A DNA stretch of 64,000 nt, taken from the IMG/VR virus record IMGVR_UViG_3300021976_000006, positions 1-64,000 of that record. One strand, given 5' to 3'. The stretch comes from a virus. Positions 1 through 64,000 of this stretch are shown here, piece by piece. How positions within the stretch are numbered: the first letter of the stretch is position 1; each line of letters starts with the position of its first letter. The notes under the pieces are model-generated. The model was not told where the DNA came from, did no database searches, and saw nothing but the letters and a program-made list of their open reading frames with translations. Both the position numbers and the translations under genes were made by a program.

Positions 1-1505
1 TACAATTCAAACATATAGAGAAGCTACCAGAGATAACTATGCCTACTAAAACTAGAAGATACTTAGTTGGAGATAGTATTGAAGGATGGGCTGATAGTAT
101 TAAAATATTATTAAAGTCATATTTTGGAAAGTCTAACGCTAGACCATTATTTGATTTTAGAGATATTAGACAAAAAGGTGCTAGATTAATTACATCTGGT
201 GGTAAAGCTCCAGGGCCTGAACCACTAAGAAGATGTTTATTTGAAATAGAACAAATTATATTAAGACATGCAAATGGTGATAAGTTGTCATCAATTGAAT
301 GTCATGATATTTTATGTCATATAGCAGATGCTGTATTGGCAGGAGGTATTCGTAGAGCAGCTATGATTAGCTTATTTTCATTCGATGATGAGGATATGCT
401 AACTTGTAAATCTGGTGCTTGGTGGGAACAAAACTCACAAAGAGGAAGAGCTAACAATTCAGCTGTTATTGTAAGAAATAGAATTAAAAAAGAAGATTTT
501 GATTTACTTTGGAAAAAGATAGAAGCATCAAATGCTGGTGAACCTGGAGTTTATTTTACTAATAATGCTGATTGGGGAACTAATCCATGTTGTGAAATAG
601 CTTTAAGACCTTATCAGTTTTGTAATCTATGTGAAGTTAATGTTTCTGATATTGAGTCTCAAGAAGATTTAAATAAAAGAGTATCAGTAGCTTCATTCTT
701 TGGTACTTTACAAGCAGGATTTACTGATTTTCATTATCTTCGTGATATATGGAAAAGAACAACAGAAAAAGATGCATTAGTTGGTGTTGGTATGACAGGT
801 ATAGCTTCAGGTAAAGTCTTAAATTTAGATTTAAAAGAAGCAGCTAAAGTAGCAAAACTAACTAATAAAACAACTTCTGAATCTATTGGTATAAATGCAG
901 CAGCAAGAGTAACAACTGTTAAACCAGCTGGTACTACTTCTTGTGTATTAGGTGCATCATCTGGTATACATGCTTGGCATAATGATTATTACTTAAGACG
1001 TCAACGTATAGGTAAAAATGAAGCTTTATGTCAATACTTTTTAAAGAATCATCCAGAATTAATTGAAGAAGATCAAATGAATTCTTCTCAATGTATTATT
1101 GCTATTCCTCAATCTGCTCCAGAAGGTTCTATTTTAAGAACTGAAAGTGCTATTGATTTACTTGAAAGAGTAAAGAAATTTAACTTAGAATGGGTTAGAG
1201 AAGGTCATAGATCTGGTGATAATACTAATAATGTATCTGCTACTATATCTCTTAAAAAAGAAGATTGGGTAGAAGTAGGTGAATGGATGTGGAAAAATAA
1301 AGAAATTTATAATGGATTATCTGTATTAAATTATGATGGAGGCTCTTATTTACAGGCACCTTTCGAGGATATATCAAAAGAAAAATATGAAGAATTAGTT
1401 AAACACTTAGGTGAAATTGATTTAACAAAAGTAATAGAAATTGAAGATGAAACAAAACAATCAGAAGAACTATCATGTTCTGGTTTAGGTTGTGAAATAA
1501 TATAA
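1..1505 (+). CDS. nrdJ: Class II (B12-dependent) ribonucleotide reductase, 5' truncated by window
   Basis: Frame open from position 3; GGIRRAA, TNPCCEI active-site motif, TTVKPAGT, C-terminal CSGLGCEI cysteine pair. Confidence 0.93.
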   Translation, partial: QFKHIEKLPEITMPTKTRRYLVGDSIEGWADSIKILLKSYFGKSNARPLFDFRDIRQKGARLITSGGKAPGPEPLRRCLFEIEQIILRHANGDKLSSIECHDILCHIADAVLAGGIRRAAMISLFSFDDEDMLTCKSGAWWEQNSQRGRANNSAVIVRNRIKKEDFDLLWKKIEASNAGEPGVYFTNNADWGTNPCCEIALRPYQFCNLCEVNVSDIESQEDLNKRVSVASFFGTLQAGFTDFHYLRDIWKRTTEKDALVGVGMTGIASGKVLNLDLKEAAKVAKLTNKTTSESIGINAAARVTTVKPAGTTSCVLGASSGIHAWHNDYYLRRQRIGKNEALCQYFLKNHPELIEEDQMNSSQCIIAIPQSAPEGSILRTESAIDLLERVKKFNLEWVREGHRSGDNTNNVSATISLKKEDWVEVGEWMWKNKEIYNGLSVLNYDGGSYLQAPFEDISKEKYEELVKHLGEIDLTKVIEIEDETKQSEELSCSGLGCEII

Positions 1506-1518
1506 TAAATTTATGTAG

Positions 1519-1761
1519 ATGATGTACTTTAGATTAAAATATGGTGTAAGTGGGATGGATAAAATCATTACAAAAGATCACTATGAGACATTGTCTTTTG
1601 GGGATCAATTTTACTATGAATTAGTATTTCCAATAAATTGTGGGGCTAATAAGGAAGAGAAATCCCGTGAAGAAATAGTATCCAGTGCTTATGAGGCCGC
1701 CTATGCTGAATACAGTGATACTGGTAGTTTAGATAATATGATGGGTGGATTTTATGATTAA
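1519..1761 (+). CDS. Hypothetical protein
   Basis: ORF tightly packed in operon. Confidence 0.6.
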   Translation: MMYFRLKYGVSGMDKIITKDHYETLSFGDQFYYELVFPINCGANKEEKSREEIVSSAYEAAYAEYSDTGSLDNMMGGFYD

Positions 1762-1763
1762 AT

Positions 1764-2192
1764 ATGAAGATAAAAATAAAAAGATTAACAACAAAAGCAG
1801 TAATTCCTAAATATGCTAAAGATGGTGATGCAGGAATGGATTTAACAGCTACATCAAAATCAACAGTAAATGAAGAAGGTTTTGGTTATGTATCATATGG
1901 TACAGGATTAGCATTTGAAATTCCTAAAGGATTTGTAGGATTAATATTTCCTAGAAGTTCGTTATCAAATACAGGATTAATATTAAGTAACTCAGTTGGT
2001 GTAATTGATTCTGGTTATAGAGGAGAAGTATCAGCTAGATTTAAATATATTCCTGATACTAATGATTATGAAATAGGTGATAGAATAGCTCAAATGCTTA
2101 TTCTTCCTTATCCAGAAGTAGAATTTGAAGAAGTTGAAGATTTAACAGATACTGATCGCGGAATAGGTGGTCACGGTAGCTCAGGTAACTAG
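1764..2192 (+). CDS. dut: Trimeric dUTPase
   Basis: AGMDL, PRSS, GVIDSGYRGE, RGIGGHGSSG motifs. Confidence 0.97.
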   Translation: MKIKIKRLTTKAVIPKYAKDGDAGMDLTATSKSTVNEEGFGYVSYGTGLAFEIPKGFVGLIFPRSSLSNTGLILSNSVGVIDSGYRGEVSARFKYIPDTNDYEIGDRIAQMLILPYPEVEFEEVEDLTDTDRGIGGHGSSGN

Positions 2193-2198
2193 TATACT

Positions 2199-2429
2199 AT
2201 GCAAAAAGAAGAAAAATTAAAATTGGACGAGTTGGAAATTGCAATCCAACTTGTTCAATTAAACGATCCAGAATTAAAAAAAGCTACTTATAAAGACTTA
2301 GCTGGTGAAATTGAGAATCAATTTAACTGTAAAGTAGATTATGAGGACATATTTCTTCTATATGAACCAACAATTGAACAAGAAGAAGAGGATATAAGAA
2401 TCCATTATCAATCAATGTTTAATGTTTAA
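2199..2429 (+). CDS. Hypothetical acidic protein
   Basis: ORF in operon. Confidence 0.6.
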   Translation: MQKEEKLKLDELEIAIQLVQLNDPELKKATYKDLAGEIENQFNCKVDYEDIFLLYEPTIEQEEEDIRIHYQSMFNV

Positions 2430-2440
2430 AAAACAAAAAT

Positions 2441-2638
2441 ATGACTAAAAAAATTAAAGCATGTCCTGCTTGCCATGGTACAGGATTAAGACAAATGGTT
2501 CCATCAGCAGGACCTTGTAGAGTTTGCTCAGGAACTGGAGTTCCAGTTTATGATGAGAATTTTGGTGATGCTCTAGCATTTTTAGAGGAAGAGAATCACG
2601 ATTATGTAGATTTAGATGTAGATGACGAAGACGAATGA
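2441..2638 (+). CDS. Small DnaJ-type zinc-finger protein with acidic tail
   Basis: Two CxxCxGxG repeats (CPACHGTG, CRVCSGTG) and a D/E-rich C-terminus. Confidence 0.75.
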   Translation: MTKKIKACPACHGTGLRQMVPSAGPCRVCSGTGVPVYDENFGDALAFLEEENHDYVDLDVDDEDE

Positions 2639-3203
2639 TGAAAATGTCATTTTTGAAGTCAATTTAAATTCACTACTGGAAGCAGGAATATCAATAAATC
2701 AATACTTTTTTCTACAATTATCTCATATTGGTAAAGTAGCCAATTATAGATTGTATCTAGAGCAATTTTCACAACCAATAAACAAAGAAGATATTAAATA
2801 TCTTATAGATAAAGGTTTATTAATTACTAAAGATAGAACAGAAAGATATACATTTGAAAATCTGGAACCAACTGATCTTTTTAAAAGATTATTTGATCCA
2901 GATATACCAAATGCAATAGAAGAGCTAATGGCTGTTTATCCAAAGAAAACACCTTTGGGTAGACGGCTACAAAGTGATGGTCATAAGTGGAAACCAGCTT
3001 ATCTTAAAATTATTAAAGGTAGGCCTGTATTACATGATTTAATTATCAAATGTATTAAGGCTGAAGAAGCTGTAAGGAGAAAAGCAGGACAATTAGAATA
3101 TTGGCCATTAATGACAACGTATATTAATAATAAACGTTGGGAAGACTATGAAGATGAGATAGATGATTTTAGTGAGGAAGATAAATTTTCAAAGGATATA
3201 TAA
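2622..3203 (+). CDS. Putative replication initiator/helicase-loader-like protein
   Basis: Directly upstream of DnaB; YPKK...TYINNKRWEDY C-terminal pattern resembles phage replisome organisers. Confidence 0.5.
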   Translation: MTKTNDENVIFEVNLNSLLEAGISINQYFFLQLSHIGKVANYRLYLEQFSQPINKEDIKYLIDKGLLITKDRTERYTFENLEPTDLFKRLFDPDIPNAIEELMAVYPKKTPLGRRLQSDGHKWKPAYLKIIKGRPVLHDLIIKCIKAEEAVRRKAGQLEYWPLMTTYINNKRWEDYEDEIDDFSEEDKFSKDI

Positions 3204-4313
3204 ATGACAGAAAACAATTCTTTATTTCAACGTGCGTTGAGAAGAATAGAGGAGAATAGAAATAGAGATTACAATTGTTTGTCATTTGAAAGTCTCTTTC
3301 CTAAGTTCTCAGAATTTTTACCCGGTATAATGCAAAAAACCTATTATTTGATTACAGCTAATAGTAAAGCTGGTAAAACTCAAATAACAGATTATATGTT
3401 TTTATATCACCCATATAATTTTATTAAAAATAATCCAAATAGTAATATCAAGATTAAGATATTTTATTTCTCTTTAGAGATGGATTTAGAAAGTAAAATT
3501 ACAGCTGGAATAAGTAAACATATTTATGAGAATGATAAGTTGGTAGTACCTGTTAATCAGATATTATCAATGAATAGGAAAAACAGATTAACAGATGACG
3601 TATACCAGAAAATACTAAGTGCTGAAAAGTATTTTGAAGAGTTACAAGATTATCTTGTAATATCAGATGCACAACAAAATCCAACAGGTATTTATAAACA
3701 AATGTATAAATATGCTATGGATAATGGTAAAATAATTACCAAAACTATTAATATTAAAGATCCTGATACTGGGAATGAATCAACAAGAGAAATATTTGAT
3801 TATTATATACCTAATAATCCAGATGAGTATGTAATTATATTGACAGATCACTTAGCAGAATTAACAACTGAAAGTGGTAAAGATATTAAAGGTACTATGG
3901 AGAAACATAGTGATTATATGAGAATATTAAGAAATATGTTTGGTTATATTCCGGTAGATGTACAACAGCAAGCAGCTGCTCAAGAGAGTTTAGATAAGTT
4001 TAAAGCTAATAAGCTAGAACCTTCAATAGAAGGCTTAGGAGAGACTAAACTAACAGCAAGGAAAGCTAATGTTATATTAGGATTATTTAGTCCTGCAATT
4101 CATGAAATACCTAAATATAGAGGTTATAATATTGAGAAACTTCTTGATAATTATAGAAATCTGTCTATTATTAGACAAAGGAATGGTATATCAGGAGTAA
4201 ATGTAGGATTATATTTTAATGGGGCGTGTAATTATTTTAAAGAACTTCCACGAGGTGTGGATATGACAGATGCACATTATAGTGCTATCGAGAAATTAAA
4301 AGGAGAAGGATAA
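3204..4313 (+). CDS. dnaB: DnaB-family replicative helicase
   Basis: ANSKAGKT Walker A, YFSLEM, ILTDHL, VQQQ, RQRNG arginine-finger region. Confidence 0.85.
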   Translation: MTENNSLFQRALRRIEENRNRDYNCLSFESLFPKFSEFLPGIMQKTYYLITANSKAGKTQITDYMFLYHPYNFIKNNPNSNIKIKIFYFSLEMDLESKITAGISKHIYENDKLVVPVNQILSMNRKNRLTDDVYQKILSAEKYFEELQDYLVISDAQQNPTGIYKQMYKYAMDNGKIITKTINIKDPDTGNESTREIFDYYIPNNPDEYVIILTDHLAELTTESGKDIKGTMEKHSDYMRILRNMFGYIPVDVQQQAAAQESLDKFKANKLEPSIEGLGETKLTARKANVILGLFSPAIHEIPKYRGYNIEKLLDNYRNLSIIRQRNGISGVNVGLYFNGACNYFKELPRGVDMTDAHYSAIEKLKGEG

Positions 4314-4952
4314 GTGAGTAGAGATTATTATAAAGTAGCATTAGTTGCACAATCAGGTAAAGGTAAAACATTTGCAGCAAGAAATTTAAATCGTGATAAA
4401 ACAGGTTTTATAAATGTTGAAAATAAACCATTACCTTTTAAAGGAGGATTTAAATATCATACTAGATGTACAGCTTACAATGAAGCATATAATGCTTTAA
4501 TTGAATATGCTAAAAATCCAGAAATAGATCTTATATTCTTTGATAGTTTTTCAGCTTATGTTGATTTACTATTGTTAGAATGTAGAAAGACTAAAAAAGG
4601 ATTTGATGTTTGGAATTTATATGCAGAAGAGATTGGAAAGTTACTTCATCTAATTAAAAGAATTCCAAAAGAAGTATATGTTACTGCCCATTACGAATTA
4701 TTGTCACCAGAAGGTGCTCAAGAAAGACGTATTAAGGTAAAAGGCAAGGAATATGAGGGATTAGTTGAAAAAGAATTTACTATGGTTCTCTATGCAGATA
4801 GAAAACTAAATGATAAAAAAGAAGTAGAAGCTTGGTTTGATTTAAACTTAGAAGGTTCTTCAGCTAAATGTCCACCAGATATGTTTACTGGTAACAGAAT
4901 TGATAATGATTGTGATCTAATTCAGAAAGCAATTGTTGAATTCACCAAATAA
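4314..4952 (+). CDS. AAA-family ATPase (Sak4-like recombination protein)
   Basis: AQSGKGKT Walker A, FFDSFS Walker B, TAH; lies upstream of an SSB-like gene; GTG start. Confidence 0.8.
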   Translation: MSRDYYKVALVAQSGKGKTFAARNLNRDKTGFINVENKPLPFKGGFKYHTRCTAYNEAYNALIEYAKNPEIDLIFFDSFSAYVDLLLLECRKTKKGFDVWNLYAEEIGKLLHLIKRIPKEVYVTAHYELLSPEGAQERRIKVKGKEYEGLVEKEFTMVLYADRKLNDKKEVEAWFDLNLEGSSAKCPPDMFTGNRIDNDCDLIQKAIVEFTK

Positions 4953-5116
4953 TGAAAACGAAAGAAGAGATCTTTGATCAGCAAGCTTTATTAGGAATGT
5001 ACAGTTATAATCCTAAAGGATTTAGACTAAGATATTCTACTTTATTCATGGTTATTATGAATAGTATGGAAGCTTATATGAGACAAGAATTAAATAAATC
5101 GAAAACTGCAAAATAA
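4952..5116 (+). CDS. Small hypothetical protein (54 aa, below ORF-track cutoff)
   Basis: TAATG-coupled ORF MKTKEEIFDQQ...KTAK. Confidence 0.55.
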   Translation: MKTKEEIFDQQALLGMYSYNPKGFRLRYSTLFMVIMNSMEAYMRQELNKSKTAK

Positions 5117-5117
5117 A

Positions 5118-5149
5118 TTTGTAATTTTCGGAAATAATTTGTAACTTTG
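5118..5149 (+). promoter_or_regulatory. Bacteroidota primary-sigma promoter
   Basis: TTTG-N20-TAACTTTG. Confidence 0.85.
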
Positions 5150-5202
5150 TATTATTGCTATGTAATATAACAATTTAAATATAAAAAAGAAGAAAACAAT
5201 AT

Positions 5203-5724
5203 ATGAGTAATATTATTAATTTTAACAGTGTAGGAAACGGAAATAATTCAGATCGTAAAACAGTTCAACCAGGTGTTGATGTATTTACAATCGAAGAGGG
5301 TGAAGTTAAAACTAATACTAATGGTAAAGTATTTTTAGCATTAAAATTTGTAAATAAAGAAGGTAAGTATCTTAAGGAGCAATTTTATGCTACTACTCCA
5401 GGAACACTTGCACGTATTAAAGAACTTGCTACTAACTCTGGTGTAACTTTGGGAGAAGATACTCTAGAACAAGTTGTAGCTAAGCTTTTAGGTACTAAAG
5501 TAGGTCTAGTTGTTGGTGGTGAAAAAGAAAATGCAGAATTTGATGGTAAGTCACAAGTAGTAACTCGTGCTCGTCTTAAAAATGCTTATAATTTCTCTTT
5601 CAGAGTTAATGAACTTGAAAAATGGAAAGATTCTAAAATAATTATTGAAGACAAAACAATTCCTGATACAGCAACAGCAACAACATCTACTGTTACTGAT
5701 ACTTCAGATGATTTGCCATTCTAA
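5203..5724 (+). CDS. Single-stranded DNA-binding protein (DUF669-like)
   Basis: Beta-rich core, flexible T-rich linker, C-terminal DDLPF tail; between AAA ATPase and primase. Confidence 0.75.
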   Translation: MSNIINFNSVGNGNNSDRKTVQPGVDVFTIEEGEVKTNTNGKVFLALKFVNKEGKYLKEQFYATTPGTLARIKELATNSGVTLGEDTLEQVVAKLLGTKVGLVVGGEKENAEFDGKSQVVTRARLKNAYNFSFRVNELEKWKDSKIIIEDKTIPDTATATTSTVTDTSDDLPF

Positions 5725-5737
5725 TATAATAAAACTT

Positions 5738-5760
5738 AGGAGGTGAAATGCCTCCTTTTT
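5738..5760 (+). terminator. Intrinsic terminator
   Basis: AGGAGGT-GAAAT-GCCTCCT followed by TTTT. Confidence 0.75.
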
Positions 5761-5777
5761 AACCAAAATTAATATGG

Positions 5778-6767
5778 ATGGATAAAAAAATAGATTTTAA
5801 TAATCTAAATCTTAATAAAGATTTCATATTATCTAAAGTATCAGAAAAACAAATCTTTGATTTCTATATTAATAAACCTTATAAATTAGGTGAATTACTA
5901 AAATCAAATCTAAGAGGTGATGATGATACTAATAGTTTAAATGTCTTTATGAGAAACAATGAACTCAGGTACAAAGATTTTGGACATTCTTATGGTAATT
6001 GTTTTGAATATGTTAAAAACTTGTTCAAATGTGACTATAGGAAAGCTATGCAAATTATAGCTAATGATTTTAATATAGTTCCTGGAGCTGTTGATAAGAC
6101 CATAAAACCAGATCATAGTTTTGCTGAAGACTTTATGAGTTTTCAAAAAGTAATTGTACCAGTAAAAAGAGGATGGAAACTACTTGATAAACAATATTGG
6201 ACAGATAGATATTATATTCCTATAGATTTATTATTAGAGTATGAAATTAATGCTGCCAATTATATTTATCTAAAGAATAAACCAGATAATATGTTTATCT
6301 GGGGTCATCATTTAGATGACAACCCAATATATTATTATAAACTTGATAATGCTTATAAAGTATATAGACCATTTTCTGCTAAAAAAGGTAAATGGTTAAG
6401 TACTACTAAAGAGTTTGATATTCAAGGATTAAAACAATTACCAAAGAAAGGAGAATTATTAATAATTACTTCTTCAATGAAAGATGTTTTAGTATTAAAA
6501 GTATTGGGTTATGATGCGATTGCATTAGGTGGTGAGGGTAATAATATTCCAGATAAGATTTTGGACTATTTATATACTTACTACGACAATATTATTATTT
6601 TCTATGATAATGATGAACCAGGATTAAAATATGGTCAGAAAATGGCTGAAAATGTGTCTGGTGGGTATATACATATACCTTTAGAATACAAAGAGAAAGA
6701 CATCTCTGATTTTATTCATATTCATAGAATAGATAATACTATTGATTTAATGCGTAAATTAATATAA
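5778..6767 (+). CDS. dnaG: DnaG-like primase
   Basis: YKDFG N-terminal domain; TOPRIM ITSSMKD, YDNDEPG, KDISD. Confidence 0.88.
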   Translation: MDKKIDFNNLNLNKDFILSKVSEKQIFDFYINKPYKLGELLKSNLRGDDDTNSLNVFMRNNELRYKDFGHSYGNCFEYVKNLFKCDYRKAMQIIANDFNIVPGAVDKTIKPDHSFAEDFMSFQKVIVPVKRGWKLLDKQYWTDRYYIPIDLLLEYEINAANYIYLKNKPDNMFIWGHHLDDNPIYYYKLDNAYKVYRPFSAKKGKWLSTTKEFDIQGLKQLPKKGELLIITSSMKDVLVLKVLGYDAIALGGEGNNIPDKILDYLYTYYDNIIIFYDNDEPGLKYGQKMAENVSGGYIHIPLEYKEKDISDFIHIHRIDNTIDLMRKLI

Positions 6768-6768
6768 A

Positions 6769-6975
6769 ATGAAAAAACAAGAACTACTGGATTGGTGGGT
6801 TAATTATGATAATTCTCAAGGAGTAAGATTTAAAGATATTCCTGAAGAATACAAAAAAAGCTTTAATGATTTTATGTTAGGTCAAACTATTATTCGTGAT
6901 GATAATAATGATGATGTAGCATATTCATGGGATGTAGGTCACTGGATTTATCTTAATACCAAAACAGAATATTAA
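6769..6975 (+). CDS. Hypothetical protein
   Basis: Coupled ORF. Confidence 0.6.
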   Translation: MKKQELLDWWVNYDNSQGVRFKDIPEEYKKSFNDFMLGQTIIRDDNNDDVAYSWDVGHWIYLNTKTEY

Positions 6976-7583
6976 TGAATGAAGAAATAGTTAAAGTAAC
7001 TATTCCTCTATTTAACGATCTTGTAAGGATAGCTGAAAAACGTTCAGTTTTACCTTTTAAGAAAGATAGCAAAAAGAAAATACCTAAAAAGTATCAGACA
7101 GATGAATATAGTTGGAACGGGAAAGGTTATTTGATACATACAAAAACTGGTGTAGTAGTAGCAGCAAATGCTATGTTAGCTGGTAAACCAAGAGATTGGA
7201 GAATTAATGGGCAAGATATATATAATCAAAAGGTTAAACAATCTGCTCGTAATGCAGTTATGGTTAAAATCCATGAGAAATTTAAAAGGCCTTTAAGAGG
7301 AATTGATCCTTTAACTTTAGATGCTTTTCCCCTAACTTTAAGAATTAATTTTTATGTAAAAGATTATACAAAAATTAAATTTGAAGGTAAAGGAAGAATG
7401 AAAAACATTGATAATGATAATCGATGGATCTATGAGAAAGCAATACAGGATACAATGGTTGAATTAGGAATTCTTCCAGATGATAATCCTAAGTATATAA
7501 ACGGGAATCACAAGAAAACATACTTTGTTGAAACAGATGAAGAATGTAGATTAGAAATAATATTGTTAAAAGATGATGAATAA
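6975..7583 (+). CDS. RusA-like Holliday junction resolvase
   Basis: DNDN...EKAIQD...GILPDDN motif. Confidence 0.7.
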   Translation: MNEEIVKVTIPLFNDLVRIAEKRSVLPFKKDSKKKIPKKYQTDEYSWNGKGYLIHTKTGVVVAANAMLAGKPRDWRINGQDIYNQKVKQSARNAVMVKIHEKFKRPLRGIDPLTLDAFPLTLRINFYVKDYTKIKFEGKGRMKNIDNDNRWIYEKAIQDTMVELGILPDDNPKYINGNHKKTYFVETDEECRLEIILLKDDE

Positions 7584-8322
7584 AGCAACTGTCATAGACG
7601 CTGATACTATTCTGTATCTTGCTACTTATTCAAAAGAAAAACAATTAGAAATAAATGATGTCTTTAAAAATTGTGATGCAATATTCAATGATATAATTAA
7701 AGCAACAGAAGCTAATTATTATACAGGATATTTAACTGATGGATCTTTTAGATATAAAATAGCAAAAAGTAAACCCTATAAGGGAAATAGAGTTGGTATA
7801 CCCAAACCTAAATACTTTAATTTAGCTACAGCTTATCTAAAAGATAAATATCAGTTTGAAACACTAAAAGATTATGAGGCTGATGACTTATGTATAATGG
7901 GTCAAAATGCTTTAAATCATACAAAAGAATATGATGTAACAATAGCATCACCAGATAAAGATTTAAGACAGGTACCGGGTAAATTTTATGATTATAAGAA
8001 AAAAGAGACTGAAGACATTAATTCAGAAAGTGCGTATAAAAATCTATGGAAACAAGTACTTACTGGTGATTCAGGAGATAATATCCAAGGTATACCGGGT
8101 ATAGGTGATAAGAAAGCAGAACATTTATTATTAGATAGAGATCATGAGAATTACTATACAATAGTATTAAATGCTTATACAGCTTATTATGGTGAATATC
8201 AAGGTATTTTAAAATTTACTGAGAATTATCAATTAGTTAAAATGTTGGATTTATATAATGGTCAATTATTTTATCCAACTTTAATTGCAGTACAAGAAGA
8301 AATAGATGAATGGTTAAAGTAG
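7573..8322 (+). CDS. 5'-3' exonuclease (PolA/T5 flap family)
   Basis: IDAD, YKGNR, EADD, SPDKD, GDSGDNIQGIPGIG H3TH motif. Confidence 0.93.
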   Translation: MMNKATVIDADTILYLATYSKEKQLEINDVFKNCDAIFNDIIKATEANYYTGYLTDGSFRYKIAKSKPYKGNRVGIPKPKYFNLATAYLKDKYQFETLKDYEADDLCIMGQNALNHTKEYDVTIASPDKDLRQVPGKFYDYKKKETEDINSESAYKNLWKQVLTGDSGDNIQGIPGIGDKKAEHLLLDRDHENYYTIVLNAYTAYYGEYQGILKFTENYQLVKMLDLYNGQLFYPTLIAVQEEIDEWLK

Positions 8323-8816
8323 AAGAGAATAGAGAGAGAGAAACTATAAAATCTAATAAAAGTCTACACTTTATATTACCAATGTTAGGATTAATGTATC
8401 ACAATTTAAGAGGTACAATATTAAATTCTTATATTGGAGATAGAGTAAATAGACCAGATCTTGATAACTATCATGTATTTATACTTGCTAGAGAAGAAGA
8501 TCGAAGATTACATCATATTAAAGAATATGTAGAACATTATAAACATGATCTTGGAATAATGTATGTATACAGAATACCAGAAGAATTTGAAGAGGATTAT
8601 TTAAAGTTTATACTTGGTAAATATTCAGAGTTTAGTGCTGAATATAAACAAAAGATAATTAAACTTTTACCAGCTCCTTATCAAATGAATACAGTATTCA
8701 AAGTAATAATGAAAACAGAGGAAGCGAGAAAGATTATTGAAGAAAAAGTAGGCCAAAGTATAGGTGATCAAGAGGTCTTTAGTATTCCTAATATGAATGA
8801 AGAAATCTTTGGTTAA
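8310..8816 (+). CDS. Hypothetical phage protein
   Basis: ORF overlapping the exonuclease stop. Confidence 0.65.
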   Translation: MVKVEENRERETIKSNKSLHFILPMLGLMYHNLRGTILNSYIGDRVNRPDLDNYHVFILAREEDRRLHHIKEYVEHYKHDLGIMYVYRIPEEFEEDYLKFILGKYSEFSAEYKQKIIKLLPAPYQMNTVFKVIMKTEEARKIIEEKVGQSIGDQEVFSIPNMNEEIFG

Positions 8817-8821
8817 TTTTA

Positions 8822-8853
8822 TTAGGTATTATAAAAACTATTTAGTATATTTG
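8822..8853 (+). promoter_or_regulatory. Bacteroidota-type promoter of the homing endonuclease
   Basis: TTAG-N20-TATATTTG, ATG 3 nt downstream. Confidence 0.65.
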
Positions 8854-8856
8854 TAT

Positions 8857-9579
8857 ATGAAAAAAATACAATGTATATACAGTATACAAAATATACTAAA
8901 TAATAAGCAATATATAGGATCAACAGTTGATTATATTTCTAGAAAAAGAGTTCATTTAAGTGATTTAGTTTTAAATAAACATCATTCTATATTTTTACAA
9001 AGATCATGGAATAAATATGGTTCAGAAAATTTTAGATTTTTTATATTAGAAAATAATATTGAAAATCTAATAGAAAGAGAACAATATTGGATAGATTTAT
9101 TAAAACCTAAATATAATATGTGTAAGATTGCAGGAAGTCCTTTGGGTTTTAAACATACTAAAGAGTTTTGTGATAATGTTAGAATTAGAATGTTAGGTAC
9201 TAAAGCATCTAAAGAAAGTTTAGAAAAAAGAAGCAATACAATATCTGGAGAAGGACACTGGACTTTTGGAAAAGAAAATCCATTTTCTGATAATCATAAA
9301 AAGAATCTATCTATTTCTCGTAAATTACTTTATAAAAATGGATTTGTAAATCCTATGTTAGGTAGAAAACATACAGATGAATCTTTACTTAAAATAAAAA
9401 ATAGTAGAAAAACAAAATCTGTATTACAATATGATAAAGATATGAATTTTATAAAAAAATATAACAGTGCTAAAGAAGCAGCAGATGAATTAAATATATC
9501 ATATGTTCAATTATGTTCTGTTGCAAGAGGAAATGGAAAAGTGAAAACGGCAGGAGGCTGTATATGGATTTATGGATAA
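8857..9579 (+). mobile_element. Free-standing GIY-YIG homing endonuclease with NUMOD3/NUMOD1 domains (start revised from 8797)
   Basis: CIYSI...YIGST, EREQYWID, GFKHT/GRKHT repeats, VLQYD...SAKEAA...TAGG C-terminus. Confidence 0.9.
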
Positions 9580-9877
9580 AGGAATTAGACACAATGAAGG
9601 GAAACCTAAATGGCATCTAGTAGATTTTGATTCTTTAATACCTTTAGTAAGAGTATTAGAAAAAGGTGCTGAAGAATATGGAGAATTTAACTGGAAAAAA
9701 GGATTAGATAAAACAGAAATATCTGAAAGTCTAATTAGACATGCTATGAAATTAGCTAATGGAGTAAAAATTGACGATAGTTCAGGTTTTCCTCATTATG
9801 CGCATATTATGGCAAATGCAATGTTTTATAGTTATTTCGATGAATTAAGTGAAAAAGATAAAGTGAATGAGGGATAA
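9572..9877 (+). CDS. dATP/dGTP diphosphohydrolase-like (DUF5664) protein
   Basis: GKPKWHL, GAEEYGEFNWKKG, SLIRH, SGFPHYAH motifs. Confidence 0.85.
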   Translation: MDKGIRHNEGKPKWHLVDFDSLIPLVRVLEKGAEEYGEFNWKKGLDKTEISESLIRHAMKLANGVKIDDSSGFPHYAHIMANAMFYSYFDELSEKDKVNEG

Positions 9878-10874
9878 TAAATTGGAATTGATAGATGTAC
9901 TTAGGTTAAAGCCGGGTTATCTTAAAAAAGGAACAGGATGGCTTGCTGATAAGTTTGGTACATCCTTAGATGATGCTCGTGAAGCATTAACTCAAGTGAG
10001 AAATGAATCTCGTGGAATAATTGAGTTTAATGAACCTATTGTAGATGTTGAACAAACACTACAGCAGAAAGTTAATTCAAATATTAAAATTGTCAATAAG
10101 GATAAAGGTTTATACAAGCTTTTAATAATATCTGACATACATGGAGTATTTGTTGATCATAAAGCTTGGCAAATAGTTCTAGAAGTTATTAAGAATAATA
10201 ATTTTGATGAAATTGTATTAAATGGTGATATTTTAGATTTTCCATTTATATCAAAACATGATAAGAAGTTATTTTTAATTCCTGTATTACAGAATTATTC
10301 TGAAGTACTTGAGATTGAATTTACAAAAAAAGTTATTCTCAAACCTTTAAGAGAAGCTGCTCCAAATACTAAAATTGTATTTAGATTAGGTAATCATGAA
10401 GAAAGATTAACAGAAGGTAAATATACTGTAGCAGCTGAAAGGCTAGCTAAATTATTTAAACACTATAACTCATCAGAATTAGATCAAATGTTAGAATTAG
10501 ATTCTTTGGATATTGAATATGATCCATCAGAATGTAGAAATTACTTTGATAAATTTGATGTAGTACATGGGTTATCATTAGCTAAAACAGCACCTAGAAA
10601 TAATATTAATATGTATATGGGTTCTGGTACTAGTGGTCACTCACATAGGCTTAATTCAACTTATGTAAGGAATAAGAAACATCCATACATTTGGGTAGAA
10701 TCAGGCTGTTTAAGAACAGTAGACAATGTGGAGTATCTAAATACAGCAATGGTAGCTGATTGGATGCAAGGGTTTGTAACTGTTGTATTTGATAGTGAAA
10801 CTGAGTATTTTTATACTAAAACACATCCAATAGTAAATGGAAGTTGTGAATTTAACGGTATAGTATATAAATAA
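9867..10874 (+). CDS. Calcineurin-like metallophosphoesterase with N-terminal extension
   Basis: SDIH, NGDILD, GNHE, HG, GHSH motifs. Confidence 0.88.
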   Translation: MRDNKLELIDVLRLKPGYLKKGTGWLADKFGTSLDDAREALTQVRNESRGIIEFNEPIVDVEQTLQQKVNSNIKIVNKDKGLYKLLIISDIHGVFVDHKAWQIVLEVIKNNNFDEIVLNGDILDFPFISKHDKKLFLIPVLQNYSEVLEIEFTKKVILKPLREAAPNTKIVFRLGNHEERLTEGKYTVAAERLAKLFKHYNSSELDQMLELDSLDIEYDPSECRNYFDKFDVVHGLSLAKTAPRNNINMYMGSGTSGHSHRLNSTYVRNKKHPYIWVESGCLRTVDNVEYLNTAMVADWMQGFVTVVFDSETEYFYTKTHPIVNGSCEFNGIVYK

Positions 10875-10875
10875 T

Positions 10876-11148
10876 ATGAAATTGACATACAGAGGGCTAA
10901 GTAATGCTCTAATAAATATATTTGGTGGTTTAAAAACCCCAGCAATTAAAAAAGAAAACGAAAAACGGAATATGAGAGTAGGGATGAGTGGATACAAAGG
11001 TGTATCAAAAGCAAGTAGAACAGATAAATTTGAAGCATATTTAACTGTAAAAAATAGTAATAGATCAATTAAGATGCATATAGGAACTTTTCCTACAATT
11101 AGTGCTGCTCATATTGCTCGTTTAAATTATATTGAGAATTTAAAATAA
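10876..11148 (+). CDS. Stand-alone AP2-type DNA-binding domain protein
   Basis: SGYKGVS...FEAY...HIGTF...AHIAR. Confidence 0.7.
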   Translation: MKLTYRGLSNALINIFGGLKTPAIKKENEKRNMRVGMSGYKGVSKASRTDKFEAYLTVKNSNRSIKMHIGTFPTISAAHIARLNYIENLK

Positions 11149-11149
11149 T

Positions 11150-11254
11150 ATGAAACTTACTTTTAAATTAAGTAATAAATGTATTAGGTGTGGAGCTTCT
11201 ACATCTGATACATGGTGTGTTACCTGTATGAATTTAGTAGTAACAGGTAATTAA
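11150..11254 (+). CDS. 34 aa zinc-ribbon peptide (not in track)
   Basis: MKLTFKLSNKCIRCGASTSDTWCVTCMNLVVTGN, CxxC-x8-CxxC. Confidence 0.5.
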   Translation: MKLTFKLSNKCIRCGASTSDTWCVTCMNLVVTGN

Positions 11255-11285
11255 TATATGCTGAAAGAGGAATAAATAGGCAATT

Positions 11286-11322
11286 TGATATATAAGGTAC
11301 CCTTCAAAGTCCTTATATATCA
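11286..11322. repeat. 12 bp perfect inverted repeat upstream of muramidase
   Basis: TGATATATAAGG...CCTTATATATCA. Confidence 0.7.
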
Positions 11323-11339
11323 TCACTAAAACAATATTA

Positions 11340-11765
11340 ATGATAAAATTTCTGAAAATATTATTTGTAAGTTTATTTGTATTTAATACTGTAAATGCAC
11401 AAATAAGTACTAAAGAAGTTGAGAAACTATTAAAAAAGTACGAAATAAAAAATCCTAATATAGTTATGAGAATAGGTATATTAGAATCAGCTAGTTTTAC
11501 TTCTTCTAAAGCAATTAATCATCATAATATATTTGGATTTGAAACTGGAAAGACTCATTTTGAATCATATGATGAAGCTGTTTATGAATATAAAATTAGA
11601 GTAGAATCTAGATTAAAAGAAGGAGAAAACTATTATAAATTTTTAAAAAGAATAGGTTATGCTGAAGATAAAAAATATATCTGGAAGCTTAAAAATATAA
11701 AAATTAAAAAACAGGTTAAAGAAATACCAATATTTAGGTATTCTGAACCTTTTAAAATAAACTAA
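11340..11765 (+). CDS. Secreted glucosaminidase/muramidase-like (GH73-like) protein
   Basis: Sec signal peptide (VNA/Q), LES, HNIFG, GYAED-x2-Y motifs. Confidence 0.7.
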   Translation: MIKFLKILFVSLFVFNTVNAQISTKEVEKLLKKYEIKNPNIVMRIGILESASFTSSKAINHHNIFGFETGKTHFESYDEAVYEYKIRVESRLKEGENYYKFLKRIGYAEDKKYIWKLKNIKIKKQVKEIPIFRYSEPFKIN

Positions 11766-12308
11766 ATGAATGTAAGACATATAGGTTGCTTACACCTAGG
11801 TCACCTTAATTTAGCTAGATATAGAGGATTTCAAGATGAGTGGGAGCATGATGATCATTTAATTAAATCTTGGAACTCTGTTGTAACTAACAATAAAGAT
11901 ATAGTATATATTCACGGTGATATAAGTATGGAAAAGTCTGATCATTATTATAAGTTAGATCAGTTAAATGGTATTAAACATGTTGTATTAGGAAATCATG
12001 ATAAAAAACAACATGTTAGAGAGTTATTAAATTATGTAGAAAGTGTATCTGGGATGATAGATTTTAAAGGTTATTGTTTAACTCATGCTCCTATACATCC
12101 AAGTGAATTATCTTTTTATAGAGCTAATATACATGCTCATATTCATCATAGAAATAAACTACAAGAAGTTCTTGTAATGGATAAATATGGTGATGAAGAT
12201 AAAAGTCATTATCCTACTTTACATAAATATTTTAATGTAGATGCTAAAATGATTGATTATAAACCAAAAAGTATAGAAGAATTGGAGAAAATATATGGAC
12301 AAGTTTAA
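11766..12308 (+). CDS. Metallophosphoesterase (NinI-like)
   Basis: CLHLGH, HGD, GNHD, THAP, HAHIH. Confidence 0.85.
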   Translation: MNVRHIGCLHLGHLNLARYRGFQDEWEHDDHLIKSWNSVVTNNKDIVYIHGDISMEKSDHYYKLDQLNGIKHVVLGNHDKKQHVRELLNYVESVSGMIDFKGYCLTHAPIHPSELSFYRANIHAHIHHRNKLQEVLVMDKYGDEDKSHYPTLHKYFNVDAKMIDYKPKSIEELEKIYGQV

Positions 12309-12468
12309 AGATTATCATTTTCATTATAATGCTGATACACAAATGTGGGCTGCTTATAAGGAAAAAGATAAAGATAATTATCTTAGTAATGATAGATCCA
12401 AACAAAGTGGAATTTTATACGCTAAAGAAGTAGAAACATTAATAGACTTTATTAAAGATGCACAATAG
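12295..12468 (+). CDS. Hypothetical protein (57 aa, not in track)
   Basis: MDKFKDYHFHYNADTQMWAAY... overlapping the previous stop. Confidence 0.55.
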   Translation: MDKFKDYHFHYNADTQMWAAYKEKDKDNYLSNDRSKQSGILYAKEVETLIDFIKDAQ

Positions 12469-12508
12469 AAAAAGGGGAGAGCTACTTAATTGTAACTTTC
12501 CCCTTTTC
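12469..12508. terminator. Bidirectional terminator between convergent modules
   Basis: AAAAGGGGAGAG...CTTTCCCCTTTT at the strand switch. Confidence 0.85.
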
Positions 12509-12537
12509 ACTTTAAAACACCCTTCTAGAGTTCCTTT

Positions 12538-15500
12538 TTAATACTTATTAAGTTCCTCTATTGTCTTTTTACCATTTTGCTTAGCTCTCTCAATTTGTTT
12601 ATAATAAGGAACAACGTCTGTTATCTCTTTACCTAAACGATAAGAACCTTTTCTTGGACCAGATTTATATCTTAAATCAGGATCATCAAAATCATCAGCC
12701 ATTAATACCTTAAATGTTTCTCTAATAACATCCCATCCTTCAGTAAGTGTACTCCATAGAGCCCATCTTTGATAAGCTTCTACATAGAAAGCAGGTTGAT
12801 ACATTTGACCAGCTTCACTAGATAATCTTTTACTACTATCTATCATAGATTTAGTAAATATAGCTCCAAATCCACTTACGTTATCAAATTCTTTTTCAGA
12901 ATCCCACATAGATATATTCATATGTTCCCAGAAGTCTGGTATATAAAATTTATCTTTTTCATCATCGGGAGGTGGCATTAATATTTTAGATAAAGTAGCA
13001 AATGTCAAAAACATAATTCCTTCTGCTATAATTTTCTTAACTCCTATAATATCTTCATTAGTGAGAGTTTTCTTATTGAATACTAAACTTTTACCATTTT
13101 TAAATCTACTTTCAAAATATGATAACATATTATTAAATGTTTTAGCAATAGCTCTACTTCCCCCTCTATAAAAACCTTCATCAGTTTTACCAGTTCTATA
13201 ATTATAGCGTTTAGCCATAAATCTAGTTCTAATCATATAAGGCATCCATTTTTTAAATACTAATGCTGAATCAAATAATAAAGCTCCATCATAAACAGAT
13301 GCATTATCTTTTGAGTAGTTACCATGTATAGCATGGTTAATATCCAATATAGTATTTCTTGATTTTAATACTTCTTCTTTAGTATCAAAATTATCTTCAT
13401 TTTTATATACTAGTTCACCATTTTTAACATCAATCATGCTCCAATAAGAAGACCCTGCTGGAGTTTTTTTATTCAATAGATAAGCTATCATAGTAATTTT
13501 TTGAACAAAATCTTCACCAGCTTCCTGAAATATAAATGCATTACTAGTTACACTTTCTACTGCTTTACCAATTAGTGTAGGAGAACCTAAAGTTAATTTT
13601 CTTTTATCTTGCCATTCACCAATTTCCTCTAAAGGTTGTAAATATTCTGATAACAAAGCTAGTTTAGAACTTACTTTATCTCCAGTTAATTTATCAGTAC
13701 CTCTAGTTACAGTATTAGAAGTATAAATAGATATTGCTTTAAGTAGTTGTACTTTAGTAAAATATTTACCTCCAGAAGCCTCTATCATATCTCCCATTAA
13801 ACCAGCTAATACATTATTAATACCTGAAAAAGGATTAAAACCTAACTGCAATACCCTTGTATATTTAATTAATGATCTAACCATATCTGATATATAATAA
13901 GATTTTTTACCAACCTCATTACCTTCATTATCATATATTAATCCACCACCAATACGCCATTTAGGAGATTCCTCTGTACCTTTAATTTTACCATCAACAT
14001 ACATATTAATAGCGTCATACATTCTAGATTGACCACCTACTACTGTTCTCTTTTTAATACCAAAAATACCATTCTCTTTTTGAGATACATATTCTTTAGT
14101 TTCAACAACACTTTGAATCATTCTAACTTTAGGAAGTACTTCCATCATCTCAGAATAATCATTAACAAATGAAGTAAATTCAAATAATACGTGACCTAAA
14201 TCAAATGATTTAATATCTGCTCTAACTTCACCTATCATTCTAAGTTTCATCTCATCAGAAGATAGCTCAGATAAAGCAAATTTAGCTTTAGGATTACCGG
14301 CCTCATCATAAAATTCAGCTCTTCCTTGACCTATTAAAATCGTTTTTAAAGCAAGTAATGTAGACTTAAATATATTATCTTTTCTCATAGAGAAGAATTC
14401 CCAGAAACTATTTCTAATTAAAGATGGAATTTTCTCTTCATTTTTTAAATCAATATAATCAGGTAATTTAGAATAGTTATCTTTCATAGTTTCTTTAAAG
14501 AAATCATAAAAAGCTTTTAGTTCAGGTTGACTTTGAATATAATTATATTCACTATTAATATATCCACCTCCTGTAGGTTTAGTATAATAATTTTCAGCTA
14601 ACCACTTCTTTGCACGTTTTACTGTTTCTTCTTTATGACTTTTACCATAAGCTATTTTAAACTGTTCATTAACTTCAGAATAATATAACATAGTAAAAGG
14701 TTTAACTAAATCTAATCTACCTAAATGATTTTCAGCTACTAAAAAAGCATAAGCTTTTCTAATACTACCTTGACCTATTAAATTAGTTAATTTATTCCTC
14801 TTAGCCCAATTTTGAAGATTTTTCATATGATCAACAATTTGTTGACCAATATTTAAAGAAGCTAATCTAGCTTTTTCTTTACCATTCATAGTAATATTGT
14901 GAATAAGTTGAGCTTCTAATCTTGGATAATCACCAAATCCTTCAAATAATTTACCTAAATGTGTAATATCATCATTAGTTTCTAATATACTTTCTACATC
15001 TATTTTAATATTTTCACCTAAACCAGATGTATTTAAATATTGATCAGATATAGTTGAAATATATTTAGATATATTCTCTAATAATTGTGTAGTTAAACTA
15101 CTTGCACTTTCTTGTAATTTACTAATCTCATGAGTTTTAGTCACTAATCTAGTAAATAGATAATCCTCTGCTAGTTGTGATTGTCCTTGAGGAGTATCAA
15201 GATCGTAAGAATTTACTCTCTCAGCAATAGCTGATAACTCATCAGATGCTAAAGTAATATAATTAGCTTCATTAATTGTTATATCAGGAGTTATCTCTAA
15301 ATCACTTAATAGTTTAGATAACTCTAATTTTTGAGTTTCATAAGAAGTTAATTGACTAACAAGAGGTTGTATTTCATTCTCATAATTAGTAATAGCTGTT
15401 TTATATAATGGAGAATTCTTATATCCTTCATCATATTGACCATCTCTACTTCTAGTATAATCTTCAGATATAGATCTAACTTCTTTTTTATAGTCAACTT

Positions 15501-16509
15501 CTATTCTCTTTAATTCTTTATTAATATCAGTAATCTTTTTATTGATTTTACCAATATTAAATTTCATTTTCTTATGTACTTGTAACATAAATCTTTCAGT
15601 AGGTTTTATATTACCTAATTGATCTATTCTACCAGATGCATAAGTATTAATTTCTTCAATTACTCCTTCTCTACGTTTATCTAATGGTCTAAAATCACCT
15701 TCAACTATTCTAGGTGAACTTTGATTAATAAAATTAAACATTTGATCAGTAAGAATATCTATATCAGATTTAACTTCAATACCTAATAATTTTTTAAAAG
15801 TATTAATTAGTTTAATTAGTAAACTAGGTTGTTTAAATTGTAATTCATTTCTAAAATCTTTATTAGATAAAAATTCAGCTATAAATTCATATCTGTTAGT
15901 AAAACCATAAGCATCTCTAATTTTAGATCTCTCTAGAATTGAATAAATACTTTTAGTTTCTATATTAAATTGCTTTTCAGCTTCTGTAGTAGGTTCAGCT
16001 AATCCACTAACTGTATAAGCATGAACTAACTCATGAATAATATATTCATTCCAAGATTCTTTATAGAATTTATTAGATTTATTACTATTTAATACTATTA
16101 AACCAGTATTAGCATCATATCTAGCAGGATTATTATCTTCTAATTGAGCCGTTAATCTAAATTTAACAAAGTCAATTTTAGATATATTTTTTAATAGATT
16201 TTCTCCTACTTTTATTAATAAAGGATTGGTAGTATTTTTTAATACTCCTTCTATAACTTGTTCAGCTTTTTTACCATTATATAAATTAGAAAATTCTACC
16301 CTATCATAAAAAGTTTCATATGTTCTAAACTTATCTATAATTTCTTGTGCAGATGTATCATCTGAATATTTATTTTTTTTAGCTGCTACATAAAGTCTTT
16401 TAGCTTCATCTCTACTGCCTGTAACTGACAATAGGTCAGTAAACAGTTTACTGTCTACCAACCTACCATCTTTTAATTTAATCGTTGGAACTATTGCACA
16501 ACTCTTCAT
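12538..16509 (-). CDS. Large virion cargo protein with zincin motif (start revised to MKSC at 16509)
   Basis: HELVH...EFIAE zincin motif; follows the vRNAP gene 1 nt after its stop. Confidence 0.75.
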   Translation of the reverse strand: MKSCAIVPTIKLKDGRLVDSKLFTDLLSVTGSRDEAKRLYVAAKKNKYSDDTSAQEIIDKFRTYETFYDRVEFSNLYNGKKAEQVIEGVLKNTTNPLLIKVGENLLKNISKIDFVKFRLTAQLEDNNPARYDANTGLIVLNSNKSNKFYKESWNEYIIHELVHAYTVSGLAEPTTEAEKQFNIETKSIYSILERSKIRDAYGFTNRYEFIAEFLSNKDFRNELQFKQPSLLIKLINTFKKLLGIEVKSDIDILTDQMFNFINQSSPRIVEGDFRPLDKRREGVIEEINTYASGRIDQLGNIKPTERFMLQVHKKMKFNIGKINKKITDINKELKRIEVDYKKEVRSISEDYTRSRDGQYDEGYKNSPLYKTAITNYENEIQPLVSQLTSYETQKLELSKLLSDLEITPDITINEANYITLASDELSAIAERVNSYDLDTPQGQSQLAEDYLFTRLVTKTHEISKLQESASSLTTQLLENISKYISTISDQYLNTSGLGENIKIDVESILETNDDITHLGKLFEGFGDYPRLEAQLIHNITMNGKEKARLASLNIGQQIVDHMKNLQNWAKRNKLTNLIGQGSIRKAYAFLVAENHLGRLDLVKPFTMLYYSEVNEQFKIAYGKSHKEETVKRAKKWLAENYYTKPTGGGYINSEYNYIQSQPELKAFYDFFKETMKDNYSKLPDYIDLKNEEKIPSLIRNSFWEFFSMRKDNIFKSTLLALKTILIGQGRAEFYDEAGNPKAKFALSELSSDEMKLRMIGEVRADIKSFDLGHVLFEFTSFVNDYSEMMEVLPKVRMIQSVVETKEYVSQKENGIFGIKKRTVVGGQSRMYDAINMYVDGKIKGTEESPKWRIGGGLIYDNEGNEVGKKSYYISDMVRSLIKYTRVLQLGFNPFSGINNVLAGLMGDMIEASGGKYFTKVQLLKAISIYTSNTVTRGTDKLTGDKVSSKLALLSEYLQPLEEIGEWQDKRKLTLGSPTLIGKAVESVTSNAFIFQEAGEDFVQKITMIAYLLNKKTPAGSSYWSMIDVKNGELVYKNEDNFDTKEEVLKSRNTILDINHAIHGNYSKDNASVYDGALLFDSALVFKKWMPYMIRTRFMAKRYNYRTGKTDEGFYRGGSRAIAKTFNNMLSYFESRFKNGKSLVFNKKTLTNEDIIGVKKIIAEGIMFLTFATLSKILMPPPDDEKDKFYIPDFWEHMNISMWDSEKEFDNVSGFGAIFTKSMIDSSKRLSSEAGQMYQPAFYVEAYQRWALWSTLTEGWDVIRETFKVLMADDFDDPDLRYKSGPRKGSYRLGKEITDVVPYYKQIERAKQNGKKTIEELNKY

Positions 16510-16510
16510 A

Positions 16511-19500
16511 TTAACATATTGGATTATCATCAGCATCACGATATTCTTCAACATCGTTATCTAAATCATTTAACATTTGTTCATCAGATATAGATTGATC
16601 TATACCATTTTGATATTCCTCAAAGATTGTAAAGTCATTATCATCAAAGTCTATATCACTTGGACCATCTGAATAAGTAACATCAAAATCTTGAAAAGGA
16701 TTTACAAAGGTACTATTATTTTCTGAATTATCCAAATTTAAACTAGTATCTTCAACTATTTCTTCCTCATTATCAAGATCAACATAATCGTTTTCAAGAA
16801 TTTCTTGAGCTGTATAATTATTAGGAGTAACCGTTTCTTTAGGAATAGCTTTCTTAATATTACTCATACTATCAATAAATTGATTATCAATAATACTTGA
16901 ATTTAATCCATTCTCTTTAATAGGTTTAACTATATCAGTTGTAACCTCAAAAGCAATTGGAAGAGAACCATTATCCATATAATATTTAACTACCTCTTCA
17001 GCTGTCATTGTTATTGGAACTCCTGAAGCGTCAAATCCTTTTATTGATTTTAATAATTTAGAAGTAACTACATCAACAAGCTCTAAACCTATTTCTTCTT
17101 GACTCTCAGTATGAGAAGCAATATCATAAGCTAATGATCCACCAACTTTATATAAGTCTATTAGATCTTCTTTAAGAGCATTCTTAGGAGTATTTTTAAT
17201 TAACTCTTTCATACTTTTTTGATAAGCATCTAAACTAGTGAAATCAATACCTTGAATATTCTTAAAAGCTGTAGTTCTAGATTTATCAGCATTTTCAATT
17301 TGACCAAATATAGCTCTACTATTTCTCTTCATTGTAGGTAATTTTTTAGCTAAACTTTCAATTCTAGCAAATGAAGTTAACATATCATGAACAGTAGTTA
17401 TTAAACCACCTTTTAATGAGCTATAATCAGAGTAATCATCATTTTTAAAATCATCATTAAGTAAATCTAAAGCTGTTGATACATCTTTAAATACCCATGA
17501 TGGAATTGTATTAATAAATGATTTATTCTTAAATTGTAATCCATCTTTAAAATATGAATAATAATATAACTTTCTAGCAAATTCTCTAGTTTGATTATTC
17601 ATAAATAACTCTTTGAAAGCATTATTTAAATTAGTATAGAAATCACCTTCAGCTTTAATCCTAGTAGGAAACTCAATTCTTACTATTGATGAACCTCTAG
17701 CAGGTTCTTTAAGAGTTAATAACTTAATTAATAAGTTATTTCTAAAATTAGGATCTTTCTTAAGATTATATAAATCTCTACCAACTGAATTATCACCAGA
17801 TTTATGTATCATATAACCAGCATTTTGATGTGCTATCATTAAGTTATCATATTTCTCTGGAAATACTTCTTCTAAATAAGTTTTATAAGATTTATCCATA
17901 AAATGAGGAATTAATTCTTTTAAACCTAAAGTAGTTAATCCATTCATAGTTCTAAATACATTAGTATTAAGTAAGAAGAACTCTTTAGAGGTATCTAATA
18001 CTTTCTTATATATAATTATATTCTGAATAGTATTTGGATCACTTAATAAAGCTAATCTAGCATCAAAAGGAGTAGCATTAATATCATCTCCAATTTTAAA
18101 TACTGGTATATTAATATCAGTAACAAATTTAGTATTACTTTCTGTTTTATGTTTAACAACTTTTTTATCAACTAATTTGTTAATTAATTGATCATAAGTA
18201 TCAATATCAGAAGTAATATAATCATTAATAAAATCTAATTGTAGATCCTTTAATACTTTCTCTAATCTAAAGTTCTGATCAAAAGTTGATTTCATACCTT
18301 TATTTAAACTAAGTAACTTAGATACATTAGATGTATATTTAGCTTGAGTTTGTAAAGCATTAAAATACTCTGATACTTCATTTAAATGTAATAAGTCAGT
18401 AGGTTCAAGATCATTTTCATTTAAACTATCTTGTAATACTTGAACACTTAAAGTTTTCTTATGAGTATCTTTATATCTCTGTATTTTATCAAATTGTTCA
18501 GGAGATAAATTAGAACTATTAGGATCAAATCCTGTATTAAGTTGAATCTCTTTATCTAATTTTCTTTGTAAATCATCTAACTTAATACCTAATCTTATAT
18601 CACCACTTACATAGTGTCTAATAGTAGGTTGATTCATAAAAAGAATTGCTTCTTCCATTGTATAACCTATTGATAGCATATAAGCAACTGTTGGTAATGT
18701 ATCAGTAGTTGCACCATTAAATGTTAAGTTTAATAGTTTAGCTAACTGTTCTTTAGCATTATCTGTCATTGCTGATAGTAGAGTTGATATATTATCATTC
18801 TTTCTATTAGTATCACTATTAATAGTATTAATACCACTAAATCCTGTAGCTTTTCTACCTGATATAGTAGGTAATATCATACCATTTAACAATTCTACAT
18901 TATAAGTAGATAATAAAGCATGAGTAACATTAGCAATAGCTACTGGAGCAATACCTGATTTACCTTCCATATTACTTCTATTAGCATTAAAACGTGCAAT
19001 AGGAGTATTAGGAGAAACAGTTAAATTCTGATCTAAACCTAATATTCTTTCTACATCTTTAGCTACATCTTTAATAGAGTCCATTGAAGCAGGAATAGTT
19101 GCTGCTCTACTTCTAACATAATCATTAGTTAGAAACTTAATTTGAGCTTTCAATAATCCGTTATTATTAACTCCTCTATTAATAGGTTTCTGTTCAATAA
19201 ACTCTGCTAATGTAGAAGGCATATTTAATGCTTTAAACACTGACATTGTTTCATCAACTGTTGCTTTAGTATATGAAAATCCTAAATCTTTAAATTTAGT
19301 TTTAAGTAATTTATTATTACTCATATTCCATTTTTTATATTCTCTATATTTTTCAATATCTGTTTTAGCAGTACCATATAATATAGGAGTACCATTTTCA
19401 TCAGTATAGAAATCAGCTCTATGTATAAACTCAGAGTCAATATCAAAATCCGCTCCAGATAAAAATACTATTTGTTTTGGAAATACACCAACTGAACCAT

Positions 19501-22500
19501 ATTCAACAGGTAAGAAACCAACAACTTTTAATGACATCATAGAGTGTTTATCCTGCGTAGGAATACGTACTCCAAACATCTTTAATACTTCTTGAAATCT
19601 TTCATCTGAAGGATCTTTACCTAATAATTCATTAGCAAAAGCTGGAAGTAAACATTCTGAGTAATAGTTACCATCAGCATCTAACTTCATATGTTCTAAT
19701 GAACGCATTTTACCAGTTTCTTTATCTTTAATAAATATACCAGTATCAGATACTAAAGATACTTTTAATCCAGGAACTTTCTGACTTAATACTCCTTTAC
19801 TAAAGTGAGCTAAGAATAGTTGTTCAGCTTTATTAACTATTGGACCTAAGTTCCAGTTAAACTGTCTTTCACCATTATGATCAGGTGTAAAGAAGTTAGA
19901 TAAAACTTCATCAGAACCAGAAGCTATAATTGTATCATAGAACTTCTTAGTTAGTGCTTTAGAATTAAACTCTCCAGATATAGGGTCTCTCATATAAGCA
20001 ATAGCTTCTCTAAATCCATCTAATCTATTGTCAGCAAGTAATTGTCTATAGTAATCTCTAAGTTGTCCTAGAGTCTTAATATCATCATTATATTGAAAGT
20101 CAATAGCTAAGTTATCATCTTGTTCACTATGTATTAATTGTATTAATTGAGTACCATGAATAATCTTAGATTTACCTGATGGAGTTTCTACTTGTAATCT
20201 TTTGAATTTATTTTCAAGATCCATAATAGATTTTGTAAAATCAAATTTACCATCTTCTGCAAATTCTGCTGGAGCTATAGTAGCCATTTTAGAAGCAGAT
20301 TCTGGTAAAGCTTGATCTACTCCTTGAATAATCATCGCTTTATATTTATTATAAAGATATTCAAATCCTTCTAAAGGTTTAGATGGAAAAGGAACATCAT
20401 TACCATTAATATCTTTAATAACACCCATTATAGTATTACCTTCTTTATCTTTAGCACCAACTAAATTAGGACTAAGTATTAATTCAGATAATTTAAAATA
20501 GAAATCACCATTATAAGCAACAGTTTTAGTGGAGTTAAGAGCAGAGTTATTCTTTTCTAGAATATTCTTCTCATTCCAAGTAATATGTTGACCATTCATA
20601 ATTTTATTATAAATATTAGCTACCTGAGTAGGGAATCTACCCCATCTTTGTAGTTGTAATATTTTATGATCTAAAGTTACGTATGATTGAGCATCTGCTA
20701 TATCAATTTTACCTAGATTCAAATCTTTAGTAAATACTTTAATAGCATCTTCAATTTCTTGAGTATTTAATACTCCTTCAGCTTCTAATTCAGTTCTCTT
20801 AACTTCTTGAAAAGCTTGAATATCAAATTCTGTAAGATTAGTAGTTTCAATAAACTTGGTAGGTTCTTTATAAACAGCTACTTTAGTAAATCCTTCTCCC
20901 ATATCTGGACCAGAACCTATAATACCTTTAGCACGTTTAAACCAATCTACTGTATTTTTAACTTTTTTAGCATAATTATCTAATAATAAGTTATTAATAC
21001 CTAAAGTATTAATATAAGCATTAAGATAAAAGTCAGTAATTAACTTATCAGCTTTATCAGCTTTAAGTTCTTCTTTGTCTTTTAAATAACCTTGTTTTAT
21101 TAATTCTATATTAGGTAATTTACTTATTACATCATTAGATTGTAAAGCTAATTTAAATGAAGCAATATCAGATTCTAATTTAAGTTTAATTAATTGCTTA
21201 ATTTTATCTTCTTCATATAATAAAGTAGCATAAATATCTTCAGCAGTTTTATTATTTGGATCATTAGTTATATCATCAATATATTGATCTAACTCATAAC
21301 CAGAAAACTCCATTAATTTGAAACCTCTAGCACCTTGTTTATCATTATAACCTTTCCAAACAGTAGTTTCAGGTTTACCAAATTGAGTTTTAACTTTATG
21401 AATTCTAATAGCTTCTTGAGCTAAATAATCAAATAATATATCAGTAGCTTTAGAATTTATAGTTTTAAAATCATTAACCGGTAAAAATACTCCATAACCA
21501 GTATTAGATGCTTCCATCTGATTAATATTAAATAAAGCTGCTTGACCAACTCTTTTAGCTTTACCAGTTTCATCAGCTCTATTAAGACTCTTTCTATTAG
21601 ATAAGAACATTAACATATCTGATAATAAATACTGTTGAGCATTGAATTTACCAAATGTAACTCCTTCACCTTCTTCTACTTTATTAACATCACCTTCAAT
21701 AGTTGTTTGACGATAACCATCAATCATAGAAGGAGTTAATCCTTTCATAATTAAATCTACATTTTCATCAGCTAATAGGTGATTTAATTGTTTATTCTCT
21801 AATGGATTAATAAAGTCATCCTTTTTAGTTTTCTCTTGTTCAAGAACTCTTTGTCTTTCAACAGGATCAACTAACCATCTAAGTTTAACTAAACCAAATG
21901 AAGGTCTAATAATTGAGTATACATTTTTACCATCAGCATTTTGAAAACTATTTTCACCTACTGTAGGGTCAAATAAAGCGTTCTGCTCAGCTATAGATTT
22001 AATCCTAGTAGCAGCACCTCTTTCCCTTCCTTTATCATCCTTGCTAGTTAAAAATGGATTATATCCAGATTTAAACTCTGAAACAATAAATGGAATATTA
22101 CCAGCATCATATAAACCTTCAACTCCTAAGAATGAATCAACAAAATCTCTTCCTTCTTGATCCAGAGAATCATAAGGAGCTTTCTTTAATAAAGAGTAAG
22201 TTATATAAGCATTTGATAATTTAATAGATACTTTAGAAAAAGCATTTTTAATCTCATTAGACCTTAACTTAGCTTCATTAAATGTATCAACATTAATATT
22301 CTCACTTCTATTAATAAAATCTACTGTACTATTAATAGCTTTTTTAAGATTTTCATCAAAAGCCGTTTCCTCAATAGTAATTGAATAATTTTGCAACCAT
22401 TCATTAAATTGTACATCTTTAGCAGAGGCATTATTAGATTCTATTAATCTAGATTGTTCATTAGAATGAAGTATAGTATACCATGCTACTTTCTCATTAT

Positions 22501-25500
22501 TAAATGCAGTAACAAACTTTCTCCAAAGATCATAATTCTTAGTTATATCTTGAGTATTTATACCACCTTCAAGAGTTAATCCTAAATCATTTAATAATTG
22601 ATTAAATACAGCATTAATATCAGTATCAAATTCAGCTAAAGCTTTAAATCTAGGAAGTACACTTACTTCTTCAATACCGCCTAATGCTCTAACTAAACCT
22701 CTATAAACTTTCTTAAAGTCTACAGCTTCTTCTATATCCTGACCATATTCATCATTAGTTTTAACAGTAACTAAAGATATATACTCTCTTAATACTTTAC
22801 TAAATGAAGTCTCACCACCAATAGTCCAAACATCTTTATCAAATACTTCTCCTATATCATCAATATTCTCTTGATCTTCTTCTATAGTTCTAGCTTCATC
22901 AATATCAAATATTTGAGATTTAGCTCTAACATCTTTCTTAAGAGCAGCAATATTAGTTGGTAATGTAAATACATTTCTTTTTAATTCTAAGTTTCTAGAC
23001 ATAGCATCAATAAAGATGTCATCATTCATTAATCCTTTATCCTCTAAATATTGAGCATAATAAGGATTTTCATCTATACTATAGAATTTAGCTTTTTCAG
23101 CTATTAATATATCCAAGATAGCATTATCTGATAATCCTGGATGTAATTTATTTATTTTTGATTGTAATAATTTATTAGTTAAACTTGCTACAATACCTTG
23201 ACCTTCTAATTGAGTAGTAGTAATTGTATTACTAGTAGCATCTGTACCTTTAGTAAATATACTAAATACTCTTTCTTGATTTGCATAACTAGAAAATATA
23301 TTAGATTGTATAGTAGCATTTTTAAATTTACCTCTATTAATATTATAGAATAGAGATTGTAGTTCATCCATTTTACCAGTAATAAATCTAAACCATTCAG
23401 TTATTTTATTCCATATTGAATTTAATCCTGATTTATTAGTATTAGCTGAGTTAGCATATGTTTTAAAATCATTAGCCATTTTCTCTTCTAACCATAAATC
23501 AGCTAATTGATTATCTATATAATTAGAATACACAGATGAACTAGCTTTTAAATTAGATATATCAGCTGAAGTAGCTTTACCATATTTTTGAGCAGCTATA
23601 TTATAAGCAGATTGTATCTGTTTATCAGATATTAACATTCTAAATACAGCGTGAAAAGCTTCATGATATTGTGTACCAGCTTCAGCAGTAGTATTAAGAT
23701 ATATAATATTATCAGAGAATGCACCAAAAGTGGTACCATTATTTTTAATATTACCTAATAGTCTATTTAGATCTTCTACAGATATAGTAGATGGTAAATT
23801 ATCATTAATCCATTGTATAGCTTGGGGATAATCCATAATTTCTTCAGATGTTCCTATAGAGAATACAGGATCACCAGTAGCAGGTTTATGTCTATTAATT
23901 ATCTCTCTTATTTTAACTTCTCTTCCTCTTTTTTGTAATTTATTTAAATCATTATAATTTTCTAATAAAGGTTGAACTTCATTAGATATTTGCTGTTTTA
24001 ATTGATTTGATAGTTCATTATAAGAAGGATCAAATTTAGATAAATCTTCTATTGGAACAATAATAGTTTCTTCTTCAATAGACGTTTCTTCTGGATATTC
24101 AATATCATCTTCTATTAAATTTATAGTAGGATCAATATCCATCTCACTAACTATATAATCAGCAAAAGGATTGTCAGAATCAATTATATTACCTTGAGAT
24201 TCAGTAACTTGTTCAGTAGTTGGATTATTAACTACAAAATCATTTAATTTAGCATCATCAATTTTAAAAGTAATCTGATTCTGTAAAGCAGGATTTACTA
24301 TAACACTAGGAACAACATTAATAGATAATCTAGAAACAGCATCTTTTGCAGATATTGCATCAGCTACTGTAGTTCTAAGATTGGTTCTATTTAATCCTAA
24401 TTGATCTATTAAATCAGATATAGTTCCATAAGTACTAGCATCTAAAGCTACACGTTTACCTTTTTGGCCTTTAATTTTTAAAGCTAAAGTATAACCTTTA
24501 TTTGTAGCATTAGGAGTAGTAATCTGTAATTGAGCATAAAGAATAGATACAAATATATTATCACTTAAATATCTATTTATTTTTGATACTTCTTCTTTCA
24601 TAGTATCAGGATCAGTAATAGCTTTTAATTTAGTTACTGAATCAAATAAATATTTATATAACTGATTTTGTTTTTGTTCACTAAGTACTTGATTTTGAGC
24701 ACCTACCCAGTAATATTTACCATTATTAGCTTGAACTAATACTACATATCTATCTTCAAGTTCTTTAGGAATAGAAGGAACATTTTCATCTTCTCTCATA
24801 TCTCTAGTACCTTCAGTTATCTCTAACTGTCTTACTTGATCATATATATATGGTTTACCATTATTAGCAGGTAATTTAGCAGCAAGAAAATCCTTAATTA
24901 ATGTTCTAGGAGTTTCAGGATCAAACGTAAAATCTCCATTCCAATTTAAGTTAAAACCTAAAGTGGTTAAATCTTGAGGATTTAATCTTCCTCTTTCTTT
25001 AAGCAATGCATTTATTTTAGCATTCCTTGCTACAGTTTTATTATATCCTTCTGAAGTTAAATTAAAATTAACACTATCAGTTTGTTCAACACCATCTATT
25101 TGATTGATATTACCTAGTTTTTTACCTTGATATTCTAATGATACAATCATTGAAGGTATTAAATAAGATGTAGTAGAGTTAAATTGACTAACTTTCTGTC
25201 CAGCTACATAACCTAAGTCCGCTGGATTTTGAGCTACTAATTCTACATTAGCTAATATTTGACTTATTGGAGTATTATGAAATATATCTCTAACTTCAGC
25301 ATCAGTATAATACTGAGGATTAGTTTCCATAAATCTCAATCTCTGAAGTCTATCAAAGAAACTAACATTGGTAACTAATTGAATATTATCATTGGCTTTA
25401 GCTTCTTTAGTTTCTTGTTCTAAATTAGCAGCTTCTTGAACTTTAGTTTTCTCTTCTTCTCTAATAGCTAGTAATCTCTGAGAAACTTGCGCATGTAAAT

Positions 25501-28351
25501 CTCTTAAAGCATCTATATTAATACCATTAGAATTAAAACCTGGAACTACTTGCTCCATATCTTTTTTAAGAGCAGATAAAGCAGGTTCAGATATATCACT
25601 AGATAATGATTGTACAGCTTTAACTTTATTAGCAGTTTGAGCTAAATAATCATCATAATCTTTTTGTACTTGAGAACCTTGTAAATCCAATTGTTGTAAA
25701 TCAAAATTAAGATCATCTAATCTTTGAGTTAAAGAATCAATTGTTTGTTGATCTAAATCAGCAGGATTCTCTAAAGCTTGAGTTACATTATTAATTTCAC
25801 CTTGTAAGTATTCTTTAGTAAACACAGGAGATTGTGTATCATCTTCTTGTGTAATTGTATTATTTTCGTTTTGTATTTCAGGAACAGCTTCTACAGGAGT
25901 AGTAGTATTAACTTCAGCATCTTCAGCTGCCTGAATAGCTTCCTCTTGAGCAATTCCTTCTCTTAATTTTGATTGATACTCTGTTGAGGTAATATTGTTA
26001 TATTCAGATATTAAATCTTGAATAGCACTATTATTTCTAGATTTACTACTTTCCCAAACACTTAATGCTAATTTCTCTCTATTAAGTCTTTCTCTGACCT
26101 CTTTAGGAGATTCAATAGTAATGTTCTCAGGGCTTTGTAATTGTTCTTCTAAGCTCTCTATTCTGGTACTAGCATTATTAATTAATCTATCTACTTCTTT
26201 AGTATCTTCATTAATCACAAATCTATTAAATTTATTATTAATAATATCACCTTGATTTAAATAATTTTCTTCATAAGCTTGTACTGTACCATCTTCTTTT
26301 GGATTATAGTTTTCAGTTAAATAATCATTATAGAATTTAATATTCAATTGATTATTTCTAATATCTTTACTTATTTCTTTTGCTCTAGTAGCTTTTTCTT
26401 CAGAACTTAAATCTGGATTAGATTGTATTTCAGATAATTTTTTACTAAGATCTTCATTTTTCTTATTAAGATCAAATGTATTATTTATAATACCTAAAGC
26501 TTCTGATTTAACTTGTTGAGATTTATTAGTATCAGGTAAAGTGTTAAGAGTATCAAATAAACCAGTATTTTGTTTATAGATATTATCTAATTGATTTATT
26601 CTTTCTAAATAGAAGTCTAACTGTTGATCAGATATAACTTTCCCATTATGAAGAGTTTTAGTTATAGCTTCTACTTCATTCCTTTTACCATCTGCAATAG
26701 CAGGTATAATACTGTCATCTGAATAGTGTTTTTTACCACGAATTTTATCTAATCCTACTTTACTAATATCACCACCAGCACCTAATATAGCCCCAAATAA
26801 AGCAGCTTCTAAACCTTCTTTAATAGTGTCTTTAGAGAAGAATTTAGTTCCAAACTTACCTTCTCCCTCTTTTTCACTACTACCTATAGATAAATCATAT
26901 AGATTTTCAACACCTCTTTGTGAAAATGTTTGAAATAATTCTTCTAAACCCTCCTCAGCTGCTGATCCTAAATATTTATTCTCAAATAAATCATTCATGA
27001 ATTTACCAGCATTACCAGATAAACCTTTTTTAAAGTTATTAAATACTTTACTAATAGCTGCTTCTGATACATCACCACCTAGTTCATTAAGTACAGATCT
27101 AGCTAATACTTTATCTCCACCTCCACCTAACCAGTTAACTAATCTGTTAGTACCAACTGCTGATTCTATTAAACCATTAATAGCACCAGTTAATAAACCA
27201 ACACTACCTGCTTTAGCTTCAGATAAACCTGAATTTAAAGCTGATTCATAAGCTTCATTATAATTTAATATAGCACCAGCACCAAAGTTAACAAGTGTAT
27301 CAAACTTAGCAGTTTGTGAGGCAGCAGGAGCAATAGCAGAACCTAATAGTCTACCAGCAGTACCCATAATAGCCATTTGAGCTAAAGATGCAGCACCTTG
27401 TCCTATACCACCGCCTAACCATTCAGCTGTACCTCCAACTCCAGGTTTAGTTTGATCTATAGTTACATTAGTATTAAATCTTTTACCAAATTCTGTTGAG
27501 TTTTCAGCATATTCTTTTGCTAAATCACCAGTTCCAGGTAAAGCAGCATAAACATTAGAAACACCCCTATTAAAGTTAACTAAGTTTTTTGCTAAACCTG
27601 AATATGTATTTGCTAAACCAGCACCTACTTCTCTAAAGAAACCTTTTTGAAAAGGTACTGCTCCATAAGCATTTAATACTGATTTACCAGTTTTAACTAT
27701 TTTATCATAATTCTCTATTTTAGTTTTAGCTAAAATATCATTTCCTTCTGCATCTTTATCAAGATAGAAGAAGTATTGACTATTAGGATTAAAGTTTAAT
27801 TTAAGTTTTCTGTCTCCTAATACATTTTGTTCAATACCAAGACCATATTTTATATTATCTAAAACATCATCTTTTTCCATTAAAGGTAAATTCTCATCTA
27901 ATGATTCTAGATTACCAAAATCATCGTTTCTTACAACACCATTTAATAGAGCTTTATCAAATCTTTTATTTTGATTATAAGCACCCAATACTTCATCTTT
28001 AATTTGATCAGTAGATTTAGCTGTAGATTCAGCAAGTAATTTATCATCTTGTTTAGAAAATGGATCTAATACTGTATTAAGAGCACTAGTTGCACTATTA
28101 AGAATACTATTCCAGTATTCAGAAACTCTAGCTTGTTTATTAATATCTTCTTCTTTTAAACCAGCATCAACTAAATCTTGATCCTTTTTAGCTTTTTGAT
28201 TTCTAACTTCTTGTTCAAAATCAAATGCTTCTACAGGATTAACTGAAGAAAATTGTTGACTATTCAAATTTCTAGAAGCTTCATTAGAGGCTATACTAGA
28301 TTTACCTGAACTTAGTTTATTTAATAGACTATCTAATTCTTTATCTGGCAT
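16511..28351 (-). CDS. Giant virion RNA polymerase polyprotein (crAss-like) with zincin domain
   Basis: GVRIPTQ and GADFDID catalytic motif, DAQSY, SAMTDNAK; HEAFH...EEKMA zincin; N-terminal Gly/Ala hydrophobic region. Confidence 0.9.
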   Translation of the reverse strand: MPDKELDSLLNKLSSGKSSIASNEASRNLNSQQFSSVNPVEAFDFEQEVRNQKAKKDQDLVDAGLKEEDINKQARVSEYWNSILNSATSALNTVLDPFSKQDDKLLAESTAKSTDQIKDEVLGAYNQNKRFDKALLNGVVRNDDFGNLESLDENLPLMEKDDVLDNIKYGLGIEQNVLGDRKLKLNFNPNSQYFFYLDKDAEGNDILAKTKIENYDKIVKTGKSVLNAYGAVPFQKGFFREVGAGLANTYSGLAKNLVNFNRGVSNVYAALPGTGDLAKEYAENSTEFGKRFNTNVTIDQTKPGVGGTAEWLGGGIGQGAASLAQMAIMGTAGRLLGSAIAPAASQTAKFDTLVNFGAGAILNYNEAYESALNSGLSEAKAGSVGLLTGAINGLIESAVGTNRLVNWLGGGGDKVLARSVLNELGGDVSEAAISKVFNNFKKGLSGNAGKFMNDLFENKYLGSAAEEGLEELFQTFSQRGVENLYDLSIGSSEKEGEGKFGTKFFSKDTIKEGLEAALFGAILGAGGDISKVGLDKIRGKKHYSDDSIIPAIADGKRNEVEAITKTLHNGKVISDQQLDFYLERINQLDNIYKQNTGLFDTLNTLPDTNKSQQVKSEALGIINNTFDLNKKNEDLSKKLSEIQSNPDLSSEEKATRAKEISKDIRNNQLNIKFYNDYLTENYNPKEDGTVQAYEENYLNQGDIINNKFNRFVINEDTKEVDRLINNASTRIESLEEQLQSPENITIESPKEVRERLNREKLALSVWESSKSRNNSAIQDLISEYNNITSTEYQSKLREGIAQEEAIQAAEDAEVNTTTPVEAVPEIQNENNTITQEDDTQSPVFTKEYLQGEINNVTQALENPADLDQQTIDSLTQRLDDLNFDLQQLDLQGSQVQKDYDDYLAQTANKVKAVQSLSSDISEPALSALKKDMEQVVPGFNSNGINIDALRDLHAQVSQRLLAIREEEKTKVQEAANLEQETKEAKANDNIQLVTNVSFFDRLQRLRFMETNPQYYTDAEVRDIFHNTPISQILANVELVAQNPADLGYVAGQKVSQFNSTTSYLIPSMIVSLEYQGKKLGNINQIDGVEQTDSVNFNLTSEGYNKTVARNAKINALLKERGRLNPQDLTTLGFNLNWNGDFTFDPETPRTLIKDFLAAKLPANNGKPYIYDQVRQLEITEGTRDMREDENVPSIPKELEDRYVVLVQANNGKYYWVGAQNQVLSEQKQNQLYKYLFDSVTKLKAITDPDTMKEEVSKINRYLSDNIFVSILYAQLQITTPNATNKGYTLALKIKGQKGKRVALDASTYGTISDLIDQLGLNRTNLRTTVADAISAKDAVSRLSINVVPSVIVNPALQNQITFKIDDAKLNDFVVNNPTTEQVTESQGNIIDSDNPFADYIVSEMDIDPTINLIEDDIEYPEETSIEEETIIVPIEDLSKFDPSYNELSNQLKQQISNEVQPLLENYNDLNKLQKRGREVKIREIINRHKPATGDPVFSIGTSEEIMDYPQAIQWINDNLPSTISVEDLNRLLGNIKNNGTTFGAFSDNIIYLNTTAEAGTQYHEAFHAVFRMLISDKQIQSAYNIAAQKYGKATSADISNLKASSSVYSNYIDNQLADLWLEEKMANDFKTYANSANTNKSGLNSIWNKITEWFRFITGKMDELQSLFYNINRGKFKNATIQSNIFSSYANQERVFSIFTKGTDATSNTITTTQLEGQGIVASLTNKLLQSKINKLHPGLSDNAILDILIAEKAKFYSIDENPYYAQYLEDKGLMNDDIFIDAMSRNLELKRNVFTLPTNIAALKKDVRAKSQIFDIDEARTIEEDQENIDDIGEVFDKDVWTIGGETSFSKVLREYISLVTVKTNDEYGQDIEEAVDFKKVYRGLVRALGGIEEVSVLPRFKALAEFDTDINAVFNQLLNDLGLTLEGGINTQDITKNYDLWRKFVTAFNNEKVAWYTILHSNEQSRLIESNNASAKDVQFNEWLQNYSITIEETAFDENLKKAINSTVDFINRSENINVDTFNEAKLRSNEIKNAFSKVSIKLSNAYITYSLLKKAPYDSLDQEGRDFVDSFLGVEGLYDAGNIPFIVSEFKSGYNPFLTSKDDKGRERGAATRIKSIAEQNALFDPTVGENSFQNADGKNVYSIIRPSFGLVKLRWLVDPVERQRVLEQEKTKKDDFINPLENKQLNHLLADENVDLIMKGLTPSMIDGYRQTTIEGDVNKVEEGEGVTFGKFNAQQYLLSDMLMFLSNRKSLNRADETGKAKRVGQAALFNINQMEASNTGYGVFLPVNDFKTINSKATDILFDYLAQEAIRIHKVKTQFGKPETTVWKGYNDKQGARGFKLMEFSGYELDQYIDDITNDPNNKTAEDIYATLLYEEDKIKQLIKLKLESDIASFKLALQSNDVISKLPNIELIKQGYLKDKEELKADKADKLITDFYLNAYINTLGINNLLLDNYAKKVKNTVDWFKRAKGIIGSGPDMGEGFTKVAVYKEPTKFIETTNLTEFDIQAFQEVKRTELEAEGVLNTQEIEDAIKVFTKDLNLGKIDIADAQSYVTLDHKILQLQRWGRFPTQVANIYNKIMNGQHITWNEKNILEKNNSALNSTKTVAYNGDFYFKLSELILSPNLVGAKDKEGNTIMGVIKDINGNDVPFPSKPLEGFEYLYNKYKAMIIQGVDQALPESASKMATIAPAEFAEDGKFDFTKSIMDLENKFKRLQVETPSGKSKIIHGTQLIQLIHSEQDDNLAIDFQYNDDIKTLGQLRDYYRQLLADNRLDGFREAIAYMRDPISGEFNSKALTKKFYDTIIASGSDEVLSNFFTPDHNGERQFNWNLGPIVNKAEQLFLAHFSKGVLSQKVPGLKVSLVSDTGIFIKDKETGKMRSLEHMKLDADGNYYSECLLPAFANELLGKDPSDERFQEVLKMFGVRIPTQDKHSMMSLKVVGFLPVEYGSVGVFPKQIVFLSGADFDIDSEFIHRADFYTDENGTPILYGTAKTDIEKYREYKKWNMSNNKLLKTKFKDLGFSYTKATVDETMSVFKALNMPSTLAEFIEQKPINRGVNNNGLLKAQIKFLTNDYVRSRAATIPASMDSIKDVAKDVERILGLDQNLTVSPNTPIARFNANRSNMEGKSGIAPVAIANVTHALLSTYNVELLNGMILPTISGRKATGFSGINTINSDTNRKNDNISTLLSAMTDNAKEQLAKLLNLTFNGATTDTLPTVAYMLSIGYTMEEAILFMNQPTIRHYVSGDIRLGIKLDDLQRKLDKEIQLNTGFDPNSSNLSPEQFDKIQRYKDTHKKTLSVQVLQDSLNENDLEPTDLLHLNEVSEYFNALQTQAKYTSNVSKLLSLNKGMKSTFDQNFRLEKVLKDLQLDFINDYITSDIDTYDQLINKLVDKKVVKHKTESNTKFVTDINIPVFKIGDDINATPFDARLALLSDPNTIQNIIIYKKVLDTSKEFFLLNTNVFRTMNGLTTLGLKELIPHFMDKSYKTYLEEVFPEKYDNLMIAHQNAGYMIHKSGDNSVGRDLYNLKKDPNFRNNLLIKLLTLKEPARGSSIVRIEFPTRIKAEGDFYTNLNNAFKELFMNNQTREFARKLYYYSYFKDGLQFKNKSFINTIPSWVFKDVSTALDLLNDDFKNDDYSDYSSLKGGLITTVHDMLTSFARIESLAKKLPTMKRNSRAIFGQIENADKSRTTAFKNIQGIDFTSLDAYQKSMKELIKNTPKNALKEDLIDLYKVGGSLAYDIASHTESQEEIGLELVDVVTSKLLKSIKGFDASGVPITMTAEEVVKYYMDNGSLPIAFEVTTDIVKPIKENGLNSSIIDNQFIDSMSNIKKAIPKETVTPNNYTAQEILENDYVDLDNEEEIVEDTSLNLDNSENNSTFVNPFQDFDVTYSDGPSDIDFDDNDFTIFEEYQNGIDQSISDEQMLNDLDNDVEEYRDADDNPIC
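16705..16736 (-). promoter_or_regulatory. Promoter inside the 3' end of the vRNAP gene
   Basis: TTTG-N20-TACCTTTG. Confidence 0.7.
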
Positions 28352-28352
28352 C

Positions 28353-29996
28353 TTATTCGTTTGTTATGTTTTTTGCTTTACCTTGATTTTCAAAATAAGG
28401 TAATATTTCATTATCATAAATAGATTTTCTTGAATCATATGATTGTATTAACTCAAGTAGTGCTCTTTGTTTTTCAGTAGCTTTACCACTATTAAAATCT
28501 CTTTCAGCTTGTTTAACTGTTTCTAATTCTTCAGGACTAGAAGTTAAGTTAGTTTTAATAAAGTTAAGATCTAATTTTGCTTTACCTTCACTATTAAATA
28601 CATTACCATGTTGAGTTCTACCTAAACCTTCGTAATAAGCATTTGAATAACCCATTTCTCGTAAAGCTTCTTTAGGAGCTGCTGTTTTTAAGAATGATTT
28701 TAATTCTGGCTTATCTTTAGTACCAGCATTATAGTTATATTCAGCAACTGTTCTTTCTTCTACTTCATAAGGTATTCCATTTTTATAACCAAATGGTTTA
28801 CCATTAATATATTCTATTCTAGGTTTAGCAGTATTAACACCTTGTTTATTAGCATCAGTAACTAATAGCTGACCTGTTTTCTTATTAACCCAAGCATTTT
28901 TATACCCAACTAATGTACCATCTGATACATCTACTGTTTTTGATACTGGAGTTATTTTACCTTCACTAATATCATATATTTTACCACTTATCTTTTGATT
29001 TTTAACTGGTTGATTCTCAGTACCATATTGAGAAGTACCTGAACCAAATACTGCTTGTTTTTTACCTTCTTCACCAATAGTACTTATTGTACCAACTCTA
29101 TTATTAAATTCATTAAATGATGGAGCATTAGTAAAACTTTCTTTACCAGCAGCAACTACTTTTTGTCTAGCTGTTTCTGCTTTATATCTTTCAACACCTA
29201 ATTGATCTTGATCTCTTTTTTGTTGGTAAGCAAACTGACGTTCACTTAAACCATAATTTAAGAGTGCTGTATTAGTTTTTTCTTCTCTACCATACTGATT
29301 TACCAATCCAGATATATTACTCTGTACAGCTCTTTGAGCTTGTTCAGGAGATAAACCTTGTTGTTGATAAGCTCTCATTAATCTTTCCTGTCCAGCAGTA
29401 TCAGATGAAATAGCTTTTCTCCAGTTAGCTAAATTTCTAGAGTTTGTAGTTTTATTACCTATATCTTCCATAGAACCATGAGCTATAGCACCTGCTTTAG
29501 TCCAATCTTCTAATGTATTAACAGCTTCAACTCCTGGAATATTAGCAGTAAGATTACCTCTAGTATCAAGACCATTAAACTCTGGTTGAATAAATAATTT
29601 ACCTTCTGCTTTCATCTTAGCAGCAATTTGTTGATTCTGTCTAAGTTGTTCATTACCTTGTTTAATAGTAGCTAAACGAGGATCAGTAGCAAATTGTGTA
29701 TTTAATCTACGTATATCTCTTATAAACTCAGGATTAGAAGTATTACCTTGATATTTATCAAGTAAAGTACTAGCTTGAGCTTTAAAGTCATTTGTGAATT
29801 TATCTCTAAACTGAGCATAAGCTGGACTTAATGCTTCCATAGAAGCTAATCCTGCTTGTGTTTGTAATTGTTGCTGTTCAGCTTGATCACCTCTTTGCTG
29901 TATTGCTTGTCCAGCTTTTAACATCTCATCGAATGGCAGCGGAATATACTGTTCCAATGTTTGTTGAACTGGTTGGGAATATCTACTAATTGCCAT
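28353..29996 (-). CDS. Virion cargo/ejection protein
   Basis: YIPLPF N-terminal motif, Q-rich helical; between cargo and vRNAP genes. Confidence 0.65.
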   Translation of the reverse strand: MAISRYSQPVQQTLEQYIPLPFDEMLKAGQAIQQRGDQAEQQQLQTQAGLASMEALSPAYAQFRDKFTNDFKAQASTLLDKYQGNTSNPEFIRDIRRLNTQFATDPRLATIKQGNEQLRQNQQIAAKMKAEGKLFIQPEFNGLDTRGNLTANIPGVEAVNTLEDWTKAGAIAHGSMEDIGNKTTNSRNLANWRKAISSDTAGQERLMRAYQQQGLSPEQAQRAVQSNISGLVNQYGREEKTNTALLNYGLSERQFAYQQKRDQDQLGVERYKAETARQKVVAAGKESFTNAPSFNEFNNRVGTISTIGEEGKKQAVFGSGTSQYGTENQPVKNQKISGKIYDISEGKITPVSKTVDVSDGTLVGYKNAWVNKKTGQLLVTDANKQGVNTAKPRIEYINGKPFGYKNGIPYEVEERTVAEYNYNAGTKDKPELKSFLKTAAPKEALREMGYSNAYYEGLGRTQHGNVFNSEGKAKLDLNFIKTNLTSSPEELETVKQAERDFNSGKATEKQRALLELIQSYDSRKSIYDNEILPYFENQGKAKNITNE

Positions 29997-29998
29997 TT

Positions 29999-31597
29999 TT
30001 ATCTATTAAATGTGTTTTCATAAAATCTTAAGTTAGGAAACATTTCATATAACATTCTTTGTCTAAGAGCATCATTAGTTTTTTGTTGACCTATCATTTG
30101 TTGATTCTGATATGTTTGTTGTAGTTGTCCTAAACCTGTAGTTAATAGGTTTTGTTGAGCACCTTTATTTTGTAAGTTATTATTATAAATACCTAAATTA
30201 ATTTGTTGTGCTCTTGCTTGTTCTTCTACAGATTGTTGACCTAAGTTATTATATATACTACCTCTTTGTTGTCTAATTTGATTATTTGCTTGTTCTTGTT
30301 GCATATAAACATCTGCTAATTGATTTTGTGTATTAGCAAATACATTATTTTTATTAGCTCTAGCAATAGGATCACTAGAAGTAGTATTATTAATTTGTCT
30401 AAATTGAGCAGATTGATTTCTATCAATACGTCTTGCTAAAGGATTTAAACTAATTTCTTCTGGCATATTATTTAAAACCTGATTTGTATAAGGATTTAAT
30501 AATGGTTGTACATTTTGTTGTTGTTCTACTTTACCAAACATTCCTCTACCAATATTAATTAATGAAGGAGCATATTGAGCTATTGAATTAAGAACACTAC
30601 CTATTCCTGGAGTATTACTTCCTCCACCATTTTGTCCTAACTGAGGAGTATAAGCAGTTGTACTAGGAGCCATACCAGTTTGACCTATTTGACCAAATGG
30701 TCTTGTTGGAGGTTTAGCTCCAAATGCTGTTCCTGGAGATTGTATTCCGGTATTAGCAGATGGTGAAGATATTGGTAATAATCCTCTAGATTGTTGTAAT
30801 AACATTCCTGGATTAAAACCAGTCGCTGGATTTTGTGCTGATAAATAAGGAGGTTTAGTAGGATCAACAAATGAACCCAAAGCCATTTTATCAGTTGGTT
30901 TTTTACTATTCTTATAGTTTTTGATATTTTGTAAAATAGTGTTTTGAGTTATTTTATCATTATTATCTAAAGCTTGTTGATAATCTTTACTCTCTTTACT
31001 AGTTATAATAAATGTTCCTGATTCTGCTGTAACAAAATTATTCTTAGTATCTTTACCTTTAGAGTGAGGTTCATATAAACCACCAGTTTCAGGATTAATA
31101 CCAGTATATTTTCTTAATACTTTACCAGTAGCAGGATCAATTTGTAATTCACCTTTTTCTATATTAATAACTTCATTAGGTAACACTTCACCACCATCAG
31201 CAAATACTAAATTACCATAAGGATTACTATTAACAGTATCAAATTGTGATTCAATAGTTGTATTATAATTAGTTTTAGTAGCTTGTAGCTCAGCTGCTTT
31301 ACGGGCTTTTTCAGCTCTTTGTTTCTTATTAGATCCAAATATACCAGCTATACCACCAATTAAACCACCTCCAATAGCACCTATAGCAGTTCCAATACCT
31401 GGAATTACTGATCCTATAGAAGCTCCTAAACCAGCACCACTACCTGCTCCTGATAAAAAACCACCAGCATCAGTATCCTGACCTACAGCAGCACCTAGGA
31501 GATTTCCTCCTAAGCCTGCTATATTACCTACAACGTTTGGATCAACGTTGCCGCCCCATGCATATTTAGTATAATTTATTTTTTTATTTTTCTTCAT
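29999..31597 (-). CDS. Cargo protein with Gly-rich transmembrane segment (ejection channel candidate)
   Basis: GAGLGASIGSVIPGIGTAIGAIGGGLIGG; EKGE; Q/N-rich C-terminus; follows muzzle. Confidence 0.72.
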   Translation of the reverse strand: MKKNKKINYTKYAWGGNVDPNVVGNIAGLGGNLLGAAVGQDTDAGGFLSGAGSGAGLGASIGSVIPGIGTAIGAIGGGLIGGIAGIFGSNKKQRAEKARKAAELQATKTNYNTTIESQFDTVNSNPYGNLVFADGGEVLPNEVINIEKGELQIDPATGKVLRKYTGINPETGGLYEPHSKGKDTKNNFVTAESGTFIITSKESKDYQQALDNNDKITQNTILQNIKNYKNSKKPTDKMALGSFVDPTKPPYLSAQNPATGFNPGMLLQQSRGLLPISSPSANTGIQSPGTAFGAKPPTRPFGQIGQTGMAPSTTAYTPQLGQNGGGSNTPGIGSVLNSIAQYAPSLINIGRGMFGKVEQQQNVQPLLNPYTNQVLNNMPEEISLNPLARRIDRNQSAQFRQINNTTSSDPIARANKNNVFANTQNQLADVYMQQEQANNQIRQQRGSIYNNLGQQSVEEQARAQQINLGIYNNNLQNKGAQQNLLTTGLGQLQQTYQNQQMIGQQKTNDALRQRMLYEMFPNLRFYENTFNR

Positions 31598-31601
31598 TAT
31601 A

Positions 31602-34600
31602 TTATCTTTGAGATAATTTGTAAATTGAGTTTACAAAGTTAACAATAATTTTGGACATTACCAAACTTTTATAGCTAAATCTTACAATTAAATACTTATC
31701 TCTTAATTTAGCTAACTTATACCATGGTTTGTTATAATCAATTGCTAATGGATTAACTACTTTATCCACATAATAATTATTTTTTATATCATTCCAACTT
31801 TTAGAAAATAAAGGTTTAATTGATTGTTCTTTACTTCTGTCAAAAAACTTATTAATATTCCAATCTTTTTCTTTTCTAGTAAGATTAGTACCATTTAAAG
31901 TTATAACATCTGTACACTGTTGATCATTATATAATAATACAGTATCAAAGAAATCATTAAGTCTTTGTTCACCTAAAAATGATTCAGCATTAATATTTAA
32001 TGAATCTGTTACTTTAGTATATAAAGGATTCTCATTAAATACAGTTTCTATAATAAACTCAGTATCATAACCTTCCCCATTAGATTTTAATAAATCATTA
32101 TCATAATTATATGTTAAGAAATCTGTATTATGAGAAATATACAATCTTGGTATATAACCATGATAACTTATCCATTTCTTAGAAATAGGATCATAAGATA
32201 CTGTAAAAGATTTATTCTCAAATACATCAGGATTATTATAATCTAGTTTAACACCATTTCTATAAATATACCCATTAACAAATGTTAAAGTACCAGTAGT
32301 ATCAATAAGTTCAAAGTCTTTCTTAGTAACTATTAATCTTTTTAATTCAGGATCAAAAGTAGCAATAATACCTATATCATTAATAGGATTATCAAAACCA
32401 TTCTCTAACTCTAATTGAGGAAATTGTTTATAAATATCTAATTTAAAATATTCATTTAATCCTAGTATATTAATATCTTCTAATTGCTCATTAAATAAGA
32501 AACATTTATTCTTATGTCTGTCTACAAATAAGTATCCATATGGACTCTCTACAAGACTAAATTTAGAAGTAGTTCCACCATATCCACCATCAATAGATAT
32601 TAGCTCTGTAGGCTCTATACTAAGGAATTCACCAGTACCTACAACTATATTATCAGCATTTTCAGATTTAATAGTCTGATTAGATGCAAATACATCATAT
32701 AGACTATCTCTAGTAATAGTATATAGTTTATCTTGTCTAGTAAAGAATATAGTAATAGGTCCTCTATTAAGAGGTAAATCTCTATAATTATTAGCTCTTG
32801 ATATTCTATAGTTATCTATTTTATCTTCTAAACTCTGTTTGTCAGAATATATAATTCTAGTCGAGTATCTTATACCATCATTTAATAATCCAAAATCAGC
32901 TAGCTCTGTAGAATTAGCAAAATAGTATTTTATATAATGATTATTATAAGGAATTTCTATCTTATAAAACTCTTTACGTAAATTAGCTGTAGTATAACTT
33001 TCAAAAGTACTGTCTATTAAATAAGATTTAGGAAAGTATTTCTCATCAAGAGTAGAACCTTCTCTACGCATTCTAATATTAATATCAGTTTCACACATAA
33101 ATGAACCAAATGTGGTAGCTCCCCATTCAAATACTTGTACTACTCCTCCTGGAGCAGAATCTTTAATATTAATAGCATTAATTGTTGAACTAATAGGAAT
33201 AGCTTCTCCCCAAGTTTTCTTATAATGATGCATATCAATATATGTATCACCATTTCTACAGAATACTTCCATAATACCAAATGAGAAATTTCTTGCAGCT
33301 CCTATTTCTACATATTCTAAATCTTGTACTTGACCATATAAACTGTCGTTATTATTTATAACAGATATATAATAAGCAGTGTCATAACAAGATTTATCTT
33401 GCCATCTTGGATCAACACCATCTGCAAATTTTAATCCATCCATAGTTATAGTAGCAGAATTAGATCCTGCTGGATAATCTAAGTCAGAATAGTAATCTGC
33501 TAATAATGTAGGATCGCCAATAGGTTTTATATCTAATGTTGATAATACAGGTAATTGTAATAAAGCAGTATCTTGACTTTGCCTAAAGTTTAAAGCAATA
33601 CCTTCACTAGTTCCTACGAAGTTATTATCAATATATATAATTTTATCTATATCTCTACTATAAATTTCATCTTTAGGAACAGCTCTTTTTAAGTACGGTA
33701 TAGCAGAGTTCATTATCTTTTGCTTTCTACCAGATTCATCAGATGCTGTATTATTATAATAATAAATATAATGTGCATGAGTAGGATCAGCAGCTCTTTT
33801 ATAACCTATATAATTTATAAATCCTTTATCTAATCCACAAACTTTTAATTTATATCCTGATATATTAGCTTGTTTAAATTTAAAAGCTACTTCAGGAGAA
33901 ATAAATTCAAATTGTCTAGCACCAGATTGAGTTCCACCACTAGCTTGTTGAGTCTGTTCTATAGGACTAAATGAATCATTTTGATCAGTACCTTGTAATA
34001 GACCTTTAGCTAATATATTTTTATTAGACTCATTTCTAGGAGTCATAAATATTTTAATCTTTTTAATTAGATCTCCATATTCAGCAGGTATAACTATATT
34101 TTCAAAAGATAGTTGAATACACCATTTAGTTAATTGATAATCAGTAGCTGTATTAATAGCGTTTTCATCACCTCCAACTATTGTAGTATATAAAGGATGT
34201 AATATATCAGAAGGCATCTTATGATGTCTTATATAAGATTTACCATTAGAATCTTGTTCTCCATTAATAGGATAACCAAATCCATCAGGATACACTTCAT
34301 TACTTCTCCAATAAGATAAATATCCTGTATCAGTAGCAGTATTTCGATCTCTCCACCAAGTGTTACCATCAGGAGATATACCGGTATCCCATCCACCACC
34401 AGGAACATATACTCTTCCATACTCTCCTAGTTTTGTACCTAAACCTGGAATTACATCGGGTAATCTTCCTGGAATATGAAATACTTCAGTTTCTGTACCA
34501 TCTTTTAATTCAAACCCTACTCCAAATGAATATACAGCATCTCTCATAAATGATCTATTGTCATCTATAAGATTGTTATTTCCTAAATTAACTAAATATG

Positions 34601-35807
34601 ATGGACTAATAGAATGTTTTCTAGGAGCATCATAAGGAACATCAAATGAATGTGGTGTATCAAAATCTATATCTACAGCAGCATTAATTATAGTATCATC
34701 TTCAAATACTACATTATCAGCTACATTATATTGTACTGTAATATTATTAGCTAATGCTTGATAATTAATCTGAGAAGCTGCTAATTTAACATTACCTCTA
34801 ATAAGTCTATTATCTTTCTGAGTAATAGCTTCTGAAGCATAATATTTAATAGTACCCACTATAACTTCATTTAGAGATATAGAATCATCTATCTCTCCTT
34901 CATTACCTGTATATATATAAGTATCTCTTGTAATAGGAATATTTTTTACTATTTTAATAGTATAAGTACCATCAATTAATGGTTTTATAATTAATAAATT
35001 ATAGCTAGTAAAATTAGGATCTAATGTACTATTAATTCCAAATTCTCTAAAATCTACTAGTATAGATTTGTTAGTAGGAGTTGGTATAACATCACCATCT
35101 ACTAATCCAAAATCTTTATTAGTGTAAGAATCTATAGGTCGACCATCAAAAAAATCATAATAATTCTCTGTAGCTATAGACATAGGTCTAGATATAGTTA
35201 ATACAGATGTAGTAAATGTGTCTCCTAGATTATAACTTACTCCTATATAATATTGACCACTAGTAATATTACCTCCATTATTTTGTACAATAGGAGATAT
35301 AATAGGTCTAAGAGCTGTATCTCCAAGAGATAATAATGCTATATCTAATCCTGTAGAATCTATATCTATATTAAGTAATCTATCATCATTTAATCCATCT
35401 ACCCAATAGATAATACGTTGTTGCTTATAATTAATTCTATAAGTACCTTTAATCTCATAATTATCTTGAAAATTTAATAGTAAAGAATCATATAATACAG
35501 TAGTTATATTTTTAGGAGGATTAATATAAATGATCTTATTATAAGCTGTTTCTTCTTCTAAGTTTTTAATAAAAAGAACATACTCTTCTGTACCTAACCA
35601 TATATAGCCAAGTATAGTAGTGTTTGTTTCTCCATTTGGTTTATAGTATAAACTAAAAGACTTCTCGTTGGTGCGAGAAGTTCTATCAGTTACTATATTA
35701 TTAATTATAGTATTAAAAGCAAAAGAATATGAGTTTTTAGGTTGTTTAGTAGGATTATCTACTCTAACAAGTCCATTCTCAAATGTATTTACAGTTTTAT
35801 TAGACAT
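31602..35807 (-). CDS. Tail stabilisation/muzzle protein
   Basis: Beta-propeller-like sequence, IYWVDGLN, WISYHGY; crAss-like synteny. Confidence 0.75.
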   Translation of the reverse strand: MSNKTVNTFENGLVRVDNPTKQPKNSYSFAFNTIINNIVTDRTSRTNEKSFSLYYKPNGETNTTILGYIWLGTEEYVLFIKNLEEETAYNKIIYINPPKNITTVLYDSLLLNFQDNYEIKGTYRINYKQQRIIYWVDGLNDDRLLNIDIDSTGLDIALLSLGDTALRPIISPIVQNNGGNITSGQYYIGVSYNLGDTFTTSVLTISRPMSIATENYYDFFDGRPIDSYTNKDFGLVDGDVIPTPTNKSILVDFREFGINSTLDPNFTSYNLLIIKPLIDGTYTIKIVKNIPITRDTYIYTGNEGEIDDSISLNEVIVGTIKYYASEAITQKDNRLIRGNVKLAASQINYQALANNITVQYNVADNVVFEDDTIINAAVDIDFDTPHSFDVPYDAPRKHSISPSYLVNLGNNNLIDDNRSFMRDAVYSFGVGFELKDGTETEVFHIPGRLPDVIPGLGTKLGEYGRVYVPGGGWDTGISPDGNTWWRDRNTATDTGYLSYWRSNEVYPDGFGYPINGEQDSNGKSYIRHHKMPSDILHPLYTTIVGGDENAINTATDYQLTKWCIQLSFENIVIPAEYGDLIKKIKIFMTPRNESNKNILAKGLLQGTDQNDSFSPIEQTQQASGGTQSGARQFEFISPEVAFKFKQANISGYKLKVCGLDKGFINYIGYKRAADPTHAHYIYYYNNTASDESGRKQKIMNSAIPYLKRAVPKDEIYSRDIDKIIYIDNNFVGTSEGIALNFRQSQDTALLQLPVLSTLDIKPIGDPTLLADYYSDLDYPAGSNSATITMDGLKFADGVDPRWQDKSCYDTAYYISVINNNDSLYGQVQDLEYVEIGAARNFSFGIMEVFCRNGDTYIDMHHYKKTWGEAIPISSTINAINIKDSAPGGVVQVFEWGATTFGSFMCETDINIRMRREGSTLDEKYFPKSYLIDSTFESYTTANLRKEFYKIEIPYNNHYIKYYFANSTELADFGLLNDGIRYSTRIIYSDKQSLEDKIDNYRISRANNYRDLPLNRGPITIFFTRQDKLYTITRDSLYDVFASNQTIKSENADNIVVGTGEFLSIEPTELISIDGGYGGTTSKFSLVESPYGYLFVDRHKNKCFLFNEQLEDINILGLNEYFKLDIYKQFPQLELENGFDNPINDIGIIATFDPELKRLIVTKKDFELIDTTGTLTFVNGYIYRNGVKLDYNNPDVFENKSFTVSYDPISKKWISYHGYIPRLYISHNTDFLTYNYDNDLLKSNGEGYDTEFIIETVFNENPLYTKVTDSLNINAESFLGEQRLNDFFDTVLLYNDQQCTDVITLNGTNLTRKEKDWNINKFFDRSKEQSIKPLFSKSWNDIKNNYYVDKVVNPLAIDYNKPWYKLAKLRDKYLIVRFSYKSLVMSKIIVNFVNSIYKLSQR
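31634..31665 (-). promoter_or_regulatory. Promoter for cargo/vRNAP genes inside the muzzle 3' end
   Basis: TTTG-N20-TAACTTTG. Confidence 0.75.
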
Positions 35808-36540
35808 TATTTAAATCGTTATAAAATTTAGTAAATTGAAACATATCTGGTTTAAGTCTATGAAAACTTCTCTTTAATGCTTCAAGTGTTTGTAGATCAG
35901 GCATCATAGCTTCTGCTCCAGCTTGGTTACAATAGTATTGCCATTTAACATAAGCATCATCATAAAATCTAGGATCTATTTCTTTATTAAGAGCTTTAGC
36001 ATATAAGTATTTATAAGTTATATACCAATATAAAGCTTCTTTAAATGACTGATGATCTGGTACTAAAGGATAACCATCTTCATCTGATGGATAAGCGGTA
36101 TATCTAATATTTAGAGTACCTTCTTTAAAAGAAGTTCTAAACCATGATCCTTCTATCCAGAATTCAGCATCTGGTCCTAACATATTACCTTTGACAAGTA
36201 ATACATTGTTTATTTTCTCTTGATTATAAGAGTAAGGAGTATAGTATCTTCCTGATGGTGTTCTATCCTTTGGTCCATATAAATTACTCGAATAGAGCAT
36301 ATTAAAACCATTATATTCAACAGCATCTAGACCTATATAATCACAAGGAAGTTCTCCTTTATAGTTCTTAATACATATACAAGCTGATTTATGAATATAT
36401 TGAGGATAAACGTGTATAAAATCTAAAGCCTCGCTCATCCATTCTATAAAATCAGTAAATGCTTCTTCTTCTTTTAATTGAAGATCTCTATAGACTTTAG
36501 CAATAATAGTCTTACAACTAATTTGTTTTCCGTTTAACAT
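35800..36540 (-). CDS. Tail ring (tubular) protein
   Basis: Size, DEDGYPLVPD motif, position before muzzle. Confidence 0.65.
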   Translation of the reverse strand: MLNGKQISCKTIIAKVYRDLQLKEEEAFTDFIEWMSEALDFIHVYPQYIHKSACICIKNYKGELPCDYIGLDAVEYNGFNMLYSSNLYGPKDRTPSGRYYTPYSYNQEKINNVLLVKGNMLGPDAEFWIEGSWFRTSFKEGTLNIRYTAYPSDEDGYPLVPDHQSFKEALYWYITYKYLYAKALNKEIDPRFYDDAYVKWQYYCNQAGAEAMMPDLQTLEALKRSFHRLKPDMFQFTKFYNDLNNV

Positions 36541-37014
36541 TTATTCAAAGTATTTATTTACTTGATTAATTCCATTTTCTTTAATTAACTTAGCTAGATT
36601 TCTTTTATTATCTCTAGTAGGAATGAAGGAATAAGCAGCTTTATTTTTAATAATAGTAGCAACTCTTTTATTCCAATAGTATCTTACATAATAATTATTT
36701 GAATGCTCGTTAAGATGTTTATTTTTGTATTGTTCTTCTGATTTATTAAATAAACCAAAATCTGGTTTTAGATTTCTTAAATCTACTTTTCTTTTTTTGA
36801 TTCTAATAGTTCCTAATCTATATGGCATATCTAAGAATAAACCATCCAATACTTGATTAGATAATTCTTTATTAAATTCTTCACATATAGTTCTGAATGT
36901 TTTATAATCTATATTATATTTAGATGTTTCTGATACATCTTTAATATAATATTCATAAATGTGTTTTAATGTTAAAACGTTTTGTATAATATTTTTACCT
37001 CTTAAGTCTGACAT
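36541..37014 (-). CDS. IHF/HU-like DNA-binding protein
   Basis: MPYRLGTIRIKK; tail-module position typical of crAss-like phages. Confidence 0.65.
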   Translation of the reverse strand: MSDLRGKNIIQNVLTLKHIYEYYIKDVSETSKYNIDYKTFRTICEEFNKELSNQVLDGLFLDMPYRLGTIRIKKRKVDLRNLKPDFGLFNKSEEQYKNKHLNEHSNNYYVRYYWNKRVATIIKNKAAYSFIPTRDNKRNLAKLIKENGINQVNKYFE

Positions 37015-37016
37015 AG

Positions 37017-37688
37017 TTATTGTTCTGATGAAGCATCATTAGTATTTTTCTCTGCAATTTGTAAAAATAGATCTAGTTCTTTACTTTTTATTAAAGTATT
37101 AAGATCAGAAATCATTTTACCTGATATTGGATATTTATCCACATCTGGATTATAACAAGATGATCCATCTACTTTAGTAAATATAGTAGCTTCTTTAGGA
37201 TTACTAAATACACCTTCTATATTAATATACTTAAGTAGTGGGTTATTACAGCCTGTAATAAAAACATAACCATTGCTATAGTAAGCCAAGGGTTCTTTAG
37301 ATGCATACTTATTATATTGATTCCATCTAACATTTGCTTTAGTTTTATATGGGTATCCTGATTGTTTATCTAATCCACCTATATAAGTAAATAGATCCAT
37401 TTGATCTAATTCAATAGGTTGAGGAATAGTTTTTACTGTTCTAAATATATTATTACCAACAACTATAGTTCCAGGAGCAGCAGTATCTACTGCTTGTACT
37501 TCTACTTGTCCTAAATCTTGTTTAATATTAGAACTAATAGATCTACCTTTTTGTAATTGTTGTACAATTAACTTTTCTCGAATATAATTAATCATAAACT
37601 GTATTTGACGATCACTTATATTAAGATCATCAGGACGAGCTATTTTTATTAAATTCCTTATATTATATGTTAATTCTTGAATTGTCAT
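37017..37688 (-). CDS. Tail ring protein
   Basis: ISDRQI N-terminus, IEGVFSNP, YPI; synteny. Confidence 0.6.
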   Translation of the reverse strand: MTIQELTYNIRNLIKIARPDDLNISDRQIQFMINYIREKLIVQQLQKGRSISSNIKQDLGQVEVQAVDTAAPGTIVVGNNIFRTVKTIPQPIELDQMDLFTYIGGLDKQSGYPYKTKANVRWNQYNKYASKEPLAYYSNGYVFITGCNNPLLKYINIEGVFSNPKEATIFTKVDGSSCYNPDVDKYPISGKMISDLNTLIKSKELDLFLQIAEKNTNDASSEQ

Positions 37689-37705
37689 TTGTTATATAAT
37701 TTATA

Positions 37706-37737
37706 CAAAAATACATATTATTTTTCAATAATACAAA
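37706..37737 (-). promoter_or_regulatory. Bacteroidota promoter
   Basis: TTTG-N20-TATTTTTG in intergenic gap. Confidence 0.8.
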
Positions 37738-37738
37738 T

Positions 37739-38308
37739 TTATATAGCTCTTTTAAAATATTTTTTACTAATATAGTAAAATACTCCTAGTACTCCAGTAG
37801 CAGATAGTATATACCATAGTATATTAACTGGTTCTTTCTGTTTGACAGAGTTCTTAGCTACAATAGCTTTCTTACCAGTTGAATCTTGTTTAGAATCTTT
37901 TGTTGTTTTAATATTATTTTTAATAGTGGTTTCTTTATCTAATTTAAAATTAATACCTTGAGATTTAACTTCTACTTCAGTTTTTAAAGAACCTCTTAAA
38001 CTATCATAAGTTTGTCTAATATTAACAAAGTCATTATTAATTAAAGTTAAATTTTTAATATCACTAAGATTTTTAACAGGAATACTAGATTTATCTTTTT
38101 TGGGTTTTGTATATATAGTACTATCTGCTTTCTCTTTAATAGTAGTTACAGAGCTGTCACTAGAGACAACCTTTTCTTCTTTATGAGTAGTTGACTCAGA
38201 TTGTTCTTTATACTTGTTAGAACTCTTAAAAACCTTATTAAATACACCACAACTCGATAGAGTTGTAGCTATTAATAATATTGGTATAAACTTACTTAGC
38301 TTTATCAT
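37739..38308 (-). CDS. Putative unimolecular spanin
   Basis: N-terminal lipobox LSSC, C-terminal TM helix with basic tail; end of lysis cassette. Confidence 0.65.
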   Translation of the reverse strand: MIKLSKFIPILLIATTLSSCGVFNKVFKSSNKYKEQSESTTHKEEKVVSSDSSVTTIKEKADSTIYTKPKKDKSSIPVKNLSDIKNLTLINNDFVNIRQTYDSLRGSLKTEVEVKSQGINFKLDKETTIKNNIKTTKDSKQDSTGKKAIVAKNSVKQKEPVNILWYILSATGVLGVFYYISKKYFKRAI

Positions 38309-38498
38309 TATTTTTACTTTTTAATTCTGAAAATATACTATCCAGTTTTTCTACACGATCAGCTATAGGATCTATATTTATTGAGTCTTCTGTTACAACT
38401 ACATGAATTTTTCTTTCAGGAATACCCTCAGCTTTATTACTGAGAGTTGTTCCTGATAAAACTATGGTCATAAATATTAATATACATGCATATTTCAT
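38292..38498 (-). CDS. Small membrane/secreted lysis-cassette protein (antiholin candidate)
   Basis: N-terminal hydrophobic segment; between holin and spanin candidates. Confidence 0.4.
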   Translation of the reverse strand: MKYACILIFMTIVLSGTTLSNKAEGIPERKIHVVVTEDSINIDPIADRVEKLDSIFSELKSKNNDKAK

Positions 38499-38803
38499 TA
38501 TTTTTTGTCCTTTTTAATATCTTTAATAGTTTGACTTGCATTATTTATTAATGTATCTAATCTAGGTAACTGATTATTAACCCTATTTTGAGTTTCTTCC
38601 ATCTTTTCTACTAATTTATCTTGAGAGGCTTTTATTTCAGAAATCATTGCTTTATTTAACTCTCTTTCAGTATTTCTACCATCTATAAATAAATATCCGG
38701 TAGTAAAAGTAGTCACTATACACCACATTACTAATGTTTGTTTACCTACGAGATCAGCTAACTTCGTTAAAGCAGTTACTTTCTCTTCTACATTTTCTAG
38801 CAT
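38498..38803 (-). CDS. Putative holin (single TM plus coiled coil)
   Basis: TLVMWCIVTTFTTGYLFI helix; adjacent to endolysin. Confidence 0.5.
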   Translation of the reverse strand: MLENVEEKVTALTKLADLVGKQTLVMWCIVTTFTTGYLFIDGRNTERELNKAMISEIKASQDKLVEKMEETQNRVNNQLPRLDTLINNASQTIKDIKKDKK

Positions 38804-38837
38804 TCATAATTATATTTTTTGGGTTTAAAAATATTTG

Positions 38838-39305
38838 TTATATTAAGACATAACCATCTTTATCTACTTTACCTGCATTATATAATGCTAATAATTGTTT
38901 AACTGTATATCCAAAACTCATTTCAAAATGAGGATAATCTTTTATACTATTAAAATCTCCACCCCATTTAAATCCATATTTCTTAAATACTTCTACTACC
39001 TTTAACCAATTCTTATCTACTTTCCAATCTATTTTACCATTAATTTGATTAGCAAAATCAATTGCCATTGCATAATTATGATATGAAGATCCGCCTTTAG
39101 CATTAGTTACTATTGATCCAGGTTTGGTTCTACCTTGAGCATATAAAGCATCTGATCTTTCAAATGATCTTAATGTTTCAGTAATAAATGGGTGAACACC
39201 AATAGGCGTTACTTTTACTGCTTCTCTATAAGCTGCTATTGCTTTATCTCTTAACTTAGGATGTAACTTTTGAAGTCTTCCTATTGATATTAAATCTTCT
39301 GCCAT
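38838..39305 (-). CDS. Endolysin, M15 L-Ala-D-Glu peptidase
   Basis: LRS...LYAQGRT, SYHNYAMAID, WGGDF, DYPHFE. Confidence 0.92.
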   Translation of the reverse strand: MAEDLISIGRLQKLHPKLRDKAIAAYREAVKVTPIGVHPFITETLRSFERSDALYAQGRTKPGSIVTNAKGGSSYHNYAMAIDFANQINGKIDWKVDKNWLKVVEVFKKYGFKWGGDFNSIKDYPHFEMSFGYTVKQLLALYNAGKVDKDGYVLI

Positions 39306-39316
39306 TTTTATAATTT

Positions 39317-41761
39317 TTAAACTGCTAATGTAAATGTTTTCTTAGACCAAACTGCTGTAGCCTCTCTCCGGTATTCTTCAAGTAACGCTCTAAAAGATAT
39401 GACTGTACCTATTGGATAAGATGCTACTGGATAATTAGTATTCAGATATGCTAATGTAACAGTTGGAGGACCAAACTCTATAGGAACAAACTTCATTGGA
39501 TTGTAATCAGATGTAATGATAGGAATCCAGCCGGTATTATCTGCATTAGTAGCCTTAAACCAGAATGATGAAGAACCTGTACTAACTTTTCTTTGGTATG
39601 TAGATCCCTGTAATGCTGTTATAACTCCGTTAGGATCTGCGGCTGTACCAGCAAAATTAAACCCAACTTTAGCCCCACTTACAAATACAGGCGGATCATT
39701 GGTTATTGCTAAAGCAGTACCAGTTACTAATCCTGTTGATGAGTTTAGCCAAATAGTATTTGTCAAAGGATAGATACGTTCTATGAAATATTGAACACCT
39801 ACAGCCGTTGCGACAAGGACGTAATCACCAACATTTAAGTCAACAACACTTGACATACCTGTTATGATTCTGCTTCCAGTAGTAACATTTCCTGTTACAG
39901 CTATTGCATGCGCAGTACCCGCCCTAGAACAGTTATAGATTAAATCATCTCCTGATGATGGCAGTCTAGAAAACAATAACTGACCCACATCATATGTTCC
40001 AGATGTTGGGGGTAATGTTGATACTCTTTTTAGACCGTCAGAATATATCTTATTAGAATACGCACTGCTACTTTTAGCTTCGTTCTCTAATGAAAGTACC
40101 TGAAACGATTTTAATCTGGTAAAACCAGATGGACTTCCTATCAATAACAAAATACTCTTAACCTCTGGTTTAACAGAGAAGTAAACCGGAACTATACTAG
40201 GGGTAGGAGTGCCTGTTAAATAACAACCGCCATAATTTGTTGAATAGGCAAACGTTTGAACACCTTGATTATATTCTACAGAAGTATCTAACATACTAGT
40301 TGTACTTGAAGTTATCTCTTCTCCAAAATCATCAAAAAACTTGACTCCGATTTGTCCAGCACTTCCTGATAATCCACTTCTTATGACAGCAAATTTATGT
40401 CCTGTATCAGTAGTTAGTCTGACAGCAAAAGCATTTCTTTTAAGTTCAACATATTGACCATTGCCTTTATTTAGAAGTACAGCATCTACATCACCGACAA
40501 TAGGACTGATAGGTGCTGCAACTCCTGTAGTAAAATCAGCAAATAACATCCCACTACAAGTGATTTGATTGTTAGCATACCTAACAGATTTCTCACCTAA
40601 ATTACCAGAATCGTAAATGGTTCTACCAAATTGAGCTTCTGCATATAGATTCTGGGAGCTTATATATCTATTCTGTTTAGTCTCACTATTATCTTGTAAA
40701 GCATTAGCCTCTCTTGCTCTTTGCCTGTCAAAAGTATAAGCTACTTCAATAACGTTATTTCTTGAGTCATTATTTATAATAAATGCAGGACCCGGCGGAC
40801 TCGTATTAACCATGGATGAATTACCTTCATTTCTACAGTTTAATATCTTAGAGTCAAAGGCCCTATCCATCACAACGGCCTGAGAGAATCCAGGAGCAGA
40901 TGTTTGCCAACTTAGTTCAAACGAGGGGCTATAGTAGATATTATCATCTCCATACATCCTTACGCCAACCCGAGTCTGTCCAGGTAAATACCCTGTAGTA
41001 GTGGTAAATCTTCCTCCGTAGAATTTATTCTCATTACACCATCCTATATTTTCACCGTCACTTATAGTATCTTGATATACTCCATACTTATTTGAGTTGA
41101 TAAACTGTAAATATACCTTGTTATAGGCAAATCCAGCCTTATCCCCCATACAAACAAGCCCTTTGTAAAACCCATCTATTTTCTCAATATAGACATCACA
41201 AGTATCTAGGTTTGTAAGTCTTATGCCTTCATATGCTGTATTATCCCATGATGTTAAAGTTCTTGTAGCTCTTATATTGAGTTTCAAAACGTTATTCCTG
41301 CTTGCCACATCAGGAGTTCCATACGATAATGCAGTTCTATCCTGAGTCCCAGCATAGAACAACTGACCCTTCATTTCAACATTAATGTTATCTTTAATAT
41401 TAAGCGTATCTGTTATTCTAAAGATATAACCAGTAGGGAATAGTAAAGTTGACACCCTTGAATTGGGATTACTACCTAATAAATAAGCGACATCAGAAGC
41501 TCTTTGTAATGCAGCAGTATCATCTGCAATGTTATCTCCAACTGCACCAAATAATCGTACATCAATAGTATCAGAATAATTTAATTTAAAATATTCTATT
41601 CCTAATTTTCTATATATAGGAGTAGTTAATCCAATAAATGCATCATCTATAGGAGTAACATTATCAGGTTGTAATGTAACTTTAGTATAAGTAGAAACTT
41701 CTTTTGTCTTACTATTAATTATATTTGTTAGAGTATCACCTACTCTTATATATTCTGCCAT
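39317..41761 (-). CDS. Tailspike 1, beta-helix (pectate_lyase_3-like)
   Basis: DVRLFGAVGDNIADDTAALQRA motif, beta-helix repeats. Confidence 0.85.
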   Translation of the reverse strand: MAEYIRVGDTLTNIINSKTKEVSTYTKVTLQPDNVTPIDDAFIGLTTPIYRKLGIEYFKLNYSDTIDVRLFGAVGDNIADDTAALQRASDVAYLLGSNPNSRVSTLLFPTGYIFRITDTLNIKDNINVEMKGQLFYAGTQDRTALSYGTPDVASRNNVLKLNIRATRTLTSWDNTAYEGIRLTNLDTCDVYIEKIDGFYKGLVCMGDKAGFAYNKVYLQFINSNKYGVYQDTISDGENIGWCNENKFYGGRFTTTTGYLPGQTRVGVRMYGDDNIYYSPSFELSWQTSAPGFSQAVVMDRAFDSKILNCRNEGNSSMVNTSPPGPAFIINNDSRNNVIEVAYTFDRQRAREANALQDNSETKQNRYISSQNLYAEAQFGRTIYDSGNLGEKSVRYANNQITCSGMLFADFTTGVAAPISPIVGDVDAVLLNKGNGQYVELKRNAFAVRLTTDTGHKFAVIRSGLSGSAGQIGVKFFDDFGEEITSSTTSMLDTSVEYNQGVQTFAYSTNYGGCYLTGTPTPSIVPVYFSVKPEVKSILLLIGSPSGFTRLKSFQVLSLENEAKSSSAYSNKIYSDGLKRVSTLPPTSGTYDVGQLLFSRLPSSGDDLIYNCSRAGTAHAIAVTGNVTTGSRIITGMSSVVDLNVGDYVLVATAVGVQYFIERIYPLTNTIWLNSSTGLVTGTALAITNDPPVFVSGAKVGFNFAGTAADPNGVITALQGSTYQRKVSTGSSSFWFKATNADNTGWIPIITSDYNPMKFVPIEFGPPTVTLAYLNTNYPVASYPIGTVISFRALLEEYRREATAVWSKKTFTLAV

Positions 41762-41772
41762 TTCTTATTTAT

Positions 41773-44001
41773 TTAAACTGTTGTTCCTGTTGCGTCTTTC
41801 CAAGCAGCACCCCACCACCAAATTGGTTTTTGAAGTGTGGTATCAGCATACTGTCTCCCTATGTCTGATGCTCCGTATGTTGGTCTTTGTGCGGTTGTCC
41901 CACTTACAATCATAGCGACCCTATCGTAACTTTGCCAAACACCAGAAGCATCTTGTACTTGTAACCACAAACTCCTTTTACTCACATCCCCAGCAGCGGC
42001 AGACATAAATAATTTAAATGAACCTCCTGTTGTCGCTTCTGCATTTGATCTATAATAAACACCACCACCAGAAGCAGCAGGGAAGTTAGTTGCACCTACA
42101 CCGGCTATAAAAGGCACTGATTTCGCTCCTGCACTTAAAGTTGTTCCAGGAACATTCGTGTTGCTATCTGTAATAGATATGTAAGCACCCCATATTTTCT
42201 CCCAACCTGTATTACCAATGAAAGCTCTTTTAATATATAAGCCATTACCGGATGTGGCATCATCTGTCCTCAACCACAATGATCCGGGAGTAGCTGTTAC
42301 AACGCTTTCTGGATCACCTGTACCACTTAATATTTTAGTATTACCATTTAGTGTAAATCCTGTTGTATTTAATGTAGCAGCATTTACATCACCTATAGAT
42401 ATTATATTACCAGTTTTATGATCAAATGTTATTGTAGCAACAGCAGTATTATCTGCTTTATATAATGTTGTTTTATATAATCCACTTGTATTAGTATTTC
42501 TACCAATAGATACTCCTCCTTCAGCAGTAGATATTGTAGGAGAATTTATAGATAGTATTGAAGTACTATTACCAGTTGCTGGATCATGTGTTACATCGAT
42601 AGGAATAACAGATATGTTATTCTCTTTAATCCCTCTATTTTGAGCAGCAGCACCTGAGTTTGTATAAGTTCTATTATTTAAATATGGGTTTGTCCTTGCT
42701 ACTATAATATCATTTTTAGCAGAATAACTACCTAAAGTATTTATAGGTCTATTCATTGACACTATTTTAGCTAGAGGATTAACTGTATTTGGAGTAAAGA
42801 AATTACCATCAAAATTAATATGTATCATTGCTGGAGTAAAAGCATTATATACAACATATGTATTATTTACTCCTGTAGGATCATAACTAGAGGTAATTTG
42901 ATTTTCTACAAATGTATTACCAGATATATTTATAACTAAACCAGCATCTACTGAAGGTATAGCTTCTATAATATGTACTTGTTCTGTAGTATATATAAAA
43001 TTCTCTTTAAGATTGAGAATACAATTTTGAGGAATATCCCCAGAATTACCTAGATTTCTAAATCTAATAAAGGCTTTAGTACCTGCTAAATCTTTACAAT
43101 TAAATTCTAAATATCCTCCTGTTATATTTAAGACTTTACATCTACCAATATACATCATATAAGATCCATTTAATTCAAAGTAGCAATTTCTAAAATTGAT
43201 AACTTCTCCTAATGATCCTGCATTGAATCCTATTCCTATATTTAGAGAGAATTGACAAGCATTAAATAATGCTCCATTTGCTAAAGTTTCCCCTACACAT
43301 AAAAATCCATTACTTGCTGCTCTTGAGAACATACATGATTCAAATACAGCATAATAAAAAGCGCCTGTTATTACTATATTATTTCTAAATGAAGTAACAG
43401 ATACATTTTCCATTCTACCACATACAAATTGATCGATAGTAATACCATCTATATCAGTTCTTAAAGTGGCATTATTAAGATAAATATTATGAAATGTAGA
43501 ATCAGCTTGTCCTGCTGGACATTGTATAGCTGTTGTATATACTATATCTTCCCCAACCCAATTAATTTTAACTAAACCATCAGCTTTACCAAAAGTAGAT
43601 CCTCTACGAGATAATCTTCCTTGACCTTGAAATTTAATTTGTTTATTACTTGTTATATTTAAAGTTTTAGATATATTATAAGTTCCTTGTGGAAATACTA
43701 AGGTTTTATTATTAATAGTATCAATGGCTTTTTGAATAGCATCTGTATCATCAGTAATACCATCTCCTTTAACACCAAACCATTTTACATTAATATCTAA
43801 ATCAAATATTCTTTTAAATACTTCAGTGCCATGTTCTACAGTTATCATCTGTCTGTAGATATATCCATCTAAAGTAATTCCTACTGGATTGGGAACTTTT
43901 ATAAGTTCTATTAACTCACCAGTAATAGAATCCAGTACATTAGATAATACTATATCTCCATTATTTTTAACTGTTCTAATAAATTGCTTTATTTCTGCCA
44001 T
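41773..44001 (-). CDS. Tailspike 2, beta-helix (pectate_lyase_3-like)
   Basis: NVKWFGVKGDGITDDTDAIQKA, FPQGTY; C-terminal GTTAQRP...DTTLQKPIWW...WKDATG. Confidence 0.85.
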   Translation of the reverse strand: MAEIKQFIRTVKNNGDIVLSNVLDSITGELIELIKVPNPVGITLDGYIYRQMITVEHGTEVFKRIFDLDINVKWFGVKGDGITDDTDAIQKAIDTINNKTLVFPQGTYNISKTLNITSNKQIKFQGQGRLSRRGSTFGKADGLVKINWVGEDIVYTTAIQCPAGQADSTFHNIYLNNATLRTDIDGITIDQFVCGRMENVSVTSFRNNIVITGAFYYAVFESCMFSRAASNGFLCVGETLANGALFNACQFSLNIGIGFNAGSLGEVINFRNCYFELNGSYMMYIGRCKVLNITGGYLEFNCKDLAGTKAFIRFRNLGNSGDIPQNCILNLKENFIYTTEQVHIIEAIPSVDAGLVINISGNTFVENQITSSYDPTGVNNTYVVYNAFTPAMIHINFDGNFFTPNTVNPLAKIVSMNRPINTLGSYSAKNDIIVARTNPYLNNRTYTNSGAAAQNRGIKENNISVIPIDVTHDPATGNSTSILSINSPTISTAEGGVSIGRNTNTSGLYKTTLYKADNTAVATITFDHKTGNIISIGDVNAATLNTTGFTLNGNTKILSGTGDPESVVTATPGSLWLRTDDATSGNGLYIKRAFIGNTGWEKIWGAYISITDSNTNVPGTTLSAGAKSVPFIAGVGATNFPAASGGGVYYRSNAEATTGGSFKLFMSAAAGDVSKRSLWLQVQDASGVWQSYDRVAMIVSGTTAQRPTYGASDIGRQYADTTLQKPIWWWGAAWKDATGTTV

Positions 44002-44003
44002 TC

Positions 44004-44177
44004 TTATATTGTAAATATATCATCAGATTCTTCAGGTACAAAAGAATCACCTTGTTCTCCTTGAGGACCTGGAACTGAATTAGTTATTGAAGTAGATAAG
44101 TTATTAACTATATTAGGAGCTATTAAGCTTCCACAAGTACAGTTACAACTTCCACATTTATTACATTTGTTAAACAT
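44004..44177 (-). CDS. Cys-cluster/collagen-like mini-protein B (57 aa, not in track)
   Basis: MFNKCNKCGSCNCTCG...PGPQGEQGD...SDDIFTI; stop 2 nt before the tailspike ATG. Confidence 0.75.
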   Translation of the reverse strand: MFNKCNKCGSCNCTCGSLIAPNIVNNLSTSITNSVPGPQGEQGDSFVPEESDDIFTI

Positions 44178-44200
44178 TATTATTTTATTTAAAATTATAA

Positions 44201-44362
44201 CTATGCGTCGAACAAATCGTCGCTGAAAATAGGTGTAGGAACTTCTCCTGCTGGACCTGCTGGTCCTTCTTCACCCGGCATTGAAACTATATATTGCCTA
44301 GTTAAATTAATCTCCGCATTATAGTCACAACTACAATTATCTATATTACATTTTACACACAT
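44201..44362 (-). CDS. Cys-cluster/collagen-like mini-protein A (53 aa, not in track)
   Basis: MCVKCNIDNCSCD...PGEEGPAGPAGE...SDDLFDA; TAATG-coupled to upstream gene. Confidence 0.75.
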   Translation of the reverse strand: MCVKCNIDNCSCDYNAEINLTRQYIVSMPGEEGPAGPAGEVPTPIFSDDLFDA

Positions 44363-44622
44363 TATGATAGTTTATTAACTTGTTTAAAAATTGCTTGTAT
44401 AGCATTACTATTTAAATAATTAGTATATTGTAAGCTATTAAATTTATCTTGTTCCCAAGAACTTAAAGTCTTAGCATATAATAATAGTTCTTTGACTTTT
44501 AACTTACAACTATCCATACCAGATATTCTAGCTGTATAGTATTGTAAGATTTTATCATAAACTATTTTATCAGACTTAATCTTTAAATTATTGAATTCAT
44601 CTAGAGTTAGAGTATTAGCCAT
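44362..44622 (-). CDS. Putative tail hub protein B
   Basis: Small helical protein coupled to hub A candidate. Confidence 0.45.
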   Translation of the reverse strand: MANTLTLDEFNNLKIKSDKIVYDKILQYYTARISGMDSCKLKVKELLLYAKTLSSWEQDKFNSLQYTNYLNSNAIQAIFKQVNKLS

Positions 44623-45423
44623 TTAGCATCCACAATTATAGTTACATGCTCTCTGAGCACTTACGATTAGTTCATTAGCCTTTACAAAGTCTCCATTATC
44701 AAATGCATACTGAGAAGCCCATTTAAGTAACTCTATTTCGAATAAAGTATTTACTACATCATTATTATCACAATCACAACTAGTAGCTAATTTACCTACT
44801 TTATTATATAAACAAGTTGTAGTAGATACATCAGTTATAAATTTAACATTAGCTTTATAAGATGGATAAAATAAATTAGTAGTATCTTGTAATTCTTCTA
44901 CTAAGTATAAAATAGTACCACCATTAGTATCTTTAGTTTTATCTATATCATAAGTCTTCTCATTAACTAATACACTATCGTATTGTAGATAAGTAGCTAA
45001 TCCAGTACCTGTAATAAAAGGATTACCAGTAGCAGCTATTACTCCTGTTTTAGCAGTAGTAAGTACACTATACATATTAAGATCAAATACTCCATCTTCA
45101 AATGGAATAAATATAGTTGTTTGTCCTAGACTAATAGAAGTAATTTCTATTTCAGTACCAGAAGTAATTTGATTAATTGTAGGAGTAATAAAGTATTCTG
45201 GATGTAGTATATCTGCTACTCTAACATAAGTTTGTTTAAATATATCAGTAGTACTATATTGACTTATTGAAAATATAATTTTATTTATATCTCCTACAGC
45301 AGTATTAGGAAAACCATATCCAGTGGGATTTGATACTGAATAAATTCCTGTAGTATCTTTAACTCTGATAATACCACCAGTTTTATCTATATCTACAAAA
45401 GAGACTTTTGTTTGTAATGCCAT
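44623..45423 (-). CDS. Putative tail hub protein A
   Basis: DTTGIYSVSNPTGYG, EDGVF; C-terminal SCDC...CNYNCGC. Confidence 0.55.
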   Translation of the reverse strand: MALQTKVSFVDIDKTGGIIRVKDTTGIYSVSNPTGYGFPNTAVGDINKIIFSISQYSTTDIFKQTYVRVADILHPEYFITPTINQITSGTEIEITSISLGQTTIFIPFEDGVFDLNMYSVLTTAKTGVIAATGNPFITGTGLATYLQYDSVLVNEKTYDIDKTKDTNGGTILYLVEELQDTTNLFYPSYKANVKFITDVSTTTCLYNKVGKLATSCDCDNNDVVNTLFEIELLKWASQYAFDNGDFVKANELIVSAQRACNYNCGC

Positions 45424-45441
45424 TATTTTTATTGTTATTTA

Positions 45442-45473
45442 CAAAGTTACTAATAATTAATTATATTTCCAAA
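45442..45473 (-). promoter_or_regulatory. Bacteroidota promoter
   Basis: TTTG-N20-TAACTTTG intergenic. Confidence 0.85.
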
Positions 45474-45479
45474 TATATT

Positions 45480-46484
45480 TTACGTTATGTTGAGTGTAGC
45501 TCCAGCATTTGTCGTAACTATTGACTTAACACTGTCTACTGGTAATATATAAGAAGAATATGTGTAAGGAGGACGATATAAAGAATTAGTATTACCTGCC
45601 ATAAAAATATCACCACAACTAACTAATTTAGTTGAACTCCATCCTGAGTTTTCTCCTGGAATAGGAGCTTCAGGAGTAGGATCAAAGTTATCTCTATATG
45701 GATTAAATACATTTTCCATAGAATTATTTTCTAATCGCATTCTACACCCACAATGACAAGCTATTGCATAACCGCCACTAGGTGCTTGAATATCCTGCAT
45801 AAAGTTATTAAATAAATGAACTTCTCCCCATAAAGTAGATGGGCCACGTTCCCATGTATCGTGATACCAATTACCATACAAAGTAGTTTTCAGATTAGCA
45901 CTGTCATCAATAACTGCACTAAATCCTATAAGATTTGGGATTGGGTTGTGGTGCATCCTATTCCATGAACAGGTTACATAGCTTGCTCTATTCCCAATAT
46001 CTAATAGTCCATCATAGAAATCATACCCACTATCCAAATCTGAATATAAGTTGCAATGATCTACCCATACATGATGAGCATCTTCTTTAATTATGATATT
46101 GGATAACCCCTGTATCTTACCAATGGTCATATTACGAATGATTACATTACTGTAGCCATACACCATCAAAGCAGCACCTTCCAGCACTGAACCAGTTACA
46201 CCTAATATAGTCTTGTTAGATTTAATATTGATGTATTCTGCACCATTACCATAAGCAATACCTCCTACCGGATCATATTTTATAATAATATGAAATGTTT
46301 CTGCAGCTTCACAAGCAGCTTTAAAATCTGCAAAATTAGTTGCTGTATACTCCTGAGTATCTGGATGATCTGCTCCACCAGTAGTAGTTCCATTTTCCAT
46401 AGCATAGCCAAATATGTTAAACATAGGAGAAGGAGCTGTTGAGCTCCCACTACTTGCTATACTACCATATAATCCCCTTATCAT
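45480..46484 (-). CDS. Polysaccharide lyase family 1 (pectate lyase) homologue
   Basis: GYA...GTTGG, SNKTILG, NVIIRN, VWVDH, DGLLD, R-G-P, VHLFNN. Confidence 0.85.
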   Translation of the reverse strand: MIRGLYGSIASSGSSTAPSPMFNIFGYAMENGTTTGGADHPDTQEYTATNFADFKAACEAAETFHIIIKYDPVGGIAYGNGAEYINIKSNKTILGVTGSVLEGAALMVYGYSNVIIRNMTIGKIQGLSNIIIKEDAHHVWVDHCNLYSDLDSGYDFYDGLLDIGNRASYVTCSWNRMHHNPIPNLIGFSAVIDDSANLKTTLYGNWYHDTWERGPSTLWGEVHLFNNFMQDIQAPSGGYAIACHCGCRMRLENNSMENVFNPYRDNFDPTPEAPIPGENSGWSSTKLVSCGDIFMAGNTNSLYRPPYTYSSYILPVDSVKSIVTTNAGATLNIT

Positions 46485-46488
46485 TATC

Positions 46489-47289
46489 TTAGACTGCTAA
46501 ATCACCCGATACTAACCAAACATCAGTTCCTGTTTTAATTAAAGTAGCAGTTGAAAATTGTACATTAGTTTTTAATTTACCTCCAGCTGAATTTAGTGTT
46601 ACTCCTCCAATTGGAGTTATTGTTACTTGACCAGCACCTAATTGGCTAACCATTATATTAGCTCCTATTGGAAAAGCTACTGTTGCATTAAGTGGTATTG
46701 TTAAAGTATTAGCACCAGCAACATTCATATTTATTAATTTCGTATTATCAGCTAATACTAATGTATAATTAGCTACCGGAGTATTAATAACTATGTTAAT
46801 ATCACTCTTACCATTTAACTGAGTTTGTATAGAACTAGTAACACCATCAACATAACTTAATTCTGTATTAGTTATTGTACCAATAGAAGTTGTTGCAGGT
46901 AATACTACAGTTCCTGTAAAGGTTGGTGAAGCAGAGTTTGCTTTTAAGCCTATTGCGGTGGCTTGTGCTGTACTAACTGGTTTAGCTGCATCAGATGTAT
47001 TATTAACAGATCCTAGTCCAACCATAGCAGCAGTAATACCAGTAACTGTACCAGTAAATGCTGGATTAGCTAATGGAGCTTTTAAATCCAATGCTGCTTG
47101 TATCTCTGGAGTAATACCTCCACTACCACCACCAATTGCTGGTAGACTATTAAAGGGAGTTTTACCATCAGCTATTTTAATTTTGGAAGTATCATTATAA
47201 AAGGTTATAACTGTATCTTTAGGAAATATTGTATTACCCGATACTGCTGATGCTTCTACTACTTCAATTACATTATATTTTTTTGCCAT
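46489..47289 (-). CDS. Fibre protein (head or tail)
   Basis: KIKIADGKTPFNSLP N-domain, KAPLANPAFTG repeats, VGLGSVNNTSD, C-terminal WLVSGDL. Confidence 0.75.
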   Translation of the reverse strand: MAKKYNVIEVVEASAVSGNTIFPKDTVITFYNDTSKIKIADGKTPFNSLPAIGGGSGGITPEIQAALDLKAPLANPAFTGTVTGITAAMVGLGSVNNTSDAAKPVSTAQATAIGLKANSASPTFTGTVVLPATTSIGTITNTELSYVDGVTSSIQTQLNGKSDINIVINTPVANYTLVLADNTKLINMNVAGANTLTIPLNATVAFPIGANIMVSQLGAGQVTITPIGGVTLNSAGGKLKTNVQFSTATLIKTGTDVWLVSGDLAV

Positions 47290-47300
47290 TTATTTAAACT

Positions 47301-47346
47301 AAAAAAGGAGTAATCAATAATCTATTGACTATTAATCACTCCCTTT
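47301..47346 (-). terminator. Probable terminator after auxiliary capsid gene
   Basis: GGAGTGATTAATA...TATTGATTACTCC followed by TTTTTT. Confidence 0.7.
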
Positions 47347-47367
47347 AATTAAAGATTAATTATTTAA

Positions 47368-48318
47368 TTATCCTTCTACTGTAAGTGCTTCAGCTGGCTC
47401 AGATGCAATATATGGAGTAAGGATAGCTTCAAAAGCTGTGCCTGCACCTGCAGTAATTGCAATATAAGTTGTCCTTGGAGCTGCTTTTTCTCCCTCTACT
47501 ACTGAATTAGTATCATGAATATGATCTTCTTCAATTACATAAGTATCGTAATTTGTACCAGCTACAGACAAATATTGACCTGATGGTGCTGGGAATGAAG
47601 TCCAGTTAGTTTTACCAACATAACCTTGACCACGTTGTTCTAATGTACGTACTTGTGAGAAATTACCATTTCCAAATCCTGGAGCAGTAGTATAAACTAT
47701 TGTACCTGAAGCTGCTGGAAAAGCAATTGGATAAACTGTATTATCAAGAGATGTTGAAAATACATCAAAGAAGTATTGAGCAGGATACTCACCAATATAA
47801 TTGGCTGTACCAGCTACTGATTTTGCTGTCAAAATCAAAGTAGTTGTACCAGTTGCAGTTACAGTTGAAGCAGGATCAGCATTAATCTGTGTCCTAAATT
47901 TATCTCCTAAAGTAGTTGCTGTTTCACCGGTTACTGCTATTACAGAATAAGTACGTTTGTTTTGACGAGCCTGAAGAATTTCTTTATCAGATTTATCAAT
48001 TACAGAAACTGTGTACTCAATTCCTACAACAGGAGCGGCTAAAGTTACTGTTACTACTTGTTCAACTCTCGCTGCATAAACTTGCTTTTCATAGCTTCTA
48101 ACATCCTTCAATGAGATTAAATCAGAAAAGACTCTTGTTCCATCAGGGGCACCTACTACAATACGAAATTTATCACCAGCGGCAATAGTATCTGCAGGAG
48201 CATAAGGAGTTCCGTCTTTCTTAACTATAATCCATTGACCTGCTGTTAAAGCTGCAACTGTTGCAGCGGCTGCACCACCAGTGGTTACTAAGACTTTATA
48301 AACTCTGTTTGTTACCAT
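47368..48318 (-). CDS. Auxiliary capsid (decoration) protein
   Basis: A/T/G-rich beta protein followed by a terminator; crAss-like head module. Confidence 0.55.
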   Translation of the reverse strand: MVTNRVYKVLVTTGGAAAATVAALTAGQWIIVKKDGTPYAPADTIAAGDKFRIVVGAPDGTRVFSDLISLKDVRSYEKQVYAARVEQVVTVTLAAPVVGIEYTVSVIDKSDKEILQARQNKRTYSVIAVTGETATTLGDKFRTQINADPASTVTATGTTTLILTAKSVAGTANYIGEYPAQYFFDVFSTSLDNTVYPIAFPAASGTIVYTTAPGFGNGNFSQVRTLEQRGQGYVGKTNWTSFPAPSGQYLSVAGTNYDTYVIEEDHIHDTNSVVEGEKAAPRTTYIAITAGAGTAFEAILTPYIASEPAEALTVEG

Positions 48319-48335
48319 TATTTTATTTTATTTAT

Positions 48336-49010
48336 TTAATTTTTATTTAATTCATTTAAATTTGTCTGATACCTTGGAGACTCAAAGTTTTCAAGTACCA
48401 TTGAAACTGCCATATTTAGTATATCACTATGAACATGAGAACTTAATTCACAATCTACATCTGTAGTTGGTATTATATATTCTGTTCCTAATCTAATACT
48501 AACAGGTACTTTAATATAAGTAATTGTTACATTTGATAATGTATAGTTTCCTTTAGTTTCATATACAATATTTTTACCTTGTATATAGTATAGTGGCTCA
48601 TCAGCTGAAGGTGTCCAAAAAGGATCTTTCAACATTTGATTAATAAACTCATGTGTAGTTTGTATACCACCAACAATATGAGTTCCACAAGTATCTCCAC
48701 CTGTTGTAGTACATGAATGTCTTACTAAATGTAGATAATCTGCTGGTAAAGCTAAAGTATATCCAGTAGCTGTAGGAGTAGGACTTAAGCTAGCAGTTTT
48801 AACTATCCAGCTTAAATCATCTATTCTTTGTTGGTCTTGTTCAAAACCAAGTTGTCTCTTATCATTTGGATAAGCTCTATCTTCAATAAATTGATCTTGA
48901 GCTTTATTTAACCAATAGTCTTTTTGTTCAGCTAATATATAAGGAAATTCAAAGTCTTTAGTTTTATCAACTTCTATATCAAAGTTATTATGAAAATCCC
49001 TTGCTGTCAT
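48336..49010 (-). CDS. Head-tail ring protein
   Basis: WLNKAQ, GFEQ...RIDDL, TYIK-P, CELSSHVH pattern. Confidence 0.65.
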   Translation of the reverse strand: MTARDFHNNFDIEVDKTKDFEFPYILAEQKDYWLNKAQDQFIEDRAYPNDKRQLGFEQDQQRIDDLSWIVKTASLSPTPTATGYTLALPADYLHLVRHSCTTTGGDTCGTHIVGGIQTTHEFINQMLKDPFWTPSADEPLYYIQGKNIVYETKGNYTLSNVTITYIKVPVSIRLGTEYIIPTTDVDCELSSHVHSDILNMAVSMVLENFESPRYQTNLNELNKN

Positions 49011-49795
49011 TATTTACCTTTTTTCTTATCAGAACTATTTAATTGAGCCATTAAATCTACTTTGAGACTTTGTCTTGATGGGTCATCAATATAAGTCAAT
49101 GCTGATTCCTCATCATGACCTATGAAGTCATCTCCATAGTAATATGAACTCTTATTTTTTCTAAGGATAGTTGCTTGTACCAATTCTTTTAATAGAATTT
49201 TACTATCACGTTTTTTATCTTTAGCTTGTGCTACAAACTTAGCAGGATCTTTTTCTAATTGTTCATATAGTTTAGCTTCTATTACAGAAGGTGAAACACT
49301 ATCAAGATTAGTAAATCCTGGGTAAAGTTTTAAAATATCTTTTTTATTTTCAGCAGATAGAGATCCATATAGTGTATACGCTTCAATTTTAACTGATGCT
49401 TTACTATTTGCAACTTCTGCTTCTTTATTTTCATCAATAATGTAGTAGTCTTTAATACCAAAATCAGAATCTGTAATAGACCTTGCTATCCTTTTATGAC
49501 CACCTATTAAAAACAGATATTGAAGTTCTTGTTTTGCAGTTGAGATATCAAGCTCTTGCTCTTTATCTGACATAACAATAGCAAATTCATGCCAGTATTG
49601 TGATGTATTACTTAAATCAACTTGTAATTTTTTACCTAGTCTAACTTCATCTTCTTCACTAAGACCTGTATATAGAACTCCTCTTTCATCATAATAAGAA
49701 GTAATATAATCTTTAGTATTTTTATATCTAACGAAACCATTAAATGCGTTAGTACCTGTTTTCTCTATTAGTTTAATCTTTACTATTTTACTCAT
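49010..49795 (-). CDS. Head-module protein downstream of major capsid protein
   Basis: YTGLSEEDE...FW; synteny. Confidence 0.55.
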   Translation of the reverse strand: MSKIVKIKLIEKTGTNAFNGFVRYKNTKDYITSYYDERGVLYTGLSEEDEVRLGKKLQVDLSNTSQYWHEFAIVMSDKEQELDISTAKQELQYLFLIGGHKRIARSITDSDFGIKDYYIIDENKEAEVANSKASVKIEAYTLYGSLSAENKKDILKLYPGFTNLDSVSPSVIEAKLYEQLEKDPAKFVAQAKDKKRDSKILLKELVQATILRKNKSSYYYGDDFIGHDEESALTYIDDPSRQSLKVDLMAQLNSSDKKKGK

Positions 49796-49811
49796 AAAAT
49801 TTTTTGAAATA

Positions 49812-49833
49812 AGGGTAGCTTAATTGCTACCCT
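49812..49833 (-). terminator. Hairpin/terminator after major capsid gene
   Basis: AGGGTAGC-AATTAA-GCTACCCT followed by TATTT. Confidence 0.6.
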
Positions 49834-49848
49834 CACTAAATTATTTAA

Positions 49849-51282
49849 TTACGCCGCAAGGATCAATTCTCCGCAGCTCATTGGATTTTGAAGCATGATA
49901 CCAGTTTCAGCCAAAGCATGTACTGCATATCCATCAAATGTACTAGATCCCAATCTTGATGCTGAAGTTGAGTGACCAGCAGGTGATGTTGAACCACCAG
50001 TGTACCACATTACAGCTTCACGATCTTTCTTAGCAACTTTCATGATGTTAGATTCACCGTTATACATTCCATAATCAATAAAGGTTGCTCTATATGATTC
50101 TACTGGACGACCAGTAAGTGGATTTAATTTACGATTATGAATTGGATCATCATACAAAGGTTGATGTACTACTGTCATTTCAATTCCATTAATACCTTTA
50201 TAAGTTAAGAACTGACCGCCTAATGTAAGGTTTTGTCCTGAACCAGTAATAAATGTTGAATCTACCAATGTCCATCCTTTAATTGATTCTTTCATTGCTC
50301 TATCAAAAGCATCCATGAAACCCCAACCAGCCATAGCGATGAATTTAGCATCACCATCACCTTTAACATTATATGTTAAATCGATCATAAATTCACGAAT
50401 AACATTCTCTGTCAATTGAGTATAGTACCTTTTGTTAGAAGGTGAAATTTGCTGACGCAAACCTGCACCAATATAAACTGGACGACCAGTTTCTCCTTTT
50501 AGACTTACTGAACCATTTGGATTAGCATTATACACTGAGTACAATTGTGATCTATCCAATTCACGATACCATTGTGCAAGGAAAGTCCATTCCTGAACAT
50601 CAGCCCATAAGAAAGAAGATTTACCTGAAGCAGGATCTTTCATTACAATAGCCATAACATCTGTTTGAGCTGAACCAGTGATCTCACGTGTTTTACGTTG
50701 AGTAGTCAAATGATTCCTCATTTCAAATGGACTACCATAAGTAGTAATACCTGATCTGCTAGATCCTTCTTCAAATGCTGAGTAATCTTTCGAGAACTCT
50801 TTACCAGCCGCAATTAGAGCAGGTGGAATAAAAGCAGCTGAATCTGGATTAAGAAGCCTTAAGGTGTAAATAAATCCTTCTCCATCTTGAATTGCATCTC
50901 CCTCTACGATAACAGGATACTCTCTGTCATCTGGAATAAGCACCTCACCGGAAACAAATTCTTTTTCTGCTAGTACTACTCTAAAAGTTTGATTATACAA
51001 ACCTGGAGTAGATCCACCATCACCTAGATTCCTTAATACTTTAATTGGTCTTTCTAAATCACCAATAAGTCTCCAACCATATTCTCTGTTGTTAAGTATT
51101 CTAGTTCTACCAAGACCACCAGTAAACAAAGACAATGGGTTCTTGTATTTCCAACCAAACACAAATGATAGTGTGTTATTAACCATTTCTGGTTCAGTTA
51201 GGAATGCAGTAGCCAAGTTATTGGTATCTGTAAGTCCTGCAAACTTTTTACCTTGATAAAGTTGTAAATTGTTTACGTTCAT
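49849..51282 (-). CDS. Major capsid protein (crAss-like, HK97 fold)
   Basis: 477 aa after scaffold; EYGW, MRNHLT, GAGLRQQI, HQPLYD. Confidence 0.85.
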   Translation of the reverse strand: MNVNNLQLYQGKKFAGLTDTNNLATAFLTEPEMVNNTLSFVFGWKYKNPLSLFTGGLGRTRILNNREYGWRLIGDLERPIKVLRNLGDGGSTPGLYNQTFRVVLAEKEFVSGEVLIPDDREYPVIVEGDAIQDGEGFIYTLRLLNPDSAAFIPPALIAAGKEFSKDYSAFEEGSSRSGITTYGSPFEMRNHLTTQRKTREITGSAQTDVMAIVMKDPASGKSSFLWADVQEWTFLAQWYRELDRSQLYSVYNANPNGSVSLKGETGRPVYIGAGLRQQISPSNKRYYTQLTENVIREFMIDLTYNVKGDGDAKFIAMAGWGFMDAFDRAMKESIKGWTLVDSTFITGSGQNLTLGGQFLTYKGINGIEMTVVHQPLYDDPIHNRKLNPLTGRPVESYRATFIDYGMYNGESNIMKVAKKDREAVMWYTGGSTSPAGHSTSASRLGSSTFDGYAVHALAETGIMLQNPMSCGELILAA

Positions 51283-51316
51283 TATTTATTATTTAATTTT
51301 TAATTTATTTATTTGT

Positions 51317-52384
51317 TTATTTACGTTTTGGAATAAATGATTTAAATGCATCAAAATTACTCTCTTCTTTTGGATCACTTGAACTTTTACCACCTTTAAC
51401 AGTTGTTTCATTATTCTTTAATGTCCAATTCAGTTTTTTAGTTAATGCTGTAGCTCCTGCTTTTTTAGCTGAACTAAAATCATATTTTTTATACTTAAGA
51501 TAAGCTAACTCTAATTGTATTTTAACTGGATCTGCTTGATATTCTCTTTCATAATCTGTTAAACCATCTTTGCCTCTTACTAATAGATATTTCCTAAAAG
51601 CATCTTTCTCTGCTTTAGTAACATCTAATCCTGCTAGACTTTCTGAACTATCAATTGTATTACTAACTGTATGAATATATTGATTATACTGTTCTTTTTG
51701 TGCTTCTGCTTGAAGCTCTTGATTCTTTAATAGAATCTCAGTTTGTTTCTCAAAAGCTTTTTCTAATTGCTTAGCAGCAATCTTAGATTGTTTATCAAGT
51801 ATCAAACCATCTTTATAATCAGTTACGGTTTCTTTAATTTCTTCAGCAGTATAATTTTGAAGTTTTAGATACTCAGTTAATACTCTTTCTTGATCTGCTT
51901 CAGAATCTAAATCTAATGTATTTAAATCTAGTGGTTTCTGAAGAGTTTCAAGATATTTATTAATATCACCACCTTTCTCTAGATAATCTAAGAATTGTCT
52001 TCCTTGTTCAGGAATTGATTCTTTGTATTGATTAATACCTGTTTCAATTGTTTTCTTAACTGATTCATATACTACATCAACATTATCTGGAATATCTTCT
52101 TTATCCTCAAAAGTTACTAAACCTTCATCACTTAAATGTGATAGAAAAGCTTTATAAGAAAATGCTGGAATCTCATCATCTGATTCTTCCTCTTCTGACT
52201 CTTCTTGATTTTCTTTCTCTTCTTCTTTTTCCTCTACTGGTGGTACAAAAGTATCATCTGTCTCTATACCATCTAAAGTATTGATAGTTTCAATTCCATC
52301 ATCAGTTCCATCATTAATAATTTGAGATTCTTGTTCTTCAAATCCATCTAGGAAACTACTTGTTTCGTTTATTGTTTCTAACAT
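51317..52384 (-). CDS. Scaffold-like protein
   Basis: Acidic N-terminus, coiled coil; between portal and MCP. Confidence 0.65.
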   Translation of the reverse strand: MLETINETSSFLDGFEEQESQIINDGTDDGIETINTLDGIETDDTFVPPVEEKEEEKENQEESEEEESDDEIPAFSYKAFLSHLSDEGLVTFEDKEDIPDNVDVVYESVKKTIETGINQYKESIPEQGRQFLDYLEKGGDINKYLETLQKPLDLNTLDLDSEADQERVLTEYLKLQNYTAEEIKETVTDYKDGLILDKQSKIAAKQLEKAFEKQTEILLKNQELQAEAQKEQYNQYIHTVSNTIDSSESLAGLDVTKAEKDAFRKYLLVRGKDGLTDYEREYQADPVKIQLELAYLKYKKYDFSSAKKAGATALTKKLNWTLKNNETTVKGGKSSSDPKEESNFDAFKSFIPKRK

Positions 52385-52388
52385 AGTG

Positions 52389-52396
52389 CAAAATTA
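52389..52396 (-). promoter_or_regulatory. -7 promoter box of scaffold/MCP unit
   Basis: TAATTTTG 4 nt before ATG; -33 box degenerate. Confidence 0.55.
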
Positions 52397-52463
52397 CTAT
52401 TTATTTTTTAATATAAAAAATTTTATTACTCTTTTTATTTATTTGTTAATATTTCTATAGCTT

Positions 52464-54833
52464 TTATGAAGATTTAGGTTTTGACCTAGCTTTAATTTTA
52501 TCTGCTGCTATCTTTTTTTCAGCTATTTCTTTATCATTTTTCATTTTCTCACGCTCAACTTGAAGTTTTCTATTTTCAAGATCCATTTTATCTGAGTGTT
52601 CAGCTGCCGCTTGATCTAATTTATCATATTCTACAATATCTGGAATACCATTATTATCAGTATCTTCAGTAGCACTATTATTAACACCACCAAAGGTTTT
52701 AATATATGTGATCTCTTTATTAATATCACCTTTAATAACTTCACGATTATCCAAACGATCTTGTAGATCAGATTGCATTTTAGCTTGAGCTTCCAACATC
52801 TGTTGTTGTAGAGCTTGTGCTTGTTGTCCTTCTTCTTGTCTTTGTGCATCTGCTCTTGCTTCAGCTCTTTTAACAGTATTTTTAATATCTGCCACTGAAT
52901 CAGAATCAAATATAGCTACTAACTCTGTAAGTGATATAATACCTGAAGCTACTGCTTGTTGAGCAATCATCTTAAGATCTTCTAGAACTTTAACTTCTTT
53001 AGAAGTATTAGTAACAAAGACACCATAATCAGCATTTCTAAAATCATCACTGATTTCTAAAAATACTCTTGTCATATCATCACCAATATAATTTATCTTT
53101 TTACCTTCTGGTAATGCTACTTTAGCACATTCTATAAGTTGAGTAAGTACGTGCTTCTTAACTTCATTATGTACATAGAATAAAGGCTCTGTAATATGAG
53201 AAGATTGTACTACTGACCTTTCTACTCCACCAACTGTTTCAGATGAACTAATAGCTCCCTGACGTTGTTTAGATACACCTATCAATGAATCACATTGATC
53301 TTCTATCTTATTTAATATCATTAGATACTGACCTACTGATTGAGATAAACTCATATCAACAGCTGTAAATTGATTAAATTGGGAAGTCTGTCCTTGGAAT
53401 TTACCTTTACCTTCTTCAAATGAATTAATAAAAGCAATACCCATACTATCAAAATAGTACATCCATTTCTCAAGATCAATACCTTGTGATCGTGGTATCT
53501 GAGCTAAATCCATTACCATTTTTTTACCTTTGGCTTTAGCTATCTCAAACTCCATACGATACATTATAATGTTATATAGATACTGATGATGTTTAACTAG
53601 ATCAACTAATGATGTAGCTTCTGAATTTCTTCCATTATATACAGTACCAACATATCCAAGTTTACATTGTGAAGGATTATCGATACTTCTGTATTGTACA
53701 GATTTAGGTCTAATCCTAACATAGATGTCTCCACCTATTTTAGTACCTTCCCATACTTCATTAATCCATACCCAGTTAACTGTTTCACCTCTATCTTCTT
53801 GAACCTTATATGTTTCATCTACAATAGTTTCTTGTTCTTCTAAGTTATCATCATAATAACATAAGAATCCAATCTTACGTAGAGATTTCCATTCAACTCT
53901 AATTACAGGAATATAATTAGCCATTGAACTTTGATTCTGATTAGATGGTGCTGTATAAGTAATATCGATTTTACCATCAGAAGGATCTAATCCTAAATTA
54001 GTAGATCTGAAACTATTAGTTTCTATTTGATCTACTTCTCCTGGTGTTAAGTCATCGTAATAACTATCAATAACCTCAGAGCATGTACAGTACTTAGTAT
54101 GTGCAGCCCATTGACCGTCTTGTATATAATCTAAATCTGGATTTTTATCATATCTAAAATCTAATGGATTTACTACTTCAACTATTGGAGACGATGATTC
54201 TATACCAACATAATAGTATTCTTTAGCTGATATACATAAGTCTTTAAATCCTTTATTAAATTTATATAATAGGTTTTGTTCAGGTATCAAGTACTTAGCA
54301 ATCTTATTAGCTACTGACTCTCTTACATCAGCATCAGAGTAAGTCATATACTTCTCAATTTCTTCAGGAGTCATAGCTTGCTCAGGATTCTCAATATTTA
54401 CACCTTGTTGCATTAAATCACCAACTAACTCTGATTCTAAATACTGTAATAAAAGTTCTTTACGCTTTTCTTGTATTTGAGATACAGCTTCTGAATTAAC
54501 AGCCGCTACTCTAAAGTTAAATGGTCTTTTAATTTCTTCACCTTCTAATAGTTTAATCTTAGAAGTTATAATATTATAGTTATTTAAACGGGCAGGAAAC
54601 TCATCTGCAAATCCATATGGATTAGTAACATAAGCAAAGTCCTTCTTATCTATAATATTGTTATACAAATCATAGTTAATTCTATCTTTAGCAAATAGAG
54701 CTGTATTAGTAACTCCTGCCATTCTGATAACATTTTCTACATTCTGTATTCCCCAGTCTTTATTTTTCTTTGATCTAGCGATCTTCTGTCTAGGTGATAA
54801 ATTATCACTGGGTATTAAAACTGAATTCGTCAT
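52464..54833 (-). CDS. Portal protein
   Basis: NYNII...LLEGEE..RP, NEVWEG, SLVD...QYLYN, GVSKQRQG; follows TerL. Confidence 0.88.
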   Translation of the reverse strand: MTNSVLIPSDNLSPRQKIARSKKNKDWGIQNVENVIRMAGVTNTALFAKDRINYDLYNNIIDKKDFAYVTNPYGFADEFPARLNNYNIITSKIKLLEGEEIKRPFNFRVAAVNSEAVSQIQEKRKELLLQYLESELVGDLMQQGVNIENPEQAMTPEEIEKYMTYSDADVRESVANKIAKYLIPEQNLLYKFNKGFKDLCISAKEYYYVGIESSSPIVEVVNPLDFRYDKNPDLDYIQDGQWAAHTKYCTCSEVIDSYYDDLTPGEVDQIETNSFRSTNLGLDPSDGKIDITYTAPSNQNQSSMANYIPVIRVEWKSLRKIGFLCYYDDNLEEQETIVDETYKVQEDRGETVNWVWINEVWEGTKIGGDIYVRIRPKSVQYRSIDNPSQCKLGYVGTVYNGRNSEATSLVDLVKHHQYLYNIIMYRMEFEIAKAKGKKMVMDLAQIPRSQGIDLEKWMYYFDSMGIAFINSFEEGKGKFQGQTSQFNQFTAVDMSLSQSVGQYLMILNKIEDQCDSLIGVSKQRQGAISSSETVGGVERSVVQSSHITEPLFYVHNEVKKHVLTQLIECAKVALPEGKKINYIGDDMTRVFLEISDDFRNADYGVFVTNTSKEVKVLEDLKMIAQQAVASGIISLTELVAIFDSDSVADIKNTVKRAEARADAQRQEEGQQAQALQQQMLEAQAKMQSDLQDRLDNREVIKGDINKEITYIKTFGGVNNSATEDTDNNGIPDIVEYDKLDQAAAEHSDKMDLENRKLQVEREKMKNDKEIAEKKIAADKIKARSKPKSS

Positions 54834-54857
54834 TTGTAATTAATTATTTTGTGAAAT

Positions 54858-57029
54858 CTAAACAAATAGTTTCTTTGTAAAGAATTTATCCATTGATGAT
54901 TCTTCTTGTGCTTCTTCAACTGTTATATTATGCATCTCTACAGCTTGTAGTATACATAAGGCAAATGATATAAATCTATCAAAGTTACCTTCATCATTGT
55001 AAGCTATCAACTCTGTTAATAAAGGAATTGATAATATCTTAGTAAGTTGTAGAATACCTGGCTCTATTTCTTCTTTAAGCCAATCTCTCATCTTAATTTC
55101 TAAATCATCTTTAATCTGTTTACTCATATGAATACCATAACCACGTTCTACCTTACTAGAAGGAGATATTGATTTAATAATATTAGGTTGAGTATGCAAT
55201 AAATGTAAACAATTTCTTGTTTGAAAATATTGTTTTAATCCTGTATTTTGATTTTCATATAATGCTCTACATTGATACCATTCTAATAATCTCCTACATT
55301 GTTCATAGAAGTCATTAGCAAAATCAGGTCTACCAGTATATTCTGCAACTGGTAAATTATATGTTTGTCCTGAGTGTACAAATCTTTTGTATATGAAGAT
55401 AGAACCATATGAAACAGAGTTCTCTGCTTTATCTTGATCATAAGGGTCAATCCCTGCAATATATTGTCCATAACCAATAGTCTCTGTAGGTTCTTCCCAC
55501 ACAACTACTGCTCCTTTAGGATCTACTGATTTATTAGTAGGATATGTAGCAGGTATTAAATCTTCACCTTTAAAGTAAGCTTTACCATCTGATGAACTTC
55601 TATACATCCATCCTGGAGTACCAAGTGATTTCTTTCTCTCTGTTGACTCTAAACTAGCAAGATGCTCCTTTAGTTCTGCTACAGGAAATAAGTTACCTGT
55701 AAGTACTAAGAATGCTTCTGATGGAAGAACAGGTCTATTCTGTAACTCTGAATATAAAGGCTGTTTAGATTTACCATTAGCTAATTTCTCTCTTTCTTTT
55801 ACTAGATATTCCTTAGCAGCTTGTTCATTAGTAATTCCCTCTTCATCTTTGTACTGATTGAGTGTCTTCCACGCAGGTACAAAATAACCAATTTTTCCTT
55901 TATTCTCAAATTCATCATCAAAAACTAAACAGTCATATGCTTCAGGGTCATAGAATACTTTTTTAACAGCTTCTGTTGTACCACCTTCCATATCACCACC
56001 TGTACCAAACATCCATATAGTACCAAATTTCTCAGCACCATTTGCAGTACATTCTTTTAAAGCACCTAGAGCTGCCTCTAAGTTACCCATAAATCCTATC
56101 TCTTCTAAAGCAGTAAAACCAGGCCTTGTACCATTGGCTGCTAATGGATTATCTTTAAAAGATCTATGATAAATCATAGACTTACTTCCTTTTTTAATCC
56201 AAGTATCTCCTACTTTAGTTTCATACTCAGCAACAATAGTTTTACCTGATTGCCAAGTACCTGAGTATTTCTTTAACATTGGTGCTGGATAATATCTATC
56301 ACCCATCTCTACACCACCTGTAAGGTTCTCAAAACCTAATATAACTTTCTTAATTAAACCAGAGCTGTATTTAGTATCAATAGCACCAATAAGTGTTTCT
56401 GATTTTGGTTTAGCTCTTAAGTCATCATACCAAAATACTCCATCATGCAAAAAGTTCCAACCTATTAAGTTAGAACCAAAGAATGATTTACCTCCACCCC
56501 TAGATTCTATATCTACTACATTTCTAGCTTGGTTTTCCATAAGTGGTCTACCTAGATTACCTTCATGTATCTTCTGGAGATATTCTCTAGCTTCTACATA
56601 TTGTATCTCTTTAAACCTTCTACTGTTCTCTCTGATAAGTTCATAATCTGATTCAGTAGGACTTATAATCCTTTTGTTCTCAAACTCATCATAGAACATT
56701 GCAGAGTCTTTTAATTCTCTGTCACATGTATGGTAGTTATCATGTTCAAAGCCAGAGAATCCTCTAGCTTCTAAAAATAATCTACCTTTTTCCCATTCAA
56801 GATCTCTTAAGAAAGGATGGTCAATAACCTTCTGTTTAGAGTTCTTTCCTTTATTTAATTCAATCTTCCAATGGTTTATATATTGGTAAACTGGACCAGG
56901 CATATATTTACCCCCAACCCAGTATCCCTCTATACATCTTCGTCTTTCTTCTTTCCAGAAAGATCTATATTCCATAGATAAAGGATTTAATCTCTCTATC
57001 TGTGTTTTAAATAATGCGTTATTAATCAT
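54858..57029 (-). CDS. terL: Terminase large subunit
   Basis: SRGGGKS Walker A, EEIG Walker B, GTGG, AGIDPY RNase H motif, GNFDR. Confidence 0.93.
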   Translation of the reverse strand: MINNALFKTQIERLNPLSMEYRSFWKEERRRCIEGYWVGGKYMPGPVYQYINHWKIELNKGKNSKQKVIDHPFLRDLEWEKGRLFLEARGFSGFEHDNYHTCDRELKDSAMFYDEFENKRIISPTESDYELIRENSRRFKEIQYVEAREYLQKIHEGNLGRPLMENQARNVVDIESRGGGKSFFGSNLIGWNFLHDGVFWYDDLRAKPKSETLIGAIDTKYSSGLIKKVILGFENLTGGVEMGDRYYPAPMLKKYSGTWQSGKTIVAEYETKVGDTWIKKGSKSMIYHRSFKDNPLAANGTRPGFTALEEIGFMGNLEAALGALKECTANGAEKFGTIWMFGTGGDMEGGTTEAVKKVFYDPEAYDCLVFDDEFENKGKIGYFVPAWKTLNQYKDEEGITNEQAAKEYLVKEREKLANGKSKQPLYSELQNRPVLPSEAFLVLTGNLFPVAELKEHLASLESTERKKSLGTPGWMYRSSSDGKAYFKGEDLIPATYPTNKSVDPKGAVVVWEEPTETIGYGQYIAGIDPYDQDKAENSVSYGSIFIYKRFVHSGQTYNLPVAEYTGRPDFANDFYEQCRRLLEWYQCRALYENQNTGLKQYFQTRNCLHLLHTQPNIIKSISPSSKVERGYGIHMSKQIKDDLEIKMRDWLKEEIEPGILQLTKILSIPLLTELIAYNDEGNFDRFISFALCILQAVEMHNITVEEAQEESSMDKFFTKKLFV

Positions 57030-57279
57030 AGTTTATATTCTTTCCAAAGTCTTCAATGTCTACAACTTTTCCTGCTTTACTCATTATTGCTTGTAAATGC
57101 TGTTCTATATATTCAGAACAAAAAGTTTCAATCATTGCTAACCCTAGATTAGCATCATCTAATCTATTCTTTAATAGTTTTAAATCAGCTTCTTTTGTAT
57201 ATATTTCATTCTTTAATAATCTAATTTGTGTATTTAAACTATCTCTAAATCGAACTATATCTTCATGTGTATATTCCAT
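57022..57279 (-). CDS. Hypothetical coiled-coil protein
   Basis: Operon-packed ORF. Confidence 0.6.
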   Translation of the reverse strand: MEYTHEDIVRFRDSLNTQIRLLKNEIYTKEADLKLLKNRLDDANLGLAMIETFCSEYIEQHLQAIMSKAGKVVDIEDFGKNINYD

Positions 57280-57282
57280 ATA

Positions 57283-57807
57283 TTATATTTCTTCACTATC
57301 AGCTAATGAAGGTTGAGCATTACTCTTAGTAGTACCTTGTCCTTCTTGTTTATCCATAGCAGCTTGTAGTTTATCAAAGGTAGCAAGTAGAGCTGAAGTA
57401 TTAGCAGCCATCTTATCTAACTTATCATAATTATCTATATCATAATCCATCTTTCTAAGGAAGTTAGTTCTCTTCTCTATAGTTTCTACCCATTGTCTAT
57501 AATGACGCCTAAAAGCAGTATCTGATATAGACTCCCATCTAGTTATTGCACCAGATATCTTTATCTTATTATTCTTATAAAAGTCTTTATCTTTCAAATA
57601 ATCTTTACCAAGAAGTTCTGTTTTATCTTTCTCAGGCATATTAAAGAATTTAGAACCAGTATCAAAAGCTAATACTATAAACCACATCACATCTGATGAA
57701 TTGGTATAGTCTTTCTGTAATTTCTTAAACTCTTCTACTTTCTTTAAATCTGGATATAGTTTCCAGAAGTTAAATTCTGGATCTATTGTATGTAGTATTT
57801 TACTCAT
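57283..57807 (-). CDS. Hypothetical protein (possible terminase small subunit)
   Basis: Helical, C-terminal coiled coil, near terL; function inferred from position only. Confidence 0.45.
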   Translation of the reverse strand: MSKILHTIDPEFNFWKLYPDLKKVEEFKKLQKDYTNSSDVMWFIVLAFDTGSKFFNMPEKDKTELLGKDYLKDKDFYKNNKIKISGAITRWESISDTAFRRHYRQWVETIEKRTNFLRKMDYDIDNYDKLDKMAANTSALLATFDKLQAAMDKQEGQGTTKSNAQPSLADSEEI

Positions 57808-58039
57808 CCTTTTTAATCATTGAATATTTATCAAAGAATAATCTTATTAATAATCCCATATCTTCTGGGTTACCAGTATATTTATTATCTTTATTATATA
57901 TTAGAGAAGGTCCAATTTTAGTATAAGCTGTTTCTTCTTTGATAGGATTCATGTAAACTATTTTTAATTCAGCTTCATCTGGTAATTCTTCTATAACTTC
58001 TCTTAAATGACCTATTGTCATATATTTGTATTTACTCAT
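57800..58039 (-). CDS. Hypothetical protein
   Basis: Overlapping ORF. Confidence 0.6.
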   Translation of the reverse strand: MSKYKYMTIGHLREVIEELPDEAELKIVYMNPIKEETAYTKIGPSLIYNKDNKYTGNPEDMGLLIRLFFDKYSMIKKDE

Positions 58040-58040
58040 A

Positions 58041-58370
58041 TTAATAAAATTTGAATCCTACTGATTTGTTAATTGTATTATTAGTATTAAAGACAATAGG
58101 ATCAATATCTCTATACCTACCTAATACTACAATAGGATCTCTATTTCTAACACCAATCTCAGTTCTTTGTCTTCTGACATTACCTTTACTATTAAATACT
58201 TCTCTGACGTATGCAATATCATATTTCCATACTTTCTCTTTAGTTTTAACAGCTCTTTTAACTAAGTGGTATTCATCATTATCTCCTTTGTCATATACAT
58301 CACTAACTGAATAAAATTCTATGTAGTCTGTATTTTTATATTTGGAGAAATCATACTCTTTGTTTATCAT
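58041..58370 (-). CDS. Hypothetical protein
   Basis: Operon-packed ORF. Confidence 0.6.
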   Translation of the reverse strand: MINKEYDFSKYKNTDYIEFYSVSDVYDKGDNDEYHLVKRAVKTKEKVWKYDIAYVREVFNSKGNVRRQRTEIGVRNRDPIVVLGRYRDIDPIVFNTNNTINKSVGFKFY

Positions 58371-58551
58371 CTAATCTCTTAATAGCATTAGGTTTAACGG
58401 CAAACTTTCCCCAGTAGTGTAGATGAACAGATTGAAATTCACCTGCTTGCATAGTTTCAGCTACAAACTTAAACTCTGTTCTAACAGCTTTTTCTACAAT
58501 CTCTTCATCTATACCTAATCTACCAGCGATTATCTTTATAATATTATTCAT
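58351..58551 (-). CDS. HU-like DNA-binding protein
   Basis: IIAGRLGI...SVHLHYWGKFAVK. Confidence 0.7.
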   Translation of the reverse strand: MNNIIKIIAGRLGIDEEIVEKAVRTEFKFVAETMQAGEFQSVHLHYWGKFAVKPNAIKRLDDKQRV

Positions 58552-58951
58552 CTATTTTATCTATAGTATTAATATCAGTAGATACTTCCATTACTCTAGA
58601 TGTATTTCTCTTAGTGGTTTCTTCTACATTAATATCTTCAATAGGTTGACCATCAGTTACATATTCATAAATATCTCTTTTACATTTAACTAGAAAGTCT
58701 TTTAACTCACTAAAACCAGTATCTCCTAAATGTGTAACAGGATAAGTAATTCTTTCTCCTGAATCAACTTGTTTAAAAGATTTCCAAAGAATCTTATTAT
58801 TAATTCTTTTAGTATATTCATTATATCCTATATAAAGAAAATCTGTTTCATTAATTGGATATATCAGGGTATCATATTTTTTATCATACATAGATGATCT
58901 TTTACTAGGTTTAAAACCTAAAGAGATCATTTGCTGAGTAGTAAGAGCCAT
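58544..58951 (-). CDS. Hypothetical protein
   Basis: Operon-packed ORF. Confidence 0.6.
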   Translation of the reverse strand: MALTTQQMISLGFKPSKRSSMYDKKYDTLIYPINETDFLYIGYNEYTKRINNKILWKSFKQVDSGERITYPVTHLGDTGFSELKDFLVKCKRDIYEYVTDGQPIEDINVEETTKRNTSRVMEVSTDINTIDKIDE

Positions 58952-58952
58952 A

Positions 58953-59138
58953 TTATTCTTGTATTAAGTTAATGCTTAAGTAAAATCTATTATCTTTTGA
59001 TACTGTTACTGTACTCTCATACTTATTAGCAATACCTTTCTCTTCTATATATTGTTCTATTCTATCTTCAATAATATGTTGACGTTCTATCAACTCTTCC
59101 ATGGAATCATAAGAGGTTCCAATTGTATCTATAATCAT
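58953..59138 (-). CDS. Hypothetical protein
   Basis: Operon-packed ORF. Confidence 0.55.
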   Translation of the reverse strand: MIIDTIGTSYDSMEELIERQHIIEDRIEQYIEEKGIANKYESTVTVSKDNRFYLSINLIQE

Positions 59139-59140
59139 AT

Positions 59141-59515
59141 TTATAATTCTATTTTGAAACTAACTATATATGTACTATCAGTATCAGGTACATATACTCT
59201 AGGATGTACAATTTGAATATTATCTATCTTAGTTACGTAGTTTTTATCTCTAAGAGATTTCATAATGTTATTCAAATTGAAAGAAGAAATACCTAATGTG
59301 GTTCTAATCTCTTCTCTTGATAATGAACTAAATATCATCTTAGATAGTTTATTATCTGCATAACCTTCTTTAGTATATTTAGATTGTAGTTTACATAACT
59401 CTGTAAGTACATCTAGTTCTCTATTAGTTAGATTCATATGACCATTTAAGGTCTTTAAATAAACTTTGTAGAAATCTTTTAATTCTACTTTCCTTCTTAA
59501 TATTTTTTCATTCAT
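59141..59515 (-). CDS. Winged-HTH DNA-binding protein
   Basis: LTNRELDVL...REEIRTTLGISSFNLNNIMKSLRDK. Confidence 0.65.
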   Translation of the reverse strand: MNEKILRRKVELKDFYKVYLKTLNGHMNLTNRELDVLTELCKLQSKYTKEGYADNKLSKMIFSSLSREEIRTTLGISSFNLNNIMKSLRDKNYVTKIDNIQIVHPRVYVPDTDSTYIVSFKIEL

Positions 59516-59531
59516 AATTTAATATTTTAAA

Positions 59532-59660
59532 ACTAATTGTTTAAAGGTACAATTAGTAAAACCGGATGACCCCTAGCAGGATCATAGAGAAGACTAACTC
59601 TACTGATGTGATTACATCCCTTCTGTCTTTTTTAGGTGGGTTGAGTAGACTAACTCAACA
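59532..59660 (-). ncRNA. Candidate multi-hairpin structured RNA downstream of tRNA
   Basis: Five hairpins, two sharing GAG-UUAGUCUW-CUC. Confidence 0.5.
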
Positions 59661-59680
59661 AAATTTAAAGTCCTTTTAGG

Positions 59681-59753
59681 TAGCGGGTAGTGGATCTGCA
59701 CCACTGATCTCCGGGTAATGAGCCCAGCGAGATAACTACTTCTCTAACCCGCA
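59681..59753 (-). tRNA. tRNA-Met(CAT), initiator type, atypical; CCA not encoded
   Basis: Full cloverleaf; U1:U72 mismatch, A11:U24, GGG/CCC anticodon-stem pairs. Confidence 0.85.
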
Positions 59754-59822
59754 CTATATTTTAAAACTAATACCTCATTTGTGGCTACTCACTTGTTAGG
59801 GCTCGAGTATTAGTTTTATATT

Positions 59823-60011
59823 TTAAAGTATATTAATTAATTCAGCTAATTTAACTTCAGCTTGATCTCTTAGTTTACCTTGAAGAATACCTTGTTGTAA
59901 AGGTTGTATTTGTACTTTCTCTCCAATAACTTCAGTAGACTTAAACTGTGGTACCATTACCATTGTACCTAAAGCTTTAATTAATATTTCTATCTTGTGT
60001 CCTGTTTCCAT
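59823..60011 (-). CDS. Hypothetical protein
   Basis: ORF just downstream of a promoter. Confidence 0.6.
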   Translation of the reverse strand: METGHKIEILIKALGTMVMVPQFKSTEVIGEKVQIQPLQQGILQGKLRDQAEVKLAELINIL

Positions 60012-60030
60012 AACTTAATTTATTATCCTA

Positions 60031-60062
60031 CAAAGATAAGTAAAAAAAATGAGAAAAACAAG
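60031..60062 (-). promoter_or_regulatory. Bacteroidota promoter
   Basis: CTTG-N20-TATCTTTG. Confidence 0.75.
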
Positions 60063-60085
60063 TTTTCTCACAATTATTTTTTTTA

Positions 60086-60442
60086 TTATTTTAATTTATA
60101 TTGTTTTATTAACTTCTGTAATTCAATATCAAGATGATAATAATGTTTAGAGTTAAACCTAACTATTTTAATACCATTGTTTCTACAGAAGATATTTTTG
60201 ATATTATCATTAGTTTTATTCCTATGATATAACTTACCATCATATTCTAATATTAAATTAGACTGAGGAAAGAAGAAATCATATCTATAATATCCTCCTT
60301 TAGGTGATGTAAAGCCTTTAAAGCTTACTTCTCTTTCGTACTTGATGTTATTCTTATTAAGAAAGTAAATGATTAAATCTTCAGCTTTAGAAGGTTCTAC
60401 ATTAGTAGTAAAGTATTGTAATTTAGACTTCTTTATCTTCAT
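60086..60442 (-). CDS. DUF559/Vsr-like endonuclease
   Basis: SKAE, YDFF, LEYDGKLYH, D..K..FC..NGIKIVR. Confidence 0.8.
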   Translation of the reverse strand: MKIKKSKLQYFTTNVEPSKAEDLIIYFLNKNNIKYEREVSFKGFTSPKGGYYRYDFFFPQSNLILEYDGKLYHRNKTNDNIKNIFCRNNGIKIVRFNSKHYYHLDIELQKLIKQYKLK

Positions 60443-60974
60443 ACTTTTCTATAACTTCATTTAACTTAGTAACATCTTTATTATCAACAGCATCTTTAAT
60501 ACTTAACCAGAACTCTAATTGAAGAGTTGCTTCTTCCCACATTAAACTCCATTGTTCTGATGATATTTGATTGTCTTCCATATTATTTATAATTTTGATA
60601 ACTTAACTCTTTAACCCAGTTTGTATTATCAAGATAATAAAGTTTACCATCAATATTAATTACAATTGTATTATTCTCCATCTTCTTTAACTTCCATATT
60701 AATATTCTTAGCTTTTAAAGCTTTTCTGAATTCTCTAAGGAATTCTTCACCAGCAGGTAGATTACTATAGTCTTCAAAGTTCTTAACTAGTTCTCGTAGC
60801 TTAATAGTCTTTCTTAGTGCACTTTTATTTTTTATCATATTAATTATTTTGTTCCCAGTCTGTAAACTTTACTGTTTTATATTTGCTTGCCCATGTACCT
60901 TTCTTTCTTTTAGAAACTTGTACTGTACCAAATTGTTTTCTTATACCTAATTTTTTAAAATACTTTTTTGCCAT
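60423..60974 (-). CDS. Four tiny coupled ORFs (60840-60974, 60671-60838, 60583-60681, 60423-60581)
   Basis: Translated manually; abutting or overlapping start and stop codons; the first is very basic. Confidence 0.5.
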
Positions 60975-61019
60975 AGTTTTATGAATATAAAATAGTTTAT
61001 AATTTTATTCATTTATTAA

Positions 61020-61195
61020 TTAACATGTCCTTAGGACATAGAGAGGTTTCCTGCAAGAATCTCTTCTTACATTCTCCTTGGCTTACATATTGATTGAAGT
61101 CGTCATACCTCTCAAAACCCGTTAATACTGGAGAGTGCTTATACCCATCTTTTATCCAGTCAACAATCACTATTGTAAGTTGCTTAAACTCATGA
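61020..61195 (-). ncRNA. Candidate pseudoknotted structured RNA
   Basis: Own promoter; several 6-8 bp helices, GAGA tetraloop, 7 bp pseudoknot. Confidence 0.6.
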
Positions 61196-61197
61196 TA

Positions 61198-61229
61198 CAA
61201 AGGTAAGTAAAATAATTGATAAATCCTAA
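61198..61229 (-). promoter_or_regulatory. Bacteroidota promoter
   Basis: TTAG-N20-TACCTTTG. Confidence 0.7.
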
Positions 61230-61241
61230 TAATATTGGATA

Positions 61242-61601
61242 TTATTTTACTTTATCTACAAATTTTTGTATCTCATTCATCATCCAAGTTAATAAATAAG
61301 CATGAGCTTCATCATTATCATTATCTGCTGGTATACCAACATGTTCCATTATATAATTAGTACAATGTAAACATTCATGTGCCCATATTCCCCAACTATT
61401 AATATTCTCAGGTCTCATAAATATATAAACACATCTATGATCTTTATAATAACCATTAAAGGCTAATGCTTTACAATCTAAATCTCTATCTGTAAAACTT
61501 AATTTAAGTTCTTTACCACTTTCATTAAAATCATCAGTAATAACTACTACTAATCTCTTTGGATAAAGAGGTATTTTCTTTATTAATTTATTCATGGACA
61601 T
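61242..61601 (-). CDS. Small zincin-like (HExxH) protein
   Basis: AHECLH...NDEAHAY. Confidence 0.7.
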   Translation of the reverse strand: MSMNKLIKKIPLYPKRLVVVITDDFNESGKELKLSFTDRDLDCKALAFNGYYKDHRCVYIFMRPENINSWGIWAHECLHCTNYIMEHVGIPADNDNDEAHAYLLTWMMNEIQKFVDKVK

Positions 61602-62163
61602 ATTTATAACCTTTTATGTGATTTACTTTAATTTCTTTTCCTTTAACTCTTTTAAAACCATTAATAGCATTCCTTAATCTTTCTGCTCTAAAACCTTCTT
61701 CTTCACAACAAATTCTAGAAGACTCATATTTAGCAACTATTTCATTTGTTTTTATATCAATTTTTAATATTGGTTTACATCTATATTTCTCAGGATTCTC
61801 TCTAATTCTTTTATTTATAGTTTCTTTATTAGATGAACCAGTAATATTTCCACCACCTCCAGATCCTATACAATCTTCAACATTTGTTAAACCACATATA
61901 TTTTTATATTTATTATAATAAAATTGTTCCCAATATTTCCATTCTTCAATAGGAACTTCATCTAATATAATTAATACTGGTTTTTGTCCTTTTGTTATTA
62001 AAGATCTTATCCAGTTATTTTTATGTGTTTTATATTGATCTTCATAATCATATTTAGAAATATGAATTGAATATCTATGTTTTGGATTATTAGCTTTACC
62101 TATATATCTAATATTTGAAATGTTATCAGGTTCTGATAGAGCATATATAAATGTTGTTTTCAT
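61588..62163 (-). mobile_element. GIY-YIG-like homing endonuclease with NUMOD1-like tail (start revised from 62271)
   Basis: FIYAL...RYIGK, EQFY; promoter directly before ATG 62163. Confidence 0.8.
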
Positions 62164-62167
62164 AATA

Positions 62168-62199
62168 CAAAGATACAAATAATATTTTATAAAAACAAA
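62168..62199 (-). promoter_or_regulatory. Bacteroidota promoter
   Basis: TTTG-N20-TATCTTTG, ATG 4 nt downstream. Confidence 0.8.
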
Positions 62200-62282
62200 T
62201 GTAGGGGGTACTTTTTTTAAAAATTTTAAAAAATATATGTGTTTAATGTCACCAGGAAGCCTGACAAACACTCCCCCTACAT
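62199..62282. repeat. Nested inverted repeats at the divergence point
   Basis: ATGTAGGGGG...CCCCCTACAT enclosing an AT palindrome and GTCA/TGAC, CAGG/CCTG stems. Confidence 0.65.
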
Positions 62283-62337
62283 AATTTCACATTGGTACAC
62301 GGGGTACTAATTCCTTTACACATTAAACAAAACTGCT

Positions 62338-62580
62338 ATGTATTCATTAAAAGTATTACACGTATCAAAATCAGCTAAATCAGCATTAGTAGAAGTAACT
62401 AAAGAGTTTGGTTTCTTAACATCTACTGTAGCTAGAGGCTTTATCAGGTTGAATAAAGAAACAACAGTTGGTGCTACTATGGAACTACCTGCTACTACTA
62501 AGGTATCAGAAAGAGTTCACACAGATACTAACAAAGACACTGGTGAAACAGCATCATTCACTTGGGTTGTACTAGATTAA
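62338..62580 (+). CDS. First early-type gene, small beta-rich protein
   Basis: ORF with its own terminator. Confidence 0.7.
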   Translation: MYSLKVLHVSKSAKSALVEVTKEFGFLTSTVARGFIRLNKETTVGATMELPATTKVSERVHTDTNKDTGETASFTWVVLD

Positions 62581-62590
62581 CACACAAATT

Positions 62591-62611
62591 GGCTCTTCAT
62601 TGAGCCTTTTT
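62591..62611 (+). terminator. Intrinsic terminator
   Basis: GGCTC-TTCATT-GAGCC followed by TTTTT. Confidence 0.7.
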
Positions 62612-62639
62612 GCTTATTTATCCACTTTAATACTTTACT

Positions 62640-62813
62640 ATGAAAGCTCAAAACATTATTGGCACTATTGGTGCTACAGAAAACACTCCAACAGTTGGTT
62701 CAGTTGATAAATCTATTCTTAAAAGAATGAAGAAATCAGCAGTTAAACCTATTGGTAGGACAGTTGGTTCATTTGGTTCATTAAGATTTATGAGTCATGT
62801 TCAAACTAAATAA
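62640..62813 (+). CDS. Small basic hypothetical protein (57 aa)
   Basis: Manual ORF MKAQNIIG... Confidence 0.5.
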   Translation: MKAQNIIGTIGATENTPTVGSVDKSILKRMKKSAVKPIGRTVGSFGSLRFMSHVQTK

Positions 62814-63217
62814 AAGAACTAAAAAACGTATCAAAAGAGATAAACAGGAAGCTTTAGAGCTATTCTTATTCCTTGATACTTACTGCTAATGCAGACAATA
62901 CTCCTAAGCATGAGTTATAAACTGCTTATTTACTTTATTAAGTAATTAAAGATATTAATCGAACATACGAAGTATGTGAAGATATTACATAGCAGTAATT
63001 AGACAACTAGTAGTAATGTAAATCTCATAGTTACCATAGGGTCGAGTAGTATTTACTATTAGTTGTTCTTAATACACTATTAAAACATGCAATTATAGTT
63101 GTAAAAGAGAGGTTTTTGTGTTTATCTTATTAGTTAGCTGATACACATTGCACATTAACTCTCTCTTTATTAAAAACCCAATTAACCTAATCATTAAAAC
63201 CAATTAATATAGCTATT

Positions 63218-63453
63218 ATGAACATTTCACTTGGAATACTACTAGTTATATTAGTAGTTTCAGCTATTGTAATATTAAACCTTTTAGTAGGTTTACACAA
63301 TAAAATACTAGATATTACAACTAAATTAGAGCAAATTGATAATAAACTTGATGAATTATGAATAGTATACCATCATCTCCATTTAATAAAAATGAATGGA
63401 CATTATTAGGAATAGCATTAATAGCATTCATTATACTATTATATAATCTATGA
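63218..63453 (+). CDS. Two small membrane peptides (63218-63361, 63358-63453)
   Basis: Single hydrophobic helices, ATGA coupling. Confidence 0.55.
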
Positions 63454-63539
63454 TAACTAAACTAAAAACATACGGTATAAAAGCATTTCAATTATACTAT
63501 AAATACTCCTATTTATTTAACAGATAAATCTAAACAACT

Positions 63540-63749
63540 ATGAAATTATTATTAATAGCCAATTGTATTTACTTACCATTTAATTTACCAAACAGTAAAT
63601 ATGTATCTGGAAGTATATCAGGAAATATATTCTTAAATGAAATATATACTATTGAAGAAATAAAAGAGAAGCATAAAGATAGTAATTATCCATTAATAGA
63701 ATGTGATGATTTACATGATTTATGTAAGAAATGGGGAACTAAACTTTAA
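63540..63749 (+). CDS. Hypothetical protein
   Basis: ORF with A-rich leader. Confidence 0.55.
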   Translation: MKLLLIANCIYLPFNLPNSKYVSGSISGNIFLNEIYTIEEIKEKHKDSNYPLIECDDLHDLCKKWGTKL

Positions 63750-63758
63750 ACTATAACT

Positions 63759-63935
63759 ATGAAAAAGATATTAATATTACTAACAATAGTAATAATGAGT
63801 TCCTGTACTAAGAGTATAGTAGAAGCTCCAGAACAACCTAAAACAGAACAAGTAAAAGATATTATAAGAGCTGAAACTCTAATGGTATCACCTGATTTTG
63901 TTAAAGGTACAGATAACAAACAACTAATTAAATAG
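63759..63935 (+). CDS. Small lipoprotein (58 aa, not in track)
   Basis: MKKILILLTIVIMSSC lipobox. Confidence 0.65.
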   Translation: MKKILILLTIVIMSSCTKSIVEAPEQPKTEQVKDIIRAETLMVSPDFVKGTDNKQLIK

Positions 63936-64000
63936 ATCATGAGTATATTAATATTTACAATAATACTAATAGCAGCAATAGCTATGTTAGCATTTGGTAC

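Follow-up and report, generated by a model that had tools for sequence, protein, structure and literature searches.

A candidate gene for a pseudoknotted small RNA carried by crAss-like phages

The window, i.e. the complete stretch of 64,000 nt of viral DNA analysed here, carries on its minus strand a promoter followed by an RNA element, in a slot between a gene for a 119-aa protein and a gene for a DUF559 nuclease. A gene for a 44-aa basic peptide also lies downstream, and further on a terminase gene (54858-57029, PHROG terminase). The RNA stretch has a GC content of 0.35-0.37 compared to approximately 0.25 in its flanks, a difference that a first-pass annotation of this DNA had already pointed out. 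ARAGORN reported only a tRNA-Met (59679-59753) in the window, and the RNA element is neither a tRNA nor a tmRNA. The features of the locus, with helices named P1 to P4 and PK for the pseudoknot, are listed below.

61229-61226, minus strand: TTAG(GA), a -33-like promoter element; the whole promoter module, read from the sequence, covers 61198-61229
61205-61198, minus strand: -7 box TACCTTTG of the type TAnnTTTG, 20 nt after TTAG
61036-61184, minus strand: 149-nt conserved core of the RNA, which begins with AGCAAC, ends with CUCUCUAUGU and is matched over its full length by the covariance model R1
61179-61174 with 61087-61082, minus strand: P1, CUUACA with UGUAAG; 95.7 % of the cells paired, double-sided changes in 4 of 6 pairs
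61169-61164 with 61096-61091, minus strand: P2, UGAUUG with CAAUCA; 87-91 % paired, double-sided changes in 4 of 5 pairs
61160-61155 with 61132-61127, minus strand: P3 stem, ACUGGA with UCCAGU (hairpin 61127-61160); double-sided changes in 5 of 5 pairs
61097-61126, minus strand: junction between P3 and P2, with GGGUUUU (61120-61114), the 5' strand of the pseudoknot and AUGAC (61106-61102)
61113-61107 with 61047-61041, minus strand: predicted 7-bp pseudoknot, GAGAGGU with ACCUCUC; 99.5 % paired, three positions with double-sided changes
61052-61071, minus strand: P4 hairpin, UGUAAGAA-GAGA-UUCUUGCA; double-sided changes in 6 of 6 pairs
61041-61051, minus strand: invariant GGAA followed by the 3' strand of the pseudoknot, from the alignment of homologues
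61025-61039, minus strand: 3' hairpin AUGUCC-UAA-GGACAU, local to the lineage
61009-61200, minus strand: 63-aa ORF starting at TTG (53 aa when read from a GTG at 61170), judged to be a chance open frame

The promoter, in which TTAG is followed after 20 nt by the -7 box, and all the helices drawn in the first-pass annotation were found on the minus strand where it had placed them. We take TAnnTTTG to be the -7 consensus of Bacteroidota (sigma-A type); a sigma-70 scan of the window was uninformative for promoters of this group. We infer that transcription starts near 61192, in the A-rich leader of approximately 14 nt that separates the -7 box from AGCAAC (61184). TAnnTTTG occurs 21-27 nt upstream of AGCAAC in 21 of the 27 homologues described below and 39 nt upstream in locus L047, and among the remaining members one is cut there by a contig end, one has TATAATTG, one a tRNA and one another stem-loop. 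The promoter module is 70-80 % identical in loci L009 and L005.

The RNA element is non-coding. The 63-aa frame is open over the entire element in the window, for which the estimated chance is about 1 in 20 over six frames at this composition, and its 53-aa form was predicted by the gene caller (P0001). However, it has no ATG start, and its GC3 is 0.397 compared to 0.12 +/- 0.06 in 1018 control segments, each 63 codons long and drawn from the 57 long ORFs of this 94-kb genome; none of the segments was as high. The codon score fell in the bottom 0.3 %. Pfam and PHROG profiles gave no match to the ORF, and a search of 5.8 billion protein clusters returned nothing but the window's own protein. 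Conservation as a protein, which the first-pass annotation had named as the finding that would count against an RNA, did not turn up: the frame is open only in the genome of the window and is broken in 26 of 26 homologues, and the homologous DNA carries indels (1, 5 and 9 nt) as well as stops in all frames. The stop-free run is 77 codons in the window, 40-43 codons in the nearest relatives and 26-62 codons in the others, and the frames differ. The relatives proposed by tblastn (L001 and L002) belong to unrelated GC-rich phages with only the word KHSPVLTG in common and were rejected as chance. A gene for a small protein of 63 or 53 aa at 61009-61200 is scarcely credible. The leaderless 7-codon ORF (MSLSNLQ) which had been proposed at the start of the RNA was likewise given up as a conserved feature, since L028, L029 and L022 lack an ATG there.

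Altogether 27 distinct homologues were found in viral and metagenome contigs, most of them on contigs of 20-104 kb. The scans used a 17-mer in viral contigs, a two-block pattern in metagenome contigs and a pattern without the pseudoknot. The terminase gene led to related viral contigs. In one of these, L009 (TerL 70 % identical), the same promoter is followed by three identical blocks, GGGTTTTGAGAGGTATGAC, TAAGCCAAGG and GGAAACCTCTCTAT. The DNA between the blocks is variable, with 5-, 9- and 1-nt indels, and no ORF spans the blocks. The covariance model R1, built from the alignment of the homologues, scores the core of the window (61036-61184) at 113 bits with an E value of 1e-32. Six genomes that are 90-100 % complete each contain one R1 copy, on the TerL strand and 4-10 kb upstream of TerL. 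In four of these six the TerL is only 31-33 % identical to that of the window, a distance equal to the distance to Cellulophaga phage phi14:2 (Crassvirales). The crAss-like placement of the phage in the window was likewise checked by its TerL.

The RNA was found only in phage contigs, those of a group of environmental crAss-like phages. When the pattern without the pseudoknot was run on 185,579 species genomes, three contigs were matched. Only one of them was a genuine match; it measures 104,255 nt, nearly the length of the viral contig of L041, is binned as Allosphingosinicella, and we take it to be a mis-binned phage. Searching 151 genomes of the phylum of the genome with L057, which we take to be Bacteroidota, R1 gave one match of 20 bits (E 0.008), which was read as noise. 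Several candidates were rejected: L057 and L058 matched the pattern with no covariance-model match and were judged to be chance, as was L026, which had no R1 match at E <=1 and lacked the other conserved blocks. The weak R1 match in L005 (15 bits) was taken as noise. R1 found no copy in phi14:2 or in Flavobacterium phage Fpv20, and no match was found with blastn of the region in GenBank phages or with an exact 34-mer in viral contigs. For the neighbouring 119-aa protein no relatives were found in viral contigs.

No family in Rfam 15 (4227 models) matched any part of the window at the gathering thresholds, in agreement with the first-pass annotation, which had not recognised the family. At E <=10 the interval 60700-61500 gave two noise matches, both on the opposite strand, and six homologous loci searched at E <=1 gave only tRNA and noise.

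The order of the helices along the RNA is P1, P2, P3, P3', PK, P2', P1', P4, P4', PK', and the arrangement is predicted to be a true pseudoknot, in which the large internal loop between P3 and P2 pairs with the 3' tail. Taken alone, the sequence of the RNA in the window folds no better than chance: its minimum free energy on the minus strand was -38.5 kcal/mol compared to -37.1 +/- 4.0 kcal/mol for shuffled sequences (z = -0.35), and complements of 6 bp are expected by chance alone in 180 nt. The comparative evidence is decisive. In alignment A2, a plain MAFFT alignment of the 27 distinct homologues fitted to no structure, 94.6 % of the cells of P1, P2 and the pseudoknot are paired, compared to 35-47 % in controls with the 3' partners shifted by 1-3 columns. 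For these three helices the covariation score was 0.448 compared to at most 0.068 in controls, none of 500 shuffles matched either the pairing or the covariation value, and 11 of the 18 pairs showed double-sided changes. R1 was built from A2, and with it the variable hairpins were realigned. In the resulting alignment, which leans toward the structure since it was fitted to the model, 91.6 % of 777 cells of all five helices are paired and 22 of 29 pairs have double-sided changes. Covariation among homologues, on which the first-pass reading depended, is thus present in every one of its helices P1 to P4 and in the 7-bp pseudoknot, and a real structured RNA family is virtually certain.

The pairs of the pseudoknot are exchanged in several ways. 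GAGAGGU/ACCUCUC occurs in 10 of the 27 aligned sequences, GCGAGGU/ACCUCGC in 12 and GCAGGGU/ACCCUGC in three, and the G-U variant GCGAGGU/ACCUCGU was seen in one aligned row and in four loci of the pattern scan. One sequence, ACGAGGU/ACCUCGC, has a single mismatch. Both strands had been left as N in the search pattern and hence were free to vary. RNAalifold, which draws no pseudoknots, selected the pseudoknot helix unaided as the consensus. In P1, compensating changes include UA/AU and AU/GC, and the P3 stem is found as ACUGGA/UCCAGU, GAUUGG/CCAAUC, CCUUCA/UGAAGG, CUCCAC/GUGGAG and GAGAGG/CCUCUC, with a distal part that varies across the homologues. G-U pairs make up 68 of the 777 cells and would be A-C on the opposite strand; together with the direction of the promoter and of the terminators this fixes the minus strand, as had been proposed.

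The most constant bases of the core are unpaired. Invariant among the 27 homologues are the 5' AGCAACU, GGGUUUU and AUGAC on either side of the pseudoknot strand, AGCC.AG after P1, and GGAA. Other elements drawn in the first-pass annotation are local. The GNRA loop of P4 is present in the window, but it is not conserved, and the length of P4 and the size and sequence of its loop vary across the family. Similarly, the AUGUCC/GGACAU hairpin exists in the window but is missing from the nearest relatives, L028 and L029, and elsewhere other hairpins or terminators occupy its place. A further local hairpin at the 5' end, CAAC/GUUG, was rejected; it never covaries, is absent in L030-L032 and L047, and would cross P1 and P2.

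A 91,852-nt contig assembled in Logan from soil runs is approximately 94 % identical to the window over 61002-61595. It differs by five substitutions in the 360-nt gene of the 119-aa protein, compared to 22 and indels in the 149-nt RNA. Nearly all of the changes in the RNA are in helices or in the tip of P3, and the contig is unchanged across 61036-61056 and, except for one deleted junction base, across 61093-61136; the 3' hairpin 61025-61039 is also unchanged. When the pairs were compared by hand, G61168-C61092 of P2 was found as A-U, and in P4 G61066-C61057 was found as A-U and A61064-U61059 as U-G. The allele of this contig resembles that of L028, which suggests exchange of the RNA as a cassette between phages. 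In the same contig 162 nt with the gene of the 44-aa basic peptide are swapped for 20 other letters and the RNA is kept. In G002, the closest relative with a syntenic region (TerL 83 % identical), R1 did not find the RNA in the 44-kb fragment. The slot between the 119-aa and DUF559 genes in G002 contains the same promoter and then a different, ORF-free and hairpin-rich stretch of 200 nt, and as this relative manages without it, the RNA seems to be dispensable or replaceable.

The RNA keeps a fixed position, leading a block of genes that extends into the terminase gene. Downstream genes are co-directional in every locus, and upstream genes are mostly on the opposite strand. The co-directional arrangement fits a cis-acting role too. 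The first-pass annotation had regarded the RNA as a leader heading an operon of small genes, a description that fits poorly with the loci as a whole: 17 of the 27 members have an intrinsic terminator of their own, a GC-rich hairpin and 7-9 U located 70-230 nt after the core, and in 13 of these 17 a complete new promoter (-7 box) precedes the next ORF. Both an own promoter and an own terminator, as expected of a free-standing gene, were thus found in 17 of the 27 members. The window itself has the promoter and a weak 3' hairpin with no U-run. No terminator and an ORF 9-90 nt downstream were observed in the window, L028, L029, L009, L030-32, L048, L052 and L025, and without processing the RNA of these members would form the 5' portion of an mRNA. 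In L041 a tRNA-Thr ends 13 nt upstream of the RNA, and in L047 a tRNA-Tyr sits between the RNA and the terminator.

The genes that follow also vary. The first downstream ORFs belong to many unrelated clusters and are small, with no Pfam or PHROG function. The partnership with the 44-aa basic peptide or the DUF559 nuclease that had been suggested is not borne out by these differing genes, nor by the 91,852-nt contig with its missing peptide gene. The same observations bear on the riboswitch that had been considered, in which the core would be a metabolite or signal aptamer controlling the downstream genes. Such a role would suit an RNA directly after a promoter, with conserved unpaired bases around a pseudoknot, variable peripheral hairpins and in many members a terminator. 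However, the genes behind it are not a functionally related set and differ between members, and no expression platform overlaps the aptamer: the terminator lies well past the core with hairpins or a tRNA in between, a new promoter follows it, and no alternative pairing between core and terminator was seen. No Rfam riboswitch matched either, and we consider a riboswitch improbable, slightly more so than the catalytic RNA discussed below. Because of the terminators, the new promoters, the tRNAs and the differing downstream genes, the RNA is better regarded as a free-standing gene than as a riboswitch of the peptide or the nuclease.

The main rival is a processive antiterminator acting in cis, like those of put or EAR, with the nascent RNA staying on the polymerase and causing read-through into the block of terminase and structural genes. 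Across deep divergence the RNA always lies close to a promoter and points the same way as a multi-gene block whose last gene is TerL, 4-10 kb away; a strong terminator follows it in the 17 members mentioned, and otherwise it is fused directly to genes. The near-invariant unpaired bases would also suit a host partner that is itself conserved, RNA polymerase for instance. On the other hand, in the 13 loci in which a complete new promoter lies between the terminator and the first gene, read-through is not required for the genes, as the promoter intervenes. L047 has a tRNA within the unit and L041 one immediately ahead of the RNA, in the window no terminator-like site was found on the way from the RNA to TerL, and the RNA is unlike any Rfam antiterminator family in sequence or fold. 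On balance an antiterminator of this kind is unlikely, yet a good deal more probable than a riboswitch.

The tRNAs adjoining the RNA in two lineages could also point to a catalytic RNA of a new class, self-cleaving or otherwise, which would, for example, process a primary transcript containing the tRNA, and the compact pseudoknotted core with invariant junction bases would be in keeping with such an activity. Small ribozymes, e.g. theta ribozymes, are reported to be common beside phage tRNAs (PMC10879173). We presume the helix order to be unlike that of the HDV-like, twister, pistol, hatchet and glmS folds. No Rfam ribozyme family matched, and tRNAs are adjacent in only 2 of the 27 members. 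On balance a ribozyme at this locus appears rather improbable.

The most satisfactory explanation is that the locus is a gene for a structured small RNA outside every described family, present as a single copy per phage genome. That this RNA is a free-standing, stable molecule acting in trans has in our judgement an even chance of being correct. The sharing of a transcription unit with tRNAs in two lineages, as is the case for other stable RNAs, argues for a stable RNA. Host RNA polymerase would start at the promoter of the Bacteroidota type and produce an RNA of approximately 150-170 nt, and in many relatives the RNA would be 240-330 nt and end at its own intrinsic terminator. P1, P2 and P3 are predicted to stack as a long arm, with the internal loop of 30 nt pairing over 7 bp with the 3' tail just past P4, and the most conserved unpaired bases (GGGUUUU, AUGAC, GCCAAG and GGAA) cluster around the pseudoknot.

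On such a model the RNA would act by its three-dimensional fold, and neither by antisense pairing nor by sensing for the next gene, which would be unnecessary given its own terminator, the promoter that follows and the variation of the neighbours. The partner could be a conserved host component (the polymerase, the ribosome or an RNA-processing factor) or a small molecule. Since the core is near-invariant in phages whose TerL are only approximately 32 % identical, a host partner or a small molecule seems likelier than a phage protein, which would evolve fast, and our best guess, from sequence comparison, is a conserved host target bound via the fold. The conservation of the core may to some extent reflect cassette exchange, as the resemblance between the alleles of the 91,852-nt contig and L028 indicates.

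A bolder reading can be proposed tentatively, with a probability well short of that of the stable RNA in general. The RNA would represent a new functional class, either one that directly reprograms a conserved host machine (an antiterminator made of RNA alone that would serve the late or structural operon, or a decoy for a host factor of defence or RNA processing) or an oligomer for packaging that resembles pRNA. If so, Crassvirales would gain their first described functional RNA. In the pRNA-like option the pairing drawn here as a pseudoknot would actually be an intermolecular contact that builds the oligomer.

Among the phages of Bacteroidota, the crAss-like ones rank with the most abundant. 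We rate the RNA as previously uncatalogued and as a new RNA class, and no description of it was found in the literature searched, in which the ncRNAs found for crAss-like phages were limited to tRNAs, tmRNAs and retroelement RNAs. A catalogue from IMG/VR contains 10,006 unnamed candidate structured RNAs with motifs of 29-151 nt (PMC10690425). Part of the RNA may be among them, a caveat on its being new. Five covarying helices, a near-invariant core and a fixed place in the genome are marks of a molecule with a precise task. The RNA adds a well-supported new fold to the orphan RNAs of bacteria and phages, and it provides a short, testable object for studying how crAss-like phages deal with transcription, RNA processing or defence in their hosts.

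Several known systems resemble the RNA in part. GOLLD, ROOL and the T4 stable RNAs species 1 and 2 are likewise phage-borne, structured, free-standing and often near tRNA genes. GOLLD and ROOL are 500-800 nt in length and their Rfam models were unmatched, whereas the RNA here has a 150-nt core and occurs in crAss-like contigs only. The ncRNA of the UG27 reverse transcriptases, found in gut phages including some Crassvirales, is also a predicted structured ncRNA from phages of Bacteroidota; it has three long stem-loops and is flanked by the RT gene on one side and an associated gene on the other (PMC9226505). A link to it was rejected, as the fold differs and no RT gene was present among the ORFs around the RNA or in the shared clusters within 3 kb.

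Riboswitch aptamers with a pseudoknot between an internal loop and the tail share the promoter-proximal position, the conserved junction and pseudoknot, and the variable stems. They differ from the RNA described here, which has no coherent set of downstream genes and no overlapping platform, and has its own terminator and a new promoter. The put RNA of HK022 and the Bacillus EAR are structured, cis-acting processive antiterminator RNAs; EAR holds a pseudoknot, and the target of put is host RNA polymerase. As with put and EAR, a structured RNA comes right after a promoter and ahead of a long co-directional run of genes, with a terminator in between in 17 of the 27 members. The differences are that there is no Rfam match in sequence or fold, that 13 loci have a new promoter behind the terminator, and that tRNAs are present in two units.

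The phi29 pRNA is a phage RNA of approximately 120-170 nt with its own promoter, and its key pairing is intermolecular. Covariation cannot tell an intermolecular pairing of this type from an internal pseudoknot. The helix order and the phage group are different from those of the RNA described here, and the pRNA model, which is included in Rfam, did not match. The two nevertheless have in common their size, an own promoter, a conserved fold, a key pairing that covaries and a fixed place upstream of the packaging genes.

The RNA region of the window is flanked on both sides by small nuclease genes, with a further small gene downstream:

61588-62271, minus strand: 227-aa ORF with an apparent GIY-YIG motif, judged by eye
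60086-60442, minus strand: 118-aa DUF559/HNH-like endonuclease (PHROG 'HNH/homing endonuclease')
59141-59515, minus strand: 124-aa protein with an apparent helix-turn-helix, judged by eye

The 227-aa ORF looks as if it carries the GIY-YIG motif, and the 124-aa protein appears to have a helix-turn-helix; neither product had a match in Pfam or PHROG. The DUF559 gene has a counterpart, 61% identical, in G002, the closest relative, which lacks the RNA. The 124-aa protein is the only neighbour common to the RNA-bearing clades, its gene lying directly 3' of the RNA in three family members (L030-L032) and, in the others, 2-3 kb further downstream. The RNA-less G002 has this protein as well, which is therefore not specific to the RNA.

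Outside the conserved core, the family members carry several additional elements:

L034:2305-2420, L046:9033-9140 and comparable loci: extension on the 3' side of the core
L052:10195-10280: long stem upstream of the RNA, AUCAAUUAUC...GAUAAUUGAU, after a -7-like box
L041:2076-2149: in one lineage, tRNA-Thr 13 nt upstream of the RNA
L047:7423-7503: tRNA-Tyr, about 60 nt downstream of the RNA and ahead of the terminator, in another lineage

The 3' extension is present in many members and absent from the window. Its parts are, in order, an AU-rich hairpin, a conserved AUAGGAAACUUAUAU, which echoes the GGAAAC preceding the pseudoknot strand, and a strong terminator (CCCACU...AGUGGG followed by U7-9). 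No promoter box was seen upstream of the RNA in L052, where another long stem is found instead; this stem may be an additional structured element of the RNA's transcript. Since the tRNAs adjoin the RNA in L041 and L047, their arrangement indicates that in these two lineages the RNA is probably co-transcribed with them. The RNA is also present in L056 (DASVUV010000089.1, 104,255 bp), from a MAG labelled Allosphingosinicella. The L056 contig is nearly identical in length to the L041 viral contig, which measures 104,241 bp and has direct terminal repeats, and probably represents the complete genome of a crAss-like phage placed in a bacterial MAG.

The RNA locus was also compared with two relatives of the window:

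L005:7040-7240, plus strand: replacement stretch in contig IMGVR_UViG_3300023181_000043, the closest relative (TerL 83% identical)
Window 60840-61002: region of the 44-aa basic peptide gene, compared with the 91,852-nt Logan contig of sequencing run X3

In the interval separating the 119-aa and DUF559 genes, the closest relative has the same promoter module as the window, followed by about 200 nt that contain no ORF and differ from the window's RNA. This stretch has a 12-bp stem, AAUUAGAGAAAC/GUUUCUCUAAUU, two further hairpins and a U-run, and looks like another small RNA gene standing in for that of the window. The 91,852-nt contig, a relative of about 94% identity, lacks the 44-aa basic peptide gene and has 20 other letters in place of 162 nt. 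Between it and the window there are 22 substitutions in the 149 nt of the RNA, compared to 5 in 360 nt of the adjacent 119-aa gene, and its RNA allele is similar to that of L028, another family member. The much higher divergence of the RNA than of the 119-aa gene and the L028-like allele suggest that the cassette was swapped by recombination.
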